From Planctomycetota bacterium (GTDB lineage Bacteria > Planctomycetota > JAJSAM01 > JAJVHW01), in the NCBI GenBank assembly GCA_965248445.1, contig CBDFJG010000004.1, positions 128,001-192,000 on the forward strand: a DNA stretch of 64,000 nt, read 5' to 3'. How positions within the stretch are numbered: the stretch's first letter is position 1; each line of letters begins with the position of its first letter. Positions 1 to 64,000 of this stretch are shown one piece after another. A model generated the notes under the pieces. It saw nothing but the letters and a program-made list of their open reading frames with translations. It was not told the origin of the DNA and searched no databases. The translations under genes and the position numbers were made by a program.

Positions 1-1602
1 GCCTCCTTCAAGCTGAGCGATCGACCGCACATCGACACACAACATGCGGTGGGCCCAGTGATCCTCGAATACCCGGTGCATCGCGCGCTTCATGCGCGCT
101 CCCAGCCAGAGCAGCGCGACGAGCGCTCCGAGCACCAGGTACACCGCGGCCCAGCCATCGATCACCAGCGGGCGCGTGCGCCGGACGATGTCGTCCAGGA
201 AATCGATCGGGCTCACCCACTCCGCCGCGGTCCACGCTGCGGCCACAGGCCCGGCCAGCGGAGAGCGCGACCCCTCGGTTTCCAGTCCGTCCGGCGTGAG
301 AATCAGTGCGATCACGACTGCAGCAACGAGGAGCAGGACCGCCCAATACACCGCGCGGTAGGCGCACCGCTGTCTCGTCACGCGGCGCAGCGGCGGGTCC
401 GTGTCCTCGTCGGAGGACTCGATCTGTGCGACCAGGTGATGCACGTCGTCGCTGACCGGTGGATCGTGCGGCGTCGACACGACGGTGCACTTCTCGGGGA
501 GATTGCCGGGCGCGTAGGCGCCCATGCTCCCGACGATCCGGTCCACGACCGAGCGGTGGATGCACACCTCGCCGGCGCCGGACTCCTGGCGGAGAGCCGC
601 GACATCGCGCGGGCGCCAGCGATAGAACTGGGAGACCCCTCCGCGCGAATCGTACAGACGATCCTGCACGTCCCACGTGTCCCGCGCGCGCGTGAGCGCG
701 CCGTCACGCAGGGACAGGCCGCAAAACTTCGCCCGGTCCATCATCCAGACCAGTGACGGCGCCGCAAGGCCCTGCCGCGGGTATCCGCCACCGACATTCG
801 AGTGCGCGCCTGCGAACCAGACCTGCTCACAGTGCGGCGAGCCGTCCCCGGGCGTCTTCCACACCTTCGGCCGGAAGCTCGCGCGCTCCTCGTCCAGAGC
901 CAGCGCCTGGAACGAGTGATTGACGTGCGGCGAGAGTTTGTGGTCGTGGAACTCGACATAGAGAACCTGGTCGACGGCCCAGCGCATCGCGTCGAACGGG
1001 CCGCCGAGAGCACTCACCGTGTCCCACACCCCGAGGCACTCGATGGTGCCGGAATGCGCGCGGTCTCGCCGGAATGCGAACGCGTGCGACTCCTTCTCCG
1101 CGCGCAGCGGCCGCAGCGTGCGATCGAACCAGCCCCGTTTCAGCGCGGCGACCTGCTTGACTCGGCGCTTGGTGATGTGGTCGCGCCGATACGCCGCGAA
1201 CGCCTCGTTCGCGGCACGACCGACCGGATCGTCGGACAGCTCTTTGTAGTCCTGCCAGCGCGCCACGCCGCAGAGCCCGATGAGCCCCGACAACGAGCGC
1301 ACCGTGAACGCGCCGCGGCTGAACCCGAACAGGAAGATGCGATCGTCCTTTTCATAGTGGCGCACCAGGAACTCGTAGAGGTCGCGGATGTTCTTGTTCA
1401 GACCGAATCCGAACGCGCCGCCGAGAAGCTGCCTCGGCCGGAGCTTCGACGTGCCGACGCCGTCGTCGTAGGCGGCGATCTGCGTCACGCCCGCTCCATC
1501 GTCGCCGGGGAGAATCTCCTGATACAGGCGCCAGACGTTCGTCGGCCGGCCCACGCCGCCCTGGTTCCACGTCCCGTCCGAACAGAGGATGATGTTCTTC
1601 AC
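1..1602 (-). CDS. DUF2235 (Tle1-like) alpha/beta hydrolase / phospholipase with C-terminal TM helices; 3' end runs off window
   Basis: Absent from the ORF track because there is no stop in the window. Manual translation from GTG 1602: MKNIILCSDGTWN...YDDGVGT...IFLFGFSRGAFTVRSL...LGVWDTV...ALALDEER...QVWFAGAHSNVGGGY. Start overlaps the upstream TGA (GTGA). Confidence 0.9.
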   Translation of the reverse strand, partial: MKNIILCSDGTWNQGGVGRPTNVWRLYQEILPGDDGAGVTQIAAYDDGVGTSKLRPRQLLGGAFGFGLNKNIRDLYEFLVRHYEKDDRIFLFGFSRGAFTVRSLSGLIGLCGVARWQDYKELSDDPVGRAANEAFAAYRRDHITKRRVKQVAALKRGWFDRTLRPLRAEKESHAFAFRRDRAHSGTIECLGVWDTVSALGGPFDAMRWAVDQVLYVEFHDHKLSPHVNHSFQALALDEERASFRPKVWKTPGDGSPHCEQVWFAGAHSNVGGGYPRQGLAAPSLVWMMDRAKFCGLSLRDGALTRARDTWDVQDRLYDSRGGVSQFYRWRPRDVAALRQESGAGEVCIHRSVVDRIVGSMGAYAPGNLPEKCTVVSTPHDPPVSDDVHHLVAQIESSDEDTDPPLRRVTRQRCAYRAVYWAVLLLVAAVVIALILTPDGLETEGSRSPLAGPVAAAWTAAEWVSPIDFLDDIVRRTRPLVIDGWAAVYLVLGALVALLWLGARMKRAMHRVFEDHWAHRMLCVDVRSIAQLEGG

Positions 1603-3647
1603 GGCGTCCCGCCTGGGGCGCGGAACGGCTGGGACTCCGACAGCCTTTCGGTTTCTCCGCTCACGACGATCTTGTACTCCGTTCCAGCTGACGCTGCTTG
1701 AGGGAACCCCCAAGCAACCGTCCACTGCTGCTTGCCGCCCGAACACCCGGTCATCGCCACCGCCAGCGACGGTCCGGCGTCCGTCTCCAGCAACCGCCAC
1801 GCTCCCCCCGACACGCGAGAGTGGACCGCGGCAGCGGGCGCGGCCACGACACGTCCGTCCGCGTCCTGCGGCGAGATCACGAAGGTGTGCAGCCTCACGG
1901 CCCGTGGCCGGACGGCACCGACCAGTTCAACGAGTTCGTCGACTCCGTCCGGGGTCCCCGGGGCATCGCAGGCGTTCGACGACTTGAACCGGCGTCGGAG
2001 GAGTCCCGGGGAGTGTCCGAAGCGAAGCGCCTCCCCTGTGCCGGCGGTACCGTCGCGCAGGTCGCGCGCCAGCGCGTGGTACCGCCACGCGAGCCACCGG
2101 CTGCTGTCGCGGCCGTAGAGCGTCGACGCGCCCTCGTAGTGCTGGTGGTCGTACTCCTCGGGAGTCGCGAAGTAGGACAGGTATTCGTTCGCCAGGCCGA
2201 CGGGCCAGACGTCCGCCTCGGCGACGCCGAGGCCCTGCGCGACGGCACGCCGCACGCGCAACCCCGTGACCGTCGTCGCCTCGCCGGGGATGCTGACGAG
2301 CACCAGCCCGCCCAGGTCGTGGATGGCGAGCGGGACTTGTTCCGGCGGACCGGCGAGCGCGTCCACGATCACACTGAGCGGCTTGAGACACCGCCACCAC
2401 GACAGGCACAGATCCGCGGCGGGGAGCTTCGGGTACTGCGTCGGAGGCGACGGCCCCGTCATCCCCTCGAAACGCTCATCCGGCCACTTCGACGTGCGGC
2501 CGTCCTCCGCTCCGCCCTCGGCCGACGCGCCGATCATGACGTACGCCCCCGTGCGCCCCGGCTGTCCGGTCTCGTCGGTGAAGACACGGCCTTCGATCCG
2601 CTCGTAGCGCAACGCAGCCCGAACGGTAGACACGGTTCGCGTCCGCCCAGCCGACGCGAGGCCCGAGACGTGCACACCGAGCTCTTTGCCCAGCCGCACC
2701 GTCTCGTAGGCAGTCTGATCCTCCCATGCTGCCGAGACGTCGCCCTCCGCGCCGTTGAACAGCGCGACGACGGGCGGCTCGGGAGCGCTCGCCGCGAGAA
2801 GGAACTCGGCGTGATGCGCGGCCACGCCGAACAGCGCAGGTGTGTACACGGTTCCGCTCGGACCGATCGACGTCGGGTGCGCGGCCGCGAACGCGGCTAC
2901 CGCGAGCACGCGGCCGTCGGCGGCCCGTGCGGTGAGCACCCGCACCAGCGGATCGACCGCCTTGTAGGCGCGCGGGTCGGGGAACTCGGAGGACAGCGGG
3001 CCCACCGGCATGCGCGGGTTCCCGGCGATGATCTCCACGGCCTCCTCATTGGCATCGAACGGGGGCATGCTGCGGTTTCGGAACACGAGCGGCAGCTTGC
3101 TCTGCGACGTCCTCAGCTCTGCGGGCTCGGACACCAGGACGGCGTCGAGCACGGCGCGGGCAATGCGCTCGGCGAGGAAGTCGAAGAGCGCTCGGTCGAA
3201 CCCAGGCTGGACTCCAGCGAGCAGGTTGTACCCGGCGCTGCTCGAGTAGTTCGCGGGGCTGTGATGTGTGTGAGACGCCGCGACGACGATGCGCGCGCTG
3301 CCCAGGTGACGTCCGTGCGCGTCGAGCGTGACGAGCTCGGCGACGCGGTCCCGCAGACCCGCAGGAACTGCCCACAGGTCCGTCGCCACGAGTACGAGCG
3401 CCGTACCGTCAGGGGCCTCGACGTAGACCGCACGCGCGAACAGGCGGCCCCAGTGTCCGCGAGACACTTGCCCGGCTGTGGAGAAGCCCCCCATCGGAAT
3501 GCCCGGGAGCGGCGTGATGTCGACGCGCGCGGCTCCGGCGTGCAGCTGGCCACGGCCCGGCCACGCGACCGGCGCCGGAACTTCGCCGCGGATGCACGTG
3601 CACGCCGGGAGCAGCGCGGCCATCACGACGAAGGCCCACCGCGTCAC
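1599..3647 (-). CDS. Neutral/alkaline ceramidase family protein, probable lipoprotein
   Basis: GAARVDITP, RLFARA, AASHTHHSP, NGAEGDVS, PGEATT, GLANEYLSYFATPEEYDHQHYEGASTLYG motifs; N-terminal LPAC lipobox. Confidence 0.9.
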   Translation of the reverse strand: MTRWAFVVMAALLPACTCIRGEVPAPVAWPGRGQLHAGAARVDITPLPGIPMGGFSTAGQVSRGHWGRLFARAVYVEAPDGTALVLVATDLWAVPAGLRDRVAELVTLDAHGRHLGSARIVVAASHTHHSPANYSSSAGYNLLAGVQPGFDRALFDFLAERIARAVLDAVLVSEPAELRTSQSKLPLVFRNRSMPPFDANEEAVEIIAGNPRMPVGPLSSEFPDPRAYKAVDPLVRVLTARAADGRVLAVAAFAAAHPTSIGPSGTVYTPALFGVAAHHAEFLLAASAPEPPVVALFNGAEGDVSAAWEDQTAYETVRLGKELGVHVSGLASAGRTRTVSTVRAALRYERIEGRVFTDETGQPGRTGAYVMIGASAEGGAEDGRTSKWPDERFEGMTGPSPPTQYPKLPAADLCLSWWRCLKPLSVIVDALAGPPEQVPLAIHDLGGLVLVSIPGEATTVTGLRVRRAVAQGLGVAEADVWPVGLANEYLSYFATPEEYDHQHYEGASTLYGRDSSRWLAWRYHALARDLRDGTAGTGEALRFGHSPGLLRRRFKSSNACDAPGTPDGVDELVELVGAVRPRAVRLHTFVISPQDADGRVVAAPAAAVHSRVSGGAWRLLETDAGPSLAVAMTGCSGGKQQWTVAWGFPQAASAGTEYKIVVSGETERLSESQPFRAPGGTP

Positions 3648-6600
3648 TCAGCGGTCCTCCGCACGCATGGGCAGCGGTACGTGTTGCACGCGCGGGTGAC
3701 GGCCGGGCCGGACCTCCACGACCACGAAGCCGCGGTGTTTGTCCTGCACGTCCCCCAGCGAGTTCAGACGGGCAAGGCGGATCTCGTCGGTCGCGGGGTG
3801 CGCAACCTCCTCCCACCACGGCGGCTGCCCGCCGCTCGACACGCGGAAGAACCGGTTCCACGGCGCGCCGCTCGGGAACGACTCGTCCACCGGCTGCCCG
3901 TGGAACGGATCGCCGTTCTTGCTCCAGCGCCCGCGGGCATAGACGTCGTTGTGCCCCTCGAACACGCGGAATGCGTAGTTGCCGGCCGGGTCGCCGGTAC
4001 CTGTCGAGATCGCGTGATCTCGCACCGCGGCGAGCAGTTCACGGGCGCCGCTCGCGTGGCCGTCCTTCTCGTTGAAGAGCTGCCACTCCATCAGTTCGCC
4101 GCGCTCGAAGAACTTGCTGCGCAGGAGGAGATGGATGCCCGGCGTCACTCCCGGCCAGATCAGACCGACCGTCGGTGCGTGCCCCAGCCCGGCGTACCCG
4201 CCGGACCACGTCTGCCAGAACGCCTCGACCTGGTCGTAGCGGCCCCAGTCGCGATCCCGCCCTTCGAGCTTGTCGCCGACCGTGTCGCTCTCCCTGGGAT
4301 ACGCACCGCGCGGATCGTGGTGCAGGAAGAGGGTCGTTCCCCGCATCGCCGACGACGAACCGTCCACCGCCTCGCGGATCGCCGCGCCGCTGTCCATGGC
4401 GGCACGGGCCCACAGCACGTCGTTCGACTCGACGCCGCCGCCGCCGTAGAAGACGGCCGGACCGAAGCCGTCCCGTGTGGTCCACGGGTGCGCGTACGTG
4501 TTCAGTCCCACGAACTGGTGTCCGCGGTACGAGAACGAGAAGTTGAGCGGCCCCAGGTGACTCTGCCACTCGAGGAGCCCGTCGTAGACCGGCCAGAGGA
4601 GGGGGTTGTAGTACTCCTCCGCGCGCTCCTCGATGGGCACGCCGGGACGCACCCATGCGCGTGTCGGCGCCGGGGGCGCGAAGATCGTGGGCAGCCACTC
4701 GTAGAACGTGCGCTCGAACCAGTCGAGTCCCGTCACGCCGTCGATCAGGCGGCCGATGAACGCGATGAATGCCGCGGGCGTCCCGGCTGTCTGCACGTAC
4801 CCGTCGTGGTTCCCGGGCACCGCGAACACGGGCTTCCTGATCTTCGCGAACTGCGACTTGATCGACAGGAACTCACCGCGATCCTCGATCTCGGCCCGGT
4901 CGGGAGAGAACAGATCGCACAAGAGGCCGTTGCCCAGGTCCCACGGACGCTTGTTCGGGCGCGTGTACGGGGAGCTCGCCCCGGACAGTCCCAGCGCGGA
5001 GGAGATGAAGTTCGCGGGATTGCTGCCGGCGCGCCCGTCGGCCACGTCCCCCGCGAGCACGACGAACTTCGCCCGATCCACCAGCGCGCGAAGTTGCTCG
5101 CAGCGAGTCGTGCCCGAGACGTGGGACCACGGGTCGTCCGCCGCGTCGTCGTAGGCCTTCTCGAGGGTCGGATCGAGCATCCGCGCGAAGTCGTTGAGCG
5201 CGCGCGGGTCGCGCGAGAACTGCAGGTCTGCGCCGACGACGTATACGAAGCCGCCGTCCCCGCTCTCCTCGCGCAGCAGACCGCAGACGCGACCCTGACC
5301 GACGTCCGGCGGACGGAGCGGGGCGATGTCTCGACGGGCTCCGAGGACCGCCAGCTGCCGCGTTCCGGGCCGTGCGGCACCCCGGTTCGTCTGGGGCGTC
5401 GAGAAGCGCGCGTCGTCGAACGCGACCGGGCACGCATTCGCCCGTGCGCTCCAGACCGTTCGTAGTGCATCGCCCAGCCGCGCCACGGCGCCGAGACTGT
5501 CCGAGTCGAGCCGCACCCATCCGTCGCGCACCACGGAGCAGTGGGCGATTTCGTCAGCCAGGTCATCGAAGGCGTCGGACACCCGCTCGAGCAGGTCCCG
5601 CCGGTACGGCAGCTGATACCACGTCTCGACGGCATCCGCGGCGCGGCGCATCCACGCGGCCGCGGCGTCGCGTTGCTCGACCACCTCGGGGGCGCCGGCA
5701 CCGGCCGCTGCGGTGATGTACACCGAAGCGTCGTCGAGACGGCCCTCGGCGAGGTACTGCGCGAACAGCGCGAGAGTGTCCGGAGGGTCGTACCCGACTC
5801 CTGAGTCGTCGAGCACGCGCACGCGCGGGACGATACGGACGTCGTAGAACCCCTCCTCCACCTCGCGGCGGCTCACCTCGTCGTAGCGTGACGCGTCCGC
5901 GTCGGCCGGCACGAGCACCGAGCCGCCGGGGAGGTCTCCGGCGTAGCTCGCAGGCACGCCGCAGTGCAGCATCACGAACGAGTAGACGCGGTTGACCTCC
6001 GGGTTGGCGAGCGTCAGCTCCGTGGCCTCGTCCGTCAGCGACTGCACGCTCACCGCACCGAGATCCGCTGCCTCTTCGGTCCTCGTGAACGCATCGCCTC
6101 CGCCGGCTGAACGGCGCCCGAAGTAGTTGCCGTTCGTCACCGGAACGGCCGGTTCAGGAAACGCGAGCTCCGGCTCCCCGTCCGCGCGGCGGCTCTGCAC
6201 AAAGAATGCGAGGCGCGCTGTCAGGAACTTGGCGCGGTGTTTCGGGTGGAACTCCTCGATCAGCGAGTGCCCGTCGCCCAGTCCGGACCGCCGCGACGCG
6301 CCCTTCGACAGCGGCCCCGTCCACGGCCGCCCCTCTCGCGACGACTCGGTCCGGATGCGGTCCAGTTCCCGCCACGCCGCGTCCACATCCGTCAGTTGGT
6401 CGTCCGCGAGCAGGTACGGATCCTGCAAGACCACGGGGGTGACCCACGCGATCTGTGTCGCGTCGTCGAGCGCCGCCCACGGGGGGATGCCGCCGCCAGT
6501 CAGTCCTCCGGGCGTCGGCACTGCGTTCCCATCCCACGCCGACGCCGACACGAGCGCGGGCGAGAACAGCCGCGGATATGCCTGCGGTGCCGGTTCGTCG

Positions 6601-6866
6601 CGGTGTGTGAACGGGGAGAGCCGCTGCTTGAGATACAGCGGCTCGTTGGCGAGCGTCACGTACGCATCGACCGACGTGCGGCCGGCCGACGAGTACTCGG
6701 CGGTGCGGCGCTCGGCCCGGCGGCCGATGTGTCTGAGCACAGCGTCGGCCGGACCCTGCATGTCGGGGTACGGACGAGCGTCGCCACCGGTCGCGCAAGC
6801 GGCCGTCGTGAGCGCCGCGAGAGCGCCCGTTGCCAGCGCAGCCCACGCGCGGCACCCACGGCCCAT
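3648..6866 (-). CDS. Large lipoprotein with C-terminal calcineurin-like metallophosphoesterase domain
   Basis: ADLQ / AGDVADG / PGNHDG / FLHHDP / EGHND metal-binding motif series; TAAC lipobox; GGGAGG upstream of ATG 6866. Confidence 0.75.
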   Translation of the reverse strand: MGRGCRAWAALATGALAALTTAACATGGDARPYPDMQGPADAVLRHIGRRAERRTAEYSSAGRTSVDAYVTLANEPLYLKQRLSPFTHRDEPAPQAYPRLFSPALVSASAWDGNAVPTPGGLTGGGIPPWAALDDATQIAWVTPVVLQDPYLLADDQLTDVDAAWRELDRIRTESSREGRPWTGPLSKGASRRSGLGDGHSLIEEFHPKHRAKFLTARLAFFVQSRRADGEPELAFPEPAVPVTNGNYFGRRSAGGGDAFTRTEEAADLGAVSVQSLTDEATELTLANPEVNRVYSFVMLHCGVPASYAGDLPGGSVLVPADADASRYDEVSRREVEEGFYDVRIVPRVRVLDDSGVGYDPPDTLALFAQYLAEGRLDDASVYITAAAGAGAPEVVEQRDAAAAWMRRAADAVETWYQLPYRRDLLERVSDAFDDLADEIAHCSVVRDGWVRLDSDSLGAVARLGDALRTVWSARANACPVAFDDARFSTPQTNRGAARPGTRQLAVLGARRDIAPLRPPDVGQGRVCGLLREESGDGGFVYVVGADLQFSRDPRALNDFARMLDPTLEKAYDDAADDPWSHVSGTTRCEQLRALVDRAKFVVLAGDVADGRAGSNPANFISSALGLSGASSPYTRPNKRPWDLGNGLLCDLFSPDRAEIEDRGEFLSIKSQFAKIRKPVFAVPGNHDGYVQTAGTPAAFIAFIGRLIDGVTGLDWFERTFYEWLPTIFAPPAPTRAWVRPGVPIEERAEEYYNPLLWPVYDGLLEWQSHLGPLNFSFSYRGHQFVGLNTYAHPWTTRDGFGPAVFYGGGGVESNDVLWARAAMDSGAAIREAVDGSSSAMRGTTLFLHHDPRGAYPRESDTVGDKLEGRDRDWGRYDQVEAFWQTWSGGYAGLGHAPTVGLIWPGVTPGIHLLLRSKFFERGELMEWQLFNEKDGHASGARELLAAVRDHAISTGTGDPAGNYAFRVFEGHNDVYARGRWSKNGDPFHGQPVDESFPSGAPWNRFFRVSSGGQPPWWEEVAHPATDEIRLARLNSLGDVQDKHRGFVVVEVRPGRHPRVQHVPLPMRAEDR

Positions 6867-6949
6867 CGAGTTCCCTCCCCCGACTTCTATACCCCGCCGT
6901 GAGCCGGGGATCAACGCCCAGAGTGAATCGAGAAGGCCCGGGTTGATTC

Positions 6950-6981
6950 AAAACGGCCCGGAGCCGTGTGGCTCCGGGCCG
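6950..6981 (-). terminator. Rho-independent terminator downstream of the thioredoxin-like selenoprotein gene
   Basis: 12-bp perfect stem CGGCCCGGAGCC / GGCTCCGGGCCG, 4-nt loop, followed by TTTT on the minus strand. Confidence 0.8.
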
Positions 6982-7004
6982 CCGTTGCTCGCAAGCGGGA
7001 GGAG

Positions 7005-7937
7005 TTACTCGGCGGCCTCGGCCTTCTTCTCCTTGAGCAGCGCGAACAGCTCGGTGAGGCGCCCCTCGAGGTCCGTCTTCCTCAAGGCGGTCTTGAGCGA
7101 CGACAGGAGCTTGTTCGCCTTGGCGAACTCCTCGTTCCCGATCATCTCCTCGGCGTTGTCGAGTTCCTCGCCGGCCTTCTCGAGAAGCGTCGCCTTGTGG
7201 GCGTCGATCATCTCGACGATCTTGTCGCCCTTCTTGAGGAGCTTCTTCGAGTCCTTGTTGAACTGGAGCAGCGCCTTGGCGATGCCCTTGTCTTTCATGA
7301 CTTCGGCGGCCTTGATCTTCGCGTCCTTGAGGGTGCTCAGATGTTTGCGGGACAGGCCCTTGCCGTGCTTCTTCTCCAGCTCCTCACGCATCTTCGTGAC
7401 GAGCTCGATCATCTTCTTGACCGGCTGGCTACCGCCCAAGCCACGCATCTGCTTCAGCGTGTGGGGATCGACGATCGCAGTGTAGGGGATGGACTGCGTC
7501 TCGTTATAGGACGGCGCCTTGGACTTACGGAGCGCGTAGATGTCCTCGACCGTCAGCCCGGGGAACTCGACCAGGTACTTGACCGGCTCGCCGTTCTCGT
7601 CGACCGCATCGTACTGAGCGGCCTTCTTGTCCTTCGCGTCAAGGCCCTTCTTGAGTTCCTGGAGGGACATCACCTCGACGGTGTTCTCGTTGGCGAAGTC
7701 GATGTACTTGTCGTTTTGCAGCACAGAACTGTGCATGCCCCAGCAGGGGTTTCAATAGAAGCCGTGGACGTGCACCACCATGGGTACGTTCAGCATCTTG
7801 GCTTCTTCGACGGCCGCGTCCCACGACTTGGCGTAGGTGACCGACGGCTTGATCTTGTGCTTCTTTTCCTTGGCCTGCACCACGCCGCCGGTGGCGACGA
7901 GGAGCGCGGCGAGCACGAGTGTGGTGCGTCCGAGCAT
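7005..7937 (-). CDS. Exported thioredoxin-fold selenoprotein (UxxC, Sec at residue 62) with Lys-rich helical C-terminal domain, 310 aa
   Basis: ORFs 7752-7937 and 7005-7736 are in the same frame and joined by TGA-AAC-CCC-TGC-TGG-GGC (HGFY-U-NPC-WGMH). Trx-like context WDAAVEEAK...PMVVHV, cis-Pro-like SIPYT, signal peptide, AGGAG RBS, downstream hairpin. Confidence 0.85.
7718..7738 (-). promoter_or_regulatory. Putative bacterial SECIS element
   Basis: mRNA GCA-U-GCACA-GUUC-UGUGC-UGC: stem with 5' bulged U and G-initiated tetraloop, starting 14 nt after the UGA at 7752-7754. Confidence 0.7.
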
Positions 7938-8168
7938 GTTGTTCTCCTGCCGATCGCGCGGGCCGCGATCCTGACTGCTGGGTCTTCTGTCGAGTGAGTC
8001 CCGTCCCTCGCCGGGCCGCCCCCGTCATCAAGTGGGGGGGCGCTCCGATTCGTGGCTAGGACGCCTGAGGCCGGGGCAGAGTTCCCCTGGGCTCCCCGCG
8101 AGTGTACCGCACGCCCGATCCGCCCCTGAGAGGCGGTCGGCGGCCTCGGATCGGGACCGGATGCAGCC

Positions 8169-9158
8169 TCACGGGCGCCGCAGGTCGTGAGCGGAGCCCT
8201 CCTCGTTGCGGTCAGTCGCCGGGGCGGGCGCGGGGGAGAGTGCCGAGAGCCTTGCACGGTCCTCGGTGGACAGCCGGATCTCCGCGGCCCCGAGGAGATC
8301 GTCGAGCTGGGCGACGCTGCGGGCCCCGAGCAGCGGTGCCGTGACCGCCGGGTGGCTCGCGACCCACGCCACCGCGAGCGCCGCCGGATGCTGCCCCATC
8401 TCGCGCGCGGCTGCTGCGAACGCGCGCGCGCTGCTGGCATACACATCTCCACCGTAACGCGTCTTGTACATCGCGTTCGTGGCGAGCCGGCCGACCGCCT
8501 CCCCGTCGCCCGAGTACTTCCCGCTGAGGTAGCCACCGCCGAGCGGACTGTACGGGAACACGCCGAGCTGCTCTGCCGACGCCATCGGCAGGATCTCGGA
8601 CTCCGCCTGCCGCTTCAGCAGGTTGTACATCGGCTGGATCGCGGCGACCGGGAGGTAGTCGCGCAGCGCCGCGAGACCGAGCGCTTTCGACGTCTGCCAT
8701 GCACTGAAGTTGCTGACGGCGGGATAGAGGATCTTGCCGCTGCGCACGAGGTCCTCGACTGCGCGGAGCGTCTCCTCGAGGTCAGTCACGTCGTCCCAGC
8801 GGTGCAGGTAGAAGATGTCGATTCGGTCGGTGCGCAGCCGCGCAAGGCTCGCGTCCACCGCGCGCGTGAGGTGATACAGGCTGCTCCCGCGATCGCTCGG
8901 GCCGGGACCCGTCGGGAAGTACGCCTTGGTCGCCAGCACGATCTCGTCGCGGCAGCCGCGGACGAGGTCGCCCAGGATCTCCTCCGAGCGGCCCTTGTTG
9001 TAGATGTCGGCCGTGTCGAAGTGGTTGATGCCCGCCTCGCGACACCGCGCGAACAAGCGGGCGGACTCGTCGACGTCGGCGTCTCCGCCGAACGACATCG
9101 TCCCGAACGCGAGCCGTGAGACGCGCACGCCGGTCCGCCCAAGCGGAACGGTGTCCAT
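8169..9158 (-). CDS. Aldo/keto reductase
   Basis: LGRTGVRVSRLAFGTM, GINHFDTADIY, SLARLRTDRIDIFYLH, QPMYNLL, PYSPLGGG. Confidence 0.95.
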   Translation of the reverse strand: MDTVPLGRTGVRVSRLAFGTMSFGGDADVDESARLFARCREAGINHFDTADIYNKGRSEEILGDLVRGCRDEIVLATKAYFPTGPGPSDRGSSLYHLTRAVDASLARLRTDRIDIFYLHRWDDVTDLEETLRAVEDLVRSGKILYPAVSNFSAWQTSKALGLAALRDYLPVAAIQPMYNLLKRQAESEILPMASAEQLGVFPYSPLGGGYLSGKYSGDGEAVGRLATNAMYKTRYGGDVYASSARAFAAAAREMGQHPAALAVAWVASHPAVTAPLLGARSVAQLDDLLGAAEIRLSTEDRARLSALSPAPAPATDRNEEGSAHDLRRP

Positions 9159-9160
9159 GA

Positions 9161-9484
9161 TCAGGAGGCTCCGCCCGCCGGCGCGGCCAGGCAGGCGCGC
9201 AACTCGTCGCGCACCGCGGTCTCGATCGCGCCGCGGAACATCATCGCGGTGAGAGGCACGTTCACGCGGACGCGAACGTCACGGTCGGAGACGTCCGTCT
9301 CGCCCTTGACCTGCGCCCCCATGATCTTGAAGGACAGTCCGCCGCCGTGTCCACTCCACCACTCGTCCACGTCGCTCATCTTGTCGCCGTAGCGGACCCG
9401 CATCTGTTGCACCAGGTTGCGGACGCGGGCGGACGCCTCGTCAGCGCCAAGGTCATGCTGCTCGCTGATCTCGATCTTCGGCAT
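9161..9484 (-). CDS. Polyhydroxyalkanoic acid system protein (PHA_gran_rgn-like)
   Basis: MPKIEISEQHDLGADEA... W...LSF...G..VKG...V...VRV.V.P...F.G.IE pattern, about 107 aa. Confidence 0.7.
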   Translation of the reverse strand: MPKIEISEQHDLGADEASARVRNLVQQMRVRYGDKMSDVDEWWSGHGGGLSFKIMGAQVKGETDVSDRDVRVRVNVPLTAMMFRGAIETAVRDELRACLAAPAGGAS

Positions 9485-9618
9485 CGGCGGGAGAGTAGCT
9501 GTCGCCCGCCGGAGGTCGCAGCCTTCACACCAGGCCCGCATCGGCGATACTGGACGGACCGAGGTTCGGTCGGGGGACTGTCGCTCGGTTGTCCAGGCCC
9601 CATTCGCGAGGATTCCGC

Positions 9619-11214
9619 GTGCCCACGCTGCGAGTAGCTGCGCTGATTGCCGTGGGACTTGGGTGCCTCGCCCTGCCCTCGTCCGGCGGAGCGGCGCGCG
9701 CGGAGGTCCGTCGCAGCGAGCCGTTCGTCAAGTCCGTGAACGAGGCGATCCAGCGCGGAGCGGCCTGGCTCCTCACGCAGCAGGCGTCGAACGGCGCGTG
9801 GACGTCGGGCTACGACACCTCGTACCCCGCGGCCACAACGGCGCTCTGCTACCACACGCTGCGAGTCTGCGGCGTCCCGCGGAACGACCCGCAGATGGAG
9901 ACGGCCTACGCGAAGTTGCGCGAGCAGTACGCAACCGCCGTTCGCAGGAGCCAGTTGCGCACGTACACGGCCGCCGTCGTCATGATGGCTGTCGAGGATC
10001 ACGCCCGCGGAGACCTGATCGGAAGCGCCGTCGCGGACGAGCGCGACCCCGAACGCAGGAAGTCCGCCGACGCGGATCGCGAGTGGATGGAGGAACTCGT
10101 CCAGTTCCTCCGGGTCAACCAGCGGCGGGACGGTGTCTGGCACTACGGGATCGTCGGCCTGCGGAAGCAGCGCAACCGCGGCGGGTACGACCACAGCAAC
10201 ACGCAGTACGCGCTGCTCGGCCTCAAGGCCGCTCGCCGCATGGGCGTGCACGTCGATCCCGTCATCTTCCGCAGGACGCTGGACCACCTGATCAAGGCGC
10301 AGGAGAAGCGTGGTCCACGCGTCGCCCGCTACGACGGACGCAGTCCGCAGCGCTCGCGGAGCATGACCTACGACCACGCGCGCGGCTGGGGGTACACGGA
10401 CCTGCCCAAGCCCAAGGGCGGCGGCGCGTACGGCTCGATGACTGCCGGATCACTCGGCGCGCTCGTCATCTGCCGGAGCGAGTTGATCGGCACGAAGGGG
10501 TACTCCGACCACGTGGACGAGTCCGCCGAAGGGTCCATCTGGAACGGGCTCGCATGGCTCGGGAAGAACTTCTCCGTCAAGGGCAACCCGAAGACGGGTG
10601 GCTGGCACTACTACTACCTCTACGCGCTCGAGCGCGCGGGCGTGCTGGCCGGTGTCGACTACATGGGACGACACGACTGGTACGGAGAGGGCGCGAAGTT
10701 CCTCCTCGATCAGCAAGGCCCGCGCGGGTCGTGGAACGAGGGCGGCGGCCGGGAACTCGCGACCTGCTTCGCGCTGCTGTTCCTGAAGCGCGGAACCATC
10801 CCGGTGCGGCGTGGCGCGGTCACACCGTCGGTCGAGGAGAACCCCGACCTGTTCAAGGACGCTGCGACTCTACGCGGCAAGGACTTCGACGACTTCATGG
10901 ACCTGATCGTCGCGCGGTACGCGCGCACGACGTCGGATCAGACGAAGGCGTCGTTCGTCAAGGGCCTCATCGGCCTCGGGGAGAAGGTCATCCCCGCGCT
11001 CCTCAAGCGCATGGGCGCCGGCCGCCCGAACGTCCGGCACGCGGCGAAGGAAATGCTTCTCGGTGCCACCGGTCTCACGCTGCCGTTCGATCCCGACGGA
11101 AAGCCCGAGCAGCGGATGGACGCCCTCCTCGCCTTCGAGGTCTGGTACATGGAGAACAAGCTCCGCATCCGGAAGGACCCGAAGACGGGGCTCCTCGCGC
11201 CGCAGCCGGACTGA
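9619..11214 (+). CDS. Secreted prenyltransferase/squalene-cyclase-like repeat protein
   Basis: Signal peptide; QW-like repeats (WLLTQQASNGAW, NQRRDGVWHY, DHSNTQYALLGL, YYYLYALERAG, LLDQQGPRGSW); start approximate. Confidence 0.8.
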   Translation: MPTLRVAALIAVGLGCLALPSSGGAARAEVRRSEPFVKSVNEAIQRGAAWLLTQQASNGAWTSGYDTSYPAATTALCYHTLRVCGVPRNDPQMETAYAKLREQYATAVRRSQLRTYTAAVVMMAVEDHARGDLIGSAVADERDPERRKSADADREWMEELVQFLRVNQRRDGVWHYGIVGLRKQRNRGGYDHSNTQYALLGLKAARRMGVHVDPVIFRRTLDHLIKAQEKRGPRVARYDGRSPQRSRSMTYDHARGWGYTDLPKPKGGGAYGSMTAGSLGALVICRSELIGTKGYSDHVDESAEGSIWNGLAWLGKNFSVKGNPKTGGWHYYYLYALERAGVLAGVDYMGRHDWYGEGAKFLLDQQGPRGSWNEGGGRELATCFALLFLKRGTIPVRRGAVTPSVEENPDLFKDAATLRGKDFDDFMDLIVARYARTTSDQTKASFVKGLIGLGEKVIPALLKRMGAGRPNVRHAAKEMLLGATGLTLPFDPDGKPEQRMDALLAFEVWYMENKLRIRKDPKTGLLAPQPD

Positions 11215-11237
11215 CGCCGCGCCACCCGCCCAGAACC

Positions 11238-13115
11238 GTGTCGACGCGCCGGCCCCTGCTGATCGCACTGATGCTGGTGCTCGCCCTGGCGGGCGCCGCA
11301 GTCGTGATGTCCACGACACTCCCTGATCGCGACGAGAGCACGGGCGGGGGCGCGGACGCGGGCGATGACACGACCTCCGGCACCACGATCCAGGCACCCG
11401 CTATCGGCGATGCGGGATCCGAAGACTTGGTCCGGCAGCGGAACCGGGTGACACGACCGCGCGATGAAGCGGGGCCTCCCGGTCAGCCGACCGGAGGCGC
11501 ACCGCTCCCCGGCGACCACGCAGGATTGGGTGAGACGCTCGCCGCGGAACTCGCGCGGTTCGAGGTCGAGAAGCACCGCGACGACGCCCACCGGCGGCTG
11601 ACGACCGTGACTTGGCGCCCGACGAGCGACATCGACTCGTACGATCCCAATTCCGGAGCTGAAGTCGTGCTGGTCTCGGGGTACCTGGACTACGAACTCG
11701 TGCTTCTGCTACGGACGGACGAAGGCGTGCTCGGCGCGCGCATCCGCCAGCCGCGGCGAGCGCGCGGGACGCCGGGCGCGACCCGAGTGACCTATCTGAG
11801 CGTTTCGGCCGGCCGCTTCGACGAGGCGTGGCGGGCCGCGTCTCTCATCCGGACGGCTGCCGCACAGCGACGCGAACCCGTCGACCGCGGCCCACTGGGA
11901 GGACGCCGGATTGTCGGGAGTCATGCGCCCCATCACGTCGTCGCGATGCGCACTCACGGCGGGGAATCCGAGTGGCTACACCGCGGCGCCGCGCGCGGAC
12001 GCACGTTCCGGTCCGGCGTGCGCGCGTGGAGCGAAATACAGAACGAGGCGATCTTCTCGCTACTGACTGACTGCATCCGATCCTCGGAGATGGACGATGG
12101 CCCACTGTCCCTTCGTGTGCGGGACTGGGTTGCCGGGCTGATCGACGACGCCACCAAGTCGGTCGCCGCCGATACGCCATCCTTCGGGCACGTGGCACTC
12201 ACGGCGATGCTGCGCGCACTGGGGGATATCGGAACCGAAGACCACGTGGCCACGATCGAAGCGTTGCGTGCGGCCATGGAGGCGCACCCCAACGTGAACC
12301 GGTGGACGACGATCGTGGACGAAGCGCGTGTCGCCCTGTTCAAGATTCGCGCCCGTGTATCGCTCGATCAGATCGCCGCGCGCGAGGTGATCGGGTCCGC
12401 GGACGACGGCGTCTGGCAGCGCGATCTGGCGCGCTGGACGGCAGCGCTGCTACTTGCACGGGAGCCGGAGAAATACCGCGGGGCACTCCAAGAGCTCACC
12501 CGTGACCCGCGCGTGAGCGTCGCACAGTCCGCTCTTCTGTCTCTGTTGAAGCACTTCCCGGAATCGTTCGGCGACACGCTACCGGGGATGCTCGACCACG
12601 CCAGTCCGGTGGTGGCGTTGATGGCTGCCAAGGCCATGCTCTCCCGGCAGCCGGGGGACCAGCGCGCCGTCGCCGCATTGATGCGTCTGGCCGAGGACGC
12701 GAACTACCGCCCGGCGCCGACGCAATCGTTCGACCAGTGCCCTCGCGCGCACTCGGTGCGCGAGCTGGTGCAGCACGGCATATGGGAGGACGAGGCATTG
12801 CGGCACGCGTTCCGGCGCGCCGGTGAGGACGCCCGCATGGTGACTCTGAGCATCCTGCAGATCGAGAAGCGCGGCGGGCGCGTGGAGGAGCAGACGTGCG
12901 TCGCGGCGTACCGGCTCGCGCTCGATTCGCCGCGGGACCAAGGGACACTCGAGGCGGTCGAGCGCCTGATTGGATTCGGCGACACGGGAAGCTATGCCCG
13001 TCTGCGGGGCATCCTGGATGAACTGGAGCGCGACGTTCCTTCGGGTGAGCCGGACCCCCTGCTGCGCCGCGACCGCGAGCGCATCTCCTGGCTGCGCGGC
13101 CGACTGAACGAGTAG
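11238..13115 (+). CDS. Hypothetical membrane-anchored protein with HEAT-like repeats
   Basis: N-terminal hydrophobic helix; C-terminal LxxLxxDPxxxV-type repeats; ORF-track N-terminal extension is a shadow frame. Confidence 0.6.
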   Translation: MSTRRPLLIALMLVLALAGAAVVMSTTLPDRDESTGGGADAGDDTTSGTTIQAPAIGDAGSEDLVRQRNRVTRPRDEAGPPGQPTGGAPLPGDHAGLGETLAAELARFEVEKHRDDAHRRLTTVTWRPTSDIDSYDPNSGAEVVLVSGYLDYELVLLLRTDEGVLGARIRQPRRARGTPGATRVTYLSVSAGRFDEAWRAASLIRTAAAQRREPVDRGPLGGRRIVGSHAPHHVVAMRTHGGESEWLHRGAARGRTFRSGVRAWSEIQNEAIFSLLTDCIRSSEMDDGPLSLRVRDWVAGLIDDATKSVAADTPSFGHVALTAMLRALGDIGTEDHVATIEALRAAMEAHPNVNRWTTIVDEARVALFKIRARVSLDQIAAREVIGSADDGVWQRDLARWTAALLLAREPEKYRGALQELTRDPRVSVAQSALLSLLKHFPESFGDTLPGMLDHASPVVALMAAKAMLSRQPGDQRAVAALMRLAEDANYRPAPTQSFDQCPRAHSVRELVQHGIWEDEALRHAFRRAGEDARMVTLSILQIEKRGGRVEEQTCVAAYRLALDSPRDQGTLEAVERLIGFGDTGSYARLRGILDELERDVPSGEPDPLLRRDRERISWLRGRLNE

Positions 13116-13119
13116 GCGC

Positions 13120-13815
13120 CTAGTCCGCGCGCCAGTCCGGCTCCGCGTCAGTCAGGTCCACGGCGCGGGAGACCCTCTCGGACAACGCCGCGAGGTAGCG
13201 CTCCCGCGGCCACTCGACGGCGCCGATCGACTCGAGGTGCGTCGTCATCATCTGTACGTCGACCAGATCGACGCCCGATCGCTCGAGCGTCCTCACCAGC
13301 GCGACGACCGCGGCCTTCGACGCATCCCTCTCGCGGTGGAACATGCTCTCGGCCGCGAACACCCCGCCGCGGTGCACGCCGTAGGTGCCGCCGACGATGC
13401 GGTCGCCGACCCACACTTCCAGACTGTGTGCGTGGCCCAGTTCGAACAGACGCACGTACGCGGACAGCATCTCGTCCGTGATCCACGTGCCCTCCGGCCG
13501 CATCGCGCCGCACTCGGTCATCACTTCTGCGAACGCGAAGTCCCAAGTGAAGCGGAAGCGGCCTTGCTTCAGCCGCCGCTCGAGCCGTCGCGAGACGTGC
13601 AGCGTCTCCACCGTGATCACCGCGCGCGGGTCCGGCGACCACCAGATCGGCGGTAACTCCCCCTCGAACCACGGGAAGATGCCGCGGTCGTATGCGTGCA
13701 GCAATCGCGTGGCGGAGAGGTCCGCGCCGAGCGCCACGACGCCGTCCTCGTCGGCCATCTGCGGGTCCGGGAACCAGACCGGCGCGCCGGGCAGCAGGAA
13801 GGCCGGGACGTGCAT
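13120..13815 (-). CDS. aat: Leucyl/phenylalanyl-tRNA--protein transferase
   Basis: FPDP, AYDRGIFPW, WWSPDPRAV, TWIT, GHAHSLEVW, GG.YGV..G..F.AESMFH, ASKAA. Confidence 0.95.
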   Translation of the reverse strand: MHVPAFLLPGAPVWFPDPQMADEDGVVALGADLSATRLLHAYDRGIFPWFEGELPPIWWSPDPRAVITVETLHVSRRLERRLKQGRFRFTWDFAFAEVMTECGAMRPEGTWITDEMLSAYVRLFELGHAHSLEVWVGDRIVGGTYGVHRGGVFAAESMFHRERDASKAAVVALVRTLERSGVDLVDVQMMTTHLESIGAVEWPRERYLAALSERVSRAVDLTDAEPDWRAD

Positions 13816-13927
13816 GCCTACGAGCCTACGAGAAGGCACCGGCCTCCCCGGGGTTGGTTTTTCGGCGGTTGGTTTCGCGCCGACCGGGGCGTTCAGGCGT
13901 CTCGGGCTCGATCCCGATGAGGAAGAC

Positions 13928-14968
13928 GTGACCCGCACCAAGAACCGTGTCGACGAGTTCCTGCACACGTTGCAGGCCGAGCCGGCGCCTGCAGCGGCTC
14001 CCGGCGAGCAGGCCGTTCCCTCGCGCGAGCGCATGCCGCTGCGGAACTTCCATCCGGTCTCCCAGACGAACGCTCACGGCAAGGGCGCGATCTTCTTCGG
14101 GTTGGTGTTCGCCGGCATGGGCTCGGTCCCGTTGCTTGCGGCGCTGGACGTGATTCACGCCCCGGACTCGTCGTTCAACGTGCCGCGCTGGGCGGTCGCT
14201 GCGATGGTCTCGCTCTTCTTCGTCCTGCCGGGGATCCTGCTCGTGGTGCACGGGATACGCGGCGTCCTGCGCAATCGCAGGCGGCGCAACCTGCTCTACT
14301 CCCACCCAGACCAACCGTGGCGCGGTGACCATCGCTGGAACCCGGACGGCGAAACACGGACCGGGTGGCGCGCCGTGCGAGCGTGCGTACTCCAGGTGAT
14401 CGCGTTCTCGTTGTTCCTCGCGCCGTTCCATTACCTGGCTCTCCGCGAGGAGGGCGAGTGGTTCTTCCTCATCTTCATCGGGCTGTTCGACCTGGTGATC
14501 CTCGGACTCGCCGTCTACGGCGGATTGCTCGTCGCGCGCGCCGTTCGCTACGGACGAACGCGTCTCGTCTACGAGCAGTTCCCCGTGCATCCCGGTCAAA
14601 CCCTCTCCCTACGTTTCGAGATGTCGCGGCCACGGCCGTTCGACCGTCTGCTCTTCAGGCTGGTCGCCGTCGAGGAGGAGTACCAGCAGAGCGACGAGAG
14701 CACGCGCATCGTCCCGTACCGAACACTCGAGATGGCGCGCGAGGTCCCCGGCTCCGACGCCGGACCGGACGGCTCCGGAGGGGTCCGTATCCAGTTCGAG
14801 ATCCCCGCCGACGCACCCGGTACGTCCCTGACGGACCGGCCTCCGCACTACTGGTCACTGGTGGTGCACGGCGACACACCGGGCGCCGACTATCACGAGC
14901 AGTTCCTCGTGCCCATCTACGAGCGGTTCGCAGCCTCTGAATTCGACGTTGGGGAAGCGTTCGCCTAG
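13928..14968 (+). CDS. Hypothetical membrane protein (about 4 TM helices plus C-terminal beta domain)
   Basis: Hydrophobic segments, GC3-rich codons, GAGGA upstream of GTG. Confidence 0.65.
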   Translation: MTRTKNRVDEFLHTLQAEPAPAAAPGEQAVPSRERMPLRNFHPVSQTNAHGKGAIFFGLVFAGMGSVPLLAALDVIHAPDSSFNVPRWAVAAMVSLFFVLPGILLVVHGIRGVLRNRRRRNLLYSHPDQPWRGDHRWNPDGETRTGWRAVRACVLQVIAFSLFLAPFHYLALREEGEWFFLIFIGLFDLVILGLAVYGGLLVARAVRYGRTRLVYEQFPVHPGQTLSLRFEMSRPRPFDRLLFRLVAVEEEYQQSDESTRIVPYRTLEMAREVPGSDAGPDGSGGVRIQFEIPADAPGTSLTDRPPHYWSLVVHGDTPGADYHEQFLVPIYERFAASEFDVGEAFA

Positions 14969-14996
14969 TGCGCCTCGGGGTGCGATCCTCCGCGCC

Positions 14997-15638
14997 ATGG
15001 AGGAACGCCTCGACGACCTGCGGTGGGACTATGGCGCCAAGCGTCTGCGCCGGGACGACCTGCCGAAGGAGCCGCTCACGCTCTTCAACGCGTGGATGGC
15101 GGACGCTCTGCGCATCGAGGAGCGCGAGCCCAACGCGATGGCGCTCGCGACCGCAACCGCTGACGGGCGCCCGTCCTGCCGCATCGTGCTTCTCAAGGAC
15201 GTGTCCGCGCGTGGGTTCGTCTTCTACACCTGCTACACGAGCCGCAAGGGGCGTGAGATCGAGTCGACCCGCCGCGCCGCGGGCACGTTCTGGTGGGCCC
15301 GCACCGAGCGGCAGGTCCGCGTGGAGGGCGCGGTCGAGCGAGTGGAGGAAGAGGTGTCGGACGCGTACTTCGACACGCGCCCGCTCGACGCCCGTCTCGC
15401 CGCCGCCGTCTCGCCGCAGAGCGATCCGGTGGACTCCCGGGAGCGACTGGAGGCGCAGATCGAGCTGCTGCGCAGCGCGCACCCCGACGGCGACGTGCCT
15501 CGCCCCGAGACCTGGGGCGGTTACCGCCTCGTGCCCGACCACATCGAGTTCTGGCAGGGCGGGCCGTCGCGCTTGCACGACCGCTACGCGTACGACCTCG
15601 ACGACGGCGACTGGTCGATCACCAGACTGGGTCCGTGA
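14997..15638 (+). CDS. pdxH: Pyridoxamine 5'-phosphate oxidase
   Basis: EPNAMALAT, RIVLLK, FVFYT..SRKG, RQVRVEG, WGGYRL.P..IEFWQG..SRLHDR. Confidence 0.97.
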   Translation: MEERLDDLRWDYGAKRLRRDDLPKEPLTLFNAWMADALRIEEREPNAMALATATADGRPSCRIVLLKDVSARGFVFYTCYTSRKGREIESTRRAAGTFWWARTERQVRVEGAVERVEEEVSDAYFDTRPLDARLAAAVSPQSDPVDSRERLEAQIELLRSAHPDGDVPRPETWGGYRLVPDHIEFWQGGPSRLHDRYAYDLDDGDWSITRLGP

Positions 15639-15639
15639 G

Positions 15640-17211
15640 CTGAGCGGAAGTGAAGCACCCCTCCCGGCGTCGCGACGTCCCGACAACTGGGTGACCGACA
15701 TCGCGTCGGCGCTGGCCGCCGCCGTCCGGCGCGCGCCGTTCTGGACGCTCGGGGCCGTCGTCGTTGCGCTGATGCTCGCGGTGATCGGGGAGTCCTTCAA
15801 CGCGTTCTGCGTCGCGAGTGCTGCCGGCGGCGTGCTGGCCGCCGCATTCGTCGCACGTCCGGGGCGACAGATCGCATGGATGGGACTGGCAGGCACTCTG
15901 GTCTGCGGTGTCAGCCTCGTCGCAGCTCTGGCGCTGGACCAGGCGGGAGCGCTCGAGTTCCCATTCGTTCAGGTTGCGCTCGCCGGGCTCGCTGTCAGCG
16001 GGGCCGTCGGTGTGTCCGCGCTGGCGCGGGCGGCGGCGACACGCGGCACGCTGCACGACATCGTCGGCGTGCTTGTCGTGTCGTTCCTCGCCGCCCACGC
16101 GACCGTGGTGTGGATCTCAGAGAGCCAGAGCTTTGGCGTCGACGGACTGGCGGGGTCGCTGCTCTTGGGCGTCACCTGGTTGGGCACGTGCGGTGTTGCA
16201 CTGCTCGTCGTGCTGGACGGAACGTGGCTGCGCTGGCTCGCCTATCCGCTCGCGGGGTACGCGCTGCACAAGCTGGGCAGCTTCGACGCGCCGGCAATCG
16301 CGGGTTCGATCGCGCTGGCGATCGTCGGCGGCCGGGCCGCCCGCGTCGCGCGGCTCGAACGGCCGAGGTTCGATGACGCCGTCGCTTCGCTCGCGTCCCG
16401 CGTGGCGTGTCGCCCGTGGCGCACCGTGCTGTCGGTCGCGCTCGTCAGCCTGTGCGTCTGGTATTCGCTCGTAGACCTCGGCGCCGCCGCCGCGATGGAG
16501 CTCTGGCGCCATGACGGTCGCACTGATTCTAGCCTGGTGGACGTGTGGGTCGTCTACGGAGCACTGCCGTCCCCGTTCCTCGCGGCGGCGTTGGTCATGC
16601 AGGCCGCGCTGGAGCGCTCGTCGCAACTCGTCGAGCGGCTCGTGCCGTGGATCGCATTCTGCGTCGGCGCCGCGGCGTTCTCGTTCTGGATCCCGGACGT
16701 GCAGGAGTTCTTGGGGATCGGCGACGACGTCGCCGTCAACCATCGGACGTGGATGGTGCCAATCGCATTCGCGGCGCTCGTCCCCGGAGCGCTCGTGGCG
16801 TCGCGCCCACCGCATGGGCGAGTCGGGCTTCTCGAGTGCGCGCTGCTCGTCATGACGGTGGTGGCCATCGTCAAGATCGGGTTCGCCGCGCACATGTTCG
16901 AGGACACGCAGGCGTTCCAGGTCCTGTACTACGTCGGCCTGCTGGCGGTCGCGGCGTGGTTCGCCCTGATCACGCGGACCGCGGCCACACTCATGAGCGT
17001 CCAGTGGATGTGGTTCTTCGCACTGCTGACGACCGCGGCCATCACGGCGGGTCTCACGATCTTCGTCGATGACACACGCCTCATCGTGGTCGTCGGCGGA
17101 TACGTCGGGCTTTACGCGGCTACCGGCGTCTGTGCCACGGTTCTGACACGGCGGCTGCGCTGCCTGACACCTCTCTCGGCCGACCACCCTGCGCGGCTCC
17201 TGCCCGAGTAG
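15640..17211 (+). CDS. Polytopic membrane protein, tandem paralog 1 (start uncertain: CTG 15640 or GTG 15691)
   Basis: Many TM segments; shares PD(N/S)W.(T/S)D.A, D.A.A.L..R...RP.R and PL..DH motifs with the next two genes. Confidence 0.75.
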   Translation: MSGSEAPLPASRRPDNWVTDIASALAAAVRRAPFWTLGAVVVALMLAVIGESFNAFCVASAAGGVLAAAFVARPGRQIAWMGLAGTLVCGVSLVAALALDQAGALEFPFVQVALAGLAVSGAVGVSALARAAATRGTLHDIVGVLVVSFLAAHATVVWISESQSFGVDGLAGSLLLGVTWLGTCGVALLVVLDGTWLRWLAYPLAGYALHKLGSFDAPAIAGSIALAIVGGRAARVARLERPRFDDAVASLASRVACRPWRTVLSVALVSLCVWYSLVDLGAAAAMELWRHDGRTDSSLVDVWVVYGALPSPFLAAALVMQAALERSSQLVERLVPWIAFCVGAAAFSFWIPDVQEFLGIGDDVAVNHRTWMVPIAFAALVPGALVASRPPHGRVGLLECALLVMTVVAIVKIGFAAHMFEDTQAFQVLYYVGLLAVAAWFALITRTAATLMSVQWMWFFALLTTAAITAGLTIFVDDTRLIVVVGGYVGLYAATGVCATVLTRRLRCLTPLSADHPARLLPE

Positions 17212-17220
17212 TCTCGACGG

Positions 17221-18876
17221 ATGGGAGCAGTGCAGGACGAGGCCGACCGACGACTCCCGGACTCGTGGCTGAGCGATCTGGCGATCCTGTTCGCCGCCGC
17301 GCTGCGCCGCACTCCACGTCGCATCCTGGCGTGCATGGCCATCACGCTCGTGGTGTTCCTCATCGCTCCATTCGATTTCGTGATCCCGCTGGCGGTGGCG
17401 TTCGGCGTGATCGCTGGAACGCTCGAGACCTCCCGCCCCGCGGGCGGAGCCTTCCCGACGTGGCTCGCGGCAGCGCTCGGGTTCGCAAGCCTCGTGGCGA
17501 TCCTGACCTACGACCAGATCACGGTTCTCCGCTTCGACACAGACCGCGGGAGCTGGTTCAGCTTCATCAACAGCTCGCTCGAATCAGAGTTGCACGCGCA
17601 GGTGATTGGACTCCCCGGGCGCATCGCCACGCTGTCCGCGGTGGCCGTGCTGGCCGCGGTGCTGGTACGTGTCGCGCCGCGCGTGGGGCGCCGCGCGACA
17701 ATCGCATGCGGCGTCGTCGCGCTGCTCGTCGCGCTGGCGGGAATCGTCTACGGCTTCACTCTGGAGATCCCCTTCGTCGGCGACATCCCACTGGTCCATG
17801 GAGCGTCGCTCACCGCGTCCGTGATCCTCGTGGTCCTGGGGGCGCGACTCGCGGGAACGCGCTGGATCGCAGTCATCTCCGTCCTCGCCGTCGCTTCGGC
17901 CGTGGGGTTCAACTACTTCTCGACGCTCTTGATCGGGATCGTCGCGACGGCGCCGATCGCAGGTCGGACGAGTGCTGCTTTGGTGGCCGGTGCGAACGAC
18001 CGCTCCGCGGACGCGGCAGCAGCGAGACTCACCGCACGATTCGCCCGCCGGCCCCTCCGGACCAGTGCCGTCGCGTACCTGTGCGTCGCGGCCATCTCCT
18101 GGTTCCTGGATTGGGCCGCGGTTCTGACGGCGCTCTGGCTGTCGAAGGACTGGGGCTCGGACGAGGGATCCAGCTTCGCCGCGCTCTCCGTGGTCGTGCC
18201 CCCGATCTGGCAGACCGCGATCGTAATCGGCGCACTCGGTGCGTTGCACGCGAAGGGACTGGCCACGCAGCTGGGCGCCGTCTGCCTGTGGATCGTCTTG
18301 CCGTTCGTGCTCGGCTTCGCGTTCTTCTCGATCATCGCGCTGCGCAACGACCCGACCGTCCGGGGTCCGGCGGCGCTCGCGTACATGCCGATGTTCTATC
18401 CCTTCGCGCTCGCGACACTCGCCGGCGTGGCGGTCTCGATCAACGCCCCAAGAGTGATCCGCAACGCGCTCGTGTGCGCCGCCTCGGCAATGTGCCTGCT
18501 TGCTCCGTGGGCTATCGCGTACACACCCGGTGCCGACGAGTTCCTGGGAGCCCAACTGGAGGGAGACGGCCACCTGGCGGTCACGGCCGCGTCGATGCCG
18601 TTCCTCTTCGTGACGGGCGCGCTCGCGACGATGCGGCGCCCACGCGGCACGACGCTCGCGCTGCTCGCAGCCCTGCTCCTGGTCTCGCTCCTCGCGCTGA
18701 TCCCGCGGCCTGAGGACGATCTCATGCACTTCGCACATGTGCTGCCGGAGGTCCTCGCCGCCGGCGTGGCGATCGTCGCGATCCTGATCGCCCGCCGCCT
18801 GCACGGTGTCTCCCCGCTCCCCGACGACCACGCGGTGTTCGTCCTGCGACGTGAGCGTGACGGCGTGACGGCGTGA
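17221..18876 (+). CDS. Polytopic membrane protein, tandem paralog 2
   Basis: LPDSWLSDLAILFAAALRR ... SPLPDDHAVFVL. Confidence 0.8.
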   Translation: MGAVQDEADRRLPDSWLSDLAILFAAALRRTPRRILACMAITLVVFLIAPFDFVIPLAVAFGVIAGTLETSRPAGGAFPTWLAAALGFASLVAILTYDQITVLRFDTDRGSWFSFINSSLESELHAQVIGLPGRIATLSAVAVLAAVLVRVAPRVGRRATIACGVVALLVALAGIVYGFTLEIPFVGDIPLVHGASLTASVILVVLGARLAGTRWIAVISVLAVASAVGFNYFSTLLIGIVATAPIAGRTSAALVAGANDRSADAAAARLTARFARRPLRTSAVAYLCVAAISWFLDWAAVLTALWLSKDWGSDEGSSFAALSVVVPPIWQTAIVIGALGALHAKGLATQLGAVCLWIVLPFVLGFAFFSIIALRNDPTVRGPAALAYMPMFYPFALATLAGVAVSINAPRVIRNALVCAASAMCLLAPWAIAYTPGADEFLGAQLEGDGHLAVTAASMPFLFVTGALATMRRPRGTTLALLAALLLVSLLALIPRPEDDLMHFAHVLPEVLAAGVAIVAILIARRLHGVSPLPDDHAVFVLRRERDGVTA

Positions 18877-20510
18877 CCGAACCGAACCGCTCGGCGACCG
18901 CTCTCCCGGATTCGTGGCTCACCGACGTGGCGATCCTGCTCGCCGACGCGGTACGGCGGCACGCCGGCGGGGCGCTCGGCGTGTGCGGTCTGCTCTTCCT
19001 GCTCGTCCTGCTCTTACCGGTCGAGACCGCGTGTGTCCTAGCGTGCGGGCTCATCCCGGTCGCGCTGGCTGCCGAGCGCAGCCTGCGCCCGCGGCGCCGG
19101 ATCGTGCTCCCCGCACTCGCGCTCGTCGTTCTGCTCGCGACGTTCGCGCCTGATCACTCGGCTGCGCGGCTCCTGGCACAGCGGGACCTGGACGGTCAAT
19201 TCGATCTCACGAACACGTTCTCCGGGCCGGTGCTGCTCGAGGGCGCGGGCGCGCGACTCGTCGCGATCATCGTCGCGGGCATCGCGGGTGGCGTGCTCGC
19301 GGGGCGACGACCGACATCCCGCCGCAGGTACCACTTAGCGGGCGTCTTGACGCTCGGAGTGCTCCTGGTGACCGCCGGATTCAGTTTCTCCCCGGGGGGG
19401 TTCGAGATCGAGTTGGAGTCGTGGGCATGGACTCCCGCCGCGATTCTCGCGTGTCTGGGCTACACCTACCTGGCGGCCTCGCCACTTCGTTCGCGCTGGC
19501 TCGTCGCAGCCAGCGTCCTCGCGATGACCGCCGCGTTGTTGAGCAGCCAGCGCGAGGCGCTCGTCGCCAGTGCGCTCTGCGTCGGCCCGCTCACCGCGCG
19601 CGTAGTGCGCGTTCTGCAGCCGGAAGGGCTGTGGCGGCGTGACGCGGCCGCCGCGCGTCTCGCACGGCGGATCTGCGAGCGCCCGTTCAGATCGAGCTTC
19701 GTCACGTACGGGTTCTTCTTCCTCGCGTGGCACTCCATGGCCACGCCCTTGTGGTTCACGCAGTGGTGGATCGCAGGCCCCGAGCAGGGACCCGGCTCGC
19801 CCCGCTCGATGGGGATGTTCGCGATCACCCCCTGGATGGGCACGTGTGCCAGCATCATCCTCGTCTGTGGGTCGCACGGGGCGCGGGGGCTGCTCGAACG
19901 CGTCCTAGTGCTCTCGGCGCAGCTGACCGCGCCCCTCGTGTGGGCAGCGGTCTTGTGGTTCTACGTAGCCCGCTTAGGAGGCGCGTTCGACCTCGCGGAT
20001 CTCACCGAGGGGTTCTGGCCGCTGTTCCTCTGCATCGCGGCTGCGTTCGCGCTCGCGCGCGGCATGCGCCGGGCAGGGCGGCGCGCTTTCGTAGCCGTCG
20101 CCGCGATCGCTGCGGTGTCCGCACCGATCGCACTGGGCGGATGGCTGCCGGAGTTCGATCCCGGGGCGACGTCCGAGAGGGCAACGATGCTCGCCACAAC
20201 CGTCGCCGGCCTGCCGTCGCTCGTGCTGATCGGCGCGCTCACCGCCCGCCGGCACCCGGCCGGCGGTGCGTTGCTCGGGTGGGTCACCTCGGGCGTCGTC
20301 ACCGTGGCAGCGCTGCTCTGCCTACTGGATCAGTCGCCTGAGCCAGCGCGCGTCGTGGTCCAGACACTGATCAACGGGCTGGTCGTGGTGTTGATCATCT
20401 GGATCTCCCGGCAACTGCTGCTCGTCACGCCGCTCGCGTCCGACCACGCGGTGTTCGTCCTCGGTAAGGAGCGGGCGGCGAAGGCGGTCGAGGCAGAATG
20501 GGCCGCGTGA
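18873..20510 (+). CDS. Polytopic membrane protein, tandem paralog 3
   Basis: LPDSWLTDVAILLADAVRR ... TPLASDHAVFVL; GTGA overlap with paralog 2. Confidence 0.8.
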   Translation: MTEPNRSATALPDSWLTDVAILLADAVRRHAGGALGVCGLLFLLVLLLPVETACVLACGLIPVALAAERSLRPRRRIVLPALALVVLLATFAPDHSAARLLAQRDLDGQFDLTNTFSGPVLLEGAGARLVAIIVAGIAGGVLAGRRPTSRRRYHLAGVLTLGVLLVTAGFSFSPGGFEIELESWAWTPAAILACLGYTYLAASPLRSRWLVAASVLAMTAALLSSQREALVASALCVGPLTARVVRVLQPEGLWRRDAAAARLARRICERPFRSSFVTYGFFFLAWHSMATPLWFTQWWIAGPEQGPGSPRSMGMFAITPWMGTCASIILVCGSHGARGLLERVLVLSAQLTAPLVWAAVLWFYVARLGGAFDLADLTEGFWPLFLCIAAAFALARGMRRAGRRAFVAVAAIAAVSAPIALGGWLPEFDPGATSERATMLATTVAGLPSLVLIGALTARRHPAGGALLGWVTSGVVTVAALLCLLDQSPEPARVVVQTLINGLVVVLIIWISRQLLLVTPLASDHAVFVLGKERAAKAVEAEWAA

Positions 20511-22081
20511 TGGAAGAGCGACAGCAGTCCTCCGGCGCGCCCGTCGTGATCGTGGTGATCGCGCTGCTCCTGGTCGGCGCGTGCGTGGTCGGCGTCTCCG
20601 CGTTCGCGTTCCTCCGTGCGACGGAGGGCCTCCAGGGTGACGAGTACGGTGGCAGCAGCGTGGGGATCGGTGGCTGGTCCGACGAGGAGTACGAGACCGT
20701 CGACCACACGGGCCTCACACTCGACGCACCGGAGCACGTCATCGAAGAGAAGTTCCGCGGGCAGCCGTGGAGCCGCCTGCACGTGTTCGCGATCCCCGAG
20801 GACACGGTGCTGGTGCGCGCGTCGGTGCTCTCCGAGACCCACGACGTCGACGTGTTCATGGTGTTCGACGAGGATGCGGCCGCTTCGGAGGACTGGGACA
20901 TCTCGGCGGACGGCGTGAGCGGCGACGAGTTCGTCTGGGCGTTCCGGCAGGACTCCACCGCGATGGGCGGGGGCCGCTGCTACGTGCGCGTCACGGGGTT
21001 TCCGGACGACGACTTCGACGACGAAGAGGAGATCGAGTACCGGCTCACGCTGCGAGTTGTGCGCTTCGAGGTGCACGAGTCGCTGACGACCGGCCGCGTG
21101 TCCACGGGGACCCTCACTCCTTTGAGCGGCCATCGGCGCGCCTATCACGCCCCGTGGCCCGACGGCGCCGGCAAGGTGCGAATCGACCTGGTCGATGCAA
21201 CACAGAACCTCGACATGTTCGTCGCGTTCGAGGATGAGGTGCTCGACCTCGCGGACTACGACAAGAAGGCCGTCACGGAGGACTGCACGGAGAGCCTCGT
21301 TCTCGATCGCGACGACGTGGACGGCGACACGCTTCTCATCACCGTCATCGACCAGGATTGCCACGACGTCGACGTGCCGTACCGCTTGCTCGTCTCCGCG
21401 GGGGACGCGCCGCCCGCGATCCTGCGGGAACCGCGTTCCTTCCCGCAGCCGCGAACTCCCGTCGAACGAACCGCCCGCGCGGTCGTTCGCCTGGACACGG
21501 ACGACGCCTTCGGTTCCGGCGTGCTTCTGACGCCGAAGGGACTCGTCCTCACCGCGCATCACGTGGTGGGCGACGTCGGCAGCGACATTGTCGTGTCGAC
21601 GATGACCGACGTCGGGAGGCCGCCTCTGGAGTCCTATCGCGGCACCGTCGTACGCGCCGACGCGAACCTCGATGTCGCGCTGCTCCAGATCGACCGGATG
21701 CTCGACGGCTCCCCTGTGCCGAAGAGCGTGCAGTTCCCGACCATCCCCGTCCGCTGGACGGAGGGTCCGGCACTCGGGGAGCGCACGTTCCTCTGCGGGT
21801 ACCACGACTTCGACGACGACTCGACGCGCGATCCCATCTCCTGGACCACCGGTGCCGTCTCCGGGTGGGAGGAGCACGGAGGCTTCCGGCTCGTCCGCGT
21901 GGCGGCGCTCACGACGTCGGGCGTCTCCGGCGGAGCCGTGCTGGACACGGAGCACCGGCTCGTCGGCACCGTAGTCCTGATGAACCAGGCCGGCGACGCC
22001 GACACGTCGGCCGAAGCAGCCATCGTCCCCGCCGGTCTCCTGCCGACCGCGTGGACCGAGTTCTCCGGCGCGGGCCGGTAG
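20510..22081 (+). CDS. Membrane-anchored trypsin-like serine protease with two N-terminal PPC-like domains
   Basis: GSGVLL..G.VLTAHHVV (His), DVALL (Asp), SGVSGGAV (Ser); TGATG overlap with upstream stop. Confidence 0.85.
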   Translation: MEERQQSSGAPVVIVVIALLLVGACVVGVSAFAFLRATEGLQGDEYGGSSVGIGGWSDEEYETVDHTGLTLDAPEHVIEEKFRGQPWSRLHVFAIPEDTVLVRASVLSETHDVDVFMVFDEDAAASEDWDISADGVSGDEFVWAFRQDSTAMGGGRCYVRVTGFPDDDFDDEEEIEYRLTLRVVRFEVHESLTTGRVSTGTLTPLSGHRRAYHAPWPDGAGKVRIDLVDATQNLDMFVAFEDEVLDLADYDKKAVTEDCTESLVLDRDDVDGDTLLITVIDQDCHDVDVPYRLLVSAGDAPPAILREPRSFPQPRTPVERTARAVVRLDTDDAFGSGVLLTPKGLVLTAHHVVGDVGSDIVVSTMTDVGRPPLESYRGTVVRADANLDVALLQIDRMLDGSPVPKSVQFPTIPVRWTEGPALGERTFLCGYHDFDDDSTRDPISWTTGAVSGWEEHGGFRLVRVAALTTSGVSGGAVLDTEHRLVGTVVLMNQAGDADTSAEAAIVPAGLLPTAWTEFSGAGR

Positions 22082-22090
22082 CCTCACCCA

Positions 22091-25000
22091 GTGAGCTCAC
22101 GCTCCCCCGCCGGACTGCGACCGCTACTGGTCTCGCGGTTCTGCGGCGCGGTCACCGAACACGCGTGGAAGATGCTCGCCGCCGCGATCGCCCTTCGCGG
22201 GTTCGCCGCGGGGGACGACGCGGAGGCGCTGAACGAGACCGCGCTCGCGTTCGCGGTGTTCCTCGTACCGCACACGATCGTGTCTCTGTTCGCGGGCGTG
22301 CTCGCCGATCGGTTCGGGCTCCGCCGCGTACTGGTCTGGGGCAAGAGCGCGGAGTGGTGGATCGTGGCAATTGCCGGGCACGCGACTCTCACGGCTGCTC
22401 GCGTGAGCCCGAACGAAGCGCTCGCCGTCCTGGCGCTTCTCGGCGTCCGCAGCGGGCTGATTGCGCCCGCACGGGAGGGACTCCTCCCCGACTTGCTGAC
22501 GCACCGACAATTATCCTGGGGCAACGGACGGCTGGTTGGGTGGACCTTCCTCGCGATCGTCGCAGGCACCGCGTTCGGCAGTGCGGCCCCGGCGTTCCTC
22601 GGACAGTGGTTGTTCTGGAGCACGGTCGTGTTCGTGATGGCCGGCACGTACGCGGCATACTCCGTTCCGGTCCAGCCGCCGAACGATCCGGCGGCCGGGC
22701 CTCGCGCTCTGCTCGATGGCATCCGGATCGTGCTGCACGATCGGGCGCTCGGGTTGGTGCTGCTCGGAACGGTCATGTTCTGGTTCACGGCCAGCCTTCT
22801 CGGTCACAACGTCGCGACGTACGCGCGGATCTCCGCAGAGGCCGGCACGACCTGGCGCAGTCTGCCGCTCGCTGCGCTCGCTCTCGGAGTGGCCGCCGGC
22901 GCGCTGCTGGCCGGCCGCTGGTCGCGGAACGAGATCGAGGTCGGACTGGTGCCGCTCGGCGGCCTCGGCATCGCCGCGTTGACGGGCCTCCTGGCGCTTC
23001 TCTCACCCGGCGTCGTGCTGACACTGTCGCTCCTCTTCGCCACGGGCGTCGCCTGCGGCGCGATGGTGGTCCCGCTCTCCGCGCTGGCGCAGTGGCGCGC
23101 ACCGGTGGCGCGACGAGCCACAGTCCTCGGCCTCGTGAGTGCCACCTCGGGCACCGCGATCCTCGCGGGGTCTTTCGGCGCGTGGGCGCTCTCGCACTAC
23201 GGCGTCGGAGTACGGGGCGTTCTCGCGACAGCGGCGCTGGTCGCGCTGGCCGGCGCGATGTGGGGCGCGTGGCTCATGCCGGCGTCGCTCGTGCGCGGGC
23301 TGGTCGTCGTGCTGACGCGGACGCTCTACCGCATGAGGGTCGTCGGACGCGCGAACGTCCCGGACGAGGGCGGCGTACTCCTCACGCCGAACCACGTGTC
23401 GTTCATGGACGGACTCTTCGTGATTGCTGCGATCGACCGCCCCGTGAAGTTCCTGATCCACGACTCGTACTTCAACAACCCGATGCTCTCGCCGTTCATG
23501 CGCGCGATCGGCGGGATTCCCGTGTCGTCGTCACGCTCGAAGGAACAGATCGACGATGCCCTGGCAGCCGCGGGCGAAGCGCTCGACGATGGTCGCGTGG
23601 TCTGCGTGTTCCCCGAGGGCCAGATCACGCGGACGGGAACGATGCACCAGTTCCGCCGCGGTATCGAGCGCATCGCCCGCGGGAGAGACGCCGCCATCGT
23701 GCCTGTGTTCCTGGACCGCGTATGGGGCAGTCTGTTCAGCCGCGCGGGCGGCCGGTTCCTCTTCAAGCTCCCCGAGCGGATGCCGTATCCGGTCACGGTG
23801 ATGTACGGCGCACCACTCTCCGCCGACACGGATGCCAACGAGGTGCGCGCGGCCGTGCAACAGCTCGGATCGAGCGCATGGCGTCACCGCCGGCCGGACG
23901 CGCGTCCGCTGCACCACGCCTTTCTTCGCGCCGCGCGGCGGGCACCGTTCCGCACCGCACTCGGGGACGCCGCAGGCGCACGCTGGTCACGGCTCGGAAC
24001 ACTCACGCGTGCCGTGGCGCTGGCGCGCTCGCTCCGTGGCACCTGGGGCGCGGCGCCGCGGGTCGGCTGTCTGCTGCCGCCGGGACGCGACGCCGCGATC
24101 GTCCAGCTCGCAGCCGCGTTTGCGGGGCGCGAGTTCGTGCCGCTCGATCCGGCGGGCGGCCCGGCCGGCATCGCGCGTGCAGCGGAGATCGCGTCGATCC
24201 GGACGGTCGTCACGACGGACGAGGCACTCCGCAGTTTCAAACTGACACTGCCCGACGGCATGCGCGCGCTCAGCCCGGAGGAGCACCGCGCCGGTCTGCT
24301 CGGCCGCTTCTCCGCACTCGTCCTCGCGCTCTTGGCTCCTCCCGACGTGCTGGACCGGGCCTGTGGCACCGGGGAGGACCCGGACATCGACGATGTCGCG
24401 AGCGTCGTGTTCACGAGCGGCCGCACCGGGACACCCAAAGCCGTGCTGCTGTCGCACTTCAACCTCGACTCGAATCGAGAGGGGCTGGCTCAGGTCCTGC
24501 GGCCGCGCGCCCGTGACGGCGTCGTCGTGACACTCCCGCACTGGGGGGCGTTCGGGCACCTCGCGGTCTGGTTCGGTGTCACGCACGGAGACGGAGTCGC
24601 GCTCCCGGACGGCGCCGACGCCGCGGGCCGGACCATCGAGCGGCATCACGCGAGCGTCCTCTTCGCGACGCCGGACCAGCTAGCGAGCTACGTCGAGAGC
24701 GCCAAGCCCGAGCAGTTCGGGTCGCTGCGCGGCGTCGTGACGGCCACCGCGGCGCTGTCCGGTGAACTGCGCGACGCATTCGAGGACCGCTTCGGCATCG
24801 AGCCGCTCGAGTCGTACGGCATGACCGAGTGCTCCCCCATCGTCGCGATCGGCGCCCCGGACTTCCGCGCGCGCGGCTTCTTCCAGCCCGGAACGCGGCT
24901 CGGCTTCGTCGGGCAGCCGCTGCCGGGCGTCGCAGTCCGCATCGTCGATCCCGCGACGCACGAGGAGCGCCCGGCCGGTGAGGAAGGCACGATCCTCGTG

Positions 25001-25141
25001 CGCGGACCGAACGTGATGATCGGCTACGCGGGCGGCGCCGACGCGCCCTGCCTGCCAGGCGGTTGGTTCGTCACCGGCGACACCGGCGCCGTGGACGCCG
25101 ACGGCTTCCTGCGCGTGCGCGGGTGCGTCGGATCGACGTAG
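22091..25141 (+). CDS. aas: MFS (LplT-like) + acyltransferase + AMP-binding fusion (Aas-like), C-terminally short
   Basis: MFS TM region; NHVSFMD (HX4D) and FPEG; FTSGRTGTPK, YGMTE, WFVTGD adenylation motifs. Confidence 0.85.
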   Translation: MSSRSPAGLRPLLVSRFCGAVTEHAWKMLAAAIALRGFAAGDDAEALNETALAFAVFLVPHTIVSLFAGVLADRFGLRRVLVWGKSAEWWIVAIAGHATLTAARVSPNEALAVLALLGVRSGLIAPAREGLLPDLLTHRQLSWGNGRLVGWTFLAIVAGTAFGSAAPAFLGQWLFWSTVVFVMAGTYAAYSVPVQPPNDPAAGPRALLDGIRIVLHDRALGLVLLGTVMFWFTASLLGHNVATYARISAEAGTTWRSLPLAALALGVAAGALLAGRWSRNEIEVGLVPLGGLGIAALTGLLALLSPGVVLTLSLLFATGVACGAMVVPLSALAQWRAPVARRATVLGLVSATSGTAILAGSFGAWALSHYGVGVRGVLATAALVALAGAMWGAWLMPASLVRGLVVVLTRTLYRMRVVGRANVPDEGGVLLTPNHVSFMDGLFVIAAIDRPVKFLIHDSYFNNPMLSPFMRAIGGIPVSSSRSKEQIDDALAAAGEALDDGRVVCVFPEGQITRTGTMHQFRRGIERIARGRDAAIVPVFLDRVWGSLFSRAGGRFLFKLPERMPYPVTVMYGAPLSADTDANEVRAAVQQLGSSAWRHRRPDARPLHHAFLRAARRAPFRTALGDAAGARWSRLGTLTRAVALARSLRGTWGAAPRVGCLLPPGRDAAIVQLAAAFAGREFVPLDPAGGPAGIARAAEIASIRTVVTTDEALRSFKLTLPDGMRALSPEEHRAGLLGRFSALVLALLAPPDVLDRACGTGEDPDIDDVASVVFTSGRTGTPKAVLLSHFNLDSNREGLAQVLRPRARDGVVVTLPHWGAFGHLAVWFGVTHGDGVALPDGADAAGRTIERHHASVLFATPDQLASYVESAKPEQFGSLRGVVTATAALSGELRDAFEDRFGIEPLESYGMTECSPIVAIGAPDFRARGFFQPGTRLGFVGQPLPGVAVRIVDPATHEERPAGEEGTILVRGPNVMIGYAGGADAPCLPGGWFVTGDTGAVDADGFLRVRGCVGST

Positions 25142-25166
25142 GGGCGGCCGCTGCGCCCGCCCCTAC
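25138..25166. repeat. GTAG-type REP-like palindrome
   Basis: GTAGGGGCGG...CCGCCCCTAC 10-bp inverted repeat; the same 9-bp arms recur at 52774-52824. Confidence 0.6.
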
Positions 25167-25570
25167 TCGTCCGTGAAGAAGCGCATGATGCTCTTGGCGA
25201 AGCGGGCGACAACGAATGTGTCGTCGTCACTCTCGGCGGCAGCGACCTGAAGGCGCCGCATCTCCACCGGATCGAACCACACGAGACGGCAACCCGTGCA
25301 GACGTCCAGCTCGAGAGCGCGCTCTGTCGATGCCACGGCGCACACGATCATCGGCAGGCGACAGCGCGGACACCGTCGCGATCCGAGTCGATCCGTTCCG
25401 CCGGCACGCTCGAAGATCCGGTCCACGACACCGGCATCGTTGCCGAGATACTCGCGCAGCGCCGACTCGTACGTCGCGATTCCGTGCTTCTGCGGACAGA
25501 AGAGCCACGCGTCGTCGGCCTGGTTGCGCGTGACGAGCTCCTCGCTGCAGACCGCACAGAGGGAGTTCAC
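25163..25570 (-). CDS. Double zinc-ribbon (zf-TFIIB-like) protein
   Basis: CAVC, CPQKHG, CPRCRLPM, ELDVCTGCRLVWFDPVE. Confidence 0.8.
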   Translation of the reverse strand: MNSLCAVCSEELVTRNQADDAWLFCPQKHGIATYESALREYLGNDAGVVDRIFERAGGTDRLGSRRCPRCRLPMIVCAVASTERALELDVCTGCRLVWFDPVEMRRLQVAAAESDDDTFVVARFAKSIMRFFTDE

Positions 25571-28500
25571 TTGCCGAGTTCATCCAGCAGGACGCGCACC
25601 GCTTCGAGCAGCTGATCGTCCATCCCGCTCCCGATGCGCGACGGCTCCGTCAGCACGGTCACGTCGGGCTCGAGCGTCTGGTTCTCGAGGTACTCGCCCC
25701 GGGGATCGACCATCCCGACCTGCGGGATACCGAAGATCAGCTCCTGGTCGATCAGCCTCTCCCACCACACCGCCGTCCCCGTGCCCGCGACGGGCGCGCC
25801 GACCAGCTTGCCGAGTCCGTGCTCGCGGTAGGCCCACGGGAACATGTGCGCGTCGGAGTAGTTGCCCTCGCTCATGACGACGCACGATGGCTTGTCCCAA
25901 CGCTGCAGCGGCTCGCCGCCGAGAGACCCGCGGACCTTGCCGCGCGGCTGGAAGTCGAGGTAGCGCTTCCCGGACAGGAACACGACGAGATCGTCGTGCA
26001 GCCAGCCGCCGCCATTGAAGCGCGTGTCGACGATCAGCGCCTCCTTGTCAGCGTTCAGACCCAGCGTCTCGCGGTACACGCGCCGGAAGCTCGCGTCGTT
26101 CATGCCGCGCACGTGCACGTAGCCGATGCGCCCGCCCGACGCGTCGTCGACGATCTTGCGCCGCCGATCGAGGAGCCGTTCGTAGAGAAGCCCGTTCACG
26201 GCGCCCGGGGCGATCGGCCGGACGACGGCGTCGTACGATCCACCGCCCGCGTCGCGCAACGTGAGCCGCGTCAGCTTCCCGGCCAGACGATTGAAGACCG
26301 GCCACGGGTTCGCGCCGGCCGAGAGGGCCGAACCATTCACCGCAGTCACGGTGTGTCCCGCCGCGATCTTCAGCTCCTCTTTGTCGCACGGTCCGCCGCG
26401 GAGGACCTCCGCGATCTTGAGGCCGTCGCCGGCCCATTGCGGATCGTAGAGAAGGCCGAGCGACGCGGTCTGGTCGCCACCCGTGCGGCGAGGACGGTAC
26501 CGACCGCCGGTGTGTGACGCATTCAGCTCTCCGAGAATCTCGGAGAGGAGTTCCGCGAAGTCGCGGCTGTTGTCGATCTCCGGAAGGTGCTGCGCGTACG
26601 CCGCGCGCATCGCGGCCCAGTCCACGCCGTGCAGGTTCGGGTTGTAGAACTTCACCTTCGCCTGCCGCCACGCGTGTTCGAACAGGTGCGCGCGCTCGGC
26701 CGGCCGGTCGATCCACGCCTCCGCGGTGTAGCCGACGGGCTTGGTCTTCGTGCCGCCACCGCCACCGCCCCCGCCGCCGTCGTTCCCGCGGCGACCGCCG
26801 CCCTTCTCGGGCTTGAACGCACCGGCGACGTCCGCCTTGACGATCGTCCCGTTGCCCTTGCGCACGAACAGCGACTTGCCGTCCTTGGAGAGCTCGAGTT
26901 GTCCGCCGCGGTCCTCGCCGAGCGAGATCAACTTCTTGGTCTCGCCCGCCCGCGGCTTGCTGATCCAGACGTCCCACTTGCCGTCCACCTGCCCGAGGTA
27001 GACAACGGCCTCACCGTCGGGAGACACGACGAACGAGGAGATCGGCGCGGAGTGGCGGGTGATGCGCCGCAAGCGGCGCTCCGGGCGATCGAAGTTGATC
27101 GTCACCGTGGGCGGCGGCTCGTCCTTCTCGGCGTCACCGTCGTCGTTGCCACCCTTCTTGCCCTTCTTCTTCTCCTTGTCCTCCTTCGCGGTGAGCGCCG
27201 CGTAGTCCTCCTTGGACAGCCGGCCGCGGTCGTTGGCCGCCCGCGTCAGGTCGAGCGCGATCACGTCCTGGTCCGTGCCCCAGCTGCCGTGGTTACGGCG
27301 TCCGTGACGGTCGGAGATGAAGTGCAGCGATCGCCCGTCGCGGCCCCACCGCGGGCGGCTCTCGTAGTAGCCGCTCCGCGTGACGTCGGTGACGCGGCCG
27401 GTGGCGACCTCGACGACGCCGATCTGCTCGAGCCAGCTCTTGTTCGGGAGATACGTCACGGCGACCCACCGCGAGTCCGGCGACCACGAAAACCAGATGT
27501 CGCCGTCGGAGTAGCTGTAGTTGCGCTCCGGCGGCACCAGCGTGCGCACCGCCCTGGACGTGACGTCGAACACGACGAGCTCGTCACGGTTGCGCAAGAA
27601 GGCGATCTGCTTGCCGTCCGGAGAGACCACCGGTTGGAAGCTCTCGTCCGCCGTCGCAATGACGGAGCTCTCCCGCAGGACTGTGGCGCGGTGGAAGTGC
27701 TTCTCGTCCGCGTGCACGATCGTCGACGAGAAGATGTTCCACGAGGCGCCGCTGCCGTTCGCCGTGCGCTCCCCGGCGTAGTAGAGCGTCCTGCCGTCCG
27801 GCGCCCAGCTGAGCGACCGCTCCTGCTCCGGCGTCCCGGTCACGCGCTTGGTAGCGCCGTGCTCGACGGACGTCACGTAGACGTCGCCACGCAGGACGAA
27901 CGCCACCTCCTCGCCGTTAGGCGACACCTTGATGCTCGTCGCGCCCTTGCTCTCGGTGACGTACTCGACCGGGTTCTTGCGTTGGTCCACCGAGCAGCGG
28001 ATCGGGACTCGCGTGCCCTCTCCTCCGGCGAGCGGCGCCACGTAGACGCCTCCGTTCCAGCCGTAGCAGTAGGAGTCGCCGCCCACCGACAGGAAGCGCA
28101 CGGGATGCGTCACGTGACTCGTGAGCTGGGCGAAGCCGCCCGGCTCGGCAGGGCCGACAGACGTCTTCCACACGTTGAACGTGCTGCCCCGCTCGGAGAG
28201 GAACAGATACGCGTCGCCCCCGGGCGTGAAGACGGGATTGCGGTCTTCCGCGGCGTGCTGGGTCAGCGCTTGGTGGCGGCCGGTCGTGCGTTCCCAGCGC
28301 CAGACGTCGCGCGCCACCGGCGACGTGTGGTGTTTGCGCCAGGGGTCCTCGTAGCCGCGCAGGTTCTGGTAGAGCGCGACGCTGCCGTCCCCGGACAACT
28401 GCACGCGTTCGGCCGGAGTCGTCAGCTCGAGTCGCGGACGTCCCCCCGCCACGGCGATGGACCACAGCTCGGCGAAGCGGGGCGTTCCGAGGATCGACTT

Positions 28501-28905
28501 CGGGTCGTCCTGGCGCGGGCTCTCGAACAGGATGCGCGATCCGTCGCGCTCGAATGTCGCCGGGATGTCCGTGGCGGAGTGGAACGTGAGGCGTGTGGCC
28601 GAGCCGCCCGCGCTGCTCACCACGAAGACGTCGAAGTTGCCGTACCAATCGGCGGCGAACGCGATCTGCGAGCCGTCAGGCGACCAGACGGCGCGGTACT
28701 CGTATCCCTCGTGGCTCGTGAGCCGCGCCGCGTCGCCCCCGGCGACGGGAACGGTCCACAGGTCGCCGCGATAAGCGAACGCGATGCGCGAGCCGTCAGG
28801 CGAGATCGATGGATACCGCACCCACGTCGCGTCCTTGGCGAACGCGACCGACGAGAGAGCCAAAACGAACGGTACGGCGAGAAGGGCTGAGAGCGATGGG
28901 CGCAT
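25567..28905 (-). CDS. Tricorn-like S41 protease (beta-propellers, PDZ, catalytic domain)
   Basis: RYPSISPDG..IAF.Y.GDLW; PD40-like repeats; GELNASH; IVDTRFNGGG; NYSDAHMFP; signal peptide. Confidence 0.95.
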   Translation of the reverse strand: MRPSLSALLAVPFVLALSSVAFAKDATWVRYPSISPDGSRIAFAYRGDLWTVPVAGGDAARLTSHEGYEYRAVWSPDGSQIAFAADWYGNFDVFVVSSAGGSATRLTFHSATDIPATFERDGSRILFESPRQDDPKSILGTPRFAELWSIAVAGGRPRLELTTPAERVQLSGDGSVALYQNLRGYEDPWRKHHTSPVARDVWRWERTTGRHQALTQHAAEDRNPVFTPGGDAYLFLSERGSTFNVWKTSVGPAEPGGFAQLTSHVTHPVRFLSVGGDSYCYGWNGGVYVAPLAGGEGTRVPIRCSVDQRKNPVEYVTESKGATSIKVSPNGEEVAFVLRGDVYVTSVEHGATKRVTGTPEQERSLSWAPDGRTLYYAGERTANGSGASWNIFSSTIVHADEKHFHRATVLRESSVIATADESFQPVVSPDGKQIAFLRNRDELVVFDVTSRAVRTLVPPERNYSYSDGDIWFSWSPDSRWVAVTYLPNKSWLEQIGVVEVATGRVTDVTRSGYYESRPRWGRDGRSLHFISDRHGRRNHGSWGTDQDVIALDLTRAANDRGRLSKEDYAALTAKEDKEKKKGKKGGNDDGDAEKDEPPPTVTINFDRPERRLRRITRHSAPISSFVVSPDGEAVVYLGQVDGKWDVWISKPRAGETKKLISLGEDRGGQLELSKDGKSLFVRKGNGTIVKADVAGAFKPEKGGGRRGNDGGGGGGGGGTKTKPVGYTAEAWIDRPAERAHLFEHAWRQAKVKFYNPNLHGVDWAAMRAAYAQHLPEIDNSRDFAELLSEILGELNASHTGGRYRPRRTGGDQTASLGLLYDPQWAGDGLKIAEVLRGGPCDKEELKIAAGHTVTAVNGSALSAGANPWPVFNRLAGKLTRLTLRDAGGGSYDAVVRPIAPGAVNGLLYERLLDRRRKIVDDASGGRIGYVHVRGMNDASFRRVYRETLGLNADKEALIVDTRFNGGGWLHDDLVVFLSGKRYLDFQPRGKVRGSLGGEPLQRWDKPSCVVMSEGNYSDAHMFPWAYREHGLGKLVGAPVAGTGTAVWWERLIDQELIFGIPQVGMVDPRGEYLENQTLEPDVTVLTEPSRIGSGMDDQLLEAVRVLLDELGK

Positions 28906-28924
28906 GTGGCGGACTCCGGAGAGC

Positions 28925-29010
28925 GACGAACCAACACGTGACGAACCAACACGTCTCGTCCTCGTCAGAGGACGAACCAGCAAGCCACGTCTCGTCAGAG
29001 GACGAACCAA
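28925..29010 (+). repeat. Short direct-repeat cluster in the tricorn upstream region
   Basis: GACGAACCA at 28925, 28940, 28971 and 29001; CTCGTCAGAGGACGAACCA twice. Confidence 0.85.
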
Positions 29011-29073
29011 CAGAGACGAGCCCGGCAGCGTATCCGAAGCGCTCGCGCGCCGTCGCGGGTTACCCCCCCCCCG

Positions 29074-29706
29074 CTAGCCCATGCGCCGCGAGCTGCGCTT
29101 GCGAGCCGTCTTCTTGCGCGTCGTCTTCTTGTGCGTGGCCCGGCCGCCGGACTTCCTGGCTGTCTTCTTGCGCGTGGCCTTCTTGGCGGCCCGGCGCGTC
29201 CGCTTCCGCGTCGCCTTCTTGGCGGCCCTCTTTGCCGTCTTCTTCCGGGCCGTCTTCTTGCGTGTGGCCTTCTTGCGGGTCGTCTTCTTGCGCTTGCCCT
29301 TGGCCTGCTTGAGCTGCTCGGAAAGGGCGGCCACGCTGGCGGCCAGATCGTCGATCTCACGCTTGGTCGGAATGCCGAACTTGTGAAGCGCGGACGTCAC
29401 GGTCTCGTCGACGATCTCGCCGACCTTCTCGGCGGACTCGCCGAGCGACTCCCCCACCTTCTCGAGGCGCTCGCGCGCCTTTCCGCCCGCCTGGGCGGCC
29501 GCGGCCTTCAGCTCCTTCACGCGCGGGCGGCTCTTCTTCTCGAAGTCCTCCCCTTGCTCAACCAGCGATGAAAACAGGCGGGTGCCCTCTTTCTCAGCGA
29601 GCGACAGCGCGCCGAGTCCGGCCAGCCAGACCTGCTTCGCGGTCTTCGCGACGTCGTCGCGGATCGCGTCGACCTTCGTCTTCTTCTTCTTCTTCTTCTT
29701 GGCCAA
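29074..29706 (-). CDS. phaF: PHA granule-associated phasin (PhaF/PhaI type) with histone-like Lys/Arg tail
   Basis: QVWLAGLGAL...EG..LF..LV..GE; ALHKFGIPTKREID.L; KKATRKK repeats; GGAGGT RBS before TTG. Confidence 0.85.
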   Translation of the reverse strand: MAKKKKKKKTKVDAIRDDVAKTAKQVWLAGLGALSLAEKEGTRLFSSLVEQGEDFEKKSRPRVKELKAAAAQAGGKARERLEKVGESLGESAEKVGEIVDETVTSALHKFGIPTKREIDDLAASVAALSEQLKQAKGKRKKTTRKKATRKKTARKKTAKRAAKKATRKRTRRAAKKATRKKTARKSGGRATHKKTTRKKTARKRSSRRMG

Positions 29707-29754
29707 GGTTCACCTCCATCGGGGCGGCCTGCCCCGGAGCCGGATCGAGATCGA

Positions 29755-30195
29755 TCAGCCTCGCTGTTTCTTCTTCGTGTCGGCGGCGTCGTCCGCGAAC
29801 TCCGCGAGCGACGCTTCGAGTTCCTCCAACCGCTCGCGAAGGCTCGCGGTTTCCTCGCGCAGCCGCCGCACGGGGCCGATGCGGTCCACGCCCGCTTGGA
29901 CGACGCGCTCGACGCCCTCCTGCAGACGATGTGCACCCTCGGCGAACGCCGCCTCCCCGGACCGGATGAGCTCGTGCAGCAGTTCCTTCGGCGGCACGGC
30001 GCGTCCCTTCTTGCCCGCGTCGGCGATGGCCTGGGCCAGGACCTGGGTGGTCACGTCGTCCCCGCTGCGGTTGTCCAGCACACGCACGTCCTCGCCCGAC
30101 CGGATCCACCCGGCGATCTCCTCGAGGGAGACGTAGCGGCTGGACCGGCTGTCGTAGAGCTTGCGGCTCCCGTAGCGCTTGATCGTGCGAGGCAT
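29755..30195 (-). CDS. phaR: PHA synthesis regulator, PhaR-like DNA-binding protein
   Basis: IKRYGSRKLYD..SRYVSLEEI...IR.GEDV.V.DN.SG.DVT..VL.Q. Confidence 0.9.
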   Translation of the reverse strand: MPRTIKRYGSRKLYDSRSSRYVSLEEIAGWIRSGEDVRVLDNRSGDDVTTQVLAQAIADAGKKGRAVPPKELLHELIRSGEAAFAEGAHRLQEGVERVVQAGVDRIGPVRRLREETASLRERLEELEASLAEFADDAADTKKKQRG

Positions 30196-30204
30196 ACCCT
30201 CATG

Positions 30205-30253
30205 ATGCCGCATTGCGGCATTCGATGCCAGGGACTTGTGCCGAATCGCGGCA
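30205..30253. promoter_or_regulatory. Putative PhaR operator palindromes
   Basis: ATGCCGCA-T-TGCGGCAT (30205-30221) and TGCCG-N5-CGGCA (30239-30253), directly upstream of phaR. Confidence 0.55.
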
Positions 30254-30336
30254 ACGCGCGCTGATTCCGGACTTCTCGGGCACTTTTCGACCCGATTCGG
30301 GCCGATTCAGGCCTGAACACTCCCCGCCGCACCGCG

Positions 30337-30774
30337 TCACTCGGCGTCGTGGGAGGCCGGCCGCCGCATGTGGATGTGCGGGATGTCGTCCTCCAGGAAC
30401 TCGTCCCCGTAACGGACGTAGCCGTGAGCGGCGTAGTAGTCGTGGAGGTGGGCCTGCGCCGAGACCACGGTGGCGCGGTCCCCGACCCGCTCGAGCGCCC
30501 GGCGCATGATCGCGTGCCCTGCGCCCGTCCCGCGCACGCGCGGACTCGTCACCACGCGCCCGACCTTCGTGCCCCCGTCTGTCTCGTACCACCGCAGACA
30601 CGCCGCGAGCCCCTGGTCGTCGTACCCCAGCAGGTGCAGGGCGCCCTGGTCGAGGTCGTCCATGTCGAGGAAGACGCAGTCCTGCTCCACGACGAACACC
30701 TCGGAGCGCAGGCGCAGCAGCGCGTACAGCTCGTCGTTGGTCAGTGCGTCGAAGGTGCGGAAGCGCCACTCCAT
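30337..30774 (-). CDS. elaA: ElaA-family GNAT acetyltransferase
   Basis: LYALLRLRSEVFVVEQDC...D.D; GRVV; SAQAHL..YY...G; FLEDDIPHI.M. Confidence 0.92.
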   Translation of the reverse strand: MEWRFRTFDALTNDELYALLRLRSEVFVVEQDCVFLDMDDLDQGALHLLGYDDQGLAACLRWYETDGGTKVGRVVTSPRVRGTGAGHAIMRRALERVGDRATVVSAQAHLHDYYAAHGYVRYGDEFLEDDIPHIHMRRPASHDAE

Positions 30775-30810
30775 GGGCGGGGAGTGTACGCGCCGGAGTA
30801 TCGTGAGCGC

Positions 30811-31512
30811 ATGTCGCGCCGAAACCTCGTCAGGCTGATGATGTGCTTGACACCACTCCTCGTAGCGAGCGTGCTGGCGGCGGTGCTCGTGGCCGGGCTG
30901 CACCCCGACGGGCTGCCTTTCAACGTCGACTATGTCGAGCCGAGGGGACTCGGGTTCGGGCAGACGTCCGTGATCCCACCCTTGGACGCCACGCGATCCG
31001 TCATCGTGTGTGTTGCAGCGGTCGTCACGATCGCCGCCATGGGTGCACTCCTGGCGCGCTGCTGGAAGAAGCGGCACTCGTTGCGGGAGACCGAGCAGCC
31101 ACGGGAGTGGGTCGTCCTCGCGGCCGTGGCCGTCGGCGCCTTTTCGTGCGGGACGTTCACGGGATCGTTGAACGATGTCCGGCACGGTCTCCACCTGACC
31201 GGGGCGTCAGTGTACTTCGTGTTCGCGCCCGTCGCTCTGCTCGCGCTCGGATTGACGTCTCCCGTCGTGCGCGCGGTACCGCGGGTGGTCGCGTTCGCGG
31301 GGACGCTGTACGGCGCAGCAACGCTGTCGTACGGCTACGCGCAGTACGGCGAGTTTCGTTGGTGGGACGATCCGTTGCCCGCGACCGTCGTCATCGGTGC
31401 CGGCGCGGTACTCGTCGCGATCATCTCCGCCTGGGCGCGCGCCATGTGGTTCCGGCGACCCCCGTTCGATCCCGACAATCCGCTCGCGCCGCGGCGCCCC
31501 CACCGGGTCTAA
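30811..31512 (+). CDS. Hypothetical membrane protein
   Basis: Multiple hydrophobic helices; TANNNT box 6 nt upstream of ATG. Confidence 0.65.
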   Translation: MSRRNLVRLMMCLTPLLVASVLAAVLVAGLHPDGLPFNVDYVEPRGLGFGQTSVIPPLDATRSVIVCVAAVVTIAAMGALLARCWKKRHSLRETEQPREWVVLAAVAVGAFSCGTFTGSLNDVRHGLHLTGASVYFVFAPVALLALGLTSPVVRAVPRVVAFAGTLYGAATLSYGYAQYGEFRWWDDPLPATVVIGAGAVLVAIISAWARAMWFRRPPFDPDNPLAPRRPHRV

Positions 31513-31552
31513 CTAATCAACTTGTAGCCCTCGTGTGGCGTCCGGGTCGGGG

Positions 31553-31751
31553 CTACTTCTTCGCGTCGAGGCCCATCCAGGCGGGGAGGCCGGAGCGCTC
31601 CTTCGTCGGCTCGCATGCGAGCACGATCGTCCACGCGGCGGTGGTCCAGACCTGGCCGAACGAGACCCTCCTTGAAGCTCTTCGGCGCGGCGACGATCAC
31701 GTCGCCGACCTGCAGTCCGGCCTTCGCGGCCGGTCCATCGGGAAGCAGCAG
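31553..31751 (-). pseudogene. Gene remnant: PDZ-like fragment joined out of frame to a C-terminal fragment
   Basis: LLPDGPAAKAGLQVGDVIVA (PDZ signature), then in another frame VSFGQVWTTAAWTIVLACEP...DAKK*. Confidence 0.45.
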
Positions 31752-31908
31752 GTTGCAGGCTGGAAGAGGTGACTTCCGACTGCAGGGTCCCTCGCCAGAG
31801 GACTTCCCGGAGATCCCGGACGTCGGTGGCCGGAGGTTATCCGGAAGCCGGGCGGCGCCCTCGCGAACCAACTGCGGGCGGTCCGGTTGGAAGCAGGGGA
31901 GGAACACC

Positions 31909-32136
31909 ATGAAGTCCACCGGCGCTGCGTACCTGCTTTGGCTGCTCTGCTTCTGCGGGTTCTTCGGCATTCACCGCTTCTACGCAGGGCGCTGGGTGAC
32001 GGGCCTGATCTGGCTTTTCACCGGAGGGTTCTTCCTGATCGGTCAGATCGTCGACCTCTTCCTGATCCCCGTGATCATCGACGAGGAGAACCGCGAACCC
32101 GGCTACGCGCCGGCATACGCCCTGGGCGCTGGCTGA
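31909..32136 (+). CDS. TM2/NINE domain small membrane protein
   Basis: KS...AYLLW...GFFGIHRFY.GR..TG.IW.FT.G.F.IG.IVDLFLIP; GGAGG RBS. Confidence 0.92.
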   Translation: MKSTGAAYLLWLLCFCGFFGIHRFYAGRWVTGLIWLFTGGFFLIGQIVDLFLIPVIIDEENREPGYAPAYALGAG

Positions 32137-32169
32137 CGTTCCCCAAGGCGTCGCGGTAGCCTGCGCGGC

Positions 32170-33024
32170 GTGATGAGCACCGCCTTCCTGAACGGGCAGT
32201 TCATGCCGCTCGGTGACGTGCGGATCTCGCCGCTCGACCGCGGGTTTCTGTTCGGCGACGGCCTGTACGAGGTCGTCCCGGCCTACGCGGGCACGCTGTT
32301 CCATGCTGACGAACACGTCGTGCGGCTCGAGCGAGGCCTGCAGTTCATCAAGCTCGAACTCGGCTGCTACGACTGGCGCGGCCTGCTCCGCGACATGGTC
32401 GCGCGCAACGGGGGCGGCACACTGAGCGTGTACGTGCAGGTGACCCGGGGCCCGACGGACCTGCGCACGCACTGGTTCCCGGAGAAGCCGACGCCAACGG
32501 TGTTCTCGATGGCGACGCCACTGCGAGGCCCCGCGGCCGAAGCGCTGACCAACGGTGTGAGCACGACGGTCGTACCGGACATCCGGTGGGGCGCCTGCAA
32601 CATCAAGGCACTGACGCTGCTACCCAACGTGCTGGCGCGGCAGGCCGCCATCGACGCCGGCACGAGCGATGCGATCCTCGTCCGGGACGGGCTGCTGACC
32701 GAGACGACTGCGGGCAACCTGTTCCTCGTGAAGGACGGCGAATTGCTGACGCCGATCGCCGACAACCGCATCCTCCCCGGCGTCACGCGAACGGTGCTGA
32801 TCGACCTCGCGCGGGCCGGCGGCATCACGGTGCGCGAGGAGGACCTGCCTGGGGAGCGTCTCGACGACGCCGACGAAGTCTGGCTCTCGAGCACGACGCG
32901 GGACGCGCTGCCCGTGACCAGCATCGACGGGCGGCCGGTCGGCGACGGGCGACCGGGACCGCTCTGGCGCCGCATGTGGGACGCGTTCCAAACCCACAAG
33001 CGCGAAGTCTGCGGACTGGACTGA
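32170..33024 (+). CDS. dat: D-amino acid aminotransferase (class IV PLP)
   Basis: DRGFLFGDGLYEV, YVQVTRG, DIRW...IKAL.LLPNVLA, ILPGVTR. Confidence 0.85.
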   Translation: MMSTAFLNGQFMPLGDVRISPLDRGFLFGDGLYEVVPAYAGTLFHADEHVVRLERGLQFIKLELGCYDWRGLLRDMVARNGGGTLSVYVQVTRGPTDLRTHWFPEKPTPTVFSMATPLRGPAAEALTNGVSTTVVPDIRWGACNIKALTLLPNVLARQAAIDAGTSDAILVRDGLLTETTAGNLFLVKDGELLTPIADNRILPGVTRTVLIDLARAGGITVREEDLPGERLDDADEVWLSSTTRDALPVTSIDGRPVGDGRPGPLWRRMWDAFQTHKREVCGLD

Positions 33025-33028
33025 GCCG

Positions 33029-34015
33029 CTAGCGGGCGCGCGCCCACTCGAGCGCCATCGCCAGTGCCGCCTGCGTGACGCGGCGCATGAACGTGAAGTC
33101 GAGCGTGTCGATCGTGTCGTGCGACGTGTGGTAGTGCGGGTTCCGGAAGTTCGCCGTGTCGCTCAGCATCAGCCCGTGCAGGCCGCGCTCCCAGTACGCC
33201 TGGTGGTCGCTCCTCGCGGCGTCGCCGAAGAAGCCTCCGAGGCGGTTCAGGCTGTAGTAGTCGAGGTCCGGCACGTAGTCGTCGGCGGCGCGCTCGAACA
33301 CGTTACCGATCCAGCCGCTGCGCAGGTTCCCGACCACCGCGATGAAGTTGCCGACCGTCGGCGGCTCGAGAAGCAACGGGATGCGAACGGGCGTCTTCTG
33401 TGATCCCTCCTCCGCGTTCGTGTAGCCGATCATCTCGAGAGAGACGAAACCCGCGACGCGGCCGGCCTCGCCGTTCAGCACGCGCTCGGCGTGGTGGCGG
33501 CTGCCGCCGAGTCCGTCCTCTTCCTGCGCGAGGAAGATGAACCGGAGGGTGCGCTCCGTGTTGGTGCCGGCCGCAGTGCGCGCGATCTCCAGCAGGCCCG
33601 CAACGGCACTGCCGTTGTCGTCCGCGCCCGGTGAACCCGGAACGGTGTCGTAGTGCGCGCCGATCTCGAGGACGCGGTCGGGTTCGCTCTCGCCGCGGAC
33701 CTCCACGATGACGTTCGTGTGCTCGCGATCCTCGGTGAAGATCTTGTCTCCGTCCCGCACGGTGGTCGACGCGACGAAGGTCTCGAGCATCGGAACGTGA
33801 CCGGCGGCCGACAGGCGGTCCACGAGATATGCAACGGTGCGCGTCATCGCGTCGCCGTCGTAGCCCGGCCGTGGTCCGTCTCGTGTCAGAGCCTCCACGT
33901 GCCCGCGCAGCAGCTCGTCGGAGACGTTGTCCACACGTGCGGCGATGACTGGATTCGTCACCGCTGCGCACCCCGCGAGCAGCGCGGCGACGAGAAGCAC
34001 CCGGAGTGCACGCAC
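33029..34015 (-). CDS. M28 family peptidase, lipoprotein
   Basis: LAGC lipobox; GAHYDT, PGADDNGSAVA, QEE, SLEMIGY, RSDH, NPHYH. Confidence 0.9.
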   Translation of the reverse strand: MRALRVLLVAALLAGCAAVTNPVIAARVDNVSDELLRGHVEALTRDGPRPGYDGDAMTRTVAYLVDRLSAAGHVPMLETFVASTTVRDGDKIFTEDREHTNVIVEVRGESEPDRVLEIGAHYDTVPGSPGADDNGSAVAGLLEIARTAAGTNTERTLRFIFLAQEEDGLGGSRHHAERVLNGEAGRVAGFVSLEMIGYTNAEEGSQKTPVRIPLLLEPPTVGNFIAVVGNLRSGWIGNVFERAADDYVPDLDYYSLNRLGGFFGDAARSDHQAYWERGLHGLMLSDTANFRNPHYHTSHDTIDTLDFTFMRRVTQAALAMALEWARAR

Positions 34016-34019
34016 GCGG

Positions 34020-35303
34020 TCACTCGTAGCGCAGCGCCTGGATCGGGTCGAGGTGGCTCGCGCGCCACGCAGGGAACAACCCCGAGAAGATCCCGACGAG
34101 CGCCGACACCGCGAGCGCCCACAGCGCGACGTCGAGCGTGAACTTCGCTTCCCAGCCCGTGTACCACTCCATCAGGTGGACTCCGCCCTGGCCGACCAGC
34201 ACGCCGAGGATCCCACCCGTCGCGGCGAGCATCACGGTCTCCATGAGGAACTGCCCCATGATGTGCCGTCGTTTGGCGCCGATGGCGCGGCGCACGCCGA
34301 TCTCCCGCGTCCGCTCGGTGACCGTCGCCAGCATGATATTCGCGATGCCGATGCCTCCGACCAGCAGCGAGATGCCTGCGATCAGGAGCAGCGCGATGTT
34401 GAACACCGCCTGGTACTTGCGCCGCTGCTCCAGCAGTTCGAGCGGTACGACCAGTTCGTAGTCGCGGTTCTCGTGCAGCTTGTCCAGCAGCGTGCGCAGC
34501 ATGTGCGCCACCGGGATCACGGACTGCTGGTCCTTCACCTCCACGACGATCTGGTTGAGCTCGATGTTCGTGGATTGGTACGAGCCGCTGGCGCGCGACA
34601 CGGAGCGTGTGCCGATTCGCGTGAGAACCGTCGAGTAGGGCACGTAGATCTCGTTGTCCCGGCGCTCCGGCGCGGCCAGCGCCTTGCGCATCAGGCCCTG
34701 GAACTCCTCGTCGTGCAGGATGCCGACGACCTCGTACACCTGTTCGCCAACGCGGATCTTGTGACCCAGCGGATCGCCGTAGTGCCCGAGCGCCCGCAAC
34801 AACTGTTGGTGCACGACTGCAACGGGCCGCCGCTCGCGCTCGTCATCGGCGGTGATGCCGCGGCCCCGCGCGACGGCGAACTTCACGGCGGGGAAGTAGT
34901 CGGGAGTGATCCCGACGACGAGCACGTCTTCCTTGAGGCTGCCCTCCCACGCGCTCTCGGTGTACGAGTGGACCGGCAGCGCGCGGATCAAGCCGGGCAC
35001 TGTCTCGATGATCTGGTCGTAATCCGCGAATGTGAGGCCGTAGCTCAGCGTCCATGAGCGCTCGGTGTTGGCGCTGCGATCCTCGGGCGGCTTCACGCTG
35101 TTGACGATGACGTTGGTGATGCCGAGCTGATCGATCTCGCGGAGGATCTCCTCCTCGGCGCCGCGGCCGAGCGCCATCATCGTGACGACCGACGCGATCC
35201 CGAAGACGACACCCAGCGTGGTGAGCAGCGAGCGAAGCGCGTACCCGCGCAGGTTGCGCAGAGAGAGCGCAGCGGTCTCCAGCAGACGGATGAAGAACGT
35301 CAC
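34020..35303 (-). CDS. MacB/FtsX-like ABC transporter permease
   Basis: RSLLTTLGVVFGIASV; ISLLVGGIGIANIMLATVTERTREIGVRRAIGA; LDPIQALRYE. Confidence 0.95.
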   Translation of the reverse strand: MTFFIRLLETAALSLRNLRGYALRSLLTTLGVVFGIASVVTMMALGRGAEEEILREIDQLGITNVIVNSVKPPEDRSANTERSWTLSYGLTFADYDQIIETVPGLIRALPVHSYTESAWEGSLKEDVLVVGITPDYFPAVKFAVARGRGITADDERERRPVAVVHQQLLRALGHYGDPLGHKIRVGEQVYEVVGILHDEEFQGLMRKALAAPERRDNEIYVPYSTVLTRIGTRSVSRASGSYQSTNIELNQIVVEVKDQQSVIPVAHMLRTLLDKLHENRDYELVVPLELLEQRRKYQAVFNIALLLIAGISLLVGGIGIANIMLATVTERTREIGVRRAIGAKRRHIMGQFLMETVMLAATGGILGVLVGQGGVHLMEWYTGWEAKFTLDVALWALAVSALVGIFSGLFPAWRASHLDPIQALRYE

Positions 35304-36004
35304 CCCACCGACTCCATGCGGCGGTCGCTGGTCACCAGTCCGTCGCTGAGCTGGACCACGCGCGGAGCGTGGTCGGCGATGGCCGGGTCGTGCGTGATCA
35401 GCACGACGGTGCGTCCCTCGTCGTGGATGTCCTCGATCAGCGCGAGGATCGACTTGCCGGTCTCCGAGTCCAGGTTGCCGGTCGGTTCGTCGGCGAGCAG
35501 CAGCGGCGGATCGTGCACGAGCGCCCGCGCGATCGCACCGCGCTGCTGCTCACCGCCGGAGAGCTGCGTCGGGCGATGGGTGAGCCGATGTCCCAGTCCC
35601 ACGCGTTCGAGTGCCGCCTTGGCCGCCTCGTGGCGCCGCCACCTCGGGACCCCCGCGTAGTAGAGCGGGACCTCGACGTTCTCGAGGATCGTGAGCTGCG
35701 GGATCAGCTGGAACGACTGGAAGACGAACCCGATCTCGCGAAGACGCAGTTCCGACAGCTCTGAGTCGCGCATCGCGAGGACGTTGCGCCCTCCGAGCGC
35801 GTACGAACCCTGTCCGGGCCGGTCCAGGCAGCCGAGAATCGCGAGCAGCGTGCTCTTGCCCGAGCCGGATGCACCGACGATCGCCATGTACTCACCGGCG
35901 TCGACCGCGAGGTCGATGCCGCGCAGCACCTCGACACGCGCGTCGCCCTCGCCGTACCACCGATGCACGTCGCGCGCCGCGATCAGCGGAGTGCCGGCTT
36001 CCAT
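35300..36004 (-). CDS. ABC transporter ATP-binding protein (MacB/LolD type)
   Basis: GASGSGKST, LSGGEQQR, LLADEPTGNLD, ITHD. Confidence 0.95.
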   Translation of the reverse strand: MEAGTPLIAARDVHRWYGEGDARVEVLRGIDLAVDAGEYMAIVGASGSGKSTLLAILGCLDRPGQGSYALGGRNVLAMRDSELSELRLREIGFVFQSFQLIPQLTILENVEVPLYYAGVPRWRRHEAAKAALERVGLGHRLTHRPTQLSGGEQQRGAIARALVHDPPLLLADEPTGNLDSETGKSILALIEDIHDEGRTVVLITHDPAIADHAPRVVQLSDGLVTSDRRMESVG

Positions 36005-36017
36005 CTCACAGCTCCCG

Positions 36018-37517
36018 TCAGGGTTTCCCGGGCTTCTTGCCGGGTTGCGGCACGGAGCCGGACGACCCGCTCGGCGAGACGTCGGCTGCGCGCTCGGGGT
36101 TGTAGAGCGCGATGTGTTCACCGGCCGCGAGCCCCTCGGTGACGACGGTGTACTGCCCGTTGCCGGGAGCGATCTTCACGATCGCGCGCTCGAACCCGGT
36201 CGGCGTGCGCTTGAACACCCAGAACTCGCCGCTCTCGGCGAACACCGCCTGTACCGGCACGGCGAGCACGTCCTTCAATTCGTCGACGAGGATCTCGACG
36301 CGCGACGTCAGGCCGGGCTTGAGCTCCAGCGCCTGCAACTCACCGGTGAGCGAGACCTCCACGCGGAAGCGCTTCGTGTTGTCGCCCCACCGCCGACGCT
36401 GCGCGTTGGGGACAAGCGCCACCTTGGTGACCTCGGCGTCGAGCGTGCGGTTGCGGGCGGTCTCGACGGTCACGAAGGCCTTCTGGCCCGTCGCCATCCG
36501 GGAGATGTCGGCCTCGTGGATGGCCAGCACGACCTGCATCTCTGAGAGGTCCGGCAGGGTGAGGAACGCCTGCTTGGAGTACACGGTTTCGCCGACCTTG
36601 ATCTCGCGGTCTTCCCAGGGATTGCGCGCGTCGCCGTACACCACGATGCCTGGCCCCGGCGCGCGAATAACCATGTTCTCGAGGTTCGTATTCTGCTCGG
36701 TGAGCCGCGTGACGACGTTCTCGCGCTCGCGCTTCTGCCGATCCACGTTCGAGCGCTTCTGCGCCTCACGCGCCCTGCCGCGCTGCTTCACGCGGTCCAC
36801 CGCGAGCTCGGCGTTACGGACGTCGGCTTCGCGCTGCTGCAACTCCTTCGGCGCCGTGTACCTGAGGTACGTGGAGAGATCGAGCTTGGCGAGCTCGAGG
36901 TCGGACTCCGCCTTCACCTGGTTGATGCGCTCTTCCTCGACCTGTTCCGACGTGACGAAGCCCTCCTCGAGGAGCGCGGGCATCTGCTGGTACTTGCGTC
37001 GTGCGCGCTCGAGCGAGGACGTCGCCTCCTCCACCTTCGTGGTCTTGCGGGTCTGCTCCTGGACGAACTCGCCCTTCTGGTAGCGCTCCAGCTCGACGTG
37101 CGCGAACTTGAGTTCCAGCTCGGCGTCCTGCTGGTCCGCTTCGTTCTGACTGAGCTGGATCTCAAGTTCCGCGTCGGCGGCGGCCACTTCGGCCTGCAGC
37201 TGGATGACGCGATCCTCGAGCTGGCCGATCTCCTTGACGACCGACGTGGAGTCGAGTTCGCAGAGGATGTCGCCCGCCGCGACCGTCTTCCCCTCGTCGA
37301 CGAGCTGCATGATCTTCGCCTGCCCGGGGATCGCCGAGCGGATGAGGATCTGGTTCGTGGCCTTGAGCGTGCCCTTCTCGGTCACGGTGACGCGCAGGTC
37401 GCGACGTGCGACCTCGAACGTCGCAACGGCGGGCACGTTGCCCGCATCGGAGGAATCGCCACAAGCGGGCACGACGAGCGTGGCCGTGAGCACGAGCGCC
37501 ATCAGGCCGCGCGTCAT
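36018..37517 (-). CDS. Efflux periplasmic adaptor (MacA/HlyD family)
   Basis: G..V..GD.L.ELD lipoyl-like motif, long coiled coil, IRAP..G.V, LKPGLT, VP..AV; ATGA overlap with upstream stop. Confidence 0.9.
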   Translation of the reverse strand: MTRGLMALVLTATLVVPACGDSSDAGNVPAVATFEVARRDLRVTVTEKGTLKATNQILIRSAIPGQAKIMQLVDEGKTVAAGDILCELDSTSVVKEIGQLEDRVIQLQAEVAAADAELEIQLSQNEADQQDAELELKFAHVELERYQKGEFVQEQTRKTTKVEEATSSLERARRKYQQMPALLEEGFVTSEQVEEERINQVKAESDLELAKLDLSTYLRYTAPKELQQREADVRNAELAVDRVKQRGRAREAQKRSNVDRQKRERENVVTRLTEQNTNLENMVIRAPGPGIVVYGDARNPWEDREIKVGETVYSKQAFLTLPDLSEMQVVLAIHEADISRMATGQKAFVTVETARNRTLDAEVTKVALVPNAQRRRWGDNTKRFRVEVSLTGELQALELKPGLTSRVEILVDELKDVLAVPVQAVFAESGEFWVFKRTPTGFERAIVKIAPGNGQYTVVTEGLAAGEHIALYNPERAADVSPSGSSGSVPQPGKKPGKP

Positions 37518-39115
37518 TCGTTCCACGTGCCGTCCTCCTCGATCACGAGCACACCCAGATCGCGCACGAGCTGCAGTCGCGCCGTCTCGACGTTCGTCTG
37601 CTCCCTGACGTGCCGGTCGCTCGCATCGGTCAGGCCGGTCAAGGCGTCGGTCAAGTCGTTGATGCCGATCTCGCCCTGCTCGAAGCGTAGTCTCGCCACC
37701 TTCGCGTTCTTTTCCTCGCTCGCCACGATCTGCTCCTGGATCGCCAGGCTGTTCGTGGCCGACCGCAGGTCTCGCAGCGACTCGCGGACCTCGAGGATCA
37801 CGTTGTCTTCGAGCAGAGCCAAGCTCCGGCGGGCGCGGGAGACCGAGATCTTCGCTGACCGGAGTGCTCCACGCTCACGGACGCGGTCCAGAGGAAGCTC
37901 GAGCGACACGCCCACCGAGTACGAATCGCGGTCGAGAGTCAGGTCGTTGATGCGGCGCTCGGTGTCCCGGCGGGTCCGCACCGCCTCGAGTTCCAGCGAC
38001 GGCAGCAGATCCCGCTCCGCGATGCGCAGGCGGCGCTCGGAGTCCTCGACCTGATTGCGGCTCGTCATCACATCCAGCCTGTTCCGCAGCGCCACGTTGA
38101 TCGCGTCTTCGAGGTCGAGGTCCATCGCGCGCGGGTCGGGGATCTCGTCTAGAACGTCGAACTGCACCGCGGACTCGATCCCGAGCAGGATCTTGAACCG
38201 GTCAAGGCGCGCGGCGAACTCCTGCGTCGCATCGATGAGGGCGTTCTCGGAGGTCAGGTACTCGCGCGCCGCTCGGAACTTGTCCACCTCGGAGACGCGG
38301 CCGACTTCGAACAGGCGCACCGAGCGCTTCTGCAGGAACTCAAAGTTCTCCAGTGAGACCTCGCGGTTCGTGATGACCGCCTTCTGCGAAACCAGCGAGT
38401 AGAACTCGCGCTGCACGCGAAGAGCTAGGTCCTGGCGCTGCAGTTCGAAGTTGCGGACGTCGTAGAGCGCCTGCCGCTCAGCATCTGTGAGGGCCTCGTG
38501 CGACGCCTCGTACCCCGCGTCCCGCAGCAGCGGCTGTGTGAGACGGAGAGAGATCGACCCGTCGGCAGAGGAGTTCTCCGCGGTGAACGCGCGCGAGCCG
38601 CGGCCGTGACCCCGGTCCACGTCGCCGGTCAGGCTGAGTTCGCCTCCAGTCGGCAGGAGGTCCGTTGCGGAAAGCGACACACCCTGCTCCTCGGACTGCT
38701 CGGCGTCGTCGCTGCCCGCGAGCAGGTACGAGATCGAGCCGGCCAGTCGCACGCCGACGTCGCGCTCGGCGTTGCGCAACGAGACCGCCGAGAGTTGGAG
38801 GCCCTCGCGCGCCTGGATGAGGTCGCGATTCCGCAGAGCGGCGATGCGCAGCGCGTCCTCCAGGCCGACGACCGGCGGCAGCTCGACGTCAGGCAGTTCG
38901 CGGCCCGCGCGCTCCGCCGTCGCGGTCGCGGCGCGGGCCGTGGCGCGCTCCTCGCGCACCTGCGCGTCGAGCCGGTCGAGGATCTCGGCTGTCTCGACGC
39001 GGCTCTTCTCGAGCATGCTCGCGGCGCAGCCCGTCAGCGCCACGGACACGACCGTCGCAGCCAGGGCGCGAGCGAGCGCGCCGACCCGTCCCTTTTCACC
39101 GCGTGCGGAGGCCAT
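37514..39115 (-). CDS. TolC family outer membrane efflux protein
   Basis: LTGC lipobox; L.DA...A..RN; LTQPLLR; LLPSL; LELPL; RFEQG. Confidence 0.9.
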   Translation of the reverse strand: MASARGEKGRVGALARALAATVVSVALTGCAASMLEKSRVETAEILDRLDAQVREERATARAATATAERAGRELPDVELPPVVGLEDALRIAALRNRDLIQAREGLQLSAVSLRNAERDVGVRLAGSISYLLAGSDDAEQSEEQGVSLSATDLLPTGGELSLTGDVDRGHGRGSRAFTAENSSADGSISLRLTQPLLRDAGYEASHEALTDAERQALYDVRNFELQRQDLALRVQREFYSLVSQKAVITNREVSLENFEFLQKRSVRLFEVGRVSEVDKFRAAREYLTSENALIDATQEFAARLDRFKILLGIESAVQFDVLDEIPDPRAMDLDLEDAINVALRNRLDVMTSRNQVEDSERRLRIAERDLLPSLELEAVRTRRDTERRINDLTLDRDSYSVGVSLELPLDRVRERGALRSAKISVSRARRSLALLEDNVILEVRESLRDLRSATNSLAIQEQIVASEEKNAKVARLRFEQGEIGINDLTDALTGLTDASDRHVREQTNVETARLQLVRDLGVLVIEEDGTWNE

Positions 39116-39164
39116 CCGGGCATTGGACGACCCCCTCGCAGAGCCATGCCACGGAAAAGCCGGC

Positions 39165-40535
39165 TCAGCGGGCGATGCGATGGACTCGGTACTCACGGCC
39201 GTCCCGGAGCACCTCGTACGCGGTCCCGCCGAGCGACACCGTGCCTGGCGGGAACTCGGCCAGGCGGTGGATCAGGAACTCCGGCGCAGGATCCGAGTCG
39301 CGGGCACGGATCACCCTGCGATCGAAGCCGAGCGCCCACTGAACCTCCGGCGCGACGCAAGCGGTGCGCTTGCGGATGCCGGGAACCTCGGCCACGGCGC
39401 GCAAGACCTCGTTCTCCCACGCACCGTGGCGCGGATCGTTCACGACGGTGTGGACGACGTGCACGACCCCGATCACCGCGAGAAGCAGCGGCACCAGCGC
39501 GCACCACGCCAGCTTGTCCACGCGCACCCGCGGCGTTGCCACCGCCGGGATCGTCGCCAGTGCAAGAGCCGGCAGCAGCCAGACCCCGAGAGGATCGCGG
39601 ATACCGGGGGCCGCCAAGAGGAACGTCGCTACGCCGCCGGCCGCGTACACGGACACGACCCGCCGGGAGCCGCGGGTCTTTGCACAGTGCACGACGCCGG
39701 TGATCGCCGTCGCCACGGCGACCGCGGTCAGTGCGACGTCGAACCAGCGTCCCGCCGCGATCAGGTCGAGGATGTTACGGAGAAAGCCGCCGGCCGGGAC
39801 GTTCGTCAGCCCGTCCAACCAGTCGTTCACGAGCTTCGCGTACGAGCCACGATAGCCCAGGACGGAGAGGGCGCCGGCGCCGGCCGCCGCGAGCCACGGC
39901 AGAGCGAAGACAACCGGCATGTCCCGCGCGACGCGGTCGTGCGAACCGAACCACAGCGCCGCGATCGCCGCCATCCCCATCAGCAGACCAGCAGGATGGA
40001 TGACCGCCCCGGTGGCCAGGAACCCGTGCGCGACGAAGATCCACATGCTCTCTTGCGTGTCCCGCCATCTCAGATGGAGGTGCAGCGCGGCACACACGAG
40101 CAACAGGCCCAGGGCGGCGGGGTGGATCGTGGCGGCGGCCAGTAACAGCGGCAGCGAGAGCGCCGTCAGGAGCAACGAGAATCGCGAGCCCGACGGATCC
40201 GAGCCGATCCGTTTCAACACCACGGAGAGGATGAAGACCGCGGCAAGTGCGGAGAGCGCCCCCAGCACGCGCCCCCAGATCACGTTGATCCCGGTCGGCG
40301 CGAACCAGGCAGCCAGCAGGACGGCGTAGCCCTCTCGGAATGCCGCGTGGAGAGGCCTGCCGCCCCTCCCGTCGACACCCAGCGCCATGAAAGCGCCGTC
40401 TTCACGAAACGTCGCAGCCGGCCCGGTCACCACGGCCTCGATCGCCTGCGGTGCCTCGAATCCTGCGAGCGCGATGCACAGCAGGGCCGCTACTGCGAGT
40501 GACGAATACACGGTCGGGGGTGTCGGGAGCCGCAC
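39165..40535 (-). CDS. Hypothetical polytopic membrane protein (possibly GT-C/ArnT-like)
   Basis: Many TM helices, acidic ED in first loop, GR...A..A pattern; weak family call. Confidence 0.5.
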   Translation of the reverse strand: MRLPTPPTVYSSLAVAALLCIALAGFEAPQAIEAVVTGPAATFREDGAFMALGVDGRGGRPLHAAFREGYAVLLAAWFAPTGINVIWGRVLGALSALAAVFILSVVLKRIGSDPSGSRFSLLLTALSLPLLLAAATIHPAALGLLLVCAALHLHLRWRDTQESMWIFVAHGFLATGAVIHPAGLLMGMAAIAALWFGSHDRVARDMPVVFALPWLAAAGAGALSVLGYRGSYAKLVNDWLDGLTNVPAGGFLRNILDLIAAGRWFDVALTAVAVATAITGVVHCAKTRGSRRVVSVYAAGGVATFLLAAPGIRDPLGVWLLPALALATIPAVATPRVRVDKLAWCALVPLLLAVIGVVHVVHTVVNDPRHGAWENEVLRAVAEVPGIRKRTACVAPEVQWALGFDRRVIRARDSDPAPEFLIHRLAEFPPGTVSLGGTAYEVLRDGREYRVHRIAR

Positions 40536-40541
40536 GGCGCG

Positions 40542-40562
40542 GGATGCTACCGCGTAGCATCC
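40542..40562. promoter_or_regulatory. Symmetric bidirectional promoter with two TAGCAT -10 boxes
   Basis: GGATGCTAC-CGC-GTAGCATCC palindrome fills most of the 31-nt gap between divergent genes. Confidence 0.6.
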
Positions 40563-40566
40563 GCCG

Positions 40567-41772
40567 GTGCGCAGCGTTGAGATCGCCAAGAAGGACGCCC
40601 GAGCCATCGCCCGGGGCCACCCGTGGGTGTACCGCCAGGCCCTCACGAGGCGCCCGAAGGGCCTCGACACCGGCGATTCCGTGGACGTCGCCACGCCGGT
40701 CCGGCCGTTCCTCGGGCGCGGGCTGTACGACGCAGACTCCACGGTGGCGGTCCGTGTCTTCACCCGCCGGGACGACGAACCGATCGACCGCGCTCTCTTT
40801 GCACGTCGGATCGAGAGCGCTCAGCGCCTGCGCGACGCCACGGGTGTGGCCGGCCGCACGGACGCCTACCGGATGGTGAACGCCGAGGGCGACCGGTTCC
40901 CGGGGCTCATTGTTGATCGCTTGGGCGACTGGCTGTCCGTGACCTACCAGACCAGATCACTGGAGCCCTGGACGGACGACATCGCAGCGGCGCTGACCGA
41001 GGCCGTGCCGTGCGAGGGGGTCTACCTGCACGACGCTGACGGAGTCCGCCTGTTGCACGGCGCACCCTGCCCGGACGGGCTCGTCGTGCGTGAACCGACG
41101 CTGCGAGCGCGGGTCTTTCCGGGCGGAATGGGAAAGAAGGACGAGGGCGGCAAGACGGGCCTCTTCGCGGACATGCGCGAAGTGCGTGTGCTGCTCGCCC
41201 CGATGCTCGCAGGACGACGCGTTCTGAATCTGTTCGCCCACACCGGTGCCTTCAGTGCTGCTGCAGCGCGTGCCGGGGCGTCTGAGGTCACGTCCGTGGA
41301 TCTCTCCAGCCCCTACCTCGCCGTGGCCGACGAGAACGTGGAGTTGTCCGCCCCCGGTTACGCGGCTCACACGGCGCTCAAGCGCGACGCGTTCGACGCG
41401 CTGAAGGACTTCGCACGCGAGGACCGCACGTTCGACGCCGTCGTCATCGACCCGCCCTCGTTCAGCGCATCCCGCCGTTCCGGCACGTTCAACATCCGTG
41501 ACCGCTACCGGCCGCTCGTCCGCAGCGCGATCCGCGTTCTCGCGCCGGACGGCCTTCTCGTGTGCGCCACGAACTTCCGCGGAATCAAACGCGATGAGTT
41601 CCTGCACCTGATCCATGACGCCGCCGACGCGGACGAGACCGATCTCCGAATCCTCGCCGTTCTCGGTCAGGCGGACGACCATCCCGTCGTGTCAGCGTTC
41701 CCCGAAGGTGCCTACCTCCACGTCGCGCTGGCCGCCGTGATCGCGCCACCGCGGTTAAAGTGGAGGCCGTGA
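40567..41772 (+). CDS. RlmI/RlmK-like SAM-dependent rRNA methyltransferase
   Basis: GHPWVY, YRMVNAEGD.FPGLIVD, KTGLFAD.R, VLNLFAHTGAFS, IDPPSF. Confidence 0.9.
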   Translation: MRSVEIAKKDARAIARGHPWVYRQALTRRPKGLDTGDSVDVATPVRPFLGRGLYDADSTVAVRVFTRRDDEPIDRALFARRIESAQRLRDATGVAGRTDAYRMVNAEGDRFPGLIVDRLGDWLSVTYQTRSLEPWTDDIAAALTEAVPCEGVYLHDADGVRLLHGAPCPDGLVVREPTLRARVFPGGMGKKDEGGKTGLFADMREVRVLLAPMLAGRRVLNLFAHTGAFSAAAARAGASEVTSVDLSSPYLAVADENVELSAPGYAAHTALKRDAFDALKDFAREDRTFDAVVIDPPSFSASRRSGTFNIRDRYRPLVRSAIRVLAPDGLLVCATNFRGIKRDEFLHLIHDAADADETDLRILAVLGQADDHPVVSAFPEGAYLHVALAAVIAPPRLKWRP

Positions 41773-44255
41773 CGTTCGGAGTGTTCTCGAAGAAGATCTC
41801 GGCGCGCTCCTGGCGGGCACGGGTGGCCCTGGCAACGCTGTGCTTTCTCGGCACCGGCGCGATCGGCGGTGTCCCGCTCGTCAACAGCGACGGCGTGCCG
41901 TTCGACTGGAACCTCGATTCGGCGCAACCGAACGTCGTGGCCGGCGAGGTGACGTACTACGTGGACCCCAGCGGCACCTCAGATTTGATCACCGGCCCCA
42001 CCACCGGACTCGATGCAGTTCGGGCGGGCATCGCTGCCTGGGAGGTGTCCACGACGCGCATCCGCTTCAGCGAGGACGCCTCGCGCACCGCGAACGGCCG
42101 CGACGGCGGCGACCGCGTGAACTGGATCGGCTGGGTGAATGGCGGTCTCGGCCGTTTCACGTTCGCGGCCACGTTCCCCACCCGCAGCGGGCAGGACATC
42201 CTGGACATGGACGTGGTGTTCAACGACCGGGACTTCTCATGGGACACGCGCGCACCCGGGATCTCTGGCGTTGCGGACATCCAGGCGCTGACCTCGCACG
42301 AGTGGGGCCACGCACTGGGACTCGACCACGTGCCGCTGCGCGCATCGACGATGTACTTCTCCGCGGAGCCCGGTTCGACGTACTTCCGCACGCTCTCGCC
42401 CGACGATACCGCGGTGGTCGGCAGCATCTACACGAACGCAGCGTTCGACCAGACAACGGGAAGCATCTCGGGGAACGTCACGCGCGCGGACGTCTCCAAC
42501 CACCTCTCCATTCACGTGATCGCGGTGTCTCTCGTCACGGGCGAACCGACGGCCTCGACGCTGACAGAGAGCGACGGCGATTTCGTGCTCCACGGCGTGC
42601 CGGCCGGCGCGTACTTCCTGCTCGCAGCGCCGACCGTCCCGCTCTCCGGTTCGATGAACGCGTTCTGGACGGACGGCCGCACGGACTTCGTGCCGGGGAT
42701 ACTGCGCCCGACGGGCACGAACCCCGGACAGGCGGGCATCGCTCTCGTGTCGGCGGGTCAGGAAACCACGGTTCCCGCGTTCACCGTGCAGAACCAGGTC
42801 GAACCGTTCGAGAGCGACGACAACCAAGGCGCGGCGACATCGATCCAGCTGGGCGACGCGGTCGGCGCGCGACTCGAGGCCGCCGGCGACAGCGACTGGT
42901 ACTCGTTCACAGCGGACGGCGGTGAACGGGTGTCGGTGTGGGTGTTCGCGTGGCACATCGGAAGCGACTCGGACCCCGAGGTCGCGCTGCTGGATCAGGT
43001 CGGAAACGTGATCGCCGAGCGGTCCGACATGCGCGCCGCCGCGCTCTTCGGACGCACGATCGAGGGGCCGGACCTCGACGCGCGACTGACGGCGGTGGAA
43101 CTGACCGGCTCCGGGACGAACACGTACTACGTGCGCGTCCGGGCGCAGGGAGGACTGACCGGCACGAACCGCTTCTACGCGCTGCTTGTCACTCCTGCGT
43201 CGGAGTCGCCGAGCGCCGCGCTGACCAGCGTGACCGCGGCGCCGCTGCGGCTGGACGCGGGCGGCATCACGACGTCGATCATCACGGTGCACCCGGTGAA
43301 GGGCACCGGCGAGGACGTCGGTACAGGCGCGACGGTGGACGTAACGAACGACGGTGGCGGGAGCCTGTCGCCCGTCACCGATTCGGGCGACGGCGACTAC
43401 CTCGCCACTCTGACGTCGGGTCCGATCGCCGCACACGACGACATCTCGGTCAGCGTCACGACGCCGGACGGCACGGCGACGCTGAACGACGTCCTCCGGA
43501 TCGTCTACCTGGGACGGCCGAGCGCTGCGCAGACCACCACTACGCTCGTGCCGCGACGCATCGCGGCGGACGGTGCCGCGACAGCCACGCTCGTCACACG
43601 TCCGCGCGACGCGCAGGGCGAGGACCTCGGGACGTCGCGGTCGGTCGTAGTGACGCCCGCGGGCGACGCAGCGGCAAGTCTGTCGGCCGACTCGGGCGAC
43701 GGCTCGTACGCGACCACGGTGACGGCGGGCACGACCAAGGGCGCCGTCGGACTCGGTGTCAACGTCGAGGGACTGGACCTCGGTGCGCTCGCGACGGTCC
43801 AACTCGGCTTCTCTCTGCGCGACGTGCTGGCGCAGGCTGTGACCGACATCGACGGGTTCGAGCAGATCGCAGACGTCCCGAGCTCCGCGTCGAAGCAGCT
43901 GACCAAGGCCCGCAAGAAGATCGAAAAGGCCGTCGAATCGCTCGATGCCGAAAACGTCAAGAAGGCGGTCGCGCGGACGAAGTCGGCGTCCAAGAAGGTC
44001 GCCAAGGCGGTCTCAAAGGGCGCGGGCACGCTGCCGGAATTGGGCACGGCGGCCGAGCTCGGCCAGGCCATTCGCGAGGCCGCGCTCGAGGCGATCGACA
44101 CGGCGATCGTGAACTCCGACTCGGACCAGGCCAAGGTCGACAAGGCCCGACTCCTCGTCCAGGACGGCGACACGATCTTCTCCGGCGGCGACCTGACGAC
44201 CGCTGTGAAGCGTTGGACGAAGGCCTACAAGAAGATCGCCAAACTCCAGCCCTAG
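41769..44255 (+). CDS. Secreted matrixin (metzincin) metalloprotease with PPC-like and Ig/invasin-like domains and helical C-terminus
   Basis: HEWGHALGLDH zinc motif, STMY Met-turn, DSDWYSF, two D.GDG.Y...T Ig-like repeats. Confidence 0.85.
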   Translation: MTFGVFSKKISARSWRARVALATLCFLGTGAIGGVPLVNSDGVPFDWNLDSAQPNVVAGEVTYYVDPSGTSDLITGPTTGLDAVRAGIAAWEVSTTRIRFSEDASRTANGRDGGDRVNWIGWVNGGLGRFTFAATFPTRSGQDILDMDVVFNDRDFSWDTRAPGISGVADIQALTSHEWGHALGLDHVPLRASTMYFSAEPGSTYFRTLSPDDTAVVGSIYTNAAFDQTTGSISGNVTRADVSNHLSIHVIAVSLVTGEPTASTLTESDGDFVLHGVPAGAYFLLAAPTVPLSGSMNAFWTDGRTDFVPGILRPTGTNPGQAGIALVSAGQETTVPAFTVQNQVEPFESDDNQGAATSIQLGDAVGARLEAAGDSDWYSFTADGGERVSVWVFAWHIGSDSDPEVALLDQVGNVIAERSDMRAAALFGRTIEGPDLDARLTAVELTGSGTNTYYVRVRAQGGLTGTNRFYALLVTPASESPSAALTSVTAAPLRLDAGGITTSIITVHPVKGTGEDVGTGATVDVTNDGGGSLSPVTDSGDGDYLATLTSGPIAAHDDISVSVTTPDGTATLNDVLRIVYLGRPSAAQTTTTLVPRRIAADGAATATLVTRPRDAQGEDLGTSRSVVVTPAGDAAASLSADSGDGSYATTVTAGTTKGAVGLGVNVEGLDLGALATVQLGFSLRDVLAQAVTDIDGFEQIADVPSSASKQLTKARKKIEKAVESLDAENVKKAVARTKSASKKVAKAVSKGAGTLPELGTAAELGQAIREAALEAIDTAIVNSDSDQAKVDKARLLVQDGDTIFSGGDLTTAVKRWTKAYKKIAKLQP

Positions 44256-44312
44256 CTCGGGCGTGCTCTCCGGCCGGGACAAAGGAACCGCCGGTCCGGT
44301 ACATACCTTCAT

Positions 44313-45278
44313 GTGAGGCACTCCCGGGTCCGGACACTCGTCGCGACGGCGCTGCTCGCTGCGCTGATCGGACTCGCGCTGCCCGACGCGGACGGCCTGG
44401 TCAGGAAACTCGGTTCGGAGCGCGCTGCAGACCGCGACGCCGCGGCCGCCGCGCTCCTCGCCCTCGGACCGGCCGCCGTCCCGGCGCTGCGGCGCGGGGC
44501 GCAGGATCGCGCTCCCTCCGTTCGAACCCGTGCTGCGGCCCTTCTCGCGCTGGCCTCCGCCGACGGCGCACAGACGGATCGTGACGACGACGCTCCTGCC
44601 CGCCTGGCGCAGAGGGCACTTGCCATCGCAGAACATCGCATGGTGCCGTCGGACCTCGTGCGCTCGCTCGGCGCGCACCCGTCCGTCCCGACGGTGGCGG
44701 CGCTGACGAAGCTCGTCCACGACGAGCGGCTGCTGCCGTCCGCCGGTGTCGCAGCAGCCCGCGCGCTGGAGCGTCACGCGGCGCTACCGCCGCTCGCTCC
44801 GCACCTGCCCGCGCTCGACGAGGCCCTCGACACCGTTGACGGGCCGTTGCGCCGCGCCGCGGCCGCGCTCGTCGGCGCGCTGGCGACCGACAATCTCGAG
44901 CCGCTGGACCGGCGCGCCGGTGACGCGCATCCTGGAGTACGCATCGAGGTCGCGCGCGCACTGGGCCGCCGCGGCCGCGAGGCGTCGCGCGTCGTGCTGG
45001 CACGGCTCGCCCGGGACGCGGACGCCGGCGTCCGCACAGCCGCACTCGAAGCGCTGGCTGCGCTACCTGGCGCACCGCATCCAGCACCCGGCTTGGACGC
45101 CGCGCACGACGACGCACCGCGCGTGCGGGCAGCGGCGGCCGCCCTGCTGGGTCGCGACGCGCTGCCCTCGTCGCTCAGTGTGCTCGCTCTGCTGGCGGAG
45201 GATCCGGAGCTGCGTGTGCGCGCTGCGGCAGCCCGCGCGCTCGATCGGATGGCCCCCCTCTTCGAGCGAGGGGACTGA
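44313..45278 (+). CDS. HEAT-repeat protein
   Basis: Repeated D....VR..A..AL motifs; N-terminal signal-like helix. Confidence 0.8.
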   Translation: MRHSRVRTLVATALLAALIGLALPDADGLVRKLGSERAADRDAAAAALLALGPAAVPALRRGAQDRAPSVRTRAAALLALASADGAQTDRDDDAPARLAQRALAIAEHRMVPSDLVRSLGAHPSVPTVAALTKLVHDERLLPSAGVAAARALERHAALPPLAPHLPALDEALDTVDGPLRRAAAALVGALATDNLEPLDRRAGDAHPGVRIEVARALGRRGREASRVVLARLARDADAGVRTAALEALAALPGAPHPAPGLDAAHDDAPRVRAAAAALLGRDALPSSLSVLALLAEDPELRVRAAAARALDRMAPLFERGD

Positions 45279-45283
45279 CCGCG

Positions 45284-46483
<1,200 letters not shown>

Positions 46484-46498
46484 CGCAGTCCGTTCGTT

Positions 46499-47865
46499 CT
46501 ACCCACACCCACTGCGGAGCGGAAGCGCACGCCGATCCGGGCGGGCTCTGACGACGCGGGTCAGATCTGCAAGCGACTCCAGTTCCCCCCGGAGTACGAG
46601 AACGGCCTTCAGTCCCGTCTTCAGATAGCTGGTGATGTTGATCGCCCACCAGACCCCCAACGCGCCTAGGCCGAGGTGAATTGCAAGCCACCAGGCGAGC
46701 GGGACGCGGGCGATGTTCAGCGGCGTCGCGCTCCAGAACCCGGTGACCGTATCTCCGGCTCCGTCGAGCACTCCGTCGAGGAGCGACTCGTAGGCGACGG
46801 CGAGTTGAGACAGCGCGAGCACGTGCGCGTACTCGGTCGCCGCGAGGTGAACCAGCGGATCCTGGGTGAAGATGCCGGTGAAGAAGCGGCCCCCGAACCA
46901 GAACGCCGCCATGGCGCCGAGTCCGAGCGCCGTCGAGAACGGGAGCGCCCGCCGGATGACCCGCCGCGCGTCCTCGGGACGTCCGGCCCCAGCGCGCGCC
47001 CGACGAACGACGCGACAGCGATCGAGAGACCGTAGAAAGTCGGCCACGTGAAACCTTCGAGAGCCGTGAACCCGACACCGAGCGCGGCGTTCACATGCGG
47101 ACCGAGCGGCGAGATCGCCACGCGCACGACGAGCCAATACACGATGGCGTACGCGGCGACGCGCAACGCCACGGGCGCCCCGACCTTCATGACCCTCTTC
47201 AGTTCGGCCGGGACGACGTAGCTGCGCTTCATCCCCGCCTCTCGCCAGAGCAACCAGAGTGCGATCGACGTCGTAACCGCTCGCGAGCCATTCGATGCGA
47301 GAGCGGCGCCCACGACTCCGAGTTCGGCATGCACTGCCAGCGCCGGGGTCAACACCATGTTCAAGAGCAGCGAGACGATGTGCAGCAGCATCGGCACGCG
47401 TCCGTTCCCCATCGAGATGAACGCGTGGTCGACGATCGGAATCAGCACCAGGGGCAGAATCGTGAACGAGAGAGTGGAGAGGTAGCGCGTGCACTCAACG
47501 TTCGTCTCGCCCCGGAGGCCGAGCGCGTCGGAGATCGCCTGTGCTCCGACGCCGCCGATCACCGTGAACAGACCCGCCAGCACGAGTCCGCCGAAGAGAC
47601 CGGCGCCGATGATGCGGCGCCGCATCTCGGGGTCACCTGCGCCGGTCGCACGCGCAACGAGTGGCGCGACGCCGGCCGCAACCAGCGCGAACGCCGCGTA
47701 GAACAGGATGAGGACGAAGATACTCGTGCCGACGGCGGCCTGCGCGGGCGTCGAGACCTGCGCCATCCAGTACTGGTCGACGAGGCGGTACCCGTTCGTC
47801 AGGACGGCGAACGCGATGCTCGGCACGGCGAGGCGAAGCAGCGCGCGGGTGGTGACCTGGTCCAC
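46499..47865 (-). pseudogene. MATE family efflux transporter with frameshift near 46987-46990
   Basis: MATE N-terminal part in ORF 46717-47865, C-terminal part in ORF 46499-47494; one extra G in the GGGG run restores ...VGRALGAGRPEDARR; may be a sequencing error. Confidence 0.85.
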
Positions 47866-47911
47866 CGCGGCGGTGTAGCAGGGGGTGCCGCCGCCGCGGC
47901 GCGAATCCGCG

Positions 47912-48643
47912 TCAGAGCGAGTAGAGGGTCAGGCGGAACGGGAACCACCGCTCGCCGCCATCAGGCCCCTCGAGCCGGCGTGCCACGCGGGTCGCTGCCT
48001 CGAGCGTGGGGAGGAGGCCGTGCGCGTTGGTGCCGTCCGAGGCGTCCGGCCGAATGCCGCGGGCGGCGCTCTCGACCATCCACGAGTGCAGCTCCCCGCC
48101 GTACGGGCGGTACACGTCCCAGCCGAGTTCCTCGCCCCCGGACTCAGGCGCCGTGCGGCCGAGCGGCAGCCGGGCGAAGCCCGAGATGCCGCCGTCGGCA
48201 GCCAGCACGGCGTCGGCCAGCTCCTCGGGGAGCTCCAGTCCAAGCACCGCGATGCCGTGTGGCGGGCGTCCCACGTTGCGCAACACTCTGCGCACGGCGT
48301 CGAGCGAGGTGAACGTCGACGGCGACTCGAAGTCACCGCGCGCGGTCGCGGCCGCGAGCACCTCGGCCAGATCGGCGGACCCGCTGCTGTCCAGCCCGAT
48401 CCGCTCGAGGTCGGCCGAGAGCGCCCACAGGAGCTTGCCCTGCGCGGCGTCGGCGTACCCCGCGAAGCGGCCGTGCGGGACGTCGGCCGCCTCCAGCCAG
48501 CCGGCCGGAACCGCGGGAAGGACCGGCGCGACGAAGTCCGAAGCAGAGATCATCCGCGCCGGAAACGAGTCGTCGAGGTAGTCAGGACGATCGATCCAGC
48601 GGGTGAGCACATACCCCGCGGAGACCGTCGTGCAGACCTGCAT
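47912..48643 (-). CDS. Hypothetical protein
   Basis: Coding-like frame (ELGWDV...HSW...NAHGLL); start uncertain. Confidence 0.55.
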   Translation of the reverse strand: MQVCTTVSAGYVLTRWIDRPDYLDDSFPARMISASDFVAPVLPAVPAGWLEAADVPHGRFAGYADAAQGKLLWALSADLERIGLDSSGSADLAEVLAAATARGDFESPSTFTSLDAVRRVLRNVGRPPHGIAVLGLELPEELADAVLAADGGISGFARLPLGRTAPESGGEELGWDVYRPYGGELHSWMVESAARGIRPDASDGTNAHGLLPTLEAATRVARRLEGPDGGERWFPFRLTLYSL

Positions 48644-48730
48644 GCGCCGAAGCATCGGGGATTGCCGCGCGCCGCCGCCAGCATCGAATCCGAAGCGGCA
48701 AGAACGTCTCGTTCCGAATACCCTGCGACG

Positions 48731-50092
48731 ATGTCTGAGATCCTCGAGTCGATTCTGGACGCGATCGGTGACACGCCGATGGTCCGCCTCCGAACCATAG
48801 GGCGCGACACCGGCTGCGAGATCCTCGCCAAGTGCGAGTTCCTGAACGCGGGCGGGTCCGTCAAGGACCGCATCGGCAAGCGCATGGTCGAGGTGGCCGA
48901 GCGCGAGGGACGCATTCGGCCAGGCGACACCCTCATCGAACCGACCAGCGGGAACACCGGCATCGGCATGGCACTGGCAGCGGCGGTGCGCGGCTACCGA
49001 ATGGTCATCACGATGCCCGAGAAGATGAGCCGCGAGAAGCAGGTCGTTCTCGAGGCGCTCGGCGCGGAGATCATCCGCACTCCCACCGAGGCGGCGTGGG
49101 ATTCGCCGGAGAGCCACATCGGGGTTGCCAAGCAACTCAACGAGATCCTCCCAAAATCTCACATCCTGGATCAGTACTCGAACCCCGAGAACCCGGCGGC
49201 GCACGAGGAGGGAACGGGGCGCGAGATCCTGGAGCAGACGGACGGACATCTCGACTTCCTCGTTCTGACGGCGGGCACCGGCGGGACGATCACCGGATGC
49301 GCGAGGGCCGTGAAGAAGGCGCTGCCGGACGTCAAGGTCATCGGCGTCGATCCGGTCGGCTCGATCCTCGCGGGGCCGCAGCCGATCGCGCCCTACAAGG
49401 TCGAAGGCATCGGGTACGACTTCATCCCCGACGTGCTGCACCGCGACCTCGTCGACGAGTGGATCAAGACCGAAGACGGCCCGTCGTTCCGCATGGCGCG
49501 CCGCCTCATCCGGCAGGAGGGACTGCTCTGCGGCGGAAGTTGCGGCTCCGCCGTCTGGGCATCGGTGCAGATCGCGAAGAAGTACGGACCGAACAAGCGC
49601 ATCGTGACGATCCTGCCGGACTCCGTGCGCAACTACATGACGAAGTTCCTCGACGACCAGTGGATGCGTGAGAACGGGTTCTCGGAGCGCCGCTGGGAGT
49701 CACAGACCGTCGGCGACCTTCTGCGGTCGCTGCCGCAGCGCGAGCTCATTACGGCAACGAGCGCAGACACGGTCGTCGACACCGTCGCGCGCCTGAAGCT
49801 GCACGGTGTCAGCCAGTTGCCGGTGATCGACGACGGGAGTCTCGTGGGGATCGTGACCGAGACCGACCTGCTCACGAAGTTGGTGGACGGCCACGCCAGC
49901 CCGGACAGCTCCGTCGCAGAGGTGATGTTCCGAAACGTGCGCACGGTCTCGCACACGGCGGACGCCAGCGCGCTGACCGACCTGTTCGCGGGCGACCTCG
50001 TCGCGCTCGTCACCGGCGACGACGGCGCGCTGGCCGGCATCGTTTCGAAGGTCGACCTGGTCGAGTACCTGACGCGGGCGCCCGGCAAGTAG
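48731..50092 (+). CDS. cbs: Cystathionine beta-synthase with C-terminal CBS domains
   Basis: KCEFLNAGGSVKDRI, EPTSGNTGIG, GTGGTITG, YKVEGIGYDFIP, PDSVRNYMTKF, CBS pair. Confidence 0.95.
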   Translation: MSEILESILDAIGDTPMVRLRTIGRDTGCEILAKCEFLNAGGSVKDRIGKRMVEVAEREGRIRPGDTLIEPTSGNTGIGMALAAAVRGYRMVITMPEKMSREKQVVLEALGAEIIRTPTEAAWDSPESHIGVAKQLNEILPKSHILDQYSNPENPAAHEEGTGREILEQTDGHLDFLVLTAGTGGTITGCARAVKKALPDVKVIGVDPVGSILAGPQPIAPYKVEGIGYDFIPDVLHRDLVDEWIKTEDGPSFRMARRLIRQEGLLCGGSCGSAVWASVQIAKKYGPNKRIVTILPDSVRNYMTKFLDDQWMRENGFSERRWESQTVGDLLRSLPQRELITATSADTVVDTVARLKLHGVSQLPVIDDGSLVGIVTETDLLTKLVDGHASPDSSVAEVMFRNVRTVSHTADASALTDLFAGDLVALVTGDDGALAGIVSKVDLVEYLTRAPGK

Positions 50093-50113
50093 CGGTCGCC
50101 CAGTATTGCCCGG

Positions 50114-51205
50114 CTACTTGGGCGGCGTCTCGCCGTCGGCCTCGTCCTCGGCGAGGTCGACGCCCAGCACCGACAGCACCATCAGCCGCACGGAGTCCGG
50201 CGGCCCCGGCAGCGCCAGGAGAACCGCCTGGCCGTCGGCCATCTCCAGAGAGCGTTTGACGCGTGTCTCGTAGACGTCGGGCGCCTGGATTCTGGCAGGC
50301 TCGGCAGCTCCGATATCGAACTCGATCACATCCATCGGCTCCCGCAGGTCCGCCGTGTGGTGATCAACGTGAACGCGGTACCCCCCCTCGGCGGACCCCC
50401 ACACCTCGAGGTCGAGAGTCGTGCCTGCGAACACCGTGTCGATGACGGGATCCGCGATCGACCCAACCTCGATGTCGATGTCGGATACGTAGCTGACTTC
50501 GCGCCCGAGCGTGATGTTGGCGGGCTGTCCGAGAGTGGTGACAAGACTCGGTGCGCTCAGCACGTCCACGCGGGCGGCAGCGGCCCACTCTCGTACGCGC
50601 TCGACGACTCCGTCGGACATCACGACGGCACCCGGGCGCACGTCGGTGAGGTCGATCCCGAGGTCCTGCATCCGATCCGCCTCGAGAAAGCGGGTCTCGA
50701 GCAGCACCATCGGCTGCGCGGCCCCGCGCAGATCGTCGAGCGTGCCCTGAAGGGCGTCGTGCACCGATCCGACGCCCATGACGATCAGCACGCCGTTCTT
50801 CTCGTCGGCGAACCGGATCATCGCACCGTGCCCGTTGTCCGACAGCACTTCGAGCAGCGACCCGGGACCGCCCGCCTGCTCGACGAGGTCGTGGACGTCG
50901 TAGAGCTGCACGTACGGCTGAACGTCCGTGGGATCCGCACGCGCAACGCGTTCGCCTTGCCGCACGGCCGCCGCGCCCGCGCGCTCCGCGCGGACTTGCT
51001 CGACCAACTGGAGCACGACGGCCAGCGCGGCGCCCGGCTCCGCCGAGAGGCGTTCCCGCGCCGAGGCGCGCTCGCCGGCATCCTCGGCGAGGAGCCGGTG
51101 CGCCGCGGCGGCGAGCGAGTCCTCCCTGTCGAGCACGACCTCTTGTGCTGCCGCCGGGACCGTCAGCACGACGGCCAGCAGCGCGAGTGTGAGGAACCGC
51201 TTCAT
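50114..51205 (-). CDS. Secretin-like (GspD/PilQ C-terminal domain-like) protein, short planctomycete type
   Basis: YDV.DLV, V.LETRFLE, LSAPSLVT..GQ.A.I..G...SYV.D, PVI..V..G..L; signal peptide. Confidence 0.65.
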   Translation of the reverse strand: MKRFLTLALLAVVLTVPAAAQEVVLDREDSLAAAAHRLLAEDAGERASARERLSAEPGAALAVVLQLVEQVRAERAGAAAVRQGERVARADPTDVQPYVQLYDVHDLVEQAGGPGSLLEVLSDNGHGAMIRFADEKNGVLIVMGVGSVHDALQGTLDDLRGAAQPMVLLETRFLEADRMQDLGIDLTDVRPGAVVMSDGVVERVREWAAAARVDVLSAPSLVTTLGQPANITLGREVSYVSDIDIEVGSIADPVIDTVFAGTTLDLEVWGSAEGGYRVHVDHHTADLREPMDVIEFDIGAAEPARIQAPDVYETRVKRSLEMADGQAVLLALPGPPDSVRLMVLSVLGVDLAEDEADGETPPK

Positions 51206-51354
51206 CCCTGCCTCCCTTCGGACGACGCTCCGTCCGGTCCATTGGACGATCGTGGGCGGCCGTCACCCAGGGGTCACCCGGACGTCACGCTGCCGCATCG
51301 TTCCAGATGGGTCCAAAGCGGAGGTACTGTCACGCCCATTCTGAAAGGGACGCC

Positions 51355-52128
51355 ATGAGCGCCAGCGAGATCAGACACGTCATGCTCGGCAAGGACCATG
51401 AGCGCTACGGCGCCTATGGCCTGGCCCAGGTGTCTGCAAACACCGTCGCAGCCATGTCGGTCGGCAGTGACGAGAAGTTCGCCTCTGACCACCCGAAGCA
51501 GCACCCGAACGAAGACGCACTGCTCGTCATCGAGGACAAGCGTCGGACGGTGCTGTGTGTGGCGGACGCCCACTACGGACGCGAGTCGAGCGAGGAGCTC
51601 ATCGTCCTGCTGCGTGAGCTGTTCAAGCCGGTACCCGGGACACCGGAAGAACTCGACGTTGCCCTGCGCAACATCTCCCGCGAGAAGCGGACCGGCCGTC
51701 ACATGTCGGAGACGACGCTACTGATCGCGATCTACGACCGGCTGTTCCGGCAGGGCTTCGGCCTCTCGTTCGGCGACAGTTCACTCGTGCTCGCGCGCCC
51801 GCGTTCGCTGCCGGAGAAGCAGAACCGCAAGAACAAGATGTTCGTGTCGATGACGGAGCCGAAGTCGCTGCGTCCCAGCAACGCGGACCACATCCACTTC
51901 TCCGCCGCGCCCGGAGACCTGCTCATCGCGTACACCGACGGCATCGACGAGTGCTGCTACCGCGAACCGGATCGTGGCGTGACCCCGCCAATCATGCAGA
52001 TGCTCGTAGACGGCCGCGCGGACGACCCGAAGGGCGCCGCGGAGGCCATCGTCGGTACCGCACTGAAGGGTGTGGGCGGCTGGGCCGGCGGACAGGACAA
52101 CATCGCGCTGATCGTGTCGAAGATCTGA
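51355..52128 (+). CDS. PP2C-family protein phosphatase
   Basis: NEDA, VADAHYG, ETT, GDS, YTDGI, GGQDNIAL. Confidence 0.85.
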   Translation: MSASEIRHVMLGKDHERYGAYGLAQVSANTVAAMSVGSDEKFASDHPKQHPNEDALLVIEDKRRTVLCVADAHYGRESSEELIVLLRELFKPVPGTPEELDVALRNISREKRTGRHMSETTLLIAIYDRLFRQGFGLSFGDSSLVLARPRSLPEKQNRKNKMFVSMTEPKSLRPSNADHIHFSAAPGDLLIAYTDGIDECCYREPDRGVTPPIMQMLVDGRADDPKGAAEAIVGTALKGVGGWAGGQDNIALIVSKI

Positions 52129-52162
52129 GCGGGTAGCCTTCCCGCAGCCGGGGAGAAGCACC

Positions 52163-52777
52163 ATGTCCGAGCAGAGTGTCCGGGAAGACAAGGGACTGCC
52201 CGGCTGGGTCATCGCGCTGATCGTCGTGTGCGGGGCGTGCCTCTGCGGAGTCCCGGCCGTCGGCGGTGCGATCGCGGTCCTGGTTCCGAAGATCCAGATG
52301 CAGCACATAAGGGCGGGATGCGCCACGTCCCTTCGCACGCTCGGTAGCCTCCACATCGACCACTGGACAGAGACCGGTGGGCCGCCGACCGAAGGCGGTG
52401 TGAAGTACTTCCTGCGCCTGGCGGAGGGCACGGACGTGTCAATCGTCTGCCCGGACGACGGCCATGGCCGCCAAGCGCAAGTCGTGCAAATCGGCGACGA
52501 TCCGATGACCACGGCGTCAGAGCCGATGCTGCGCTCGATCTGCTCCTACGCGGTGCGCGACTTCGCGCGCTACCCGCTGAGCGACGACTACGCGAACGAG
52601 GCGATCGCGGCGGATCGAGAGGAGTTCCACCGCGGCGGCATCAACGTGCTGTACAGCGACGGCAGCGTGAAGTTCCACGACCGCGCGTGGCTCGGCATCC
52701 CGGACGGCGCGCCGATCGTCGTCGGTCCGGAGTCCGACCACGAGGAGCTGAAGAAGCTCTGCGTCGTCGCGGAGTAG
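52163..52777 (+). CDS. H-X9-DG motif protein (DUF1559/pilin-like)
   Basis: N-terminal TM, C...L..LG, C-terminal HRGGINVLYSDGSVK. Confidence 0.8.
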   Translation: MSEQSVREDKGLPGWVIALIVVCGACLCGVPAVGGAIAVLVPKIQMQHIRAGCATSLRTLGSLHIDHWTETGGPPTEGGVKYFLRLAEGTDVSIVCPDDGHGRQAQVVQIGDDPMTTASEPMLRSICSYAVRDFARYPLSDDYANEAIAADREEFHRGGINVLYSDGSVKFHDRAWLGIPDGAPIVVGPESDHEELKKLCVVAE

Positions 52778-52824
52778 GGGCGCGGGTTTCGACGTGCGCG
52801 GGCGGGGCAGCGCCCCGCCCCTAC
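52774..52824. repeat. GTAG-type REP-like palindrome
   Basis: GTAGGGGCG...CGCCCCTAC with internal GGCGGGGC/GCCCCGCC hairpin; same arms as 25138-25166. Confidence 0.6.
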
Positions 52825-52931
52825 AGCAGGCTCGCACTCGTTGTGTGAATCGCGGAGGGCGCGGCGGTTGAGGCAAGCGACGTGACCGCAGCCCTCGCGC
52901 AGTGTCCGGAGGACGCGGAGCGAGGGAGACA

Positions 52932-53225
52932 CTAGCCCGAAGCGTGGCCGAGGATCGCTCCGCGATCCGCAGGACCACGCGCACGGGCTGTGACCGTGTA
53001 GCTGCGCTTCGGATCCCACCCGCTGATCCCCATCTCCTCGACGGCTTCCTTGCCGAACATCACCCGCGTCTCGCGCCAGCGCGTTCCCACGCCCGAGGAG
53101 CGCTCCGAGAGCAGTTCGATCTTCTGGATGCCCTCGATCGTGCTCTGCCACTTCTTCACGTCCGCTACCACCTCCCACACGCGGTCGGGTGGAGCGTCAA
53201 TCGTCTCGGTGAGCAGCAGGTTCAT
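52932..53225 (-). pseudogene. SRPBCC family protein, probably 3'-truncated
   Basis: IDAPPDRVW...GVGTRWRETRVMFGKEA; only 97 aa and lacks the C-terminal helix. Confidence 0.6.
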
Positions 53226-53394
53226 CGCACGCTCCTTCCGAAGGTCGAGAGCGTAGTCACAGGGCGTCGCCGGATGCAACGCCGGAAACCCAGGCGCTGG
53301 CCCGCTCGCTGCGTATGCTCTTCGGCCGGAGGCCCACGACATGCGCGCACATCTCCCAGTAGTCACTACTCGACCGGTCATCACTCGACCAGTC

Positions 53395-54915
53395 ATGCGG
53401 CTCGTCGTCGCTGGGCTCGTGGTCATCGGACTCGCAGCCTGCGCTCCGCCTCCCGACGACAACGAGAAGCCGGCACGGGGCCGTCGCTCGGGAGCAGCGC
53501 CCGTCGTGACACCAGCGGCCGCTTCGCCCGATCCGGCGCCGGAGGCCGATCAGGCCCCCGCGAGAGCGCGGCCGGCCTCGACGCCGATCACCGACCGCTA
53601 CCGCGACTTCGTCACGCGGATCGTGAACGCGGCGCAGAGAGACGGACTGGCGCACGATCGGCTGCGGCACATGTGCGACGTGATCGGCCCGCGGCTCTCC
53701 GGAAGCAAGGGCCTCGCCCGCGCGGTCGACTGGACCGCCGAGGTCGCCGAGAAGGACGGAATGCGCGTCACCAAGCAGAAGGTGATGGTGCCCAACTGGA
53801 AGCGCGGCAACGAGAGTGCGACGCTGCTCGCGCCGCGCAAGGAGCGGCTCGAGATGCTCGGCATCGGCAACTCGATCGGCACGCCGCCCGAGGGCATCAC
53901 AGCCGAAGTCATCGTGGCGACGGACTTCGACGAGCTGGCTGCGCTCGGTGACGCAGTCAAAGGGAAGATCGTCCTCTTCAACAAGGCGATGCCGCCCTAC
54001 GACCCCGAGACCGGTGCGGGTTACGGCGCGACGGTCGGGTACCGGACCTCCGGCGCGAGTAAAGCCGGCGCGGCGGGCGCCGTGGCCGTGCTCGTGCGCT
54101 CCGTCACCGCCACCAGTCTCGCGACGCCGCACACCGGAATGCTGAGCTATCAGACGGACAAGCCGCGCATTCCCGCAGCCGCGGTGTCCATCGAGGACGC
54201 TGAGTTGATCGCGCGTCTCGCGGCCGCGGGCGAGACCGTGCGTGTGCACCTGCAGATGGACGCGCACTTCGAGGAAGACGCCGAGTCCGCGAACGTCATC
54301 GTCGACCTGGTCGGCAGCGAGCTGCCTGACGAGATAGTCCTCATCTCCGGGCACCTGGACTCCTGGGACGTCGGGCAGGGCGCGCACGACGACGGCGCCG
54401 CGTGCATGGCGGTGCTCGACGCAGTGCGCCTCCTGAAGTCGCTCGGCCTGACCCCGCGGCGCACGATCCGCGTGGTCCTCTGGACCAACGAGGAGAACGG
54501 ACTGCGCGGATCGCGGGAGTACATCCGCGCCTTCGGTGAGGAGATGCCGAAGTACGCCGCAGCTCTCGAGGCGGACTCCGGGATCTTCCACCCGGTCGGA
54601 TTCCGCAGCCCCAAGCCCAAGGACGAACGGGGCGAGCGCGTCGTCGCACAACTCCAGGACATCCTCACAGTGTTCGACGAGTGGAACGCGGGGCGACTCC
54701 GCGAGGGCGGCGGCGGTGCGGACATCGGCGCCATGGCGGCCATGGGCGTGCCCCTGCTCGGACTCGACGTCGAGGGCAGCAAGTACTTCGACTACCACCA
54801 CACGCACGCAGACACGTTCGACAAGGTCGCCAAGGACGACCTGCTGCTCTGCGAAGGCGTGCTGGCCGCGATCGCGTACGTGCTGGCCGACATGCCGAAG
54901 AAGCTTGGCGACTGA
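53395..54915 (+). CDS. M28 peptidase (carboxypeptidase Q-like, PA domain), lipoprotein
   Basis: LAAC lipobox; IGPRLSGS, GHLDSWDVGQGAHDDG, NEENG, YHHT.ADT. Confidence 0.93.
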   Translation: MRLVVAGLVVIGLAACAPPPDDNEKPARGRRSGAAPVVTPAAASPDPAPEADQAPARARPASTPITDRYRDFVTRIVNAAQRDGLAHDRLRHMCDVIGPRLSGSKGLARAVDWTAEVAEKDGMRVTKQKVMVPNWKRGNESATLLAPRKERLEMLGIGNSIGTPPEGITAEVIVATDFDELAALGDAVKGKIVLFNKAMPPYDPETGAGYGATVGYRTSGASKAGAAGAVAVLVRSVTATSLATPHTGMLSYQTDKPRIPAAAVSIEDAELIARLAAAGETVRVHLQMDAHFEEDAESANVIVDLVGSELPDEIVLISGHLDSWDVGQGAHDDGAACMAVLDAVRLLKSLGLTPRRTIRVVLWTNEENGLRGSREYIRAFGEEMPKYAAALEADSGIFHPVGFRSPKPKDERGERVVAQLQDILTVFDEWNAGRLREGGGGADIGAMAAMGVPLLGLDVEGSKYFDYHHTHADTFDKVAKDDLLLCEGVLAAIAYVLADMPKKLGD

Positions 54916-54952
54916 ACCCAGGCTGACGCCGCTCGCGTATCCTCGGTAGCAC

Positions 54953-56200
54953 ATGAGATCGCTCCGTCTGCCGCTCGCCATCGCCCTCGGACTGGCGACC
55001 GGTGCGGTCGGCGGCTGGGCCGTGGCGACCGTCATGCAGGATCCGCCGGAGAGCGACGCGCTCCCCGCCCCGCAGGACGACGCCGTGGACCCGGAGATCG
55101 CGCGCCTCGAGAAGGAACTGCTCCGCAAGGAGCGCGACCTGGACACGGCGTACCGCGAGCTCGAGCTGTTGCGGCGGGCGCAGTCGCCGGTGACGCAGGA
55201 CACAGCCGGTCTGCTCGACGCAGCCGGCAGGCGAGCAGGCGTCGCGCTGGGAGACTCCGCTGCGGACGAGTTGACGCGTCGCGCCGCGGGCATCCGGCGC
55301 ACGCACCTGCAACGCGCTGCGGCGGCTGAGCACACCGCCGCGAGTCAGATCGCACAGGAGACGGCGGCCGAGCGGTCACGCCTCGTCGACCTGGAGCGCG
55401 GCGGCACGATGGCGTTCATGCGCGCGCTGCAGGAGAGCTGGGCGCCGCCCTGGGAGACGCTGCGCGACCCGGAGGCCTACAGGAAGCTGTTCGAGCGCAA
55501 GAGCGCGTCCGTGCCGGTCGACCCGGAGGCCCTGTCGGGCACCGGGGACTTACCCGACGGCGCGCATGTCCATTACCCGGCCGGACGGCACGCGTTCGCG
55601 GCGGGGAGCCTCACGAATCGTGCCACCTTCCCGAAGGACTTGCTGGTGACGGGCGCGGGCATGGACGAGACCGTGCTCGTCTTGGACACGGAGCTGCGCA
55701 TGCGGCCCGACGTCCACAGCCTCTCGTTCCGCGATCTGACACTCTTCACGAACGACAACTCCCTCGAGAGGATGCGCACCAACCCCTACACGCTCCGCCT
55801 CGAACGGTGCCGCGTCATCGGATTCGATTCGGGAGCCGGCGGGTCCAAGATGCTCGGCGGCAGGGTCGGCGCGTTCTACGCGTCCGACTGCCGGATCGAG
55901 GCCGGGTTCGGAAGATCGCCGGGCGGGAACCTGTTCGACGTACGTGGCGCCCTGATCGCGCGACTGGAGCGCTGCACGATCGACGGTCCGTTCAGCAGCG
56001 TGTACTACCAGTGGAGCGGCGCCGCCCAGGTGTTCGAAGATTGTCGCTTCGAGAACATGTCGCCCGGGCGAAAGACGCATCTCGAGACGCCGGGAGACAT
56101 GGTCCGGTTCATCAATTGCACGCTCGCCTATGCGGAGACGGACAAGGAGAGTCGAAAGCGCCGGTCGCTGATCGACATCAATCCGGCCTGGAGCAAGTAA
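54953..56200 (+). CDS. Hypothetical membrane-anchored protein with coiled coil and probable beta-helix (pectin-lyase-like) domain
   Basis: PAG.H, L.V.GAGMDETV, repeated L.RC.I / F.DC.F / F.NC rungs. Confidence 0.6.
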   Translation: MRSLRLPLAIALGLATGAVGGWAVATVMQDPPESDALPAPQDDAVDPEIARLEKELLRKERDLDTAYRELELLRRAQSPVTQDTAGLLDAAGRRAGVALGDSAADELTRRAAGIRRTHLQRAAAAEHTAASQIAQETAAERSRLVDLERGGTMAFMRALQESWAPPWETLRDPEAYRKLFERKSASVPVDPEALSGTGDLPDGAHVHYPAGRHAFAAGSLTNRATFPKDLLVTGAGMDETVLVLDTELRMRPDVHSLSFRDLTLFTNDNSLERMRTNPYTLRLERCRVIGFDSGAGGSKMLGGRVGAFYASDCRIEAGFGRSPGGNLFDVRGALIARLERCTIDGPFSSVYYQWSGAAQVFEDCRFENMSPGRKTHLETPGDMVRFINCTLAYAETDKESRKRRSLIDINPAWSK

Positions 56201-56279
56201 CGCACACGCGCCCCGGGGCGCCTCGGTTCGCTATCCTGGCGCGTGGCGGAAGACGCGGGGGGGGAGAACGGAGCGCAGT

Positions 56280-57715
56280 ATGGCCACGTTGCCCACACTG
56301 GACGCGACACGCGCCGCGGCGTACGTGGACGCCGCGTGGGACCGGAACGTGATGCCCGCGCTGCTCTCGTTCATCCGCATCCCGAACAAGTCGCCGCACT
56401 TCGACCCCCACTGGGAAGCGCACGGGCACATGGAGCGGGCGACGCAGCTGGTGGCCGACTGGTGCGAAGCCCACAAGCCCGAGGGCGCGTCGGTCGAGAT
56501 CGTCCGGCTCCCCGGGCGCACGCCTCTCGTGTTCGTCGAAGTGCCCGCCACCGGCGGTCTGCAAGACGACACCGTGCTCCTCTACGGCCACCTGGACAAG
56601 CAGCCCGAGATGACCGGGTGGGCCGAGGGCCTCGACCCGTGGACGCCGGTGCTCCGCGAAGACAGGCTGTACGGCCGCGGCGGCGCAGACGACGGCTACG
56701 CGGCGTTCGCGGCCGTGGAGGCGCTGCGCGCGATGGACGAGCAGGGTGTGCCGCGTCACCGCGCCGTCATCCTGATCGAGGCGTGTGCGAGGAGAGCGGC
56801 AGCCCCGATCTCCCCCACTACGTCGAGCATCTGGCCGGCCGCATCGGCGCGCCGTCGCTGGTCGTCTGCCTCGACTCCGGATGCGGGGACTACGAGCGGC
56901 TGTGGCTGACGACGTCGCTGCGCGGCATCGTCGTCGGCCGCCTGGAAGTGACGGTGCTGACCGAGGGAGTGCATTCGGGTGACGCCGGCGGTGTCGTCCC
57001 GTCCTCGTTCCGTGTCGCGCGGCGCGTGCTCTCGCGACTCGAGGACGAGATGACGGGCCAGATCCGCCTGAACGAACTGCACGTGAAGGTCCCGCCGGAG
57101 CGCATGCAGCAGGCGCGTCAGGCCGCTGCCGTGCTCGGCAAGAAGGTGCACGAGCGATTCCCGTTCGTGGAGCGCGGCGGACCCGAGTCCGACGATCCGC
57201 TCGACTGCGTGCTCAACCGCACGTGGAAGCCGACCCTCGAGATCACGGGTGCCGACGGCATCCCCAGCGTCGAGGACGCGGGCAACGTGCTGCGGCCCGG
57301 CACCACCCTCAAGATCTCACTCCGGCTGCCACCGACCTGCGACGCAGACCGCGCGGTACGGATTGTCCGCCGCGTTCTGGAGCGGGAACCGCCGCACGGG
57401 GCGCGCGTCCGGCTGCTGGACGCCGGGGGCGCCACGGGCTGGAACGCTCCGCCGATGGACGCGTGGCTGACGGCGTCGCTCGACGCGGCCTCGCAGGCCC
57501 AATTCGGAACTCCGCCCGCGTACATGGGCGAGGGCGGGACGATCCCGTTCATGGGGATGCTCGGCGAGCAGTTCCCGGAGGCACAGTTCGTGGTCACGGG
57601 CGTCCTTGGCCCCGGCTCGAACGCGCATGGTCCCAACGAGTACCTGCACCTGCCGACGGCGCGGCGAATCACCGCGGTGATCGCGCACGTCCTCGGCGAC
57701 CACGCCGCGCGGTGA
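56280..57715 (+). pseudogene. M20 family dipeptidase with frameshift at about 56785
   Basis: YGHLDKQP, LYGRGGADDG in frame 1; EESGS, HSG, GEGGTIPF, NAHGPNE in frame 2; an extra TG in GCGTGTGCGAG breaks IEACEESGS. Confidence 0.88.
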
Positions 57716-58005
57716 GCCGCGCCGCGCAGCCTCCCGAGACCTGTCCCACGTGCGGGGGGCGCGTGCCATCGCGCCCGGACGGCCGAGTCGTCGGGTGCTG
57801 TCCCGCGGGCATGGTGCCGAAGCAGCACGACGAAACCCGCTCGACGACGGCCGCGTGGTCCCGCGGCGTCGAGCGGATCGTGTACGGGCTCGGAGGCCTG
57901 ATGTCGGGCGGCCCGGGACTGCGGTTGGGCCTGGGCGTGTTGCTCATCGTCCTGGCGGCGGCGTGCGTCGCGGCGATCCAGTGGCTCGCGGTGCAGTACT
58001 TCTAG
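57712..58005 (+). CDS. Small hypothetical protein with Cys motif and C-terminal TM
   Basis: GTGA overlap; CPTC...CC; hydrophobic tail. Confidence 0.55.
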   Translation: MSRAAQPPETCPTCGGRVPSRPDGRVVGCCPAGMVPKQHDETRSTTAAWSRGVERIVYGLGGLMSGGPGLRLGLGVLLIVLAAACVAAIQWLAVQYF

Positions 58006-58439
58006 TCGAACGCGGCTTGCACCGTGGGACGCGCGAGCACGACGAGCGTGAAGATGCCGAGGGCCGTGCCGAGCGGGATGCTGAGGAGCGCCAGTGCCGC
58101 GACCACCTGGCAGAACGTGCGGTTCCGGCGCTCCTTCAGGAAGCGCGCGCAGAAGAAGCTCAGCGCCGCCGATCCGAGCTGGATCACAGCGATCACGCCG
58201 AAGATCACGAAGAACATCGGGAACATGGACTCGAGCATCTGCACGACCTCGACGTCGGCGCCGCTCTCCGCCATCTGATCCGTCATGCCCTTGATGAACC
58301 TGGGCATGAAGACCGCGTAGGCGCCCATGGCCATGCACCCCATCACGGACATCGCCGCCATGACGTAGTGGAAGATCATCAGCAGCTCGAGGTGCGAACG
58401 GTCCTCGGGCGGCAGGTCGACTGCGGATGCATCGGTCAT
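58002..58439 (-). CDS. Hypothetical membrane protein
   Basis: HL.LL.IFHYV...; ...P.GT.LGIFTL.VL.RP.V...F. Confidence 0.75.
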   Translation of the reverse strand: MTDASAVDLPPEDRSHLELLMIFHYVMAAMSVMGCMAMGAYAVFMPRFIKGMTDQMAESGADVEVVQMLESMFPMFFVIFGVIAVIQLGSAALSFFCARFLKERRNRTFCQVVAALALLSIPLGTALGIFTLVVLARPTVQAAFD

Positions 58440-58461
58440 GTCTGTCGAATGAACCGGCTGT

Positions 58462-59658
58462 CTACTCGACTGGTTCGTTGTCGGCGGCAGGTTCGTTGTC
58501 GGCGGGGGGTTCGTTGCCGGCGGGACCGACCGGGGCGCCCATCTCCGCGAGGAGTTCGTCCACGGCCTCGTCCATCTTCTCGCCGCGCACGTTCTTGAAG
58601 CGGATCCTGCCTTCGGCGTCGATCACGTAGATCGTCGGCCAGCTCGACACGTTCCAGCGCGCAGAGATCGGACCGCGCGTTCCCTCGGGCCCGTTCCAGA
58701 AGCTTCGCCACGTGATCTTCTCTTCCTTCATCCGCGAGGCGAGCTTGTCCTTGTCCTTGTCACTGTTCAGACCGATGAGCGCGAAGGGCTTGTCAGCGAG
58801 TCTCTTCACGAGCGACCGCTCGTGCGGGTACATGGCCCGGCAGGGTCCTCACCAGTCGCCCCAGAAGTCGAGCACCACCACCTTCCCTCGGTAGTCCGAG
58901 AGTTGGAAGGCGACGCCGTCCAGGTCCTCGCCCGCGATGTCCGGCGCCTCCATGCCGATCTGCAATCGCTCGATCTCGAAGATCGTCGACGCGGCACGCT
59001 TGCCGTGTGCCGACTCCGGCGCGATCTCGGACGCACGGTTCAGATCCACGAGCGCGCCCGCAAGCGCCCCTTCGCGCGCGGCCGGGTTCTCGAACTCGCG
59101 TCGCAGGACGCCTGCACCGCGGGCATACAGCATGGCGGCGGTCACAGCGTCGTGTGCCGTGATGGACACATCCATGGCTTTCGCGACCCGCTCCTCGCCG
59201 AGTTTGTCGGCGTAGTACAGGAACGTGAACGTCAGATCCGTCCATGCTCCGCTGCCGGCATGGTCGGCGATCAGCGTGTCGAGCGCCGACTGGGAGGCCT
59301 CGATCTCGTGACGCATCGCGTACTGGACCGTGCGAACGAGGAACTTGGCGGCCTCCGGCGTACCCGCGAACTGCGCGGCGGCATCGCGGTACTTCGGCCA
59401 CATGACCTTCTCGGCCGGCGGCTTGGTCTGCTGCCGCGGGCCCGTCGAGCCCTTGGGCTGCGCGCGGCGGGACCTCGCGTACTCCGAGCGCGCGGTCTTG
59501 TACTCGGCGGCGAGCCTCTCCAGCACCGCTGCGGCGTCGGGCGCGGCCTCGACAGCCGCCCCCGGCGGCTCGGCGTCCTGCGCGCGCAGATCGCCGCTCG
59601 ACAGAGCGAGCGATGCCAGTGCGGCGATACCCGCGGCGAACACGATGCCTCTTCGCAT
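58462..59658 (-). CDS. TlpA/AhpC-like thiol-disulfide oxidoreductase selenoprotein (UxxC, Sec at residue 270), 398 aa
   Basis: ORFs 58849-59658 and 58462-58833 are in frame through TGA: [44 protein letters not shown]; signal peptide; downstream hairpin. Confidence 0.92.
58807..58824 (-). promoter_or_regulatory. Putative bacterial SECIS element
   Basis: mRNA CACGAGC-GGUC-GCUCGUG: perfect 7-bp stem with GGUC loop, starting 25 nt after the UGA at 58849-58851. Confidence 0.75.
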
Positions 59659-59728
59659 GTGGCCCTCCTTGGTGCGACCGCCCGACAGGATACGCCGAGC
59701 CGAGGGACGGTGCGCGTCCCGTGTGCGG

Positions 59729-60616
59729 TTACTCGGCCGAGAGGCTCTGGAAGATATCTCCAGCCAACCTGTCCGGCGGGATGAAGCCGCCGCCCCACTT
59801 CTCGTCCCACGCGGCCGTCGGCTTGGCTTCGATGACCTCCTCCTGCGTCTTGCCCTCTTTGATGAGGGCAGCCACGGCGTCCACGCAGCCCGTCAGCATG
59901 TCGCGGTACGCGGTGAGCCCGGCCTTGTCGGTCACCGGTCCGTGCCCGGGGATGACCTTCGTGCCGTCGCCGCAGAGCGTCAGCGCGCGCTCGATCGCCG
60001 CCTGCGCCCCCGTCACCGAGCCACCCGCGGATAGGTCGATGAACGGGTACATGCCATTGAAGAAGCAGTCGCCCATGTGGACGACGTCCGCCTCGGCGAA
60101 GTGCACGATCGTGTCACCGTCGGTGTGCGCCGGACCTGCGTGGAAGCCCTTCACCGTATCGCCGTTGACGTGGAACGTCATGTCGTGGGCGAACGTGACG
60201 AGCGGCAGCGCCACGTCCGCCGCAGGCTTGCCGAAGCGCTTCGCATACGCGGGATCCGTCATGCGAGAACGGACGTTGTCGTGCGCGTAGATGGTGGCGC
60301 CGGCCTTGCCCATGTTCTCGTTTCCGCCCGTGTGGTCGCCGTGGAAGTGCGTGTTCAACAGGAAGCGCGGCGCCTCGCCCCCGAGCTCCTTGATCGCTGC
60401 CAGGATGTCCGGAGAGGCGGCGGCGAACTGGTCGTCGATCAGGAACACGCCGTCGTCACCCACGGAGAGCCCGATGTTCCCCCCCCGTCCGAACAGCACG
60501 TGCACGTGTCCGGAGACCTGCTCCGTCCGCATGCTCTGCGCCTCGGTCGCGGTCTGCCAGAGCCACGCACCGGCGCCCGCCACGACGATCGCGCCCAGGA
60601 TCAGGATCTTGCGCAT
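59729..60616 (-). CDS. MBL-fold metallo-hydrolase (cyclase-like), exported
   Basis: NTHFHGDHTGGN, AHTDGD, HMGD, IPGHG. Confidence 0.93.
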   Translation of the reverse strand: MRKILILGAIVVAGAGAWLWQTATEAQSMRTEQVSGHVHVLFGRGGNIGLSVGDDGVFLIDDQFAAASPDILAAIKELGGEAPRFLLNTHFHGDHTGGNENMGKAGATIYAHDNVRSRMTDPAYAKRFGKPAADVALPLVTFAHDMTFHVNGDTVKGFHAGPAHTDGDTIVHFAEADVVHMGDCFFNGMYPFIDLSAGGSVTGAQAAIERALTLCGDGTKVIPGHGPVTDKAGLTAYRDMLTGCVDAVAALIKEGKTQEEVIEAKPTAAWDEKWGGGFIPPDRLAGDIFQSLSAE

Positions 60617-60688
60617 GGTTCAGCCTCCTCGGTGCGGAGTGACGTCTCCCGGTAAGCCCTCCGGGTTACTCGACGGAGGCGACCGCGC

Positions 60689-61600
60689 TCACGTTCCGCG
60701 GGCGGAGCGACCGCCGAGCCGGAGGATACGCCGAAATGCCTGCAGAATCCGCGATGGGTCGGCACGGCGCGTGAGCAGCGCGTACTCCACGCGCGGCAGG
60801 CCTCGCGGCGCGTCGCGGAAGGCGACTCCCGGCCGCCCCGCCAGCGAGGACGATTCCGGCACGACCGCCACGCCACACCCCGCCGCCACGAGAGCGATGA
60901 CCGCATGCACCGTGGACGCCGTCTGAAGCACGCTGAGACTGACTCCCGCGCGTGCAAATGCGGCCAGCACGTCGTCATGGATGGCGGGCTGCACGTCGCG
61001 ACGCAGCATGACGAGTCCCGCCGACGCCAGCGCCCGCAGACCAGGCCGGCGGACCGCGGCCAGCGCCCCCCCCTCCGGCACGGCGACGACGAAGCGCTCG
61101 CGCCCGACGGGCGTGACCTCGAGCCCCGCGACGTCGTGCCCCGCGACGCGACCGACACCGGCGTGCACCCGACCCTCGCGCAAGGCAGTGATCTGCGCAG
61201 CAGTGGGCGCCTCGCGGAGCTGCACGGCGACGGCTGGATGCTCGCCGCGGAACGCACGGATCGCGTCCGGCAGGAATCCGTCGATCACCGGGGTCGCCGC
61301 CGCGACGCGCAACTCACCGGCCTCTCCGCGCGCGACGGCACGGAGCGTCCGGACCGCGCGTTGCTCGGCGTCGAGCAGTCCGCGCGCATCCGCGAGGAAT
61401 GCGTCGCCCGCATCGGTGAGCCTCACGCTGCGAGTCGTGCGCAGGAGAAGCGTGACATCGAGCCGTTCTTCGAGCCGCCGGATTGCCTGGCTGAGCGGCG
61501 GCTGGGTCATGTGCAGCCGCTCAGCCGCGCGACCGAAGTGGAGTTCCTCCGCCACCGCGACGAAGTAGCGCAACTCGCGCATGTCCAGATTGATATGCAT
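60689..61600 (-). CDS. LysR family transcriptional regulator (start may be 61582)
   Basis: LRYFVAVAEELHFGRAAERLHMTQPPLSQAIRRLE. Confidence 0.95.
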   Translation of the reverse strand: MHINLDMRELRYFVAVAEELHFGRAAERLHMTQPPLSQAIRRLEERLDVTLLLRTTRSVRLTDAGDAFLADARGLLDAEQRAVRTLRAVARGEAGELRVAAATPVIDGFLPDAIRAFRGEHPAVAVQLREAPTAAQITALREGRVHAGVGRVAGHDVAGLEVTPVGRERFVVAVPEGGALAAVRRPGLRALASAGLVMLRRDVQPAIHDDVLAAFARAGVSLSVLQTASTVHAVIALVAAGCGVAVVPESSSLAGRPGVAFRDAPRGLPRVEYALLTRRADPSRILQAFRRILRLGGRSARGT

Positions 61601-61622
61601 TACATCTTAATTATATCATATC
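61592..61622. promoter_or_regulatory. AT-rich divergent promoter / probable LysR operator
   Basis: GATATG...CATATC inverted ends around a strikingly AT-rich patch between lysR and the ferredoxin gene. Confidence 0.55.
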
Positions 61623-61702
61623 TCAGACCTTCTCGCACTATGTCACGGCTCGTAGGCTGCTCTCACCGTCGCGATGACTGCGACGCAGAACAGGAGATCG
61701 TG

Positions 61703-62023
61703 ATGGCATTCGTGGTGACGGGACGCTGTCTCGGAGAGCGCTACGGCGCATGTGTGGACGTCTGCCCGTGTGGGTGTTTCCACTACGGCGACCACGACGG
61801 GGCGCCGATGATGGTCATCGACCAGGAGGCCTGCATCGACTGCGGAGCTTGCCTGCCCGAATGCCCCCTGGGCGCGATCGAGGACGAGACCGCCGACGTT
61901 CCTGAATGGCGCGAGTACAACGCGGCTGCGGCTGCCATGTGGCCGAGCGCTCACGACCAGCCGGACGGCTGGCAGCAGCGCGATCCGACGGAGCCGCCGC
62001 ACAACCCCGCGAACGCTGCGTGA
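61703..62023 (+). CDS. Ferredoxin (FdxA-like 7Fe/8Fe type)
   Basis: C-x7-C-x3-CP and CIDCGACLPECP; AGGAG RBS. Confidence 0.9.
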   Translation: MAFVVTGRCLGERYGACVDVCPCGCFHYGDHDGAPMMVIDQEACIDCGACLPECPLGAIEDETADVPEWREYNAAAAAMWPSAHDQPDGWQQRDPTEPPHNPANAA

Positions 62024-62051
62024 GGCGAGGTCCAGGGCCTAGTCTCTGGGC

Positions 62052-63095
62052 GTGACAGCGCAACCGGCTGCCGGATGGACAGGGGGACAGGTCTCCATCG
62101 TCCGAGTCCTCGTGGCCGTCGGCGCCGTCAAGCTCGCGGTCCTCGCCTTCGCAGGGACCGGCAGTCCGATCGTGGCCGCCTGCGCGGTCCTGGCCGTCCT
62201 GCTCGCGCTAGCCCTGATCCCCGACGCCGTGCCGCCCTGGCCGGCCGCCGCGCTGGCGGTCGTGCTCGCGATCTCGGCCAGCGATCTGCCGCGGCCCTCG
62301 GAGACGACCGCCGCCGCCGCCGCCGCGGTGGCGCTCCTCGCGGCGGCGCCGCTGGGCGCCTTCGGTTCGCGGGCGGCGCGGGGCCGGCCGGATCCGGACG
62401 GCGGGTACCCACTGCCGCGCTGGATCGCCGTGCTGGCTCCCCTCGCGGTGATCGCGCTGCAGGCCGGACGCGGTGCCGTGCTGATCGGCGAGGACCGCGC
62501 GGGTCTCGGGGCAGCGCACCTGCTTGCCGCGGCCCTGTGGGCCGTGCCGCGGACGCGCCTCGCCGCATGGGGTCTCGGCTTCCTGGTCGACCTGGCGGAC
62601 CTGGTCCTGATGGGCTCACCGGCGACGTTCATCGCGCGCACCATGCCCCGGCTCCTGGCGACGGACCCGCGCTGGTTCCCGCCCTTGCGGCCTCCCGGCG
62701 AGGCGCTCGTGCTCTACGACGGCAACTGCGGACTCTGTCATCGAAGCGTGCGCGTGTGCCTGGCCGAGGCACCGGACGACACCCCGCTGTCGTTCGCGCC
62801 GCTCGGGAGCAAGGCGATGCGCGAGCGTCTGGGCGACGACCCGGAGCTGCCGGACAGCCTCGTCTTGCTGACCGCGGACGGGCGCACGCTGGTGAGGTCC
62901 ACGGCCATCGTGGTGCTGATGCGCCGGCTCGGCGGGCTGTGGCGCGCGCTGGCCGCGCTGCTTGCAGCGGTTCCGCGGCCGGTGCGCGACCTGGGGTACT
63001 CCGGCGTCGCGCGGATCCGCCACCTCCTGTTCGCCCGCCCCGCTGCGGCGTGCCCGGTCGTCCCGGCGGCCCTCCGGCCGCGCTTCCGGGACTGA
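62052..63095 (+). CDS. DCC1/DUF393 thiol-disulfide oxidoreductase fused to an N-terminal membrane domain
   Basis: VLYDGNCGLC, FAPL.S, PDSLVL, P.PVRD.GY..VAR.R, ACP. Confidence 0.85.
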   Translation: MTAQPAAGWTGGQVSIVRVLVAVGAVKLAVLAFAGTGSPIVAACAVLAVLLALALIPDAVPPWPAAALAVVLAISASDLPRPSETTAAAAAAVALLAAAPLGAFGSRAARGRPDPDGGYPLPRWIAVLAPLAVIALQAGRGAVLIGEDRAGLGAAHLLAAALWAVPRTRLAAWGLGFLVDLADLVLMGSPATFIARTMPRLLATDPRWFPPLRPPGEALVLYDGNCGLCHRSVRVCLAEAPDDTPLSFAPLGSKAMRERLGDDPELPDSLVLLTADGRTLVRSTAIVVLMRRLGGLWRALAALLAAVPRPVRDLGYSGVARIRHLLFARPAAACPVVPAALRPRFRD

Positions 63096-63117
63096 GAGGG
63101 GTCGATACGATGCCCGC

Positions 63118-63996
63118 GTGATCCGCTACGAAGGCACGCTCTACCGACCGCCCTCCGAGGGCAACAGCCTGATCCTCCAGGCGACCATCGGCTGCTCGTA
63201 CAACGAGTGCACGTTCTGCGGCATGTATCGCGCGAAGCAGTTCCGCGTCCGCAAGATCGACGATCTACGCCAAGAGATCGCGTGGGCTCGCGAGCGGATG
63301 CCGGAGGTCACGAAGGTGTTCCTGGCCGACGGAGACGCGCTCATCGCGCCGCCGCGCTATCTGCACCGGATACTCGACGCACTGAACGAGTCGTTCCCCG
63401 GGTTGCGGCGCGTCTCGTGCTACGCCTCGCCGCAGGCATTGCAGGTGCGCACGGTCGAGCAGATGTCCGCACTCCGCGAAGCGGGACTCACGCAGTACTA
63501 CCTCGGCGTCGAGAGCGGCCACGACACGGTGCTCGCGAAGCTCGAGAAGGGCGTCGATGCCGCCGAGATGGTCCGGGTCGCGAACAAAGCCCACGCCGCC
63601 GATGTCCGGCTCTCGACCATGTTCCTGCTTGGAGCGGGCGGCCGCGCACTCTCGCTCGACCACGCCCGTGCGTCGGCGGAGGTCGCCAGCGCGATCAACC
63701 CGCGCTTCGTCAGCACACTCGTCATGACGCCGGTCGAGAACACTCCGCTGCACGAGCAGGCGATGCGGGGCGAGGTCGACGACCTCGATCCGAACGAGCT
63801 CACACGGGAGTTGCGCGAGTTCGTGGCCGGGCTGGAACTGGACGGGTCGATCTTCCGCTCGAATCACGCGAGCAACTACCTGCCCGTCGGCGGAACCATG
63901 CCGAAGGACAAGCAGCGCATCCTCGATACCCTGGACACGGTGCTCGCGCACCCCGAGGCCGCGCCGTACGTGCCCGACGCGTTCCGCGGCCTCTGA
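63118..63996 (+). CDS. Radical SAM protein
   Basis: YRPPSE..SLILQATIGCSYNECTFCGMY (CxxxCxxC), FLADGDAL, FRSNHASNY. Confidence 0.93.
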   Translation: MIRYEGTLYRPPSEGNSLILQATIGCSYNECTFCGMYRAKQFRVRKIDDLRQEIAWARERMPEVTKVFLADGDALIAPPRYLHRILDALNESFPGLRRVSCYASPQALQVRTVEQMSALREAGLTQYYLGVESGHDTVLAKLEKGVDAAEMVRVANKAHAADVRLSTMFLLGAGGRALSLDHARASAEVASAINPRFVSTLVMTPVENTPLHEQAMRGEVDDLDPNELTRELREFVAGLELDGSIFRSNHASNYLPVGGTMPKDKQRILDTLDTVLAHPEAAPYVPDAFRGL

Positions 63997-64000
63997 CGCG

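Follow-up and report, generated by a model that had tools for sequence, protein, structure and literature searches.

A predicted exported selenoprotein family with a thioredoxin fold and a helical tail in Planctomycetota

Introduction

Within a 64,000-nucleotide stretch of a Planctomycetota contig (hereafter the window), two open reading frames of 61 and 243 amino acids lie in a single frame, divided by one TGA. This raises the question of whether the TGA ends a short gene or is read as selenocysteine (Sec) within one longer protein, and what that protein might do. Sequence comparison indicates that this codon, TGA62, is very likely read as Sec via SelB and tRNA-Sec, with a hairpin lying 14–34 nt downstream. 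For the mechanism as a whole, i.e., Sec read-through yielding a periplasmic thiol/selenol-disulfide reductase that would be re-reduced by a DsbD-type protein, we estimate a probability of about 0.6.

Results and discussion

A single gene with one in-frame TGA

The gene occupies a 310-aa frame on the minus strand (7937–7005), running from an ATG at 7937 to a TAA at 7007–7005, with its only in-frame TGA at 7754–7752. This is codon 62, in the peptide PMVVHVHGFY-U-NPCWGMHSSV, where it takes the first position of a U-N-P-C motif; the reading of the two open reading frames as one interrupted frame, made in an initial annotation from the sequence, holds in both coordinates and sequence. Standard ORF calling presents the 243-aa second half as a separate ORF (7736–7005). 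The whole 1201-nt stretch is present with no differences in contigs of two public runs, which derive from one sample, probably the assembly's source, and in these too positions 7752–7754 read TGA, not TGC or TGT.

Two of the three local elements first proposed for the gene are in place, namely an AGGAG ribosome-binding site (7944–7948, minus) 6 nt 5' of the ATG and a probable cleavable signal peptide comprising residues 1–22 (7872–7937, minus; cleavage between VQA and K), which was recognized by eye and is disordered in the structural model. A hydrophobic N-terminal leader is found in the query and in 111 of the 115 homologs scored, and a hydrophobic 10-mer precedes the motif in 88/92 TGA-bearing and 23/23 Cys-bearing homologs having enough upstream sequence. 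The third element, a terminator, is less certain: a GC-rich, strong hairpin 3' of the stop (6950–6983, minus; -32.6 kcal/mol, z -6.3 versus shuffles) is terminator-like with only a four-T tail, and it is absent from the output of a terminator scan. A promoter scan of the locus returned nothing, and an Rfam search over the window gave no matches.

Sec and Cys alternate at residue 62

In a sample of 401 genomes of the phylum, 79 contain a match to the query. In a first, unbiased set built from the best 30 loci, 33 alignments extend over residue 62, with 24 showing TGA (query included) and nine TGC or TGT. This set was enlarged by 39 loci from scanning GTDB for the Cys pattern (37 of the 39 named records are Planctomycetota and two are labeled simply 'bacterium'), 57 loci from scanning metagenomes for the TGA pattern, and 40 fetched regions. 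A profile search of the enlarged set recovered 205 domains, which reduce to 150 distinct sites once 11 without the motif in range are set aside and duplicates are merged. The 122 sites above 100 bits (hereafter strong sites) comprise 99 with TGA and 23 with Cys codons (TGC/TGT), a ratio biased by the TGA- and Cys-pattern scans and drawn from kin that are not independent; below 100 bits are 27 TGA sites and one mis-registered site. As had been anticipated, homologs align across the TGA and the strong sites hold solely TGA or TGC/TGT at residue 62, never a codon for Trp or Gly. Around it, three histidines, His56 and His58 (His-x-His, 7764–7772, minus) and His69, are conserved in 97/99 TGA and 23/23 Cys sites.

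Among the best 120 of 155 matches in the protein database, 56 are full-length CxxC proteins, one is an SxxS protein, and 63 start just after the motif, with the window's own 243-aa ORF being one of the latter; names, where given, are 'hypothetical protein'. Some full-length homologs (5/72 in alignment A3) have lost one or both motif cysteines while keeping the fold-defining residues and the signal peptide, and these sequences imply that the fold can persist in a role other than redox chemistry. No longer, fused forms were seen among 7997 candidates scored, which is weak evidence against their existence, and a plasmid collection yielded no match to the query. More distant subfamilies (loci L154–L173) display the motifs HKDx-U-xxC, HAEH-U-GAC, and HSHGST-U-GPC with the same protein size and a GGUC-type hairpin at +23, and often occur in tandem behind a gene for an exported HEAT-repeat protein.

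A SECIS-like hairpin that covaries and tracks the TGA

The hairpin GCA-U-GCACA-GUUC-UGUGC-UGC, noted initially as beginning 14 nt after the TGA, is found at 7738–7718 (minus strand) and is the minimum-free-energy structure (-9.9 kcal/mol), with a spacer of 22 and a GUUC loop at +23 to +26 (7729–7726) closed by an A-U pair. It meets the bacterial SECIS consensus given in the legend to Figure 2 of PMC13188914 (loop of 3–9 nt with G in the first two places, 16–37 nt from the UGA, stem of at least 4 bp, energy of -7.5 kcal/mol or lower), which we applied with a script of our own, distinct from bSECISearch. By itself, it does not exceed shuffled sequences in stability (z -0.8 to -1.2), and its support therefore comes from the homologs and not from its energy. 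The test is passed by 81/99 strong TGA sites, 25/27 weak TGA sites, 4/23 Cys sites, and 56/990 synonymous resamples; most of the 18 strong TGA sites that fail are genes of the second register described below that miss the energy filter.

Two alternative registers of the hairpin are observed, viz., register A, that of the query (61 sites), and register B (38 sites). Register A has a G-first tetraloop at +23, with a closing pair of C-G in 28, G-C in 20, and A-U in 6 of the 61 sites, and all of its criteria are satisfied by 51/61 sites versus 1/23 Cys sites. The Ser codon's third base, which is free to vary, tracks the first base of the codon preceding it, with CGG-TCG occurring 34 times and GGG-TCC in 16/16 instances, and other register-A sites use AGT-TCT or AGG-TCT. 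In the query, the AGT and TCT of this region are the sole AT-ending codons among 14 Ser codons, and CAA, which follows, is used for one of the eight Gln codons, in a gene with a GC3 of 0.91, which confirms the unusual codon choice remarked on earlier. Among 15 register-A sequences picked by hand, 98.7% of cells are paired and eight show two-sided changes, a level reached by 0/500 shuffles, with the caveat that three of the five pairs never vary because they lie within His and Val codons. The anticipated covariation is seen in compensatory closing pairs, and the hairpin is lost in the Cys forms. The likeness of the bulged U to that of the fdhF element holds for the query; among homologs, however, the bulged U and the lower stem vary, and it is the upper stem and the G-first loop that are conserved. 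In register B, the peptide HSAV is encoded as CAT TCT GCC GTG in 36 TGA genes and as CAC AGC GCC GTN in both Cys genes, the former codon choice producing a different stem whose CGUG(A/U/C)U loop sits at +27.

Sec machinery and other candidate selenoproteins

The machinery on which the proposed read-through depends (selA/selB/selD/selC) is present in full in the genome, which is 92% complete: it encodes selA, a full-length selB (the match spans 2–580 of 581 positions), a selD that itself carries one in-frame TGA, and a tRNA-Sec scoring 68 bits. Across the phylum, selA is found in 67/69 family-bearing genomes, which were chosen from the phylum search, versus 289/401 in the phylum sample, and the two family-bearing genomes without a selA match both have selB and tRNA-Sec above cut-off. 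The 289/401 figure is in itself high, considering how rarely this group is mentioned among users of Sec. Together with the TGA/Cys alternation and the hairpin, this gene content supports the original proposal that the TGA, at the attacking-Cys position of a thioredoxin CxxC, specifies Sec.

A crude scan of the genome returned 174 coding-like in-frame TGAs, mostly false, from which 21 were picked by eye: 14 in thioredoxin-like families, three in AhpD/CMD, one in DUF3179, two in no family, and one at what proved to be two ordinary genes and was rejected. This candidate selenoproteome, spread over all contigs, includes many thioredoxin-like proteins with signal peptides, AhpD/CMD proteins with a CxxU motif, and two proteins of no family with QIGPQ-U-PFC and DEEFC-U-TNA; these are candidates by pattern, with homologs compared for DsbD alone. 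A second candidate in the window (59658–58462, minus; TGA at 58851–58849) combines a signal peptide, a helical region, and a TlpA/ResA-like domain with FWGDW-U-GPC, has a hairpin with a GGUC loop, and matches AhpC-TSA and Redoxin above the Pfam cut-off.

Repeated exchange of Sec and Cys

A tree was computed from 44 Sec, 23 Cys, and four TGA outgroup rows, excluding metagenome rows and masking the columns that hold the motif or encode the SECIS. On it the Cys label needs eight changes, seven of them forced by starred branches; monophyly of the Cys forms is rejected (p-AU 1.5e-57), Sec rows are basal, and a larger tree agrees. Both trees are quick ones, and because of this, the lack of a mixture model in the smaller tree, and its long outgroup branches, the root is unsure. 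The most parsimonious interpretation would be repeated loss of Sec to Cys, given that the Cys rows are nested within Sec rows having one and the same SECIS. Sec-to-Cys changes are described as rare in bacteria in section 10 of PMC13188914, and the Cys-bearing genomes sampled here retain selA. The family offers a natural experiment, in which the same peptide occurs with either of two registers of the SECIS, paralogs with Sec and with Cys adjoin each other, and at least seven exchanges between Sec and Cys, read mostly as losses, have taken place.

Fold and domain architecture

The architecture first suggested, a thioredoxin fold interrupted by an insertion and followed by a Lys-rich helical C-terminal domain, is recovered in all its parts by an AlphaFold2 model made from 108 sequences with Sec modeled as Cys (mean pLDDT 93). 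The thioredoxin-fold domain spans residues ~27–192 (7362–7859, minus), with the motif at the start of a helix (63–73), so that the TGA (7752–7754, minus) would place Sec62 at the attacking position with Cys65 as the predicted resolving residue, and with an inserted short helix and β-hairpin at ~95–125. Five helices follow after residue 193, forming a C-terminal domain (residues 193–310; 7008–7361, minus) with 23 Lys among its 118 residues. Pro151 is invariant and precedes a strand (152–156) in the model; Ile150-Pro151 (7485–7490, minus) is predicted to be the cis-Pro loop, with a thioredoxin-type Ile. The best structural matches are DsbH (2ju5; Z 12.4, rmsd 3.0, 123 residues aligned), a DsbD-γ-like domain (Z 11.7), and AGR3 (Z 11.0).

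In sequence searches, the query found no match in the PDB at E 10, and profile A2 found at best a thioredoxin h (E 0.019). In this weak alignment, His56 lines up with the buried thioredoxin Asp that lies six residues before the first Cys, a replacement by which the chemistry of the site may differ. The tail on its own, modeled from the single sequence, has no Foldseek match at E 0.001, which does not imply a new fold; VIA gives Z scores of at most 9.3 over ~54 residues, within the noise for helical folds, and the last three tail helices weakly resemble a TPR-type unit. A homodimer prediction for one Cys homolog scored 0.00, which is no evidence either way.

Genomic context

The query gene has an aldo-keto reductase gene upstream and genes for a 1073-aa protein and a ceramidase-like protein downstream, none of which recurs at homologous loci. 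In the window, the region downstream holds a probable lipoprotein of ~1080 aa (6914–3648, minus) with no Pfam match and with metallophosphoesterase-like motifs discerned by eye, whose gene abuts that for a neutral-ceramidase-like protein (3647–1599, minus). Two kinds of neighbor recur elsewhere and are absent at the query locus, namely a SpoIIE-type phosphatase, at 13 loci, and an exported protein of 700 aa that belongs to no Pfam family, at 11. No redox partner emerged as a conserved neighbor, thioredoxin reductase adjoining only three of the loci examined. At 18 loci the family occurs as tandem pairs, some with Sec beside Cys. In pairs such as those at L011, L047, and L081, an HRHGFY-U subtype, always with TGA, is combined with an HSHGFY-U subtype, and such pairs often have the SpoIIE-type phosphatase before them and the exported 700-aa protein after them.

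A predicted periplasmic reductase

We propose that UGA62 is decoded as Sec by SelB and tRNA-Sec with the help of the downstream hairpin, and that the product would be exported to the periplasm by its signal peptide. There, as the fold, motif, and gene content suggest, the Sec62 selenolate would attack a substrate disulfide, Cys65 would resolve the adduct, leaving a selenenylsulfide that a DsbD-type membrane protein would reduce again, with the insertion and the helical tail possibly selecting protein partners. A reductase role is the most likely one in view of the DsbH/DsbD-γ-like fold of the model, the G-P dipeptide found between U and C in 67/99 TGA sites, the thioredoxin-type Ile, and the presence of a Sec-bearing DsbD, although the N-P that the query has in place of G-P counts against it. 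The residue before the loop Pro is typically Ile in thioredoxins, Thr in DsbC/G, and Val in DsbA, according to the available text of PMC2665069; in the family it is Ile in 74/99 TGA sites and never Thr.

The candidate electron donor is the only DsbD_TM match of the genome (G000:C1:397665-399623, minus), which has a TGA at the first position of its γ-domain CxxC; this TGA failed the SECIS test. Among 30 genomes searched with this query, 24 contain a match, 21 with TGA and three with Cys at the CxxC, and six have no match. Table 1 of PMC13188914 names the TsoB fusion and not plain DsbD. A Sec-to-Sec relay from DsbD to the query protein is plausible and, if true, would point to selenium-based transfer of electrons within the cell envelope. 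We also advance, tentatively, a broader picture in which a Sec-γ DsbD feeds at least 12 exported Sec-thioredoxins, some with chaperone-like tails, as a selenium-based periplasmic reducing network of uncultured Planctomycetota, in an organism with a haem-copper oxidase (subunit I is encoded in the genome), coupled with repeated reversion of Sec to Cys and a shift of SECIS register within a fixed peptide.

Alternative explanations

The foremost alternative, which we regard as improbable, accepts the selenoprotein but sees in it mainly a periplasmic 'chaperedoxin', whose tail would hold unfolded clients in the manner of the CnoX/YbbN TPR region and whose Sec would form protective mixed bonds with client cysteines. 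The order of a thioredoxin domain followed by a helical tail, the persistence of motif-less homologs, and the fact that, of the top Foldseek matches, only the YbbN structures 3qdn and 3qou align along almost the entire protein (E 7.4e-4, 279–305 columns) all fit this, as does the Lys-rich tail, given that CnoX is activated by chlorination of basic residues (per the available text of PMC8129009). However, superposition of YbbN on the model yields a TM-score of only 0.28–0.30 and an rmsd of 11–13 Å, there are five tail helices versus ten in CnoX, the matches of the isolated tail stay at noise level, and CnoX passes its clients to cytoplasmic GroEL, which is out of reach for an exported protein.

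Slightly less probable again is a selenoprotein in which UxxC and His56/His58/His69 form an oxidase/isomerase site or a site handling metals or small molecules, in place of a DsbD-fed reductase. The near-universal conservation of these histidines (120/122 strong sites), the His standing for the thioredoxin Asp, and the tandem pairs of distinct subtypes, which suggest a dedicated substrate, would suit such a site, but the model has neither a DsbA-type helical insertion nor a DsbC-type N-terminal dimerization domain, and the dominance of G-P and the absence of Thr before the loop Pro also speak against it.

The reading of the TGA as a true stop, whether by sequencing error, in a pseudogene, or between two genes with a restart at Met68, is effectively refuted. 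It draws on public gene calls, which split the gene, as was foreseen for gene callers at large (the 63 truncated database homologs, with the short N-terminal halves ending at the motif), and on the +6 codon, which is ATG, GTG, or TTG in 84/99 TGA sites. Yet this codon is the non-start CTG, CAG, GTC, ATC, GAG, or GCA in the other 15, and intact Cys homologs keep the same Met (21/23); moreover, both halves form one thioredoxin domain in the model, placing the break inside a domain, TGA stands at this codon in many families of the phylum, and the hairpin tracks it. Genome-wide reassignment of UGA to Trp or Gly, or its non-specific suppression, for which the in-frame TGA alone would speak, is refuted by stop-codon use and tRNA content, TGA being the main stop (1186/1920 long coding-like ORFs) and tRNA-Sec the only tRNA with a UCA anticodon in the genome, and by homologs that have Cys and never Trp or Gly.

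Comparison with known families

The reading preferred here, a Sec-dependent exported reductase, places the protein as a new family in the commonest class of bacterial selenoproteins, the UxxC thioredoxin-fold proteins, and one absent from the sources compared, viz., Pfam, NCBIfam, and the 119-family table of 2026. None of 108 members comes near any cut-off in Pfam or NCBIfam 20.0 (best E 6.2e-5 for TsoB and 4.5e-4 for Thioredoxin_7), and the query scores 15.5 of 805 bits against TsoB (NF045694), 16.8 of 27 against Thioredoxin_7, and 16.7 of 190 against DsbH (NF043050). The family likewise falls below the cut-offs of SaoT, HUIPC, VPGUxxT types 1 and 2, Trx7/PDZ, redoxin, and Thioredoxin_2. Its motif is absent from the 119 families in Table 1 of PMC13188914, although broadly defined entries there (thiol:disulfide interchange protein, thiol-disulfide isomerase-like) could accommodate it. 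BSepDB (PMC13326102), whose contents derive from families reported earlier, was compared by description; the deep-Sep families in the available text of PMC12013277 are nine others; and two split thioredoxin-like candidates in a planctomycete (PMC4807772) are known by description. Literature searches did not find the family, the motif strings giving one unrelated match. The initial impression that this is not a named selenoprotein family stands for these sources. It appears to be an uncatalogued, phylum-wide family truncated by annotation pipelines, which would mean that the selenoproteomes of Planctomycetota are undercounted.

The bacterial UxxC selenoproteins described in the available text of PMC13188914 (Trx PF00085, PF13098, cd02966, redoxin PF08534, SaoT, and HUIPC) share with the present family a UxxC that opens the active-site helix, the in-frame UGA, the hairpin with a G-first loop 16–37 nt downstream, and the existence of Cys homologs, but those in the table are without its HxHGFY-U-xPC motif, insertion, and five-helix tail. 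VPGUxxT (NF041382, NF041383), Trx7/PDZ (NF041199), and TsoB (NF045694) are thioredoxin-like selenoproteins already in the catalogues and comparable to the present family in size or domain type. Identity with VPGUxxT type 2 was considered and rejected: NF041383 passes its cut-off at other, separate loci of the same genomes (16/45 genomes), on which the profile of the present family reaches 11.9 bits at best. These VPGUxxT type 2 genes in Planctomycetota often have two in-frame TGAs; the table of PMC13188914 lists one Sec for that family. The closest structures, chlamydial DsbH (2ju5) and the DsbD-γ-like domains (3f9u, 1vrs), are likewise exported thioredoxin folds, with DsbH suggested to keep the periplasm reducing (PMC5193440, available text), but at 15–19% identity to the query they have Cys and no helical tail, in contrast to its predicted Sec and C-terminal domain. 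Finally, CnoX/YbbN (3qou, 3qdn) shares with the query the succession of a thioredoxin and a helical domain, and with the family the occurrence of motif-less members; it is, however, a cytoplasmic protein that works with GroEL and has a ten-helix TPR domain made of two five-helix subdomains (PMC8129009, available text), whereas the query combines a signal peptide and a predicted Sec with five helices.
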